A DNA stretch of 63,323 bases, filler included, from Rhabdomonas costata (Eukaryota): assembly GCA_019059605.1 (NCBI GenBank). It is 39 parts of 39 records of this genome, joined end to end, with 100 filler letters (N's around TTAATTAATTAA, not from the genome) between each part and the next. Parts side by side here need not be neighbours in the genome. Positions count along the whole stretch, not along the records: positions 6,510 to 8,035 come from JAHMHO010013788.1; positions 8,136 to 9,662 come from JAHMHO010013789.1; 37 more parts are not named here. The stretch is one strand, 5' to 3'. The notes beneath the pieces were generated by a model that was given only the letters and a program-made list of their open reading frames with translations, was not told the DNA's origin and searched no databases. Positions 1 to 63,323 of this stretch are shown here, piece by piece; within the stretch, counting starts at the first letter, position 1, and the number at the start of each line of letters is the position of its first letter. The position numbers and the translations under genes are program-made.

Positions 1-254
1 GGTTTGTGTATTGCCTCAAGAAGCAGTCCCGATAGATTAGCCAATTGATGGATAAAGCCCACTTTTTGATACGGTGTTGCCTCTTCGCGTGTAGCATGCT
101 GAAGTTACGGCCGAAGCCAATGCAAACCGAGCCTTCAGCAATCATGCAATCAGAGGACGGCCTCTCGGACTACCTTGGTATGGACCTGCGAAGTGCGATG
201 GCTCATCGGATCGCATGTTTTGTTTCCCACGCGTTTGGCCGTACCCGTGCAAAG

Positions 255-481
255 GTCTGGTTCGGCTGACCCCGCGCAACGTGCACCGCCTGGTGCTGCT
301 GAGCATGGTGACGGCGTGCAAGGTGGTGGAGGACGTGCGGCTGAGCAACGCCAGCTTCGCGGCGGTGGGGGGTCTGGGCGCCGCGGAGCTGCTTTCGCAG
401 GAGGTGCTGTTCCTGTTCTACATCGGGTTTGAGCTGTACATCCCTGGAGCGGAGTGGGGGCGGTACCGCGAGAAACTTCTG
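255..481 (+). CDS. Exon of a PHO80/P/U-type cyclin (cyclin box)
   Basis: LTPRNVHRLVLLSMVTACKVVEDVRLSNASFAAVGGLGAAELLSQEVLFLFYIGFELYI fits the NVHRL..AK..DD..N..A.VGG..EL..E..FL pattern. AG at 253-254, GT at 482-483. Confidence 0.85.
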
Positions 482-1528
482 GTGATTGCGCTGTTTTCTT
501 GTTTCTGTTTTTTTGGTGAAAATTCTGGGGATTCTCCGGTCGTTTCGCATCGCGGTTTTCCTTCTCTAACTGAGCCCCACGTTGGGTTTTACTCAACTTC
601 GTTTATATCGTACTGCAAATACTAATCACTTGAGAAACGGCAAGAAGGCTGCGTTTCTTAGACTAAAATTCAGGAGTCTAGCTCAGATGCGTGCATACTA
701 TGGTTTTTGGGAAATGGGCTTGTTGGTGTTGTTGGGGCGGGGGGGGGGTACCTTTGCAGTACTTCATGTCTGTTCCTCGGATGCCGGTATCTGCCATGCG
801 CCGAGGAAGCTGCGGCCCGACCTCCACTTTCCCGGTGGCACGGCCATCAAGGGCTGTGAAACCATAGCGGCCAAGGCCATGATTGACCCAAGCCCATGTT
901 GTTTCTCTATTGTATTCAGTTGTATCGCATTCTCGTCTGACGGCATTGCGCCCGCGTGCATTTGCTGCAATGGCAGCGATAAACGCGGTGCTCGTTCTTA
1001 TCTCGTTGTTTTGGGTGACCACCGTTTTCCCATGGTATTCTTGCCTCACGTCCTTGCTTTGTGTTCTCAGTTTGGATGGGAGGTTCGGTCGCGCCTCGGG
1101 CGTAGACCACCACCTCCCGCTCTTTTTCTTCCGATTCAGAGCATTTTTTTGTCCTTTGCCCCTCCTAATTCTAATGATTTGGTGCTTTTTAAACTGCACC
1201 AGATCATTCTTTGATCAACGTAATTCTTGACCTCGCGGCACGTTGTCTGTCGCACCCCACTGCTCACGCGCATTCTCCCACCCCCCTCTCCCACCTCTTT
1301 GTTGCATGCAGTGGTCTGGTCAGCGGCAAAGGTTAGTGTGCCTGTGTCAACGAGCCGAGTTGGATTGCATTGAAACGTCATGCCAGCCCTTGCCACGTTA
1401 CTGCTCTCCCGATTACTCTCCCGCCTGCACAGATGCCATTTCCTTTCCTAAGCCCCCCTCCCCCAAAGCTTTCACTGCTGCCAACCTACCTGGTTTATGA
1501 ACGCCGATCTCGCCAACAAAGGCACGAC

Positions 1529-1628
1529 NNNNNNNNNNNNNNNNNNNNNNNNNNNNNNNNNNNNNNNNNNNNTTAATTAATTAANNNNNNNNNNNNNNNN
1601 NNNNNNNNNNNNNNNNNNNNNNNNNNNN
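1529..1628. other. Artificial contig-joining spacer (N-run + TTAATTAATTAA + N-run); recurs about every 1.63 kb to the end of the window
   Basis: Identical 12-mer giving stops in all six frames, flanked by N runs. Sequence on either side is unrelated. Confidence 0.99.
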
Positions 1629-4600
1629 CGCGCGAGGCAGCGCAAACTGGCAAAAGGGCTTCTCGAAGTGTAGGGGGTTTCTTTCTGGCACACATTTTGT
1701 CTTCACAGCTACTTGAAGAACATCATGGTGAAGTTTCTTTGCGAGAGAAAGGAAGACCGCCGTGGGGTGTGCCGGCTTTCCTCATCCCAATTCTTTTTTC
1801 ACGCATGCCTTGCTTTCGGCTTCTCCGAGCCCTTAATGTCGCGTTTCTATTGAAGGTGTTTCAAAAGCAGTCGCAGAAGCCGCAGGATGCAATATCCCCA
1901 AAACCCCTTCCTTTCCCCTCTCCACGAACCTTCTCACTCTCATCCTCATCCTCTCATCCACGTGTGTTTTCTCGCCCTCTCAGAAAATGCTGCCCGCGAT
2001 TCTGACTATTCTCCGCCCCAATCCCACGGAGGAGGAACAGATCTGGGAGGCGAACCCAAAGTGGAAGAAGTGAGGGGACCTCCTTTTGGATGCTGCTCGT
2101 GGGCGAACCAGGACTTGATGTGCCCTGAACCCTACACGGGAGGGATTCGCTTCGGTGATCGGGAGCACCGGAAGTTGCCCGTTGCTTGCAATTAGAAGTG
2201 ACATGGTGGCGGCCGGATCGAGTGCGCTCCTTGCAGCCACGCGATGCCAGCTGTCGACTGATAGAGGGGTGACGAAAGGTTCAGACTAACCTGCGATGCC
2301 CCTCTTCCACTGTATTTTCGCCGCACTGGCTGCATAACGCAGTTTTCAATCCCTTTTCGGAAGTTCTGCGGTTGGGTTAAATTTTCTTTTTCGGTTGGTG
2401 GGATGAGAGAGCGGGAGCAAATCACACCAAGGGCGACCAGCCGATTGTCCGTCTTTGCACGGGTGCTCTGGTTTTTGGTGTCATGACTGTCATTATCGTT
2501 GTTGAAAGATTATTCACATTGGAAGCCTTCTGTATCGCGGTAAGGTCCCCTCATGATGCTGACGAGGATTTTTATCAGGCTTTACTAATGGTGCTGTTGG
2601 TGATAAATTGATGAAAGGAGTGAAAACGTCACAGAATTTGCGAATACCATTGGTGTTACAGGCGATCACAGAGGATTTGGCGCATGTTGCGGGTGCAATG
2701 GGGATGGTATCGGTATTGCAAGCCACACACGCCTCACAGTCGATCGGTTGCTAAAGAAAAGGTCCTCGGAGCGCCAAATATTCCCCTACCACCACAACAG
2801 CCTCACAAAAGCAGTGACCACAAAACGTTAGGCCCATGGCCCTTTGCACTGGGAGACACGCACCAATACACGCATGCACCCGCACACAAGGCCACGAGAA
2901 AAAATGGCATGACAAAACCTTTTTTGTTATTGGACGTCAAATCTGGTGCTGGATAAGGACAATCCCATGGCTCGAATATGGGCGGACGAGTACAGACAAC
3001 AGATCAGGGGCCGGAGCGGGAGGCTGGGCCGGGAACGTGACCTGGGAGGCATTTTCCACTTTTATAATATTATGCTCAAGAACAAAAAATTGTTACCAGT
3101 GGTAACCGTACCGCCCCCCCCCTAAGCGCAGCCTCCAACGTTTGAGAGGGGAAGGNNNNNNNNNNNNNNNNNNNNNNNNNNNNNNNNNNNNNNNNNNNNT
3201 TAATTAATTAANNNNNNNNNNNNNNNNNNNNNNNNNNNNNNNNNNNNNNNNNNNNTGTGGTGTGGGCAAGGTGTTTCGCACAGCAAGTCACACACCAGGT
3301 GCCGTGACTCCAACTGAGAAACACCTTGCCCCCGCCATGCGAGGGGATGCCTGCGGCCCACTCCAGGAGACGTTGAACCGATAAAGGAAGTAAGCTGACT
3401 CTCTTGGCGTAGCAGCTCCGCGATGAAGGGAGCTCATCCCCACACGAGGACTCCCGCCACCACAGCAGCGCGCCCGTGTTTGCCCATCGGTTGCACGGTA
3501 AGCCCGAGAGGGACAGTGCCTGAGGAAACGAAAGTAGCACCCTCGTTTTTCTTTTGCAGTAAAAAATTAGGACAATGTACAAGTGCATCATTAGGAATTT
3601 TCAGCAGAAAACAACCATTTGTATGAACTTCTGTATGCCGAAACTTGATGGCAAATTCTCATCACCAATCGCCAACCGACTTCCTTGAACTTTCTTAGTA
3701 ACTTCGACCAGGATTTATAGAATAGTACGAGAATCGTTGTGTGCCAGCTGTAATCAGCGAACCAGCACAATGCACCAAGATACGAGACAGGAGGAAAGGA
3801 TATCAGCTGTACCCCCACATAGAAGAAGAAATGGGTTCAAACCTTGCAGCTGCGGTGGTCCTGGGCAACACGGTGGCCGAAGGCGCACTCGGAGGCGAGA
3901 AACAGAAGCAGAGGCAGACAGCGCATTGTTCAGCGAGAAATTTGAGCTCTCACAAATATGAAAAATATGAAAAGGAGACTCCTAGGGTATAAGAAGTATG
4001 GGGAGGGACTCGACGCCCACTGGAGCAGCATATGTTTGGTCGTTTTTGAGAAGTCCCGAATTCGAGACGCGTCATAGACCAATTCCACGCCCTCGCAAGC
4101 CCACTTGGGGAAGGAGCCCTTTTCTGCAAATCACAGGAATGCAGGAATAGTACTTTCGCCTACGACTGAGCCAGTGCTTTTACTAGAATTTGCCGACTCC
4201 CACTGGGGTACACTCCAAAATCCGGAACCCTCAGTACCCCCAGGCATGGCCCTTCCCAGATGAAGACTCGATTTAGGAAAGCTGCGCAACACAACGGCAG
4301 CGGTTTGGACGCCAAAGCACGACACAACAGCACAGAGTGTGGGCAGCAGGAAGCTGGGGGGAAACGAAGGAGAACCGACCCCCCTCCACACTCCCCGGGA
4401 CCCCCCTCCTATTCGGTATTCACACACTCTCTCTCGTGTGGACGGGTACCACACTGGGAAGTGGCCCCCCAAAAGAGCGCAAAAGAGGAATGCCCCCTCG
4501 AGAGGCGGCGTTTGTGATGCCCCAAGGGGAGGGATGACAAGGACACCCCCCACACACCACACAGCAACAGAAGCAAACAAAAACCGATCAACTGTGAGCA

Positions 4601-4916
4601 CCGCTGCACCGAGAAAGAACACGAAGGAATCAACAAAGGCAAATAGAAAACCTCTCTCCTACCCACCCACAGGCACACACGCACTAATTCTACAAACACC
4701 GCACAAAAGAGAAAAAGCTGTGGGGGTCGGGGGTTTCTGTGCATGCAGTGCCAATATTCCGAGAACACGGCCAAAAAAACCNNNNNNNNNNNNNNNNNNN
4801 NNNNNNNNNNNNNNNNNNNNNNNNNTTAATTAATTAANNNNNNNNNNNNNNNNNNNNNNNNNNNNNNNNNNNNNNNNNNNNAAAGAGCCAACAAGTGCTG
4901 GTTACGTTTTTCTAAG

Positions 4917-6409
4917 TTATCGGTCAAGTGGAACATCATTTACATCGTCATTTAACACAGGACAACTATTAAAAAACTTGACTTCATTGAAAGGCTCGAC
5001 TTTTATTGATACTGCATCAGGAACGGTATTTTCACCAAAGGTCATGAAGTCATGAATAAATTGATATTTTTTTTTAGTATTTGATGTCATGTTTTTTACT
5101 GCTACTTACATTATAGCATTGAATGACTGTATAAACTTTCCAAAGTCATATTTTGTTGTATCTTTCAGTTTTAAATTCAGTTGGTAGCATAACATGGAAA
5201 CTTTTGAAAGTAATTCTTTTTGTTTCGAAGGCTTCGTACAAATTTAAACCTTCAATTGTTCTGCCTTGCAGCAATTCCCCGAAGTTCGCAAAGTTTAACA
5301 ACTTGGCAATGTAATTAATTGCGTTGATAACCCTTTGGTATATTCCAATATCTGCATAATATCGTGCGTTTCCGTCTGTCTCTGCACCTGTTTTTGTTTT
5401 CACATTAAGTTTCAAACGTGTCTGAGGTATAGGCAACGCCGAATAAAAATCTGAACTGTTTTCTCTTTTTCTTTGAAAAATATTTCCTGACAAATTCGGC
5501 GTTATTTATTGTTTCGTCATAGCGTTCAGGTTTATCAAGCAAACGATAGTTACCGGCGAGAATAAATTTTTCTTTTTTAAACTGGTCGTCATCATTATAT
5601 GTACATTGTTTCAGTTGTTCGTATGTTTTTCTGTTGGCAAGTCGGCACAAGCAACATTAACGTAATGTTCTTCATTAACTTCTTTTTTTGTTGTCATCAT
5701 ATTTATTTCACATTCAACAGAAGGAATTTCATTTATCTCTTGCACGATATACTTGTTTTCATAGCATAACCGAATGTAACATGATAGAAAACAATGTTTA
5801 TTCATTTGCTGAAATTTTTACCGACAAAATAAGTCAAACTTCATGTTTTTCTTGTGTTCTAATATCCCATTCTCGTTATAGTCAAAGCAGTTGAACCAGC
5901 TATTAGGCTCATTCATATACTTGTCTGTACATTTCATCCAGCTTACAATGTCTATCATATGATACTTTTGGTCTATGTATTCAGAAAACGTGATATGACA
6001 TATAATTTCATTATAATTTGAATTTCTCACTCGTTTTGTCATTTGATGAAGGTTACGCGGGTTGTCTGTTCTATCTCCAATGAACACATAACACTTATCA
6101 AAATGTTTGTTGTCTATGCTGTTACCCGCAAGTAATACGGATGTTGTTATAAATACATCGTATTTTGTTGCATTTTCATTTAAGTTCATGCACAGTTCTC
6201 TTTTTTCGGGGTCTGGCGTATCACCGGTAAAGCAGTAAACTTTATCAGTGTACTTTAAAAAGTCCCTTTGGAAAGCTTGTGCGGTTACTTTTTCATTGCA
6301 GGTGATATATAATTTCTTCCCGCTTTTAATGTCTGTAATTGCCTGTTGTATCGCGTAGTCAAGTTTCGGCATATATTTATTGTTTCTCAGTTCGTGATAT
6401 AGTGTGTTT
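4917..6409 (-). pseudogene. Disrupted replication origin-binding protein (UL9/OBP-like SF2 helicase), C-terminal half; probably viral in origin
   Basis: GKKLYITCN, YDVFITTSVLLAGNSID..HFDKCY and HQMTKRVR resemble helicase motifs IV-VI of OBP-like proteins. The frame continues through an in-frame TAA (5818-5820) and frameshifts near 5630, 5410 and 5150. Intronless and visibly more AT-rich than the other contigs. Confidence 0.75.
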
Positions 6410-8185
6410 NNNNNNNNNNNNNNNNNNNNNNNNNNNNNNNNNNNNNNNNNNNNTTAATTAATTAANNNNNNNNNNNNNNNNNNNNNNNNNNNNNNNNNNN
6501 NNNNNNNNNGTGGTTGGGGTCCCCGCGGCAGATTATTGGCCTTGCTGTTTTCTTGCTTGTTCCTGCTGGGTTTTTCCTGCTGAGGTTTGCAGAGAATGGC
6601 GACGCAGTCGTCGTTTCGTCGAAATCCAGAACATCTTTCAATTCCACTGATTTCCAGGGATATGCGTCCCCACCGTGGTGATGGAATAGTTGTTTGTGGA
6701 GTTGGAGTTCGGTCGTCCCCAGGCACCAGACTTGACTTTTGCTGACAAGGAAGCCGCTGTTATTTCCCCCGCCTCAAGGATTCACGTTTTGGAATTTGAG
6801 TATTTGAATATCGCTTTGATTATTTGAATGACACACATGCACTATCCCGGCACACAGAGGAATACGAAGTATCACGGTAGTCCACACTCCTTGGTGCACT
6901 GTAACAGTAAGAGTTAACATGGCTGTTAAGTGGAGGTAGGCATCGCTCCCTAACCCTATGAAACTTGCTGCCTATGAAACTCCCGGCCCTGATTGACTTG
7001 GTGGTGCCTCGCGTGAGAGTGTGAGCAGTGAACAATGGGGATCCCCTGCTGTGGTGGCAGGCTGCTTGAGCTTGGGGTGGTGGTGGTGCGGCTGCTGTGC
7101 GGGACCACTGCGGCGAAGCTCCACCGTGCGCTGCTGGAGGGCTGCCAGGGGGGCACCCCCGGCGCCGTAATGGTGGAGTGCCCGCTGTGCTGCGACATGG
7201 GCCTCACGGTGCTTCAGGCCCTGAGGCGCACTCGCTTGGCCCGCCCGCGCCGATTCCCGTTCCAGGCACTTACATGGACGCATACACACGGGGAAGTAGG
7301 CTGGTGGGTACAAGAACACAGCAGAAGCGCAGAAGGCGGGCAACACTTCTGTAGCACCAAGAGATCAACCAAACCCATGCCCATAACATACGCACGTGGA
7401 CGCACACGAGCTTTCAGAGAGATCAGCAAAGAAGTGAAGACACGGAAAGGGGAAACGCAGTTTTGCAACTTGAAAGCTGAAACGCAAATTGACACCTTCT
7501 GGACCACAGGTCTGGAGCTGCCTTCTCCCGCCATCTTTTCGTCACACATGGCCCTGCTATCCGGCGCTGAAAGGGCGCATCCCCCATTCACCCAGCGCGA
7601 GCCGTCCGATCAAATGGGGAGCCATCAGTGGTTGGCATTTTTCTGCATCTTCTCAGGATCAGCTTGTTGACAGCCGAATCCGTCGCAAGCTCCCGGATTT
7701 TCTCAACGACTATGACCTCGATCCGCTTTTGGAAAAGGTTCTGTTGCGCCGCTCTGTCCACCCAGTGTTGCTCCCTCCGTTTGTCAGATCGATAGAAAAG
7801 TTCCGTTGTTCGCCATACACACATACCGTGTGCTCCTTGTTGTTGATGGTGTACTGTGTTGGAAAGGAGTAATGTGAACTGTGAGGCTTCTGAGGGCTTC
7901 TTCGTTGACTGGTATTTTTTTTTAGAGATAGTTATGCATTTGAATGTTAGGCGAGTAATCCGCGCAATCCCGTTTGCACTGAATGGCCCGGCTCCTTTTT
8001 CGCGCGTCGCTCAGATGTGCTTCGGGCTCAACCCGNNNNNNNNNNNNNNNNNNNNNNNNNNNNNNNNNNNNNNNNNNNNTTAATTAATTAANNNNNNNNN
8101 NNNNNNNNNNNNNNNNNNNNNNNNNNNNNNNNNNNGTTTTGTGGTGATTGGATAAACTGAAAGTTGATGAAACTTTCACTTTTTC

Positions 8186-8932
8186 GTGTATCAATTGACA
8201 CTGAGAGCCAAGCTACTGAGAAATTGTCCCATTGTCCATAGCTTACACTTGAGGTACCTTTTCATTCAAGGGTTCGAGGCAGACGGGCAGGCAGAGCTGA
8301 TGACGAAAAAGCTTTTGAGTTTGCAGATAAACGTTGACGCGGCCTGGGGGTTTCACAGGAAACCCAGAGCGCCACCCAAGGTCATTTTTATCGCGCCGCC
8401 AGCAGAGAAAGCGACAGCGAAACCGACCGGAATGGAGCTGGATTCCATGAGATAAGGCAACTCGCCGTTTGGAGGGGCGCGGTACTTTGACCAACCACCC
8501 CGCTCGAATTTAATCGCACGGTTCAGAGAGTGCGGGTGTGGTCAGTGCTAGCTCGAGGGGCCTCAGGGATGTCGGTTGACGGGGGTTTGGACGCCATGAC
8601 GTCAGGAACATTGCTGGGGGCGACGGCGTCGCCTCCCAGAGGGGTGCTGTTTGTGGAGACGCGCAACGTGGAGATGCGCAAGCCAACGCAGTTAGGACCC
8701 CGTCGCCTTTATTAGGTTGGAAGGGAGAACCCCGTTTGCACAATCATCCTTGGACGACGCTGTGCAGCGGGGGGCGCTGAGGTGTTTTTACTGCGGGTCG
8801 CCAAACCATTTCATGAATAATTGCCCTGAAATCAGGTCGAGAGCTGGGCAGTCCGCACCAACGACATTGTCAGGGAGTGCACAGTTTCAGGACTGGGGAA
8901 CTGTCCCCATCAAGAAGGAAAACCCAAACTGA
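8186..8932 (+). pseudogene. Ty3/Gypsy-like Gag, C-terminal part
   Basis: YLFIQGF, PTGMELD (8423-8443) and the CX2CX4HX4C knuckle CFYCGSPNHFMNNC (8783-8824) lie in one frame, with stops between them. Confidence 0.75.
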
Positions 8933-8962
8933 AGAGGGTTGGAATGGAGGCGACTCCAACCC
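8923..8962 (+). promoter_or_regulatory. -1 programmed ribosomal frameshift signal
   Basis: C CCA AAC (X XXY YYZ, in the gag frame) directly before the gag TGA, a 6-nt spacer, then an 8-bp stem GGGTTGGA (8936-8943)/TCCAACCC (8955-8962). The -1 frame is open to 9336. Confidence 0.7.
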
Positions 8963-9309
8963 GCGACATTCAGCCCAAGATTATTGACCGAGAGTTTGTG
9001 CCCGAGAGTGTTGGAAGTTTGTTTTCAGTCGAGCAAGAAGGAAAGTGTGGGGGCAATTTGTCCTTGCCGTGGTTTTTGGATCAAGCGGTACGCCAGAGAT
9101 ACAAGGAGGAATGTTGTGTGGCGAGCAAGTCTGCGGTCGAAGAAAGTGATGAAGAAGGTGACCTGGAAGAAGAGCTGAGCAGTGGAAAGACCACTCCAGT
9201 GCACACTCCGCGAGAAGCGAGTCAGCCAACACTGGGTGGGTCAAGGACACTCTCGGACTTCGATCAGGTGCAAGCGCGTCAGTACGTGAACCCAGAGCAG
9301 AGGCAAGAC

Positions 9310-9650
9310 TTGGAAGAGACAGCATTATCTTTGTAGCAGGCCGTTTACCGCTGGTCGACTCGAAAGCAAATTCAGCCAAACTCGGTGGTTCTGTACTGAA
9401 GGAAACCAGGTTCGCACCAGACGCAGAGCTTGTGCAGGTGAGGTTGATTGAGCCGCGGGTGCCGCAGGTTACAGAGGTTTGCTTGTACGCAAATCATCCG
9501 TGGAGTTTAATCCCGTTGGTGCTGATGAAGATTTGCAGAGATAAAGCGCGAGTGTTGTTAGTTACGCCAAATTGGACTGACGCACCTTGGTTTCCTCTGT
9601 TGGAGGAAATGACAGTGCGGAGGTGGTTGAGAGGAGGTAATCTTTTGTTT
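9310..9650 (+). pseudogene. Dam-like N6-adenine DNA methyltransferase domain (DIRS-MT-like), degenerate
   Basis: LYANHPWSLIPLVLMKICRDKARVLLVTPNWTDAPWFPLL matches the YANPPW..I..VL.KI....A..ILV.P.W....W.P.L pattern. NHPW (9492-9503) is one base change from NPPW. The upstream part is broken by a stop and a frameshift. Confidence 0.75.
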
Positions 9651-9762
9651 GACCAACACACANNNNNNNNNNNNNNNNNNNNNNNNNNNNNNNNNNNNNN
9701 NNNNNNTTAATTAATTAANNNNNNNNNNNNNNNNNNNNNNNNNNNNNNNNNNNNNNNNNNNN

Positions 9763-10258
9763 GGTGGTGGGAGAGGGCAGCGATTCTCGGCGGTACCTCC
9801 TTCTGCACGACCTGTTGCCCGGGGTGGACCTGGATGCCGTTGTCGGCGACGCCCTGGCCGACCCGAACAAGTCCAAGGGCCACTTGGAGGGCACCCTGTA
9901 TGACTTCGAGGTCTCGGAAGAGACTGTGGCTCGCAACAACACTGTGACGACGGCGGAGTTTCAGACCTCCACGGCGACCGCGACCGTGGTCGCCCCAGGG
10001 GCCTTTGCGGAGGTTCTGCTGAGCTGCCCCCACGGCGGGAAGGACGCCACCCTGCGGGCCTTCCGCACAGGCAACTTCTCCACGCACTTCGTGATTGAGA
10101 ACGCGGTGGTGGCATACCTGGCCCCACTGAGCTGCTTTCCCGCCGAGGATGAAGTACTGTTTCCACCTCTGTCGCGTTTTCTGGTGCGCGAGGTGGAGAG
10201 CAATTTCCCAAGGAACCCGGACGAGGTAACTATGGTGTACCTGAGCCCTCAGGCTTAG
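9763..10258 (+). CDS. C-terminal part of an R-S-E clade (NAD:arginine-type) ADP-ribosyltransferase
   Basis: LAPLSCFPAEDEVLFPPLSRFLV carries the catalytic E-x-E (10145-10153), with an upstream FQTST resembling the STS motif. Strong GC3 bias; ends at TAG. 5' end cut by the contig edge. Confidence 0.75.
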
Positions 10259-12394
10259 CTCTGACTCTTGCGGTGGTGATCGTGGAAGTGGGAGGCCTGC
10301 GAAGTCGTCTCTCTTTTGTAGAAGCCAGTGAGGCTGGGCTTCCGATGTGTGTTTTTCCGCGTTTGTGGTAGTGCCATGTGTTTGTACCTGGTTCATGTCT
10401 TCGTACATTTCCGCCGCGGGCACACGCTCACAAATTTCTGAAGAGTTGTGATGCGCCGCAGCTGTTCTGGGCTTTGTCCGTCTCTGTGCATAGCAGGGAA
10501 AGGGAATAATAGATCCCATCCACGCCCACTCCGAAAATGTAGTTTCATTGAAGGGGCACGCATTTTGGTACCCAACTTCTCGTAGTTTTCACTTGATTAA
10601 GGCATCCACCCCAGGTGGGTGGCGAATGCAGCCGCTTGGTCAGTTGTTGTAGCACATGGGCACTCAGCTGTCGTTCTTGGGCGAGTCTGTAGTTGATTTC
10701 CCGATTTTTCGATGGAAAGTGAGATATCGCTGGTTTCTTCTTTCTCTTTCAGCAGCTTTTCACTTGCTGAGTTTTTGCGCATAGAAGAAGTAAGGTGGTC
10801 GGCCTTTGTGGAAGAGTTTAGGTATGTGTCTTTTCTGCCTCTTTTTTTGATTAAAATTTGCATTGAACCTCTACTAAGGTAGGTGTGTGACGTTTTTAAA
10901 GCTCAGAAATAAGTTCAGCTTGTTCCCAACCTTTTAAAGATACGCTGGTCCGCGAGAGTCTTCATTTTCAAGTTGAGGATTTAACCTCAAGTAAGACAAG
11001 CCTTGGCACGAGGGCTGCTTCCAGTCACATAAGCGAGTATCATCATTTCAAGTAGGGCGTTTTGTGGACACGGGTTGTTTCTACCTTAGACCTGTTCTAG
11101 CAGAACGGTTTCGAGTGGGTTGCAAAAGCGCGCGTTCGTCGTGGTTCTTGAGGCCCGTCTTATCACATTAGCTCATGGTTAAGTTCAGGAAAGAGGTGTG
11201 CGTCCTCGGAAATAGATTAATGGCTCCCTGTGCAGCCTCAAGACGACGGAATGCCCAAGCGCCAAAAATTGAGGCAGAAAACACCAACNNNNNNNNNNNN
11301 NNNNNNNNNNNNNNNNNNNNNNNNNNNNNNNNTTAATTAATTAANNNNNNNNNNNNNNNNNNNNNNNNNNNNNNNNNNNNNNNNNNNNGTGGTGTGTGCG
11401 CCTCGGGAGGGGTTGAAGGTGCCCGCGGGGCTGAGTTCCGAAAGACGGCGGTAAGGTGGGAGGAGAGGCACGGGTGGAAGGGAAGGGGTGCCGCAATAGC
11501 CTCGTGCAATATGATCCACGTCATTACCACGCTCGTGCAGCTCTGAAAATTGCCTCGAAGCGTTTCTATAAGCTCTGGAGCGAATGGCTCAGGCTTCGTG
11601 GCATACTTATTTATGTTTTCGTGAGAAACGCCGCTGAAGACGGGGGCAGTGAGGATGGAGCAGTGACGATGCCGCCCACAGTTTAAAAGCACCACCGCGA
11701 AACCACGAGACGACAGACGAGCTGTTATTCATCGTATTAACATGAATAATGACGAATAACAGGAAAACTCCCTGTGAGTGCAATGTCACAGAATGAGGAA
11801 ATCTCTTTCGGGTAAATGGATGTGACCGGCAGTGCAGTATTTCGTGGCATCACAGCAGCACGCCCGCGCAGCAGGAAGGGACGAAAGAGCATGGGAGTGT
11901 GAGAGGTGACAACAAGTACCATGGAAATGGAACGGTCGTCCCGATGGGGCAGTAGTACCTGTGGAGGAGGTATTTAGTGCAAAGGGAGGAGAAGACACGT
12001 CACAGTTGAAGTCATGCCAGGAAATAAGGGGTGCCAAAACCGCAATAGTGCAAAAATGCCATCATCAATGAGCCAACACAGGGCACAGGGCGCGAGGGTT
12101 GACCGGGAGCAAACGATCAGGAGCCCAATGCCCATGATCCCAGGAAACAAAATTTTCGCTTGATGTGGGGTAATATACAAAACCCAAGAACCCTACTGAC
12201 AAAAACAAAGCGTAAGGACACGCCCATCCAACTGTCCCCATACCTTTGTCTGCCATGCTCACGGTCGTCTCCCAAAGTCGGACTCTGCAATGTGGGACTA
12301 AGTTTTCTTATGAAGTCTAGGAGTTACGTAGGTGCAGGTTTACTGAAGGAAGGGGAGGTGGTGGTGGGGCCGACATGCCACTCCTCACACATAC

Positions 12395-12704
12395 CCCGCA
12401 GGGCAGAGGTCTCCCGTGATCCCGTCCTGGGGGAAGGCCGTGGAAGCCCTTGCGGTGCAGTAGTACGACGCGTTGCACGGCGCAGTGGGGGAGGACAGCC
12501 CTGGGGTGGCGCAGTAAGACCCCGCAGGGCACGGCAGACACTCGCTGGCTGCCTGAAGCCCCGTGGAGTTGCCCAGCGTTCCCACAGGGCAGGGGAACTG
12601 CAGCGCGCTGCGGGTGCCGTTGGGGCAGTAGTAACCTCTGGGGCAGACTATGGGCATAGTGACGTTCACCGTGGAGTTCACCAAGACAGGGGCACAGAAA
12701 AACC
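12395..12704 (-). CDS. Exon of a cysteine-rich repeat surface protein (GCC2_GCC3/ephrin-receptor-like repeats)
   Basis: CPRGYYCPNGT, CPVGTLGN, CLPCPAGSYC, CNASYYC, CPAG. Pyrimidine tract plus CAG acceptor; GT donor at 12394. Confidence 0.85.
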
Positions 12705-13463
12705 CTGAAAGAAGAAAAAGAATACAGAAGGGAAAAAGGAAAAAAGAAGATAACGGAGCACACACGCGGCCAGTGCTGGGTCACAACGCTGTGGTGGACC
12801 ACCACCTCCAGTTTAAGAAAAAAAAAGTCGTGCACCTCAATGGTTCGACCCACGCATACCTATCGCCATGATGTCAATTTCCCCGAGAACTTTGGAGAGA
12901 ACTGTACCAAAAACANNNNNNNNNNNNNNNNNNNNNNNNNNNNNNNNNNNNNNNNNNNNTTAATTAATTAANNNNNNNNNNNNNNNNNNNNNNNNNNNNN
13001 NNNNNNNNNNNNNNNGTTGTGTACGCATGAAGTTGCCTCTAAGTTTATTTCTTCCTTTTTGTGCGTGCGCGGGAGGGTATAATGTTATGTTGGCTTATTG
13101 TAGTATGCTCCCAAAACTGCTGGTACGGGGACAGTTTTGCTCAAAGCAGGTAAAGCTTCACACGGCGCGTAGAAAATGCAATATCGTTGCAATGCAAGGG
13201 GCACTGTGTACAGTGTTTGCATGTGCATTAGATATCGACAAAACTAAAAAAGAATTATCAACAAAGCATATCAACAACATTTGCTCTGCAATCCCAATTT
13301 GTCTAAACTTGCCAATAAAAATCTATCCTAGTGTTCCGGCTTCCGAATTGTTTACAATTTGGCGCGATCAAAGGGGGGTCTAATCTGATCAAATGCTAAC
13401 GTTTCTATCCAGTATCTTTTTCACCATTGTCGCGGACACCGCGGTCAACCAGGAATCGGGTAT

Positions 13464-13545
13464 GGCCGGTCTTACGTTTGAGTAAATAGGGGCCGGGCTC
13501 ATGGTCGCATGGTAGATGGTTCGATTCCCTAACCCGGCCCGGCCA
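13464..13545 (+). other. Degenerate tRNA-like sequence (possible SINE head)
   Basis: B-box GGTTCGATTCC, a GGGCTCAT anticodon-like segment and complementary GGCCGG/CCGGCC ends. No proper A-box or D-arm. Confidence 0.25.
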
Positions 13546-15466
13546 CGCCGTCTTGGCTCCCGCCGGTGGACGTTCAGCCAGGTACCCTGGGGAGGACGAG
13601 GTCCACAACAGCCATCATCAAATTAAATGTGCGGCGTTTTCAGTCATGGGTGGCTTTCGGTGTTTTTTGTGGCCAAAACGGCTCTTAACAGAGATCGGTT
13701 TTTGTATTTCTTTGGTTGAACGCCAACAAAAAGGAAACTACTGTGACGACGATATATATTCATCGGGGGCGTGGTATTGAATGGAGGGAAGAAACCAGGC
13801 CAGGGGGGAGGAAAAACAAAAATTCTTGGATCCCCGCGCCCGCAGAACGGGCCAAAGTGACAGAAGATAACGAAATAATTGGGAACTGGGAGTCCTAAGC
13901 CGAGTCAGAATCAATGGCCGGTAGGCTGGAAGGCGAAGACATAATCAAAGAGCATCTGAAAACGAGGAAGCGAAAGCACACGAACCACACGAACTCGTTC
14001 TCCTCCCCGCGTCGCGTCGCGCACGTCGCGTCCTCGAAGTCATGCATTAACCCCACCTATCGCTTTACGGCTTCACTCGTTCCGTCCTCTGCCGCGCAGC
14101 ATTCCCCCAGTGGGAGGTTTACGAGTGGTATGGTTCATGCTTTGGGCGTGCGATCGACGTGCGTCCCTCCCACTCTCACTCCTCTTGTCTTGTGGGTTGG
14201 TCGGGTTGCTTGGCATCAGAATGACTCCACCTATCATCATACTGACATCCTGACATCCCGAAACGCATCAACGCATCTTGGTGGGAGGATGACAAGAGAA
14301 GCAGAAGTGTGACATTGGATTTACAATGGATGTTTGGGAGCTACCACCAACATCACCACATCCATGGGGTGCCAAAATCGTACTGTGGTAGGATCGGTGT
14401 TTGTGCGTTGGGTAATGTCCGCTTTGCACCTACCGGTCCGTTCCGCACTCATCCGTTCCAACATCGATGGCATGATTCGGGGTACGGTGATTTGGGTAGA
14501 AAAGGATCGCTACGCTACGTTCGGCTCTCTCCGTCCAAAACNNNNNNNNNNNNNNNNNNNNNNNNNNNNNNNNNNNNNNNNNNNNTTAATTAATTAANNN
14601 NNNNNNNNNNNNNNNNNNNNNNNNNNNNNNNNNNNNNNNNNAAAAACAGAACTGGGGGGGGGGGGTGAAAACTCAAAACACCTCAGCCCCTATTCCAATT
14701 GGACGTACCGTCGGCACACTTTTGAATAAAGCGGAAAGGAGAAACCAGGGATCTACACACAGGGTCACCCGGGAATACGATTTACAGAAAGATTACTGAC
14801 CAGCAAAATGAAGATTCAATCACCCAAACCCGTGAAGCACACGGAGCGCACAGACGTACACAGCGCCACTTTCCCTTCTAAGGCTCCGAATCCAGTCCCC
14901 GAAGGAACGTCTCCCACCGCCCCAGAACAAAAATGGCAGCAGGGACAACTCTGGAAAGTGCAGTCGGCAGCGAGGGAAAAGCACGCTGGACGAGGAAAAC
15001 GCACAACGCTGTGAACACAGGGCTGGATGTCTCAAAGGGAATCCGACTTCGCGGGTCACCCCACACTAGCAAAGGCAAATCACATTGAATGATTGTTAAC
15101 AAGGAAACAAAACAAACCGCTGCCACGCTCGCTGAAAAGGCAGGCAGCGGTTGTCAAGCGATGAAGCTGAGCATCTGCCAAATATCCACCACACTTGCAC
15201 CCAACGCACATTCCCCATACTAATACTACCCACTCAGCGCAACGTTGGCGGCCCACGAGAAGAAAGCACAGACACAAAAACCCAACCCAGCACTCCCGGG
15301 CACCACCGGCAGCAAACCAAAAATGGGAAAGTACAGCACTATGGAGCCCTGCAAACCACATCATTCACGCTTGTCCTGAAGCCTAGTTGCAATCAGGCCT
15401 GTAAGCATACAGGCGTGATGAATTGCACGTCCCGCACGTACCGCAGCGTGCCAGCCACGGGCCCTC

Positions 15467-16050
15467 TCACACGTCTTCATCACTGCGCAGCAGCAGTCCC
15501 AAGGTATGCGCTTCCATGCCAACGGCATCGATGGTTCGGCCTCGCCGTGAAGAGGAAGGTGCGTTCGGCCCTGACCAACCGAATCGCCACGGCTGCAGCG
15601 TGCACTGTCGCTCCAACCCTCCCCAGGAGGGAGTCCGTGAAATCCTATCACTCAGCAAGCTGAGCATTTGCTCTGCGTGGCGGTCAGTAGGGAAGGCTTG
15701 GGTGTATTCCTGAAGAGGTAAAAGAGAAGCTGTGCGGCCAGAACTGCGCGGTGGCCCAATCTGATCGATGTCTTCTTTACAAATGCACGCTTACCTCTCA
15801 ACACCAACGAGTTGCAACTACGGAGAGCCCATATCTGCACAGCCAACCCCCCCCCCCGGGAAAAGCACAGGCTGAAAAATTCCGACGTTCCAAAGTTCCA
15901 AAAAAAAATTTCTGTCGTTCGGCAAGTAAACTGATGAATGCACACCCGTAACTGCCGGATACCCACGTCATGTTCACCGCGCAGCACTGCCTGCATCGCT
16001 TGGTGGTAGGCTCTATAGGGGTCGTTGTTGTGCACCGCATCAAGCTAAGG
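15467..16050 (-). CDS. Last two exons (about 16050-15946 and 15709-15467) of a protein with a helical tail resembling protist adenylate-cyclase-like proteins
   Basis: A GT-AG intron (15945-15710) joins YRAYHQAMQAVLRGEHDVGIRQLR to EYTQAFPTDRHAEQML in phase. The family assignment is recalled similarity only. Confidence 0.45.
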
Positions 16051-16162
16051 CAGAGGAATCGCTTCGAAGCACGAAATAAGGAAAATATAGTATAAATGGC
16101 TTAACTCGTGCTTCGAAGCGATTCCTCTGCCTTAGCTTGATGCGGTGCACAACAACGACCCC
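16018..16162. repeat. Perfect 57-bp inverted repeat with 31-nt loop at a contig end (likely fold-back chimera)
   Basis: 16018-16074 is the exact reverse complement of 16106-16162. Confidence 0.9.
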
Positions 16163-19100
16163 AACACNNNNNNNNNNNNNNNNNNNNNNNNNNNNNNNNN
16201 NNNNNNNNNNNTTAATTAATTAANNNNNNNNNNNNNNNNNNNNNNNNNNNNNNNNNNNNNNNNNNNNGTTGTTAAAAAAAGCGACCTTTTAGGTTTAATT
16301 CCACATTAAAGGACTCACGCAATTTTTAAGAACCTAATCAGGGGCATCTCTCTCTGTGTAATTTTCGGAGTTTCTGGCGTTCAGGGGCACCAGGGTAGTC
16401 AGGACGAATTCTGAAATTTGCCTGACCTGTGAAAACTCTGGAGAAAGGTGAGAATGCAACCTCCCACCACCGGAACCCTGGAATCGATGTCCCACGCATG
16501 TAACTTTTCTCCTATGTCTCAGGATGTGGCATACCTGGGTGATTTGGACCGGTAACCATTCCAACGACATGCAAAAGGCCAACAAGCCGGCGAAAAAAGA
16601 GAAGCAGTCGTTGGCTTTAAGACCGGGTGCGTCCGAATTTTTTTTAATTTTGCGTTTGCTCACACTTCAAAGGCCGGTGCCGGGGCTAACGCCCGTCAAA
16701 TTAGGGGGTGCGCGCCCGCGATTTATCCCCGTCAAAGGAACGCACTAAAACCTGACAACAAAATAACAACAAAAAAGCCCACGGCTTTTACGGACAGGCT
16801 CGCACATGGCACCAGGCTTTTGGCTTTGCAATCACGGGATTTCATTGCCCATATGTTGCGCTATTCAAAGGCCAACAGCAATCTCCCAACGTTCGCCGCG
16901 TTCTAACCGCACAGTGTTGCACCGGTTTTTTCTTTTGCTAGTTTTATGTTAATTTCTCAGTATCCCGTGGCTCGCTTCCCCAAAAGCCCGCGGAAACGGC
17001 ATTTTGGAATGCCGGTGGGAAATAGGTCGCCGCCCTGTGATTAAAACGGGCGGCACGGGACGCGGGTCCCATGGCGGCCTTAGAAGGCCACGGCGCCATA
17101 GGGCAAACTTGGGCGGAAGCGGCACGTTTGTTGAAGGGCGCGTGTTTCGGAGCGCTTTGGTATGGGTGCCGCTAGTTTTTTTTTAATTCGTTTCTCTAAT
17201 CCGTTTTGTTGCGTTCGCCAGCGTCTTGCTGCGCGCCGGTCCCGTTTCGACCCGTATATTCGGATCGATTGTTTTATGACGATTGTTTCGGTTTCAACCG
17301 CGCGCTTTCTCCGATCCCCGAGTAAACCGTTTGCTCCATAAAAGCCCCAACCGCTTTCTTCCCCTATGTGCAGAAAAGAACTCAGTGTCTCGTCCGCAAC
17401 CGTCTGCCTCACACAAACCACGGCTGCATCTCTGCAAGCAGGGCCATGTACACAGCGGTCATTCCCACCAAAGGGCCCAACAGTGCAGGATGGCGGCCGC
17501 GGGTCCTGGGGTGGCGGGTAATGGCCAGGCCCAGACCCAGCGCAAGAGTCTTGAAGGCAAACCCCGTGAGAATCACACGGGGCACCACCCCGGAGATCTC
17601 CTGGTATTGCTCTGGGATAGCGCTCGGAGATAGGCCCTTCTGTTGGGCCAAGGCGACCTTGTGAAATTGCCTGTGAAGGCGCCCATCCCTTGCGAATCAC
17701 ATTTGCGCAGCGTTGCCAGTAGCAAGTGATTTGAACTGATGCCTTTTAGCAATAGAAAAATGGTTGCCACAGAAAACTGTTACCCCCACACCCNNNNNNN
17801 NNNNNNNNNNNNNNNNNNNNNNNNNNNNNNNNNNNNNTTAATTAATTAANNNNNNNNNNNNNNNNNNNNNNNNNNNNNNNNNNNNNNNNNNNNGTTGGTT
17901 TGTTCTGACTCCTACTACTGCAAGAATTCCACGAGAACTCATCTGTGCTGGTGTGGTCCCCGTAGTGGCTTCTTTCAGTTGATAAGCGGTGACTTTTAGC
18001 TTTTTTATTGAAGATTTTGACCATTTTGCAGAATCAACTGTAGTTTTGCAGCCATGCTCAACGGCTTCCTTTTGCTTCCAAAGTGTGCCAGGCGGGGGTT
18101 GGGGAAACCTCCCGCAACCCTCGATAAGCGCGGTCCGCGGAGCCACCGGGGTGCGGGCTGGCTCCCCAATGCCCCCGACCTCGGAGAGCTCCGCGAAGGC
18201 GGTGTGTGGGTGTGGGTGTTTGTGTGGCTTCCTCTTGTAAAGGTTACCCGGATGCATTATCAGCTTACATTCATACTCGATGGGTTTGAGGAAGTCCCCG
18301 CGATAGTATACAAGGCAGTGGGTGGTGGACCTTCTATTAAACTTCCTCTTCTCTAGCTATGCTTAATGTCGGCTCTTTCCTATGAACATATGATGCGCAT
18401 CAAGTTTTCAGTTCAGTGGCAGGGCACAGTGGCATACTCGGAGCTGTACGGGACGAGCACCCTGGCCTACCGCTCATTTTGGAGCTTCTCTTCAGTGAAG
18501 AGTTTGATTGAGTGGGCGGGAACCAGTTCCGCTGGGGTTTTCAGGTTTCTCATTGAACAATGCCACAAAAGGGGCCCATGTTGTCCGAGTTGCATCCTCT
18601 TTTTTTTTTGCTAACCATGCAACCTCGAAAGGCGTCTTTTACTTCACACTCTCCTGCAGACTCATCACTCACGCCCTCGGCTTTCTGTATCGCTCTGGAC
18701 TGGGCCACATTCAGGCTGTCACATGAAGCTGTCCTGTCCCATGTCACCTCTGTATCCCGCGGCGTCCTTGAAAAGCTGGACGTCAAGCTACCATGCCCAC
18801 TGTACCCCCCCCTCACCTCCAACACACAACCTCAGGTGCCCCTCCGTCCGGAATTGACTGGCGTTGCCGAGGTGCACGCGCTGGCCCACGTCTTGCACCT
18901 CCAGGGGGACGCGGTGGAGCTTCTGGTGCGGCGGATGCTACAGCCCGCTTCTTTCCCTGGCGCCTTGGCTGCGACCGCGTCGATGCCGGTGGAGGCCGTG
19001 CCAAGAGTGAAGGTGGTGTCTGGGGGAAACTGAGAGCCTGCGAGTGCCGCCCTCACCAGTAAAACTCCCCCACCTCAGCCTACACCGCCAGTCGGCTTCA

Positions 19101-19519
19101 GCTTTTTACGCCATGGCTCGAAAAACTTCAAGAACGTGAAACCTCACCATGAGAAAGCCTTTAAAGCAGTCGAAAGTTTGGATCGAAGCGCACCCCGTCC
19201 CCACCCCACCAGGCTTCTCCTCTCTTCTTCTCTCTTCTTCTCTTCTGATCGGCCTCGGCGGTCTCCTCTTTGCATCAATCTACCCTTTGAGTTCACGAGC
19301 GTAGATGGAGCATAGCGACATCGTAGCGAGAGCGTCGCCGGAGGCGGAGGCGAACTGCTGCTGACGGCTAAATTTTGTTCCGCACAATCGCAAAATTACC
19401 ACCCATCAACCCCCCCACCNNNNNNNNNNNNNNNNNNNNNNNNNNNNNNNNNNNNNNNNNNNNTTAATTAATTAANNNNNNNNNNNNNNNNNNNNNNNNN
19501 NNNNNNNNNNNNNNNNNNN

Positions 19520-21045
19520 TTGTTGGGTGAGGTCGTGCAGATTCCAGTGGTTAATGTCGAGCCAAGTCAGGGAGTGTTCTGGAGCTATGATGGCGTTCTC
19601 ACCCACAGCTATGCTTGCCTCTGGAGCGCCGATGCGATTCCCTCCTCTCCCAGCCAGTTGGCTCTAATATGCGATGGATTCCACTTCTCTCCGCAGGGCA
19701 CAACCCTATTCTTCCATCTGGTCCCGCGCACAACACTTCTGGGTGGATTCCCTTCGCCCTTCATTTTCTCTGCATTAAACTTCCGGACCTTGAGCCACAC
19801 TCCAAATGTGACGTTGCTTGGCCTCTGGCAGCCCCAGAGGGTCGATGTCCAACCCTCGTCCGCCCCTCACGGCACCATTGTTCGGGTTCACTTCAGCCTC
19901 AACACCACAGGTTCAACCGTGGGAACCGAGATCGTCTCCATTCCCTCGTCGTTCCTTCAGCCTGGAAGTTCGGTGAATTGGAGTCGTGACGGCAACACCT
20001 CTGCCTCCGCACCCCTCCCCTGCTCTCTTTCATCTATGTTTGCGCAGTGCGGCCCTCTTGGCACCTTCAACCAGAGTGTTGTGGACATCTATGTGTGGCT
20101 GGTTCCGTTCAACACCACAGCGGGTGAGGCTGGGGTACCGTTTACCTTCCAGGGGCAGTACATGCATCCGTGGACCTCCATCCCTTCCATCATTGTGCAG
20201 GGTACTTTCTCTGTTTCGGCCACTCCTCTCCCTGCCGGTGAGCTGTTGTCCACTCAGCCCGCATCATTGCAGCTACTCATTACTCCCAGCGCTGACAGCA
20301 TTGGCGGGGAAGAAATCTCCGTTCTTTCTTCTCTTCTGGAGGGCGGAGTGCTGAACTGGTCTCTTTCCAGCGCCCCAATGAACCGGACGTCGTGCCCGAC
20401 TCAAGGTTATCTCCAGGTGTGTGACTTGTCGCCTATTTCTGGACTACTGTTGGCGAACCATACCGTGAACATCACGCTCTGGTTTACCCCTGCAGTGACA
20501 ATTATTGGTCCCCTGAACGCGACATTTGTCCTGGAAGCATTCTCCTTCGTTCCAAAGCCCATCCCGTCTGGGATCACTGTGTATGGATACTTCTACCCCG
20601 AGCTGGGGCTCCCGGCAGATCTAAACCCCTCCGGCACTGTCGCGTTGAGGGGTAATGCTACGGTGACATCCCGGGCCCCTGGCTTCCGGCTGACTTACAA
20701 ACTCCGCACCACTGGCTCGTCTGTGGGCGGGGAATACATTGCCGTCAACCGAACCAAGATTGAAGGCTCGCTTTGGGTGAATACGCAGGATGCCCCAGCC
20801 GCCGCCAAGGAGTGCGCCCCTCCGCAGTCGGGGTGGATGATCCGGTGCGACTTGAGAAGCTTGGGCTACTTCGCCCGGAATACGGACTTCCTGTTGTACG
20901 TCTGGTTTGTCCCTTCCGCCGCCATTGTCGGCCTTCTGGATGCTGACTTCTTTTTGGGGGGCTCCTACATTCAGCAGGCTCGTGACCACCCGGTGATCTC
21001 TTTGACGGGATACCTTCAGGTTGTGAATGCAACTCCACCAACACC
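19520..21045 (+). CDS. Internal fragment of a large extracellular protein with about four tandem beta-rich domains of roughly 125-135 aa
   Basis: The whole contig is one open frame. Recurring units GS(T/S)VG.E....S....W....C....C(D)L....YVW(L/F)VP.....G; many N-x-S/T sequons. Confidence 0.85.
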
Positions 21046-21892
21046 NNNNNNNNNNNNNNNNNNNNNNNNNNNNNNNNNNNNNNNNNNNNTTAATTAATTA
21101 ANNNNNNNNNNNNNNNNNNNNNNNNNNNNNNNNNNNNNNNNNNNNAAGTTGGGGTGCTACGCTGTAGTCCCCGCTGAAAATTCGCAGCTTCCGGAGGAAA
21201 TGGAAATCTTCCCTTGCCGTGCAAGTGAACTTTGTCCCGGTGGCCCCAAGGGCAACACTCCTCTTGTCAACCTAGAGCCAGCAAGCAAAACACCAGCGTT
21301 TGGTTGTGTCGTGTCTGCTTTGGAGTTGTTCCGGAAGCTCTCTGGAGCTGGCAGAATGATTATTCTTCCTTGTCCAACACCTGAAGCTTGATTGCAACGT
21401 TCAACGATGACCACGACCGGGAAGGTTTCCTCTGGAGGGCGTGGGTTGGGGTACCGTTGAATTTGTCCTTTTTCTTCTACGACTGCAGCGCGGGTGTAAG
21501 CCTGTTGCAGGAGGACCTGTCGTCACGGTAGCCAGCCCTTGCGGATACTTTTTTTTGTCTTAATTGTGGATTTAGCTGACTGCTTGAGCGAGAGTGAAAG
21601 TTGCGAGGTGCTTTGGTCTTCAAGGAAGATGGGAAAGGACTGCGTCGGAGTGATGCACTTACCTTGTCCATCTGAAATCTGAGGACACCCTTTGCCCCTG
21701 ACTTTTAGGAGTCACTCGCTGTGTTTTCGTTTTGCTCTTTTTTGTCTTGGCCCCCACGCTGCTATTTTTCTGGCTGTTGTGAATACGGTTTTTCGGGTTA
21801 TAGGGTTCCTGCGTTCGAATTGTTTTCATTTAGCAATGGGCAGGGCCTTTTGACGGAACGCCCCGGTTTTGTTTTCGGGTTGTTTTTTGTAG

Positions 21893-22655
21893 GTGCACCA
21901 AATACCAGTCTTTTTCCACCTCTTGATCAAGGTGGCCTTTTACATGTCCCTATGCTTCGCCGGCCTCTGCCTTGGTTTGTTGATTTGTGTACGCGTGTAT
22001 GAGTATGATTTTGTGTTTGCAATACTCTGTTGGAGGTGCTATCATTGTGCTTATCTTGTCGTCTCACAGCATGTGGGTTTTATTACATTGCCGAACTTTC
22101 TGAGGAGTACACGGTGTTGACGAGAAAAGTCCTTCGGATTTCAATCATCGTACGTCGGGCACCCTTTCTGAGGATCACTGTTTTGCTCCAAGCTTTGCCC
22201 TGTTGCTGTTCTTGTGTGTGCAAAAGGTGGTGTGGGTGATCTGCGGAGGTCTCTACTTCATTGATGGTTTGCCCCTGTACGCGGTGGCGACGGAAGCGGC
22301 GAGCCATATTTGCTACTTTACCCTCCTGAAGCGCTTCCCGTTTATCAACGTGATGTCACCACCTTTAATCAGCAGCGCTGGTATGCACGCCGATAAAGAA
22401 GGTGCTCTTCGGTGGGCCTCTGGCAGCTTCACATTAGTTTTGATGTACGTATCAGCTATTATGCAACAAAGAGCACAGTGAATCTACACCGCAAGACAGA
22501 GACAACTGGTTCACTCTTCGCAGTCGCCTTTGTGCTGAGCCACATTGTGTGGTACTGGTACTTCGTGGACCCCTTTTCGCCGATGTACACCTACGGCCAC
22601 CTGCTGGGGTTCTTCTTTGTTTGCGTGTGGCTGGTTCCCTTCGGGTTCTTCCTGA
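21893..22655 (+). CDS. TEX261: TEX261/Svp26 (Erv26) ER-Golgi cargo adaptor; exons 21893-21974, 22070-22149, 22227-22380, 22524-about 22655
   Basis: The spliced product has CLACGFYYIAELSEEYTVLTRKVLR, IDGLP, HICYFTLLKRFPFI, LSHIVWYWYF and FFFVCVWLVPFGFF. Three phase-consistent GT-AG introns. Confidence 0.92.
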
Positions 22656-24025
22656 AGGGAACCAACCACAANNNNNNNNNNNNNNNNNNNNNNNNNNNNN
22701 NNNNNNNNNNNNNNNTTAATTAATTAANNNNNNNNNNNNNNNNNNNNNNNNNNNNNNNNNNNNNNNNNNNNGGTGTGTGGGGTGTACAGGGGGCTCAAAC
22801 CTCGAGGGCTGTGAGTAGGGGTCCGGCGCAGGCTGCGAGAAGGGGCTGCTGGCGAAGTCAGTGGAGAGGACTTGGGGTGGGGCAGCACGAGCCTGGGAAC
22901 CTCAACCTGTTGGGCTCCGATGGGTAGGGCAGGGGAAGGGGCCCCGGCACAACGGGACAGCAGGGCCTGCTCCCGCTCCTCTTCCCGCTAAAAAAGGGGG
23001 CCAGGAAGACAGCAGCGGACAAAAGCAGGGGACAAAATTGGCGACACCACACAGCTTGGCTCACACGCAAGGGACCAACCGGCACACCAGTCCTCAGGTC
23101 AAAGAAGAGAAGCGGAGAAATGAGAGCACTGCACAGCGAGATCCCCTACTTTTGGAAGAAATTTCGCACAACACTATCTTGGGTTGGGGCACGAATTTTA
23201 CTGAAGGGTTATTTAATTAATGGCAACAAATGAAATGGCTTTTGGGAATCTTTGCCGAATGACAATTTCTTTTATTTCGTTTCCCAAGTCAAAAAAAAAA
23301 ACAAAAAACCACTGCCAAAGAAGAGTTCAAGAGCAGCAGCAGTGCAGGTCCAAAGGTTGACAGTAATCTCCCTGAAAACATCCTGCTTCTTCGCAATTCC
23401 GCATTTCAGTGCAATCCACCAAGAAAAATCCAATTCATGGCACAGAAAACAGAAAGCACAACAAAAGGACCTCCACTTCATCAGCCCAGCTTCCCCTCAA
23501 AGGTGAGAACGGAGCCACTTCAAAAGACCCCGAAAGGCTGCAGTTCTCTGATGAACGGAACCCGAAGAACCCTCGGGGGCTGCGGGGGCTACCGATGGAG
23601 GGACAAGGGGTGGCCTCAGGAGAGGAGGTGAGCCAGGTGAGGCGGCTGGATGAGCTGGAGGCGAGATCCATTGTCTTGTTCATAGGAAGGGCGCTCGCGT
23701 GATGCCTTTGAGAATGGTCAAGATTCAATGTGATCAAAAAACCAAAAACCTAAATGCAATCTCCCAGTTCAGATTCTAAGTTTCAGTGAAGTGAGAAAGG
23801 GTTACATGCCGAGCCTCTTGGCTTTTTTCCACTGCCGAGCACACCGTCTAGCACCAGGGAGCACAGTAAAAAAAAACTCGGCCATTCAACCCAGGGGGTA
23901 CTGCTCTGGGACATTGCCGGGAAACTGGGGGCATCAAGGGCGGTGTCCGAAATCACTTTCCCGCCATTTAACTCCATAAGCCCAATTTAACTTTACTGAC
24001 CAGGTGTTCATTTAAATACGCACAA

Positions 24026-24270
24026 TTTATTTTTTATTCTACTCTCAGTGGCGAAGACTTTAGGGATGGCCGTAGCGCAGCGAAGTCATCCCGAAAACAT
24101 GAAGGAACGTAGAATGGGAGGTAGGGAGCATGCGGAGTAGGATTCTTCTTCTTCGTCACATTCACATTCAGCTCATTCTTCGCCTCATGCTCTTGTTCCT
24201 CACTCTACCCACTTATCACTCCCTCACTCTCCACCATAAGGTGGTTCGTTCACTCCGTCCAGGCGTAGTC
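24026..24270 (+). mobile_element. Possible end of a non-autonomous Helentron/DINE-1-like element
   Basis: T-run; short inverted pair ATTCTACTCTC (24036-24046)/GAACGTAGAAT (24105-24115); internal hairpin GGGATGGC..GCGCAGCGAA..GTCATCCC; then TTC/CATT-type simple repeats. Confidence 0.3.
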
Positions 24271-24419
24271 ACAACCAAACCACACACACCCAACACNNNN
24301 NNNNNNNNNNNNNNNNNNNNNNNNNNNNNNNNNNNNNNNNTTAATTAATTAANNNNNNNNNNNNNNNNNNNNNNNNNNNNNNNNNNNNNNNNNNNNGGTT
24401 TGTTTGACGTTACCTTTGG

Positions 24420-24514
24420 GGGTTAGGGTTAGGGTTAGGGTTAGGGTTAGGGTTAGGGTTAGGGTTAGGGTTAGGGTTAGGGATACGGTTAGGGATAGGG
24501 TTAGGGTTAGGGTT
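24420..24514 (+). repeat. (TTAGGG)n telomeric-type array, about 15 units with two variant units
   Basis: Read directly; the variants are ATACGG and ATAGGG. Confidence 0.95.
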
Positions 24515-25265
24515 CCTGGCCGTGGGTACAATTCTAAAGCAATGCCGTGTATTGCTACCTATTGGTATTTTCTTTCCAGCATTAGTTGGAGCTGAAGCCT
24601 TTTTGCTTCGCTGGTTGTCCCTGCCGATATTAGGTGCCCTAGGAGGGGTGAGGGTGTAACGGTTACTACCTGTAACCATTGCCAATCGTGACAACCTTTT
24701 CTGTGAGAGCATGTTTTAATAGCCGTTTAACGCACCCTCAGGTCACGTTCCCGTCCCTCAACTAAAGCTGTCCTTCTCGTCCGCACACATTCCATCCATT
24801 GACGAGTTCTTACCCAGCAGTAATTTTCAGCTTCTAAACAAAACACTCATCTTTGGGGGCACTGGCAAACTTTTACGCAACCCGCTTGAATGAAAATGTA
24901 GTCATTTCGAGAGTGCTGGCATGTTTACCTGAACTTAATTTAGCAAAAGCTTCAGGGCAGCTCTTTGTTAAGACTGGCAACGTTTAGCACTCCCTTTGGC
25001 TCTCCGTTGCAATGCTTTCAGAATTTGGGTATGCAGGAGTTGTTCTGGCAAGAAACTGTTGTTAGATGTGCATTGATTGGTCGCAATCTTACTATAAATA
25101 ATATATATATAAGTTACACTGCAATATTTTTTGGAATCATAGTGGTACGTGGGTGGGCCGGTGAGCCTACTACTGCTGCTGGGCCGAACCGGAGAGAATT
25201 TAGGAAAGTCGTTTTTATCTCATCAATGTTTGGACCCCCCCCATCTCTGCTCTCATTCTGTGCAG

Positions 25266-25428
25266 ACGACATACGAGTTGGGGGATGTGGAGGTTGCTGT
25301 GAACGGGATCCGCGTTGGAGGGGACCCTGCACGACAGCTTCTGCTGTGCTGGTTCGAGGACGAGGTCCGAGCGCTCACCCTGGCGCAGCCTGCGACCCCC
25401 CTGCTGGTGATCCCGGACTGCTACGCAG
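25266..25428 (+). CDS. Exon of an unknown protein
   Basis: CAG and GT borders; coding-like GC bias; TTYELGDVEVAVNGIRVGGDPARQLLLCWFEDEVRAL. Confidence 0.5.
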
Positions 25429-26926
25429 GTCCTCCCCTGCTTTGCGACACCCTTGAGCCCCTTTAGGGCTTCATTTGACTGGTACGCTCAAAGCAGCAGC
25501 CCGTCATGCTCGTTGAGGTGGCCCTACTGCCTCCTGACCCTGCGCTGCCATAGTAGGCCTGGATCCTGGAGGCTGTTTTATTTTGGGGGGGCTTCAATCG
25601 TTAAACGTTTAACACCTTTAACAGTCAGAATTTGTTAACCTTCAAACATCGGCATATAGGGTGCAGCAGAAAAGTATACTTAACCCCCTTTCGCTAAAAT
25701 AACATCATCTAGTGAGTACAGGAACAATTAACCTAACCCCGTGCTGAGAAAATGACTTTTTTGAGGAACAATAAATTTTTTTACCGTTCAACGGTGTTAA
25801 AAGTTTTACACCGTTAAACAGCAAAAGTCAAATTTTTGCAAGATCCCACCCCCGTGGCACGTCACCACCTCATCCGTCCGCTCCGGCCGCGCCGCGGGCT
25901 GGCTGCCTGTCCCAACCGATCCACACAAAACCNNNNNNNNNNNNNNNNNNNNNNNNNNNNNNNNNNNNNNNNNNNNTTAATTAATTAANNNNNNNNNNNN
26001 NNNNNNNNNNNNNNNNNNNNNNNNNNNNNNNNCCACATTTCAGAGATAGTCTCCACCTCCAGACAACTTTTGAAAAGGTCAAGTTTGCGAGGAACCTGTT
26101 TCCAGGTTTCGCGGTCCTTCACTTCCGAAACTGCTGGTTTTGTGGTGATGGTTGTTTCGGCGCGCAACTGCTACCAATTCGCTGATCCTGCTTTGCCAAA
26201 GGCGTATTTGTTTCCCCCTCGTTGGTTTATTTTTCTTGTTGACCCTGTTTGAATGTTCCTGAATCTCTTCCCGTTGTATTAAAGTTAAATGCCTCCGAAG
26301 TCCAAGCCCAAACCCAAGCCGAAGACACAGCCCACCGCGGATGAGTCTTCCTGTATGCGTTGGGGAACATGGCAGAGTTGGGGATGAAAACACACCGAGT
26401 GCATGCCTAGACTGGCCTTTTAAGTTTTTCACTTGTTTTTCCCCTGACAGCAGGAATGAAAATATGGCTTCTCTTTTAAATGTTTGGTGCGCGCCTGTGG
26501 CCTGGCATCCGAACGATCACAGGAAGTCGTCATTGGGTATCGGCAAGTCGCCGAGGTGCATTTTGAGCGCTCTACACAGGTAGGATGCCGAAAAGTCCGA
26601 TGGTGGTGGATAGCACGGCCCCTTTTTCGCTGGTTGCTTCCTTAATGCGCGGTCAAACTGCAAAAGGAACTTTTTGGGATTTTTCGCTTTGAAAATCTTG
26701 CCCAAATTTTTGCAGAGTGGCTCCAATAAAACGAATAACAATGCTGTGGCGCCAACTTAGGAGCGAGAGGAAGGGAGGGAAGGGGAAGTTGAGGAGGTTG
26801 ACATCGCGATTGAAGGTGGGAGATAAGGTGGCATTGAAACCCATAACGTCCAACTCTCAGTGCATTTTGCATCATGTCCGAATGGGTTTGTTGCCTGTAC
26901 CTTGTTCTGATGGTGCGTTGTTTTAG

Positions 26927-27558
26927 CTGATTCCGAGAACTCTGCCAGTGGCAGCGACAGCGCCAGCGACATCAGTGTGAGCAGCAGCAGCAGCAGCAGC
27001 TCGGGGCACCTGTCTTCGGGGGAACCCGAATCCCCCGTGGAAGCGCCCAAGGCTCCCCAAAACCCCTCTTCCCAGCCAGCTGCCTCTCAAACAAAGGCTC
27101 CGCAGGCAGCAGCCCAGCCCAAGGCGGTTATTCAACCGAAGGCGGCAGCAAAACCCAAGGCAGAAGCTCAGCCAATTGCAGAAGCGCAGCCCAAGCATGA
27201 AGCGCAGCCGAAAGCGGACGCGCTGCCCAAGGCGGAAGCTCAACCGAAAGCGGAAGCGCTGCCCAAGGTGGAGGTGAAGTCGAAGGCTGAAGCAGAGCCC
27301 AAAGTTGAAACCCAGGCGCAAGCTCAGGCTCAGTGTTGCGCAGCGGTTGAGGAGACTCCTCCAGCCATGCCGCAGGAGGGTTACTCAACTTCAGCAAGTC
27401 CTCTCGATAAGAAGGATGATGGTGACCGTCAGGATTCTGCACTCTCGGTAGCGCATCCTGCCACTGAAACAAAGGATAACACGCAGCTCGGGGAAGAGCC
27501 GATTCCCAGTACCAGCATCGAGGATCCGGCGCCAGGGCCTGAGCCTCTCAAAACCAAC
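26927..27558 (+). CDS. Exon of a low-complexity protein with (K)AEAQP-type hexapeptide repeats
   Basis: TTTTAG acceptor, frame open to the contig end; PKAEAQ/PIAEAQ/PKHEAQ/PKADAL/PKAEAL with an 18-nt period and synonymous variation. Confidence 0.7.
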
Positions 27559-29282
27559 NNNNNNNNNNNNNNNNNNNNNNNNNNNNNNNNNNNNNNNNNN
27601 NNTTAATTAATTAANNNNNNNNNNNNNNNNNNNNNNNNNNNNNNNNNNNNNNNNNNNNACTAGGCCCTTCAGCACCTTCGTGATCATAGCAGGGTCCGCC
27701 TTGGTCACCACGCCCAGGCGGAGGTCCTCAATCATTTCAAAAAGCCGCAAGTGCTGCGAGGGTGATAAATGAGAAGGGTTGCTAAACTTGACGGACACGC
27801 TGCGCACGAGACTTGCAAGAGCATAAAAAAACTGGGAACAAGACTGTCCCGTCCACCAAGTGTGCCTCATCACAAGTCTCACCACAACTGCACAGCAACA
27901 AACCAGCACGAGAAACAAAGCAAATGGCACCGTACATGCGACACAAAGCATCCAAACTTTGGGATCCGAAACAAGACCACTATTCCGGTTGAAAAGCATA
28001 ACAAACAACTACGATGACCCACTTCACAAAAAAGCAGTTTGGGTACACTTTGGTAACGCTTTGTTCACCTCTCACTTTTAAGGTGGCAATATCTCCCATA
28101 TCTCCGCCTAAACAATCTCCCAGTACCCAAATCCACATTGGCACTGCAGCCTCCGCGAAAATGCGATTGTCAAGGGGAAATGGAAGGCAGGGGGGCAAGT
28201 GTGGGACAAGTGCCTGGGAATCGATCAAGGGAATCCCCACGGCCCAGTCTTCGCAGTAGCAAATGGGCTGGTTGATGTCCAGCAGATCCATTGCAGTGGA
28301 GACCGGTGGCGGGGCGTTGGGGGGGGGGGGTACTGTAAAAATGAGAAGGATGAGGGAGTAAAAAGAAAAGCAAAGGAAACGGGGTGGGTTTCAACAAAAT
28401 GGCGAGAGGCAGATGCACGCAAGCAGAGTCAGCGGCCGCAGCAGAGAGAAAGAGAGAGAGAGAGAGAGAAAGGACAGAGAGGATGACCAGCAAGAAGTGG
28501 AGAAGTGGGGGAGTTGGAAGAGAATCCGGAACGGACCACCAGTTGTCAGGGAAGAAACGGACAACGAGATTCTGAGTAATACAGAGCTGCTCAAAGGGAC
28601 AAAACACAGTGCAGGTGCATGTTGCATTATTTTTCCAGAGTCCATGCAAAGTGTAGCACCGGATCGGCAGAAGAACGCATCGGATTTCCAACCCATTTCA
28701 AGTCCATTCACTGCGTGCGGTAAACTGCAAACGTCACTGTCAAGACAAACTACGCACATATGCACGCATCACTGAAATCAAAAGAATGTGGCACTTGCTC
28801 GCCGTAACCCTTCGTATTCAAATACAACACGACGAAAATTCGCTGCTTTTACCCTTTTACCTTTGTACCACTATCCAGCGCCTTCTCACCGAAACCTAAA
28901 CCTCGTCATCAAAACGGCACGTGAAGGGAGGAAAGCACATGCATCGGTGAAGCCAACCGTGACGCAAAAAAAAACACGCTGTACAATCCAATCCAATCCA
29001 GTCGCAGGAAGGGTGACTCACAACTTGACAAATTCACACAGTTGGCAGCGAAAGCCCGCATCCCTCTGTCACGTCATCAAGGCGACGAACCACCTCCGAC
29101 CACCCGGGGCAGCAGGGACTCCACCAAACCCCCCTCCTCCTCTGGCATGCAGCACCAGTGCGGGGGCCTGCACCCCCACACCNNNNNNNNNNNNNNNNNN
29201 NNNNNNNNNNNNNNNNNNNNNNNNNNTTAATTAATTAANNNNNNNNNNNNNNNNNNNNNNNNNNNNNNNNNNNNNNNNNNNN

Positions 29283-30502
29283 GTTTTTGTTCTGGGTGTG
29301 AGGCAGATCGACCGCGAGCCGGGCTTCTCACAGCTCTTCGAGCCCTCCAGCCCGGAGTGGCCGGCCTTCATGCGGGTCAACCCCATCCTCTTCTGGAATT
29401 ACTCCCAGGAATGCCCCCCGCCATCCCGATGCTTTCGAAACGCCGATCAAAAAATTCAGATAGCGTCAGATGCTGCATTCAAATGAAATTTTCAATGAAA
29501 TAGTTTTAATTTTCGTGAAACTTTCAGTCAATGTTGTTTCTTCATGTTCTCTCGCAAAAAGTTTCGGGGTCTTCAGGGTGAGGTGCAAAAGTTGTGGTCG
29601 TCAACGGTGGCCGTCCCAGGTTGCGGAACGCATAAAAAAATGCAAGGAAATAGGTATGCTTGCTTGCCCGCTTGCTTCACAAACTTTTGTTTTTTCGCAC
29701 TCAAAGTCAGCAGTTTGCGACTCGCCAGATGACTTTGAACTGAACCTTGAGGATTTTCGACCTCTCCAGACGAGAAAAAACCACCAAGTGGTACACCTGC
29801 ACGATAGTCAGGTGTACCACTGACACACCTGACGTGCTTTTGCTGAAAATCCCGAAACGATAGATCACATGACCCTCTCGAAGACCTGCCCCCCCCCCCC
29901 TCGAAAATGTGTGTCTTTGTGGCAAAAGCATTTTGCATTTGTGGCTCGAGAGCTGGGTTGCTGTCACGTCTTCTTCTGTTCATTCGGCATGGCCCACAAT
30001 AACAGCCCTTTTTGCAACAATGTCGGAGTTCATATGTGCTTTTATTTTGAACTTACCCAAAAACCCGAACCAGTGCCCAGGTCCCTTGCTCTTCCACCAA
30101 CATCTGTGGTCGCTGAGATGTGTCTGTTGAATTGATTTTTTCTGAAGCGAAAACCCTGGGAGTCTTCCCAGCGAATTCCAAGAAGCGGGACGAAGGAAGG
30201 AGAATCGACGGGCAGTAAGGGGATGCCGTGAACTCGGACAAAGCAGCCATCAAACCCTACGAACGCCGTATATATATATTTGTCCTGAAGGTTTCAAAAA
30301 CTGGTGCGGACCGTACAGCGGGTTTGCTTCGGTCATGAGTAGTGTGCTGCTGCGTGCTGCTGTTGCCTCCAAATCAGCCAAATACCAGGAGTGTGTTTAG
30401 GAGGAGGGAGGGGGGATGACACAGGTGTGGCAGTTTCTGAAAACCTTTGACTTGCCTTACTGCTCCCTCTACGACAAAGGCTACACCAGCCTGGGCAGCG
30501 CG
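29283..30502 (+). CDS. FLAD1: FAD synthase (PAPS-reductase-like domain); exons about 29283-29408 and 30425-30502
   Basis: LGVRQID...[24 protein letters not shown] joined to [24 protein letters not shown] matches the eukaryotic FAD1 signature ([16 protein letters not shown]....PYC.LYD.GYTSLG). Confidence 0.9.
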
Positions 30503-32544
30503 GTACCGCCTCCCCACTGCCCCCTTTGCAATCTCTGTGGCTCTGGGCAATTGCTCTTTCAGGCCCTTCTCCTTTCCTCCTTTTTTGTTTTTTTTTTGAT
30601 CCCCGCCCCCGGACTTCCCCATTGTAACATGTGTGTTTGCTCAGTGTCTGTTTGGTATTCCAGGCACGGTTGTCATCATTTCATCAAAGTGATTAATCAC
30701 GGTGATTTATCATAATCACTCGAAAACGTGATCTTTATAAATTATTTGAATCACTCTCTGTGGTCTTCTTAGGACTGCGTTCTTAGGTCTTCGGAGAAAC
30801 TCTTTCAANNNNNNNNNNNNNNNNNNNNNNNNNNNNNNNNNNNNNNNNNNNNTTAATTAATTAANNNNNNNNNNNNNNNNNNNNNNNNNNNNNNNNNNNN
30901 NNNNNNNNGTGTTGGGTGTGTGTGGTTTGGGGGGGGAGGAGACAGGGTAGGGCTTTGAGTGATGCCCAGTGCCGGGAACAGGTGGGGCATTGCCAGCCAT
31001 TGCTTGGTCACCTGTCGACATCACAACGAGCAGACCGAGAAGTGTACGAAAGGGGGAGAGTTTTTCCGCACAGCCGATAACACAAAGAATAAACTGGCTG
31101 TGATCCATGCGAGACCGGAAAAGCACGGGAAACCTCAGTTTTCGCGTACAATCGAACTCAAGAAAACAGCCTCTGGTGATTCTGTTTCGTTCATGCGCGA
31201 TAACACAAAAACCCGTTCTCTACTTGTGATCCAGACAAACACATCATCTGGAATATGTTACTGTAGAACTGCTTGGGAGACTTTTTTCCCATGAAAGCGT
31301 ACCTCTCCAGTGTACGCTCGTTGCTTGACCCAGTCTTCGTTGTCTTTTCCCTTTTTCACGACGACGTTATTCTTTAGAAAATTTGTAAATAGGTGTGTTC
31401 TCTGCTTCTACGTGCCCTTATAAACGGTAAGAAGGTCTCTTTGGAAAAGTGACATGGCATTCCTGAGAAGAGTGTGATACTGGTTGCTTCCTTGCGCATG
31501 GTTCGGCGGAGAATCTCATTCGAATGTGTTTTGACGTCTTTCGTTTTCCAACTTTTTGTTTTCTCTTCCTGAGTGCAGTGGTGACATATCATGCATGAGC
31601 TAGCATTTACCTCAGAAATCGGCAATCCTGGATGTCGCTTTTCTATCCAGGTACTGTCTTGCTCTCCCTGTGCAAACTGCCGCTTGGCGCCACGCATGCG
31701 CCAGCGCTAGCTCCATCTGGGCCTGGGCCTGGGCATTCCCGAGTGGTGCGGTGATAACGTTGCTCAGTTGGATTGATCTTCCACGGCTTTTTCTGCTGCT
31801 AGAGAAGGTTCTCTTTTCCAGCGGCATTTGCCCTACGTTTGTGCGTTATGTTTTGTCACTCCTTGGCCAACTGACCCCCCGCCCTCTGTCTCTCCTTTCG
31901 TTCTCTCTTCAGCAGGCCCTCTTCGGGTGCAGACTTTCCCTACCGACAGCGCTTGCCCCCGGCTCTTTGAGCTCCATCACTTACGCGTTCCTCTAGAGTG
32001 ACTTCCCATTTCCATTTTGGCCTCTCGTATCATCCTCACACTCTCCCTCGCTCGCTTTGTTCTGCCTTTTTGCACAGGCACTTCCTGCGTTTTGCGTGGC
32101 CCAGTTTCTGCTATGCGTGCGGGGTTCCCTCAACGCCACCACTCGAGCGGAGCTGCTGCTTGTTGGGCTTCCTCTTCACATTATCACCAGAGCGGTCCTG
32201 CAGCCCCTAACTCTCTCTCCAGGGGAGGGCGGCTCGGGCGGCTCTCAGCCGTACGCTTTGCTCTCCACCGCTCTGCTGGCGGCCGTGGCTGCGGTGGACT
32301 GGAGGCACCTGACCTCCACCACGGCGTCCAGCAACCTGGTATGGTCTTGGTGAGTATGCCCTGCTCCGCTTTTCGAGAACCCAAAAGCCCCTTTTGCATT
32401 TCTTGGCTTTGCCAAGGCACCATGCCCAACCAACNNNNNNNNNNNNNNNNNNNNNNNNNNNNNNNNNNNNNNNNNNNNTTAATTAATTAANNNNNNNNNN
32501 NNNNNNNNNNNNNNNNNNNNNNNNNNNNNNNNNNGTGGGGTTGT

Positions 32545-34060
32545 GGGTGGTAGGGCTGTGAGCATCGCGAGGTGGCGCAGGGGTGTGCGGTGGACGGGCA
32601 GTGGGAGGGTGTGGTGGCGCTGCTGGCTGTGCCTGGGCTGGAGCTGTGGGCGGAGGTGCTGCACTGTGCCGCGAGGCTGGGCGCCCCTCAGGCTGTACTG
32701 CAGGCCCTTCTCGCCGCGAGAGCCCCGGTGACCAGCAAGGCACTGTCTGCGTGCCTGCATGCCATTGTGCCAATGCGTGTGCCTTGGATGTCGAACGCGT
32801 GTTAGACTGCGCAAATGTGGTTGTGGTCGTGCCTTTCGTTGCCTGTGTGTGGGCACGAGCCACGATGAGTTACGAGGTGCTTTGACTCGGAAAACCTCTG
32901 AGAATGAGAGGGACGCCGTTCTGATGATACCTCTGCCTTTGTGGGCTGTACTCCTGAAGAACAGCGTGGGATGGATCATCTCCGGAGACCTTGAAACCAC
33001 TCCCGTGGACACATCATCCGAAGAAAACCCGGCTTTCTGCGGATGCGCAAAAGATATTGTCTGTGGGTGAGCTTCGCTAGAGCTGTACCGGCAACACAGC
33101 TCATCTCTCCACAATCGAAGAAGGGACTGTCAAAAGAGGAACTGTTTGGGGGTTCATTTCTTACTTTCACTCACTTCCCAGTGCGTCTTCCCGCATACAA
33201 CTTTCAGGTAGCATAAGCGCCTTGTACCACTCATTGTGAAGAAAGCTCAGGGGACAATGCGATACCCACTGACAGTTTTCGCATCGGCAGTCCGAATAGC
33301 CAGCAATGGAGGGAAGCCCCAACGCCGCTTCTCTATGAAGATCGTTATCCCGTGTCACTCTTCCTAGGACGCTTCTGAGCTTGTGCCCTTGGCCGTGGCC
33401 ATGGCTGCCCACAACGACACCGCCTGTGCAGTGCTTGCCCGGCCCACTTTTGCTGCGGAGGCAATGTCCCCGAATGACGTCTTCGACGAAGCGACGGCCT
33501 CGACGATGCTCCACCATGCCGCTCTGCACGACATGGCCGAGTTTGTCACCGTTTTGCTGGAAAATGGGGCAAATGTTACTGTAAAGGTGTGCTGTGCTTC
33601 CTGGAGTGCGGCGGGAAGGCCGTGCGCTAGCTGCATTTTGAGCATGTTTGTGTGATGAGTACAGACGATGACTGCAAGGTGCTAATGGAGTGTTCTGAGA
33701 GGATGAGAGGGCACCTACCTCTGACTCCGCTACCATCGTTGACGCCAGTGCGCTGGTCGCCCTATTGTGGCAGCCTATTATATGAATTGCATTCCTCGTT
33801 GGATTTTTACTTCCCACCTCAAGCCGTAGTCTTCCTCGCTTCCCCTTACAAACATTTCTATTCCACTTCCTGCACATGGCTCTAAGGACGCCTCTGGACG
33901 TGTGCCCCTGGCGGTGGGATTGGCGCACTTCTCCGACTCCGCCTGTGCATTGCTGGCCAGGCCCACTTTCGCGGCGGAGGCGATGGCCCCGAGCGATGTG
34001 CTGGACCCCTCCACGGCCTCCACGCTGCACCACCACTCTGCCGAGCACGACATGCACCAC
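32545..34060 (+). CDS. Ankyrin-repeat protein; exons about 32545-32739, 33368-33586 and 33887-contig end
   Basis: VLHCAARLG..VLQALLAARA, MLHHAALHDMAEFVTVLLENGANV and KDASGRVPL. Phase-0 introns at the same repeat position, the first with a GC donor. Confidence 0.75.
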
Positions 34061-34167
34061 NNNNNNNNNNNNNNNNNNNNNNNNNNNNNNNNNNNNNNNN
34101 NNNNTTAATTAATTAANNNNNNNNNNNNNNNNNNNNNNNNNNNNNNNNNNNNNNNNNNNNGGTTGGT

Positions 34168-34289
34168 GGGAAGATTGAAAGAATTTATAATTGTTTTTAT
34201 GTAATCTCTCCACGAGTGAGAGCGACCCCACGTGTGCACACTCGTGGAGAGATTACATAAAAACAATTATAAATTCTTTCAATCTTCCC
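34168..34289. repeat. Perfect 51-bp inverted repeat with 20-nt loop at a contig start (likely fold-back chimera)
   Basis: 34168-34218 is the reverse complement of 34239-34289. Confidence 0.9.
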
Positions 34290-34700
34290 GCCTGACCACT
34301 TTTCTCCCGACTTCTCAATCCCTGTGAAAAAGAGCTCGTGTACATCCTCTCTGCTATCACAATTGTAATTTGGCGACACGCATGCGGAGGTTAGCTGAAG
34401 TATCGACAAAAGAGGATTGGCAGGAATAAATCAATGGGTGATAATCAAGACTCCAGCGTTCGAATTATAACTTTGCATCCACGCCGAACCGTACTGTCAC
34501 CCTGCCAAGAATTCGAATGCGTGCGTGCGTTCGTGTGAGTGTAAATGCACTGAGTTTTTAACATACTGATTGGGTGCCATTGTATATTCTGGACAGCACT
34601 CCAGGAAACGAGCTGAAGTGGAACTGCGACTTGCCTTCAAAGTCTGAGGCCAAAAAATGAGCGTGGACCAAACATAAAGGGAAGCGTAACATAAAAAGTG

Positions 34701-35087
34701 AAATCAAAGTTAATAAGCTTCTTCATAAACCTCTTCCCACTACACTGATCCCGGGCTTCCAACAAACTTGCGCCTCCACTTTCCTGTTTGTGTGTCTTAG
34801 CATCCCTCCGCCGTCGCGCAATTGTTTCGTTTTGCTCTTCTCTTTCTCTTCCCTTTCTCTTCTCCATTCTCCAGCTTCTTTCTTTTTGTTGCTGTCTCGG
34901 TGCCTCGGTGGTACCTTGTGCGTCCTTCCTCGCCCCGCCGTTGCCCTTTCTCTGTGATTTTTGTGTCTGTGCAACTGAACTGTTGTTGCAGCGCCGTGAA
35001 TTTTGACAGAAAAAAATCAAAGGTTATAAGCTGCTTCATAAAACCTCTTCCCACGACACTGATCCCGGGCTGATCCTTCCAACAAAC
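34701..35087. repeat. Imperfect direct repeat of about 70 bp (34701-34767 and 35014-35087)
   Basis: AAATCAAAG..ATAAGCT.CTTCATAAA(A)CCTCTTCCCAC.ACACTGATCCCGGGCT...TCCAACAAAC occurs twice. Confidence 0.85.
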
Positions 35088-35786
35088 CATAAACCTTAAC
35101 AACCAAAGTTTAAACAATTGGGCAGAATAGGCTCAACGAAGGAACATAAAGGTTCCAGCAGTCGAGACAGTTCTATCCAGAAAGGGGCATGCGCACGACC
35201 CGCGCTAGTGCGCTGTCGGAGGCTCCATCCCCCCCCAAAAAAAACAGTCTCCTGCTTTACAGTTTATTTCGCCTGATGAAAAGTTCACTTGCCAGAAGAA
35301 ACATGTCACCCAAGGGACCCACTTCCGGGTCTCTGTCAATGTCTTGGCACTGCGGCGCAGGCAAGAGACATACCCTTCACAAGTCAGCTTTTAGCGGTCT
35401 TTTAGCGGATTTGCGGCGTGTGATGTAAAGTGGGTGCAGTCCCGACACATTGAACACGGTTGGAAAAGCAAACGAAGCGCACGACACTTTTGAAGCTCCG
35501 CTCGAAGAGCGCTCGGAAGAGGGGGTCGTCACGGCGGCTGATCAGCACGGACTGCCGGAAGAACTCCGAGCTGCACGGTCCGAAGAGCGAAGAGCGTACC
35601 ACGATGCGGCGACGCATTGTGAACATATATTATCTGGGCGTATACAAAAAACGGAAGTCCGGGCACCCCTCCGCATCCCCCCCCACNNNNNNNNNNNNNN
35701 NNNNNNNNNNNNNNNNNNNNNNNNNNNNNNTTAATTAATTAANNNNNNNNNNNNNNNNNNNNNNNNNNNNNNNNNNNNNNNNNNNN

Positions 35787-36444
35787 TGTTGTGGTTAAGA
35801 TCCGTGAGCACGATCTCACGGTGGGCGTTGACGAGCTCACGGATCTTAACCTCGCACCAATTCCAGGCTTCAGTCCTTGCTCCGATCCGAGCTCCCCATC
35901 GGCAGTTCGGGATTTCGGCTACCTAGTGCACGTCCACCCTGAGCACAAGACTTTCCTTCAGCGAGCCCATGCTCACGTTCGTATCCACGTTCTTCGCCTG
36001 GTGCCTGGGTGCCAAACCGACGTCAGCGTGCTGGAGGCCGCCATGCTTCAGTATCAGGGCGTCATTGTCAAGTCTTATGGATCGGGAAACGCCCCGAAGA
36101 CCGTGGTGGATCTGCTGATTCGCCTCCGTGGTGAGTTTTTCATTCCTGTGGCCTGTGTCTCGGAGTGCCTTCACGGAGGAACCGACCTCGTGTATGGAGT
36201 GGCGATCCCGCCGTCGGCGGCTGTTCCTTGCTCTGACATGACACTTCCTGCGGCGTATACTCGAATGCACTTGGCCGTCTCCTTCGAGGCTTTCGTGAAC
36301 ACCTCGAATTCCTCACCACTGGAGCTTCGGAATCGAGATATCCGAGATAGGATTGAGCGAAACATGAGAATCTGTACATTGGACTGTTTTACCAGGCCAG
36401 ATGACGAAGAATCCCTTTGCAGGCAAGTTGCAACACATTCCTGA
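35787..36444 (+). CDS. L-asparaginase (type I-like), C-terminal domain
   Basis: VLRLVPG, GVIVKSYGSGNAP, VSECLHG and SDMTLPAAYTRM match asparaginase C-domain motifs (G.GN.P, SQC..G, DMT.EAA..KL). Confidence 0.85.
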
Positions 36445-37216
36445 TGTGCCTACGGTTTAGCCCATTCTCCACTTTGCACTCATCGTCGCAGATGGTAAGT
36501 CATTGGATGCCAAATGTTGGATTGCAGCAGTCAGAAGCAGGGCCTAGCTTCTCGCTGTCCTTTGCATTCCTATCATTTTGGCACCGTGGACCGCTGAGAT
36601 GAATCTCTGGCTTGCTGTTGTACTGGTTGATTTCGGCTGCGTAACCTGCCTTGACTTTGAATTCTCCCCGGTGATTTGGTCTTGGGCTGCTGACGTATCA
36701 TTGCGTCGACTTTTGTGGCGCTGCAGCTGGTTCATTCCTTGGTAAAATTCGGCATATGCGCTGTCACAATTGCGTGAGTTTTCTTCGTTTTCTCATTCAG
36801 TCCTATCCTAAGCCTGAGACGGAAATCCCTGGTTTGTTCGTTTGGGCCTATCTTGGTCCAAGCGTTTTTTTTTTGCAATTTTGCTTTCAAAACCAGCGGG
36901 CAGTTGAGAAATTAAGCGAACCAGCGACGACCGCCGCGGAAATCAATTGCCGCAAGGACTCTGAACGGGGCGTTCTGTTGCTTGCCGTTTTGTTGTCACA
37001 AGACTCCAGGCGCGGGAATGTTCTCATTTGTTTGTTCCTTTTCCGCTGGTGCCCATCTTTCTTGAGCCCCATTTCGGTCGAGGAAACAATCCTCTGCTAC
37101 CACCTGTCAGACGTCACGGCGGGCTCGGACCAATTACGTGGCTCTTGCGACTTCACCGCTTAGCCCACTCGATCCGCTCCCCTCCGTGGTCCCTCCCGAC
37201 AAAGCTTTCGCTTTGT

Positions 37217-37308
37217 GAGCGCTGTCAACTCACCTAGGTGAGGAGACTTTCTTTCCCCCGGGTTGGCCTCGCTTTCGCCGAGGTCCGGGTAGAGCCTGGC
37301 CGCAACCA
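37217..37308 (+). repeat. Dispersed repeat, copy 1 (second copy at 48825-48916)
   Basis: 92-bp segment with 4 mismatches to a copy on a different contig. Confidence 0.9.
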
Positions 37309-37527
37309 ACCCNNNNNNNNNNNNNNNNNNNNNNNNNNNNNNNNNNNNNNNNNNNNTTAATTAATTAANNNNNNNNNNNNNNNNNNNNNNNNNNNNNNNN
37401 NNNNNNNNNNNNTGTTGGTTGTTAAGGAGGCACCGGTTCTGTGGCCAGGTCAGCGGCGAAGCAACCGAGTACCAAGGCGCAGTGGACGCAGGAACGGATA
37501 AAAAATAACACAGACACGCACTCGCAC

Positions 37528-37667
37528 CGCTGTTAGGAGGTCCATGTGGTCGTGACCCTGGTAGGCCCGAACCAGGTCGAGCCGAGCGGTGGGGGGCAGC
37601 AGGGCCAGGAGATTCTCCAGCCGAAGCGCCGGAGAGGTCGCCGTCACCGTACCATCCCCACCCCTTC
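37528..37667 (-). CDS. Exon of an LCAT/PLA2G15-like alpha/beta hydrolase (catalytic Asp and His region)
   Basis: GDGTV...S followed by GHDHMDLL; AG acceptor and GT donor. Confidence 0.6.
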
Positions 37668-52263: not shown

Positions 52264-53530
52264 ATTCCCACGAAAGCTCAGTGAGTCGTCAACAGCAATG
52301 GAGTTCTCCCCGAAGCTCAGGACGTACTTCCCCAGCACAAGGGTGACGGAGTCCTGCATCGGGGGGTTTATGCTGTCCGGGGTGTAGAACGTCGTCACAG
52401 ACCCGTCGACCATGAAGTGGGCCTCATAGGGGTAGATCGCCACGGCGACGTGGTGCCAGCCCGGGGCGACGGAAATGAAAGACCAGTTGAAGTTGTTGAA
52501 ATAGCCCCATTCCATGGAATCTGTTCGATCCAGTACATTTGTGCGTTTTTTGTGTTAGAAACAGATGGTCAGAGAGTCTCAGGCACCGAAATTCGGGAAA
52601 TTAGCGAAATTTCGTTGTGGAGGATTGCGGGAGTAGCAGACAAAGGAAAAAATAAAGGAGCGAGCCCTGTAGGTCATCCTCAAGAAGCCGATACGCGGGA
52701 CGAGAAGGTTGGGTGCCCTTCAATGTGCGGTTCTAATGCACCAGAGAGGTTTTCTAGGGACCTCCGCCAAGCAGTGCAGCACAATGGGGGGTGATTCCCT
52801 TCCCCAAAGCCGCGGCCATGGAGGCGGGAGGATCGATTAGAAGCTCGCCTGGAGGAAACTCCAAACGATTATGTGCCTTGTGCATGCAGTGCGTGGGCGT
52901 GTGCGTGTGTGTTGTTGTTCAAAAGCAGAAGGCTTAATGATCACCCGCAGAGAGAGAAGCAACTCACACAGAGATAGCTGCGCTTCCAAACTTTATTCTT
53001 CTAAGCCAGATAGGGTTCCTGATGTCTGCCCAGCTGGAGTGGTACTTGCGCCTGCAAGCGCAGCACTCCCTCCCCCAGCAATGTAACTTATTACCCAAAC
53101 CAGCCCACCTGTTGTGTGGGTTACGCACGACTGCAAAACCAGCGTTTCATACACCGCCGCACGGGATACTCAAAGGAAAGATTGCAAAAACCCTTGAACT
53201 CTGCTGAAACGCTGCTGTTCGGGAAGTGCACGGGGTGGAGGTGGGGGGCACCGCACCGTCGTAAATCATAATGCTGAACAGCTCCGTGTTGTCCGGGGTG
53301 ACCATCGCCACAGTGTACCCATCATACCCGCAAAGGTAGGCGTTATACCACACCTCCACGGTGAAGTTACTGCAGTTAGCCAGCCCGGTGAATTCCGGGA
53401 GAATGGCCACAGGGGCGGTCGAGGAGATGTGAAGGCTGGTGCCGCCTCCAAGCAAGGCCTCACCCAACCCCGGCGCAAATGTCACAGCCACAAAGCAGCA
53501 CAACAAAACCGCACCCCAACGGTATACCAT
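52264..53530 (-). CDS. Secreted LamG/concanavalin-A-like (pentraxin-like) domain protein; exons 53530-53257 and 52520-52264
   Basis: Signal-peptide-like MVYRWGAVLLCCFVAVTFA, then FTVEVW, GWHHVAV, FMVDG, LVLG and SFRGN. Phase-consistent GT-AG intron. Confidence 0.8.
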
Positions 53531-54245
53531 TGGGGCGCGGGGGAGGGGAGCGCAGCGAAAAAACCACACAAAAANNNNNNNNNNNNNNNNNNNNNNNNNN
53601 NNNNNNNNNNNNNNNNNNTTAATTAATTAANNNNNNNNNNNNNNNNNNNNNNNNNNNNNNNNNNNNNNNNNNNNTGTGGGTGGGAGTGGAATGGATGACT
53701 TTGGGACTGTTTTAGGGTAAGAAAGAACATCTGGTTCTGCTCCGAATTGGCCCTGGTGCGTTTACATGTGGGTGGGTGGGCTCAGGCAAGTCCGACGTCT
53801 ACGGGGTTTACACGGGCACTGTTCTGTATGGTTTCTGTGTGAAGGTGGTCGGCTTCGTCATCGTCACGGTGATGGAGGTGCGCACCTTCAGTTTGTTGCA
53901 CACGCGATGCTGAGATCCTTGCCTCACAGAACTGTAACCCTTTCGGGTGGTGCCGCACGGATTACCGTTTCCTCCCAAGAAGGCCTCAAAAGTAAAGCGA
54001 GCGGCTTCCTACCTTCCCGCACTCGTAAATTGGAAGGACTGCTGCTTAACTGCCTTGCCGTTTCTACTCCCGAATGAAGGTTGTGATGATAACACGTTCT
54101 TTCTGTTGCGCGTTTAAGCCTATTCTATGAATTAATTGCCTAATTCGACCCCTTCCCTTGTGTCGCCTGAAATCATGATCGACCCAAGCTGGTTAGGGTC
54201 CCATCTCCGCACTTTCCCATGTCACGTCCCCGGTCTCCTTCGCAG

Positions 54246-54395
54246 GCCAAGCTGGCGGAGTTCTTCGTGAACCACGACCCCTTCCAGGGCCTGGCCAGGC
54301 AGAGGCAGCAGCAGCTGGCTTCCCTAATCATCCACAACGGGGTTCCTTGGGAGGTGCAGAAGAGCTTGCTGGCGATCTACCCCTCTCTGCTTCAG
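54246..54395 (+). CDS. Exon of an unknown protein
   Basis: 150 nt with CAG and GT borders and GC3 bias; AKLAEFFVNHDPFQGLARQRQQQLASLIIHNG. Confidence 0.55.
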
Positions 54396-57300
54396 GTGGG
54401 CGCAGCACCGAACCCACACAGCCCAGGAGGGTCCGGGGAGCTCCTCCGAGACTGCTGGGAAGTGAAGAGGAAGCTTGCTTGTGGGGCTGTGCATATTTCT
54501 TTGGCCCCATCGATGATAGATTGAGATGCCGATGGAGATTACACGATTTCTGCTGGGTTGGCCATTGCGGGGGTCGGGGGTCAGTCTCTCTCTTCAAATC
54601 TCTCAATTTTGTTCAGAGCCTGACGTTTATTTGCGGGTGTTTTCCCTCTTTACTCTTCCTTTCGTGTGTGTGTGTGTGTTGGGTTAAGTCGCTCAGGCAG
54701 TATAGCCTTCTGTGTCTGTCTGCTTGTCTGTCTGTGTGTGGTGATGAAAGGGAGAAGGCCATCCTGAAAGTGCTCTGCCTCACGAAACCCACTGGTAAGA
54801 GGGTATTGAAGCATTGGGTTGCGGCGGCTTGGCCATCCCCATCAGCACAGCTGAATCCTCTCTCCCCTGAGCCACCCGCGTGGTGAGGATGGAGCCTTTC
54901 AGTCGCCGACGGGTACGCCGAGCCATCGCAAAGAGGAAGAACTGCGGCCCCCAGAAGCACCTTGATGCAATGAAGATGCTCCAGCGTGACTCCCTGGAAG
55001 TCAACGGAAGCAACAAAAGTGAAAATCGGCGGTCTCGATGAACAGACGCCTGATGAGTCCTGCAGCAGCCATATAAAGCGCAGAAAATAATGCAGCGAGA
55101 CTCCATAGTGTGGTGAACCCGTGGAGACCGCCACAGTGCTACTCCCGTGGTCAGAAGAATCTGAGTTGAGGATTCTCGTCTGTATTGAAGAAGACAAANN
55201 NNNNNNNNNNNNNNNNNNNNNNNNNNNNNNNNNNNNNNNNNNTTAATTAATTAANNNNNNNNNNNNNNNNNNNNNNNNNNNNNNNNNNNNNNNNNNNNGT
55301 GGGTTGTGCAGCCGGACTTCCAAGGAGGCAGCGGCGAGATCTTCAGAGGCCTTGATTTCCGCTGCGCTGGCATCCTCACAGGCCTTGCGATGCAGCTCCT
55401 TGTTCTTCTCCGCCTCACTCTGAGGGCACAAGCACAAAAGGGCGGAAGCTAATTGACAGATTTTTTCCCGATCTCTTTCTCCTCACAGTCCCCTCCCAAT
55501 ACCTTTCCGTTCATTCGGGTAACGAGCTGCCCTTATCACTGTTCTGTCCCCTGCGCTGTCCCAAACTCTCACTTCGCTGGTCAGGGTTTCGGTCTCTTCA
55601 GTCCCTCTCATATCGTACGTATCGCCTACGTATCGCGTCATCGCTTGCGGGTTGTCCTCCTCTGGGGCCCCTTGTAACCACATCGCACACCGTTCACACA
55701 GCACTCGTTCCGAAATGCTGCGATGATCTTCAATGGTCCACTGACATTACTGTTGAGCTAACTCTTGTCCTTAATCGAAAAGTCTTGCTGGCGCAGCCCA
55801 ATGACTAAAAAGAGAGTGAGGGAGGGAGGGGCGGAGCACCTGACATTAAAAATTGCAGGTATGTACGCTTCGCAATTTCCCATCCAAAAAAGCAGGGCTT
55901 TCTCTTCCTTTCCCTCTGGTGGAAGCATTCACCTGGGCTTCAACTGCACACACACACGCACGCACACATACACACACAACATACAGCTGCATTCATTTAT
56001 GCGTACATGCACACACACACACGAACACGCACCTTCCAGTACTGCGCATCCCGATGGGCGCAGTCGTCCCCAATGCAATCATTCTGCAGCGAAGGGGGGT
56101 TTTCCAAGGCATATAATTCTTGTATGACGATTAGCAATGGTCAAACAGCTCACTCGAAAGATGTAGTTTTGGGGTCGCGGCGAAAAAACGCAGTTGCTCA
56201 CAAACAAAGACGTCAACAGGTCAGGACAACCGAAAAAAGGCACCCCAACTCAGCAGTGCTCAACTCACCAACGTCAGATTCCAGGACCCCAAAGCACTGT
56301 TCACCAAGATCTCAACTTATGGCCTTATTCATGTTAATGCCATTCCCACTTCTGAAAAATTAGGGCAATTTCAGGCAAAACGCGAGCAAAATTGCGCGTG
56401 CTAAGGCGCAACAGCAAGCAGAACCGCGGTTGGGTGTCCGATCTTGTCCTCCATGTCCATCACTCTCTGCTTGAGATTGGCTTCCGAGACCGACTTCTCA
56501 CGGAGAACTCCAGTCCGCTGCTCAAGCTGCTCAGTAGCCTTCCTCAGCTTCTGCCTTAGCTGTGGGAAACATGCAAATCAGGTCCCAAAATATGCAGACC
56601 GATACCAATCATCAGCACTTGCGTCACAATCGTGGGGAACGTTCCCACCATTGCGTCGCTGAACTTTGAACCTAATGCTCGCTTACTCGTCCGTCCAATT
56701 CTCAGCCACTGACTAGTCCTTAGCCACCAGAAACCACAAGCACTCATTCAGGGTGCACTGGAGTTTACCTAACCCCTCACACCAAAATAAAGTCAAATTT
56801 TCGATGGTAGTGGCCCCAACACCNNNNNNNNNNNNNNNNNNNNNNNNNNNNNNNNNNNNNNNNNNNNTTAATTAATTAANNNNNNNNNNNNNNNNNNNNN
56901 NNNNNNNNNNNNNNNNNNNNNNNTTTGTGGGGGGATGGCTCCAGCCGAGGCTGCTTGGGGCGAGGAGCGGCGTCCCGGACAATCTCTGCGTCAAACTCTA
57001 AAAGAAAAAATCAAGGAGATTATATCCTTGCAACCTTATTAAGTGCCTTGCCACCCTCCCCCCCTCTTCCATAACGTAACGCTCGTTTGCGACCTCATAG
57101 TCGTACCTTTCCCTTCAATTTCCGGTCTTTTCCTACCTCCTTCGTGCTCACCCTGATAATGTAAGTTACACCGTAAACTCAGAACCAAGGGATTTTGTAA
57201 GGTTTTATGGTCACCAATAAGAAAAATACCCACATTACACGACCTGCATTTGCGATGTGGTGGAATTCCAGATGGGTGCGAAATTGGACGGCGCGTGGGG

Positions 57301-58598
57301 GCACAAAGAAATCCTTTTTCGGTGAACGAAAATGGCAGGGCACGTCGCGGGTCCATTCAATGAAATGCTGAGGACGATGACAACAATGAAGGGTTTTAGG
57401 AGACCCGGTTTCAGCGGGTCGCATACGTTCCTCCGAGTTTAGGGGTGTAACTGTCCTTGGTGACTTCGCCTCGATAGTGTTTCCTATAAACCATGAACTG
57501 CTAATTCAAGGAGATTATACGTTTTTGGGGAGGGGCGGGCGTCAAACTTCCAACACCGTCGAACGTTTTTGGACTTTGTCGTTCGAGAGGAACAGAGTTC
57601 AATCTGTTAAAAGTTCATTCCCCCCCCCCCCCGCCGGCACGAAAAATCCAGTACCACCAAGAACCAGTGGAGCTAGGAACAATGTTAGCGTGATAAAAAA
57701 CGCGCACAGAGGGGCTCACCGCAGCGACTTAGCGACTTGCATATTCAGTTAGCAGCACAGAAGGATGATGCAATGTCCTTGTGAAGGGGCAGAAAGAAGG
57801 CACGGACACGACACCTGAGATCTCAACCGGAGATGATCATTCGAATCTCCGAGAAGTCCTGCACCACCCCAAAAATATCAAAGCACAGCAGAGGGTGCGA
57901 GAAAAAACCAGGATGCACACGGGAGTGCCCAACAAATTTTGGCAAACAGTTTATGGCTAATGCCGATGAACTAGCAAAACCTTTATTCTATTTCCCCTCT
58001 TCCTTTTCGAAACACTTTTCCGATTCAGAAAAAAGAATCTCGACGCCATCCGATTCCAGTCGCCTGCAATGATAGAACATCAAACAGAAAGGCTCACTGG
58101 GCATTTAGACATGGACCACAACCACAACACGATGACGACATGATAAGGCACCGAAAACGTGGAAAGGCAAACCAGACGAAGAGCACATACAGCAGAGGAG
58201 AAGGAGAATTGACTGGCATGAGAAAGGCGAGAGAAGCGGTGATGATAATTTGAGCGGAGGAGAGGTGAGGTGAGGAGAATTGCGAAAAAAGGTGCCAGCT
58301 GCAACGCAGCACATGCACAGCAGAGCACAGTGGAGGGCGTTGAACGCGAAAAATCATTCACATAATGAATGGGCGACGAGGACTCGGCACATGCACAAAA
58401 AAGCACACCGAGAAGAAAAGAGGCAGGGTGAGGCATTGCACAAACAAANNNNNNNNNNNNNNNNNNNNNNNNNNNNNNNNNNNNNNNNNNNNTTAATTAA
58501 TTAANNNNNNNNNNNNNNNNNNNNNNNNNNNNNNNNNNNNNNNNNNNNGTTGGGGGGGTTTTGTTTCTTTTTTGCGTGGTGTTCTCTAAAGTGGTTAG

Positions 58599-59867
58599 AT
58601 GGCTCTGTTCCGACTTCCCGACGAGTGCCTTGTGTTTATTCTGAGCTTGGTCCGCAGCCACACGGCGGTCTGCACAGTTTGCATGCGGTGGCGCAGATTG
58701 GCTCACCACCGCTTCCTTGTCCTCCGCCTTGGCCACGACAGCACCAGCGAGGCACCAGATGAGGAGCCAGACTTTGGCGCAGTAAATGCTTGGATTCGAC
58801 GAGGCTGGGCAGGATGTGTTTCCTTGTGGCGGAGACGACATCCGTCTGCGTGGGGTTTCTCTGTGCAGTAAAGCTCCGTACAGCAACATTTTTATATCCA
58901 GAGCAGCTCCTTGTCGGAAGAAATTGCTATCAAACCCCATGTGAACGTCCTGCTTTGGGTTCATGCGTCCATCGATCCACAACCTTCTGCCAATCCAGAT
59001 TTGTCGGTACGGTACGAGGCTATGCAGAACAGTCTGAAAGTCGGGTAGTGTTTTCTAAGCGATCTTGAACAAAATTTTCTACACGAGGGTTGCTGCAAGC
59101 CTTCCCTGTGCCCCCTCGAATCCTAGTCCAACTCCGAGTTGACAGATGAATTTCTTGGTCTTCTTCATACCCCGAGGCTACACTCCGTCAAGCTCTCTCT
59201 GGGAAGTGGTCTCCCCACTGCTGCTCAGGCAACTGTCCTGCGAAAGCTTGTGCCGGTGGGGCGCCTCCCCTGGGAGGAGCTGGAGATCTCCGGGGGTGGA
59301 TACTGTGCTGACGCAACGGACCTCTCTGCTTTGGCGGGCAGACTGCTTCCAGTGCGGGGTCTTCGGCGGCTTCGCGTGGCTCTTCCTCCTCAGATGTTTG
59401 TATCTGCGGGAGACTTGCGAGGGCTGCTGCAGGGCGCGAGCGGCTGTGCCGAGCTGCGGTTCTTATCTCTGGATGTTCGGCTGTTCGGATTGAGGCAGGG
59501 CTTTGGGGGGTTGCTTCGAGGCGTGGCCTCCCGGGTGACCCACCTGAGTCTCCGGGTGTGCACGGACGAGGTGGGCAGTGAGGGCGTGGCCGAGCTGCTG
59601 CAGGAGTGTGGGCGCTCGAGTTCCCTGGAGGCTGTGAAGCTGTGGTTGACACACAGCCAGCCTCGGGGACGGCACCCCTGTGCTGGACTGGCCCAGCTGG
59701 GGCTTCTGGCGAGGGCTCCCCGCACCTCAATGGAGGCCGCTTGGCTTGTTTGGGAAACTTTTGGGACCGCAATGCCCATTAGGTTGAATCGTCCGCACAA
59801 CATCATTCGTTTTGAAACCAGTGCCCAGTGCACTTGGTTCTATGTGTGTACCAAAAAGTGGAAATGA
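58599..59867 (+). CDS. F-box protein with RNI-like leucine-rich repeats; likely exons 58599-58781 and 59127-59867
   Basis: LFRLPDECLVFILSLV...VCTVCMRWRRL is an F-box; LRRLRVAL, LRFLSLDV, VTHLSLRV and LEAVKLWL are LRR-like. A GT-AG intron at 58782-59126 removes the in-frame stops. Confidence 0.7.
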
Positions 59868-60658
59868 AGGGTACCAAAAGAGTTAAAAGTGCCCCCGGAT
59901 GTGATGGAGCCAAGGATCAGTGAGTGAGGGTGGGGGTTGAGAGGAGTCTGCAGCAAACACCATGACAACCCACGTTGTTTGTGTTTAACCCGCATACCAC
60001 TGTATAAGAGCGGGATCACAATGTGGCGGATCATTTGTAAATTTGAAACCATCTTTTCTTCTCCCCCCCACCCNNNNNNNNNNNNNNNNNNNNNNNNNNN
60101 NNNNNNNNNNNNNNNNNTTAATTAATTAANNNNNNNNNNNNNNNNNNNNNNNNNNNNNNNNNNNNNNNNNNNNGGTGTATGAAACGCACCTTAACCACGC
60201 CAAGGAAAGACCCGATTTAGACGATGACGAGCCAACAACTGGGGCAGAAGTAAGGTCTCCCACGAAAAAAAGCCCGAAAAATCTCTCCGGCTCAGTTTAT
60301 GACATTTCCAGATTCATGCGGCAGCGATCTGACGCATTCAGGTGTCACCCGGGAAGAAGGGCACCGTTTCCAGCCATAGAAAATGATTCCAGACAGACTG
60401 TCCCCCATTCCCCTAAGACAAGCTGAACCACGTGACCCTTGGTCACCATGAGAAGAACTTTGTTTCAGGAGAACCAGGAGAAGAACTTTGTACGCACACA
60501 CAATGCTGTAAAGTTGAGAATGGTGGAGGGAGAGAGGGCGGACGGCTGCCGTGGGAGCCGCCCTCTCATTCCCGAGCTCTCGGCCGTCACTCTCGGCGGC
60601 GCACACACTTTTCATTCAGACAATTATTGAAAGGCACACTGACACACAGCCTCCAGCA

Positions 60659-61388
60659 TCACCGGGACTCCACCCCGGCGTGGTGAAAGATAAGATGACT
60701 GAGCCCAATCGGGCCCTCCAGAACCCGGACATTGACCTCCCACCCAGCGTGAACCTCAGGTTTGCAACGCAAGACTCGCCACTCCTTCGCCGTGGTGGGG
60801 GGCCAGTCCAGGCGATGGGTGACCTTCTCCCGACCAAAATTGGAGGGGATCGTCCCGACGCGCTTCCAGCTGCTGCCGTCAAACCACTCAATGTTGCCGT
60901 CCGCCCCATTGGTGGGGTTCCTAAGAATTCACACAGCCAGTTTCCGACCATGAGTCTCCAAAGCTTCAAGTGCCCACTGGAGCCGGGTAGCTTTTCTTCC
61001 AACAGCTATTCTCCATAGTGTGAAAGCCCCGACTTGTACGCGAAAATGCATCGACGAGGAGCCTGACGTGATTGAACTTGTGGGTTACCACCCATTTTCA
61101 CTCCACCCCTAGTATCACACGGATTTTGCATTTTTTTCCATATCTGCCATGCACCACCTACCATTGCGTCGTGGAGGGGAGGATGGGTGGGAAGGCGAAC
61201 CACTGGTTGGGGTGACCATGGTACGCTGCCACGGTGGCACCACACAGGGTGACTGGCCTCGGGAACTCCACGCGAATCGCGCCGGCATTGGAGCACGCCC
61301 CAGTGCCGAAGCTGTAGTCCACCAGGGCGGCCATGGTGTTGGTGACATAGCTCGTCGGGTTGTCCACCCTCACCACAAAGCCCCAGTA
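60659..61388 (-). CDS. C-terminal galactose-binding/discoidin-like beta-sandwich domain; exons 61388-61201 and 60920-60659
   Basis: A GT-AG intron joins TG|G, giving GTGACSNAGAIRVEFPRPV...HPNQW-NPTNGADGNIEWFDGSSWKRVGTIPSNFG...AKEWRV. The second exon's frame is absent from the ORF track. Confidence 0.6.
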
Positions 61389-62619
61389 CTGCGCACCCAA
61401 AAAAGAACAACCCCGAAACCACACGCCTACCAGCACAAGTGCTATCCACTTCCATCACCCAGGCAAAAGCAACGTTGATGATCAATGTGATCGCTTTTTG
61501 AGTAGGGATCGGGTTTTCTCCTTGCGGGCAGCTCTGCTTATACAGAAACGGCTCCGCTTCTCCCACTCCGTTTCGTGCACATCCACTCCTATTCTTCTTT
61601 TGCTTTCTCCCTTTTATAATTCCAATTCTTACCCACCCCACTGTTCTTCGGGATCGGGTCATGCATACGAAATAAGCATGTTCGAACCACCCAAAACANN
61701 NNNNNNNNNNNNNNNNNNNNNNNNNNNNNNNNNNNNNNNNNNTTAATTAATTAANNNNNNNNNNNNNNNNNNNNNNNNNNNNNNNNNNNNNNNNNNNNAG
61801 CACAGCGGTGGTGATAGTGGTGGTACGAGGGATGAGCTGACGGGGCGCCAAAGTGGACAGGGAGGGAGGAAGGGGAGGAAGATGAAGCGAAATTAAAGGA
61901 GCAAGGGCTGCAAATAAGCACGACGGCGGGAAAACGTTATCGCAAAGAGGCTCAAAGGCAGCAGATTTACATTCAACAGTTAGTCAAGCCCTTTTCCCCT
62001 TCGTGTCTTTGCATAGCCCTTTTATTCACTTGATGCATGTGCCTTGGTGTCCTCCCAACGTTTGATTAGCACTGCTGCCCAAGTGTCGTTAATGTGGTGC
62101 CTCAGAGAACCTCGCGTTGGGTATGAAGCGAGCTGGGCATTCGTTAGGAGCTACATATTGCCGCGAGCATGGCATTTCTCAATCACTTTGGATGTAATTC
62201 CGCCCGCCGAGAGATCAAAAGTTACACAGGCCGCCTCACAGACATTGGCAATGCTTTGCTGGCCCAGAGCATTAAGTAAAGCTCACCGGGGACCCCTGAT
62301 CAATGGCACAAGACACAACAACAGTCGGACGTCACCACAAAAGCCACCACAACGCGACGCGGGGCAGTGCCGCGGCATGGGAAAACGGCTCAAAAAAAAC
62401 AACAAAACTGGTGCAAATGATGTTGTGGAGTGGGGTTGGAGTGGGAACAGGTACGAGTTACGAGTGGTAACCGTTGCCTCCCCGCCCCCGTCCTCCCTCA
62501 ACGTCAATGGCGGCAAGAACATGCACGAAGAACACAAATCAATCCGTGTCCGAGTAAGGGATTGCTGAATTTGTGGGGAAGTGGAAGAGCTCCAATTCCC
62601 CCACAATGCCGCTGCTTGG

Positions 62620-63323
62620 CTACGGGTTCGGTGACGATGATGGTGGCGACCATTTCGCTTTGCGAAGCACAGGAGGAGCCTCCGAGTTATCAGAGAGAAG
62701 AACGTGACTAACATTACTGACTTTGTAATTATACCCGATGCCCCCGCGAAGAAAACCGAAAAAAGGTAGCGCAGAACTGAGGTCAACGTCGGCAAACGAA
62801 GGGAGGTGCTGGGCGGTTAAAGGCGAAAGAAAATCCGTTTCGATGTTCCATAAATTAATCGTGTTGTCCGCACTGCCACTGACAACGTGCTTCCCGTCTG
62901 ATGCGACAGCCACGGAGCATATTGGAGAAATGTGTCCATTGAGGGTGCGCTCCTCTTTGCCCGTTTTCCGGGTCCACACCTTGATGGTGTTGTCCTCGCT
63001 GCCACTGACAATGTGCTTTCCGTCAGAAGTCACAGCCAAGGCAGATACGGCAGCAGTGTGTCCCTCAAGGGTGCGCTCTTCCTTCCCAGTGTCCAGATTC
63101 CACACCTTGATATTGTTGTCGGCGCTTCCACTGACAATACGCTTGCCGCAGGACGTCACTGCTACTGCGTTGACGGAACCTATGCGCCCCCTTAGCGTGC
63201 GCACCTCCTTCCCGGTATCCAGGTTCCACACTTGGATTGTCTTGTCCGCACTGCTGCTGACCACGTGTTTTCCGTCGGAACTCAGGGCCAAGGCAAAGAC
63301 AGCCGCAGTGTATCCCTCCAAAA
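62620..63323 (-). CDS. WD40-repeat protein, C-terminal part, with four highly similar 42-aa repeats
   Basis: GH..AV.A.AVTSDGKHIVSGS.D.TIKVWNLDTGKEERTL with a 126-nt period; intronless. Confidence 0.95.
   Translation of the reverse strand, partial: LEGYTAAVFALALSSDGKHVVSSSADKTIQVWNLDTGKEVRTLRGRIGSVNAVAVTSCGKRIVSGSADNNIKVWNLDTGKEERTLEGHTAAVSALAVTSDGKHIVSGSEDNTIKVWTRKTGKEERTLNGHISPICSVAVASDGKHVVSGSADNTINLWNIETDFLSPLTAQHLPSFADVDLSSALPFFGFLRGGIGYNYKVSNVSHVLLSDNSEAPPVLRKAKWSPPSSSPNP

Follow-up and report, generated by a model that had tools for sequence, protein, structure and literature searches.

End of gag and half of a Dam-like domain on one Rhabdomonas costata contig: probably an internally deleted DAM-LTR retrotransposon

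Contig JAHMHO010013789.1 of Rhabdomonas costata (assembly GCA_019059605.1) carries parts of a retroelement: a gag remnant, a CCHC zinc knuckle, a -1 frameshift site, an acidic open frame and the C-terminal half of a Dam-like domain (Table 1). It was analysed within a window of 63,323 nt, made up of 39 unrelated contigs of 1,524-1,536 bases each with artificial spacers between them. Positions 8136-9662 are one complete contig of 1,527 bases, with artificial spacers (N/TTAATTAATTAA) on both sides. Both ends of the contig fall inside the retroelement; the sequence stops at 8136 and at 9662. All of the motifs named in the initial annotation are found at their coordinates on the + strand. That they share 1.5 kb of one strand reflects only the extent of the contig, because the interval is the whole contig. 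No second related contig is present among the others of the window, as judged by a window-wide search and by tblastn with the pol sequences of two full-length relatives, L004 and L014. No relatives were found in viral_contigs.

Table 1. Features of the retroelement contig (positions in the window)
Feature	Position	Strand	Basis
Putative gag remnant, end of capsid-like region through PTGMELD	8171..8452	+	Frame starting at 8138
Disrupted gag stretch, PTGMELD to knuckle	8453..8695	+	Four gag-frame stops
CCHC zinc knuckle CFYCGSPNHFMNNC, gag end	8783..8824	+	Pfam zf-CCHC, gag frame
-1 frameshift site: heptamer, gag stop and stem	8923..8962	+	Register, base pairing
Open -1 frame, 137 codons, acidic	8923..9333	+	Open reading, composition
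Open frame ahead of Dam half, no detectable homology, holds LVDSKA	9162..9473	+	Shuffles, identity
C-terminal half of Dam-like (DIRS/DAM-LTR type) domain	9474..9656	+	Relatives' profile, phmmer, BLASTP

The Gag with PTGMELD and a CCHC knuckle that had been described is present. PTGMELD occupies 8423-8443 in the frame starting at 8138, and the knuckle matches Pfam zf-CCHC (E 9.5e-6; 25.9 bits, cut-off 20.8). The two are 120 codons apart. The same succession, P..M.(L/I)D and then a knuckle, is found in relatives, with a distance of 89 codons in L004 and about 118 in L014; across the full-length relatives, the first knuckle follows at 89-119 codons. The L004 gag has two collinear BLASTP matches to the gag remnant (E 0.003 and 0.002), and the L014 gag matches it with an E of 0.062. 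When the window's 234 frames are scored with a profile of the relatives' gags, the frame starting at 8138 is the best (E 0.028, 7.3 bits); no Pfam gag family matches the contig. The putative assignment of the remnant to gag draws on a generic knuckle and on similarities of E 0.002-0.06, which are weak but collinear. An integrase SH3 end had also been read by eye at the 5' end of the contig (FVYQLTL...PIVHSLHL). A profile of seven relatives has no match in that frame, and the reading was dropped in favour of the gag match, which accounts for it better. Between PTGMELD and the knuckle, the gag frame is interrupted by stops at 8453, 8549, 8597 and 8693, and the frame starting at 8137 is open over 8491-8712; no homologues of this disrupted stretch were found.

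The slippery heptamer C CCA AAC (8923-8929) is in register with the gag frame, and the gag stop TGA (8930-8932) is directly 3' of it. An 8-bp stem (GGGUUGGA/UCCAACCC; 8936-8943 pairs with 8955-8962) begins 6 nt past the heptamer. Taken whole, the 91-nt fold does not surpass those of shuffled sequences (z -0.69; 52 of 200 shuffles equal or exceed it); as a frameshift stimulator, the local stem alone is notable. In-register heptamers are found 19-22 nt ahead of the gag stop in L004/L006 (C CCA AAA) and in L012/L014 (G GGA AAA). The -1 frame beyond the heptamer agrees with both the frameshift signal and the acidic linker of about 130 aa in the initial annotation. It is presumed to be the N-terminal, pre-protease part of pol; full-length relatives have a low-complexity region of 240-460 aa from gag to protease. 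The frame has no Pfam match, and no homologues of the linker are found at E <= 0.01 (31 candidates, proteins of 92-294 aa).

Neither protease nor reverse transcriptase (RT) lies between gag and the Dam half as far as Pfam profiles can tell (E <= 10), as had been noted initially. A protease hidden in the linker was considered and rejected: Pfam gives nothing at E <= 10, tblastn with the proteins P0088 and P0053 gives noise, and the protease profile scores -3.9 bits. LVDSKA, at 9351-9368, resembles the retropepsin motif LVDSGA; this -3.9 is the profile score at that position. Among the 118,890 residues of the window's six-frame translation, motifs of this shape occur only four times. Its reading as a possible protease relic is post hoc, the motif having been singled out after the fact.

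The Dam half (LYANHPW...VTPNWTDAPWFPLL at 9483-9599, in the frame starting at 8136) has PNWTDAPWF as its motif end and runs to the end of the contig. With this frame as query, phmmer detects 226 relatives in the database (E <= 1e-3); in most of the matches listed, the best-scoring stretch starts at query residues 40-52. A profile built from 92 relatives matches the contig in one frame only, and there only with its positions 96-146; for the 208-position profile of relatives, the match covers 96-149 (E 4.7e-29). Protein P0157 is identical to the Dam half at 39 of 61 positions (64%; BLASTP E 6e-25). NPPW is altered to NHPW at 9492-9503; among 150 relatives listed, 69 have NPPW, 16 have NPPF, 3 have NHPW and 62 have none of these three. 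Pfam Dam (PF05869) does not match any open piece of the contig even at E <= 10. It does match relatives: 24 of the 43 scanned do so at E <= 0.01, with 8 exceeding the 28.1-bit cut-off, and among the 14 closest, 5 match at E <= 0.1. The link of the contig to Dam, as read from these similarities, is transitive and passes through the relatives. None of the contig's six frames contains the N-terminal half of the domain, which bears the DLFA and NAF..W motifs. Of the Dam-like (NPPW) domain that had been proposed, the C-terminal half is clearly homologous; the N-terminal half is absent and there is no direct Pfam Dam match. A gathering-score Dam match, the Asn-Pro-Pro-(Tyr/Phe/Trp) motif and a complete domain are features of an active N6-adenine methyltransferase, and the contig lacks all three. 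A search of solved structures gives one match (E 0.45), which is not meaningful.

Homology begins abruptly at 9474. Scored with the Dam profile, the 44 residues ahead of the Dam half reach 8.1 bits, where shuffled versions average 8.25 and 228 of 500 equal or exceed the real sequence; for a genuine relative taken as control, the values are 50.6 and 10.3. Half-by-half comparison with P0157 shows the same break. The C-terminal half is identical at 36 of 57 positions (63%), with only P0001 higher among 20 sequences compared, and the upstream half at 6 of 26 aligned positions (alignment score 7). N-half identity (44-76%) tracks C-half identity (38-75%) in 19 of 19 relatives. A deletion or rearrangement junction must therefore lie within 9162..9473, and the frame starting at 8136 is open for 167 codons across it. 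Two other accounts of the break were tried and rejected. A diverged N-half receives no signal from the shuffle test or from the half-by-half identities, and 5 of 150 listed matches reach query residues 13-28. A Dam domain split by an insertion was suggested by a second NHPW at 8742-8754; this is a 13-nt repeat, and the Dam profile scores -2.1 bits there.

In the closest relatives of known architecture, Dam is found at the other end of pol. These are Ty3/Gypsy elements with gag and a pol made up of protease (PR), RT, RNase H, integrase, spacer and Dam. P0157 (875 aa) has Integrase_H2C2, rve and SH3_Tf2-1 domains, an acidic spacer and a C-terminal Dam; L001 (65% identity) has the C-terminal end of an integrase, an acidic spacer and then Dam. 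In L004, the gag carries Retrotrans_gag and CCHC, and the pol ORF of 1,980 aa carries PR, RVT_1, RNase H, H2C2, rve and SH3, with Dam as its last ~145 residues. L014, L011 and L007 share this plan, and Dam is likewise last in pol in L004/L006 and L012/L014. The distance from knuckle to Dam is at least 5.5 kb in the relatives and 0.7 kb in the contig. A few environmental proteins have Dam directly behind a protease: P0088 (655 aa, one ORF) has a CCHC knuckle at 257, a protease at 348-433 and Dam at about 498-620, and P0053 has a protease and then Dam.

In a tree built from 36 rows and 62 columns of the Dam half, one split has a support of 91/97. The contig and all seven integrase-linked rows are on one side, and 16 of the 17 DIRS-labelled rows are on the opposite side; the DIRS-type label means RT and/or RNase H ahead of Dam, except for P0122, which has Dam and then a tyrosine recombinase. 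The position in this tree, together with a gag layout like that of full-length Gypsy relatives, upholds the initial description of a Ty3/Gypsy-like retroelement remnant. The further proposal of a Gag-methyltransferase-Pol lineage, with the methyltransferase at the start of pol, is not supported. Dam is 5'-truncated near 9474, the relatives carry it last in pol, and in complete elements among the closest relatives RT and RNase H lie between gag and the methyltransferase.

DAM-LTR retrotransposons are described in a preprint as Ty3/Gypsy-like LTR elements with a prokaryote-derived Dam-like domain (Fernandez-Moreno et al., May 2026, bioRxiv 10.64898/2026.05.21.726589). The contig is probably (at a probability of about 0.6) a dead, internally deleted and decayed copy of such an element. 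The intact parent, modelled on the full-length relatives and perhaps resident in this same genome, would make from its first frame a Gag ending in CCHC knuckles; ribosomes slipping by -1 at the heptamer just ahead of the gag stop would produce Gag-Pol. Its pol would run from a low-complexity leader through protease, reverse transcriptase, RNase H, DDE integrase and a long acidic/proline-rich spacer to the Dam-like domain. In the copy, the gag end, the frameshift site and about 140-180 leader codons would have been fused to the second Dam half, with the loss of protease, RT, RNase H, integrase, spacer and first Dam half. One deletion could have produced this arrangement, for example by template switching in reverse transcription or as a genomic deletion. 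More than one lesion is needed in all because the pol leader and the Dam half occupy different frames. The four gag stops, the frame change from leader to Dam half and the change of NPPW to NHPW are the other lesions, and the decay recognised initially is plain from them. RT, RNase H and integrase are not found on the contig by Pfam, and tblastn with L004/L014 pol matches the Dam half only. The contig would belong with the DAM-LTR elements only as a deleted remnant, because these three domains are known from its closest relatives alone. From its sequence, the copy is predicted to code for no polymerase, for no methyltransferase, and to have no function of its own.

A deletion cannot be distinguished from an assembly join here, because this is a lone 1.5-kb contig without a related contig in the window. 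A short-read assembler could have fused the gag end and the Dam end of repeats that are not together on any molecule. Repeats are a typical place for false joins, the assembly is extremely fragmented (as the size of the 39 contigs shows) and the homology break near 9474 is sharp. However, no repeat or low-complexity tract is found at the junction region; the repeats inside the contig (11 repeat families) are only chance-sized pairs of 12-19 nt, and the reading frame is open over the junction. An artefact of this kind is unlikely, while deserving some weight.

It could also be argued that proximity of gag and Dam is ancestral, and that the contig is a damaged copy from a lineage with the order gag, -1 frameshift, short leader, (protease), Dam, RT and the rest. 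P0088 packs gag knuckle, protease and Dam within about 300 residues, so a short gag-to-Dam distance does occur in nature; this is a counterpoint to the deletion reading. P0053 shares the protease-Dam order, and LVDSKA looks like a protease active site of a shape that is rare in the window. A deletion is still required under this scheme, however, because the first Dam half and most of the protease are missing. P0088 is only 48% identical over the shared half and is on a long branch, P0053 is on the DIRS side of the tree, and the closest relatives (64-65% identity) carry Dam behind the integrase; the LVDSKA site itself has a negative profile score and no Pfam protease. Such a lineage is improbable as the source of the contig. 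If it were real, every Gag-Pol molecule would deliver Dam ahead of the replication enzymes; a pol order of this kind is not described in the Results text of the DAM-LTR preprint (bioRxiv 10.64898/2026.05.21.726589).

Two unrelated elements could be lying side by side, a Dam fragment truncated at its 5' end having a different gag-bearing retroelement beside it or inserted in it. The knuckle is a generic motif, and no relation can be detected between the sequence ahead of 9474 and the spacers of Dam-bearing relatives. This is very unlikely, given that both parts are on the same strand in single-element order, that the gag layout and heptamer fit the gags of Dam-bearing full-length relatives, and that a repeat search of the contig finds no LTR-like repeat separating the gag part from the Dam part.

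An internally deleted DIRS1-like tyrosine-recombinase retrotransposon is the least credible source: such elements do have RT-RNase H-MT in pol (PMC3266345) and 13 of the 43 matches scanned carry RVT_1 (9 of these 13 also match Dam at E <= 0.01), but the Dam half groups with integrase-linked (LTR-type) rows, its identity is only 40-44% to the best DIRS-type loci and 64-65% to LTR-type relatives, a CCHC knuckle is missing from the gag of every DIRS-type locus examined, and Pfam finds no Phage_integrase, RVT_1 or RNase H on the contig. A deleted DIRS element had been the alternative foreseen in the initial annotation; its internal deletion is retained in the preferred reading, with a parent that the Dam-half tree indicates to be a Gypsy-type DAM-LTR element and not DIRS.

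The contig is real but ordinary, and probably represents a class of elements whose first description dates from 2026. Its domain combination had been thought undescribed; Dam in non-DIRS LTR retrotransposons is reported in the preprint, which distinguishes five lineages of DAM-LTR elements (bioRxiv 10.64898/2026.05.21.726589). In the same source, orphan Dam fragments are mostly degenerate remains of transposable elements, a view which this contig fits, and Dam proteins of eukaryotic transposable elements expressed in E. coli added no 6mA. The contig is a further degenerate Gypsy remnant with Dam sequence, from a fragmented eukaryotic assembly, and in itself matters little. It should be noted that internal deletions or assembly joins can mimic new domain orders on contigs of 1.5 kb.

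Like DAM-LTR elements, the contig has a Dam half that groups with integrase-linked Dam, with 64-65% identity to relatives of the integrase-spacer-Dam type. It also has the CCHC-knuckle gag and gag-pol frameshift site expected of a DAM-LTR retrotransposon, as seen in L004 and L014. Unlike them, it is without PR, RT, RNase H, integrase and the first Dam half, and its Asn-Pro-Pro has become Asn-His-Pro. The gag layout and an in-register slippery heptamer are common to the full-length relatives, and could help to annotate DAM-LTR gag-pol junctions. DIRS1-like retrotransposons consist of gag, a tyrosine recombinase (YR) and a pol with RT-RNase H-MT (PMC3266345). They have a Dam-like (MT) domain of the same family, with NPP(W/F)...P.W...PW(F/Y) motifs, and matches with RVT_1 and RNase H ahead of Dam exist among the relatives scanned. 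The contig differs from them in having no YR, RT or RNase H, and in having a knuckle gag and -1 frameshift like those of Gypsy-type relatives. The relatives of the contig match Pfam PF05869 Dam, a phage/bacterial DNA N-6-adenine-methyltransferase family; in the contig itself, nothing ahead of the NPP motif is kept and the motif is mutated. Internally deleted, non-autonomous derivatives of LTR retrotransposons keep gag-proximal and 3'-proximal pol sequences and lose the enzymatic core. The contig has the same form: gag-proximal and 3'-proximal pol parts are kept around a missing core.

The contig at 8136-9662 coincides exactly with one of the 39 separate pieces of the window, which are 1,524-1,536 bases each and meet at N runs around TTAATTAATTAA. 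It has 1,527 bases and a GC content of 0.53. In order, it contains the 3' end of a gag, a frameshift site, the start of a pol leader and the second half of pol's last domain. The best explanation (probability about 0.6), judged from the sequence, is an internally deleted and decayed copy of a DAM-LTR element, a Ty3/Gypsy-like LTR retrotransposon with a Dam-like domain. This single contig, together with relatives drawn from public collections, is the whole basis of the analysis. No other related piece was found in the window, either with the contig (blastn and tblastx) or with the gag and pol proteins of its relatives (tblastn).

Positions of features on the contig and on other pieces of the window
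Feature	Position	Strand	Details
Gag open stretch	8171-8452	+	Frame starting 8138; ends KPTGMELDSMR
PTGMELD	8423-8443	+	Frame starting 8138
Four in-frame stops after PTGMELD	8453, 8549, 8597, 8693	+	Frame starting 8138
Gag frame reopened	from 8696 to TGA 8930-8932	+	Frame starting 8138
CCHC knuckle CFYCGSPNHFMNNC	8783-8824	+	zf-CCHC E 9.5e-6, 25.9 bits (cut-off 20.8)
Slippery heptamer C CCA AAC	8923-8929	+	Directly 5' of gag TGA; register fits -1 slip
Possible 8-bp stem GGGUUGGA / UCCAACCC	8936-8943 with 8955-8962	+	6 bases 3' of heptamer
-1 frame, acidic	heptamer to 9333	+	Open for 137 codons
Frame with LYANHPWSLIPLVLMKICRDKARVLLVTPNWTDAPWFPLLEEMTV	9162 to contig end	+	Open; frame starting 8136
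ORF	5818-6408	-	Helicase_C E 2.2e-6; Herpes_ori_bp E 1.3e-4, 20.7 bits (cut-off 20)
Asparaginase C-terminal domain	35788-36444		E 6.1e-12; ordinary eukaryote-type gene fragment
WD40 repeats	62620-63321	-	E 1.3e-42; ordinary eukaryote-type gene fragment

Elsewhere in the window, the contig at 4882-6409 is AT-rich (GC 0.33, against about 0.49-0.58 in the other contigs). Its minus-strand ORF resembles part of an origin-binding helicase of the virus type, and the contig looks either foreign to the window's other pieces or like an integrated viral piece. A single open frame of 508 codons fills the contig at 19520-21045 and has no Pfam match. The piece that follows 8136-9662 in the window has an open frame at 9764-10255 with a weak match to ART (NAD:arginine ADP-ribosyltransferase; E 4.2e-4; 20.2 bits, below the cut-off of 22.3).

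All motifs listed in the initial annotation are present on the plus strand, and its gag and frameshift observations hold. The zf-CCHC match is the sole Pfam match on the contig. The gag layout is common to two independent full-length families, represented by the metagenome loci L004 and L014. The spacing from P..M.(L/I)D to the knuckle is 120 codons in the contig (PTGMELD), 89 in L004 (PTAMQLD) and about 118 in L014 (TPMQIDA, to the first knuckle). Both families have an in-register heptamer 19-22 nt 5' of the gag stop and a pol in the -1 frame; the heptamer is C CCA AAA in L004 and L006 and G GGA AAA in L012 and L014. The 91-nt fold at the contig's frameshift site is not better than shuffles (z -0.69). 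By BLASTP, 8171-8452 has two collinear matches to the L004 gag, which lie immediately past its Retrotrans_gag region (E 0.003 and 0.002), and one to the L014 gag (E 0.062). A gag profile of the relatives ranks the contig's frame first among the window's 234 frames (E 0.028, two collinear pieces). The gag similarity to full-length relatives is weak but consistent.

The initial annotation also noted that no protease or RT lies between gag and the Dam-like part; at a threshold as loose as E <= 10, no protease or RT profile matches any part of the contig. Upstream of the Dam half, the open frame contains LVDSKA (9351-9368), similar to LVDSGA, the active-site motif of retropepsins. Four motifs of this shape occur in the window's 118,890 six-frame residues, and the protease profile does not match this region.

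The methyltransferase-like domain proposed earlier is real, but only its second half (C-half) is present and it has no direct Dam match. A HMMER search with 9342-9662 against 1.84 billion representative proteins found 226 relatives at E <= 1e-3, three of them at E <= 1e-10. Because the contig itself has no match to the Dam profile, its Dam assignment is transitive. Pfam was run on 43 of the 150 listed matches; Dam (PF05869) is found in 24 of the 43 at E <= 0.01, and eight are above the cut-off of 28.1 bits (for example the proteins P0045, 36.9 bits, and P0034, 33 bits). Among the 14 closest sequences, five have Dam at E <= 0.1.

For most of the listed matches, the best-scoring stretch starts at query residues 40-52. 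A profile of full-domain relatives (n=92, 208 positions) aligns to the contig in a single frame, at positions 96-146/149 only; it finds nothing in the other five frames. The 44 residues upstream of the C-half score 8.1 bits and their shuffles 8.25 on average (228 of 500 equal or higher); a control relative, P0009, scores 50.6 against 10.3. Identities were also measured half by half against P0157, the closest long relative, in 20 sequences. The contig's C-half is identical at 36 of 57 residues (63%), behind P0001 only; its N-half is identical at 6 of 26, with an alignment score of 7. Conservation of the N-half (44-76%, scores 52-191) matches that of the C-half (38-75%) in each of the 19 relatives. 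Because the upstream residues do not score, N-half identity is 6 of 26 and the two halves are conserved alike in those 19, the N-terminal half is, on these alignments, missing from the contig. BLASTP homology begins exactly at EVCLYAN, base 9474, which by this comparison is a sharp breakpoint as opposed to gradual decay. The catalytic NPPW is changed to NHPW; the 150 listed relatives have NPPW (69), NPPF (16), NHPW (3) or none of these three (62).

The closest relatives were aligned, and a scan of metagenome contigs with this alignment gave 38 loci; 28 ORFs from the longer loci were annotated with Pfam. In L004 and L006, a gag ORF (Retrotrans_gag, CCHC knuckles) overlaps a -1 pol ORF of 1,980 aa with protease, RVT_1, RNase H, Integrase_H2C2, rve and SH3_Tf2-1. 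Next come about 365 aa of spacer rich in proline and acidic residues, then the Dam-like domain in the last ~145 residues. L012/L014, L011 and L007 share this Gypsy-type architecture. The locus nearest to the contig is L001, 65% identical across the shared half; here an integrase end precedes roughly 200 aa of acidic spacer and a complete Dam-like domain. A word-index search for longer proteins gave a single match, P0157 (875 aa, 64% identity), which has Integrase_H2C2, rve and SH3_Tf2-1 (precomputed Pfam) and Dam at its C-end. P0021 and P0041 have integrase SH3, then Dam. DIRS-type matches, from tyrosine-recombinase retrotransposons, have RVT_1-RNase H-Dam, sometimes with a Phage_integrase ORF (L018, L020, L027, P0044 and others). 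In L004 (17,949 bases) a complete gag/pol-Dam unit recurs in tandem every 10,221 bases, 100% identical over 7,728 bases; a tandem array, a circular form and an assembly artefact are all possible explanations. Within a single unit, no separate pair of LTRs was seen.

A tree of the shared half (36 rows, 62 columns; P0104 and P0074 dropped because the anchor motif is absent) is poorly resolved, with one well-supported split (91/97). One side contains the contig, all seven integrase-linked rows and ten rows of unknown context. The other contains 16 of the 17 rows labelled DIRS-type. The label means RT and/or RNase H before Dam; one row given it, P0122, has Dam, then a tyrosine recombinase.

Most simply, a DAM-LTR element would have lost its enzymatic core and Dam's first half to an internal deletion that ends on the right at 9474 and on the left somewhere within 9162-9473. 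Later decay, which the initial annotation had recognised, would account for the four gag stops, the frame change between leader and Dam half, and the altered NPPW. On its predicted content, this copy cannot encode a polymerase or a methyltransferase. It is rather unlikely that, in place of a true deletion, the assembly joined two stretches of a repeated element.

The new Gag-MTase-Pol lineage proposed initially is not supported: the closest relatives have Dam at the end of pol, the contig's Dam is 5'-truncated, and RT and RNase H lie between gag and Dam in the full-length relatives L004 and L006. The order protease-then-Dam is found in two public metagenome proteins among the matches. P0088 is one ORF with gag, a CCHC knuckle at 257, an aspartyl protease at 348-433 and a Dam-like domain at about 498-620; P0053 has a protease, then Dam. 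P0088 is also the one protein of 156 in which a knuckle lies ~300 residues or less from Dam; in the Gypsy-type relatives the knuckles are at least 5.5 kb upstream. A lineage with Dam at the start of pol, for which P0088 offers a gag-protease-Dam precedent, is decidedly improbable, as it conflicts with the closest relatives and needs a deletion in the contig all the same.

DIRS1-like elements are described as having a Dam-like domain after RT and RNase H (PMC3266345). A May 2026 preprint gives the name DAM-LTRs to LTR retrotransposons outside DIRS that carry Dam domains, and reports that the domain passed from DIRS to Ty3/Gypsy-like elements at least four times, that the Asn-Pro-Pro triplet is nearly invariant, and that most orphan Dam fragments are degenerate TE remnants (bioRxiv 10.64898/2026.05.21.726589). 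According to the same source, DAM-LTR copies are enriched in 6mA, and expression of the proteins in E. coli added no 6mA. Its Results mention neither gag nor protease, nor a Dam domain directly after the protease. A full-text literature search gave no further papers on Dam domains in LTR elements among the matches listed. The contig and the DAM-LTRs appear to be the same kind of element, the contig being shortened and decayed; it is a member of a recently described kind and of low interest.
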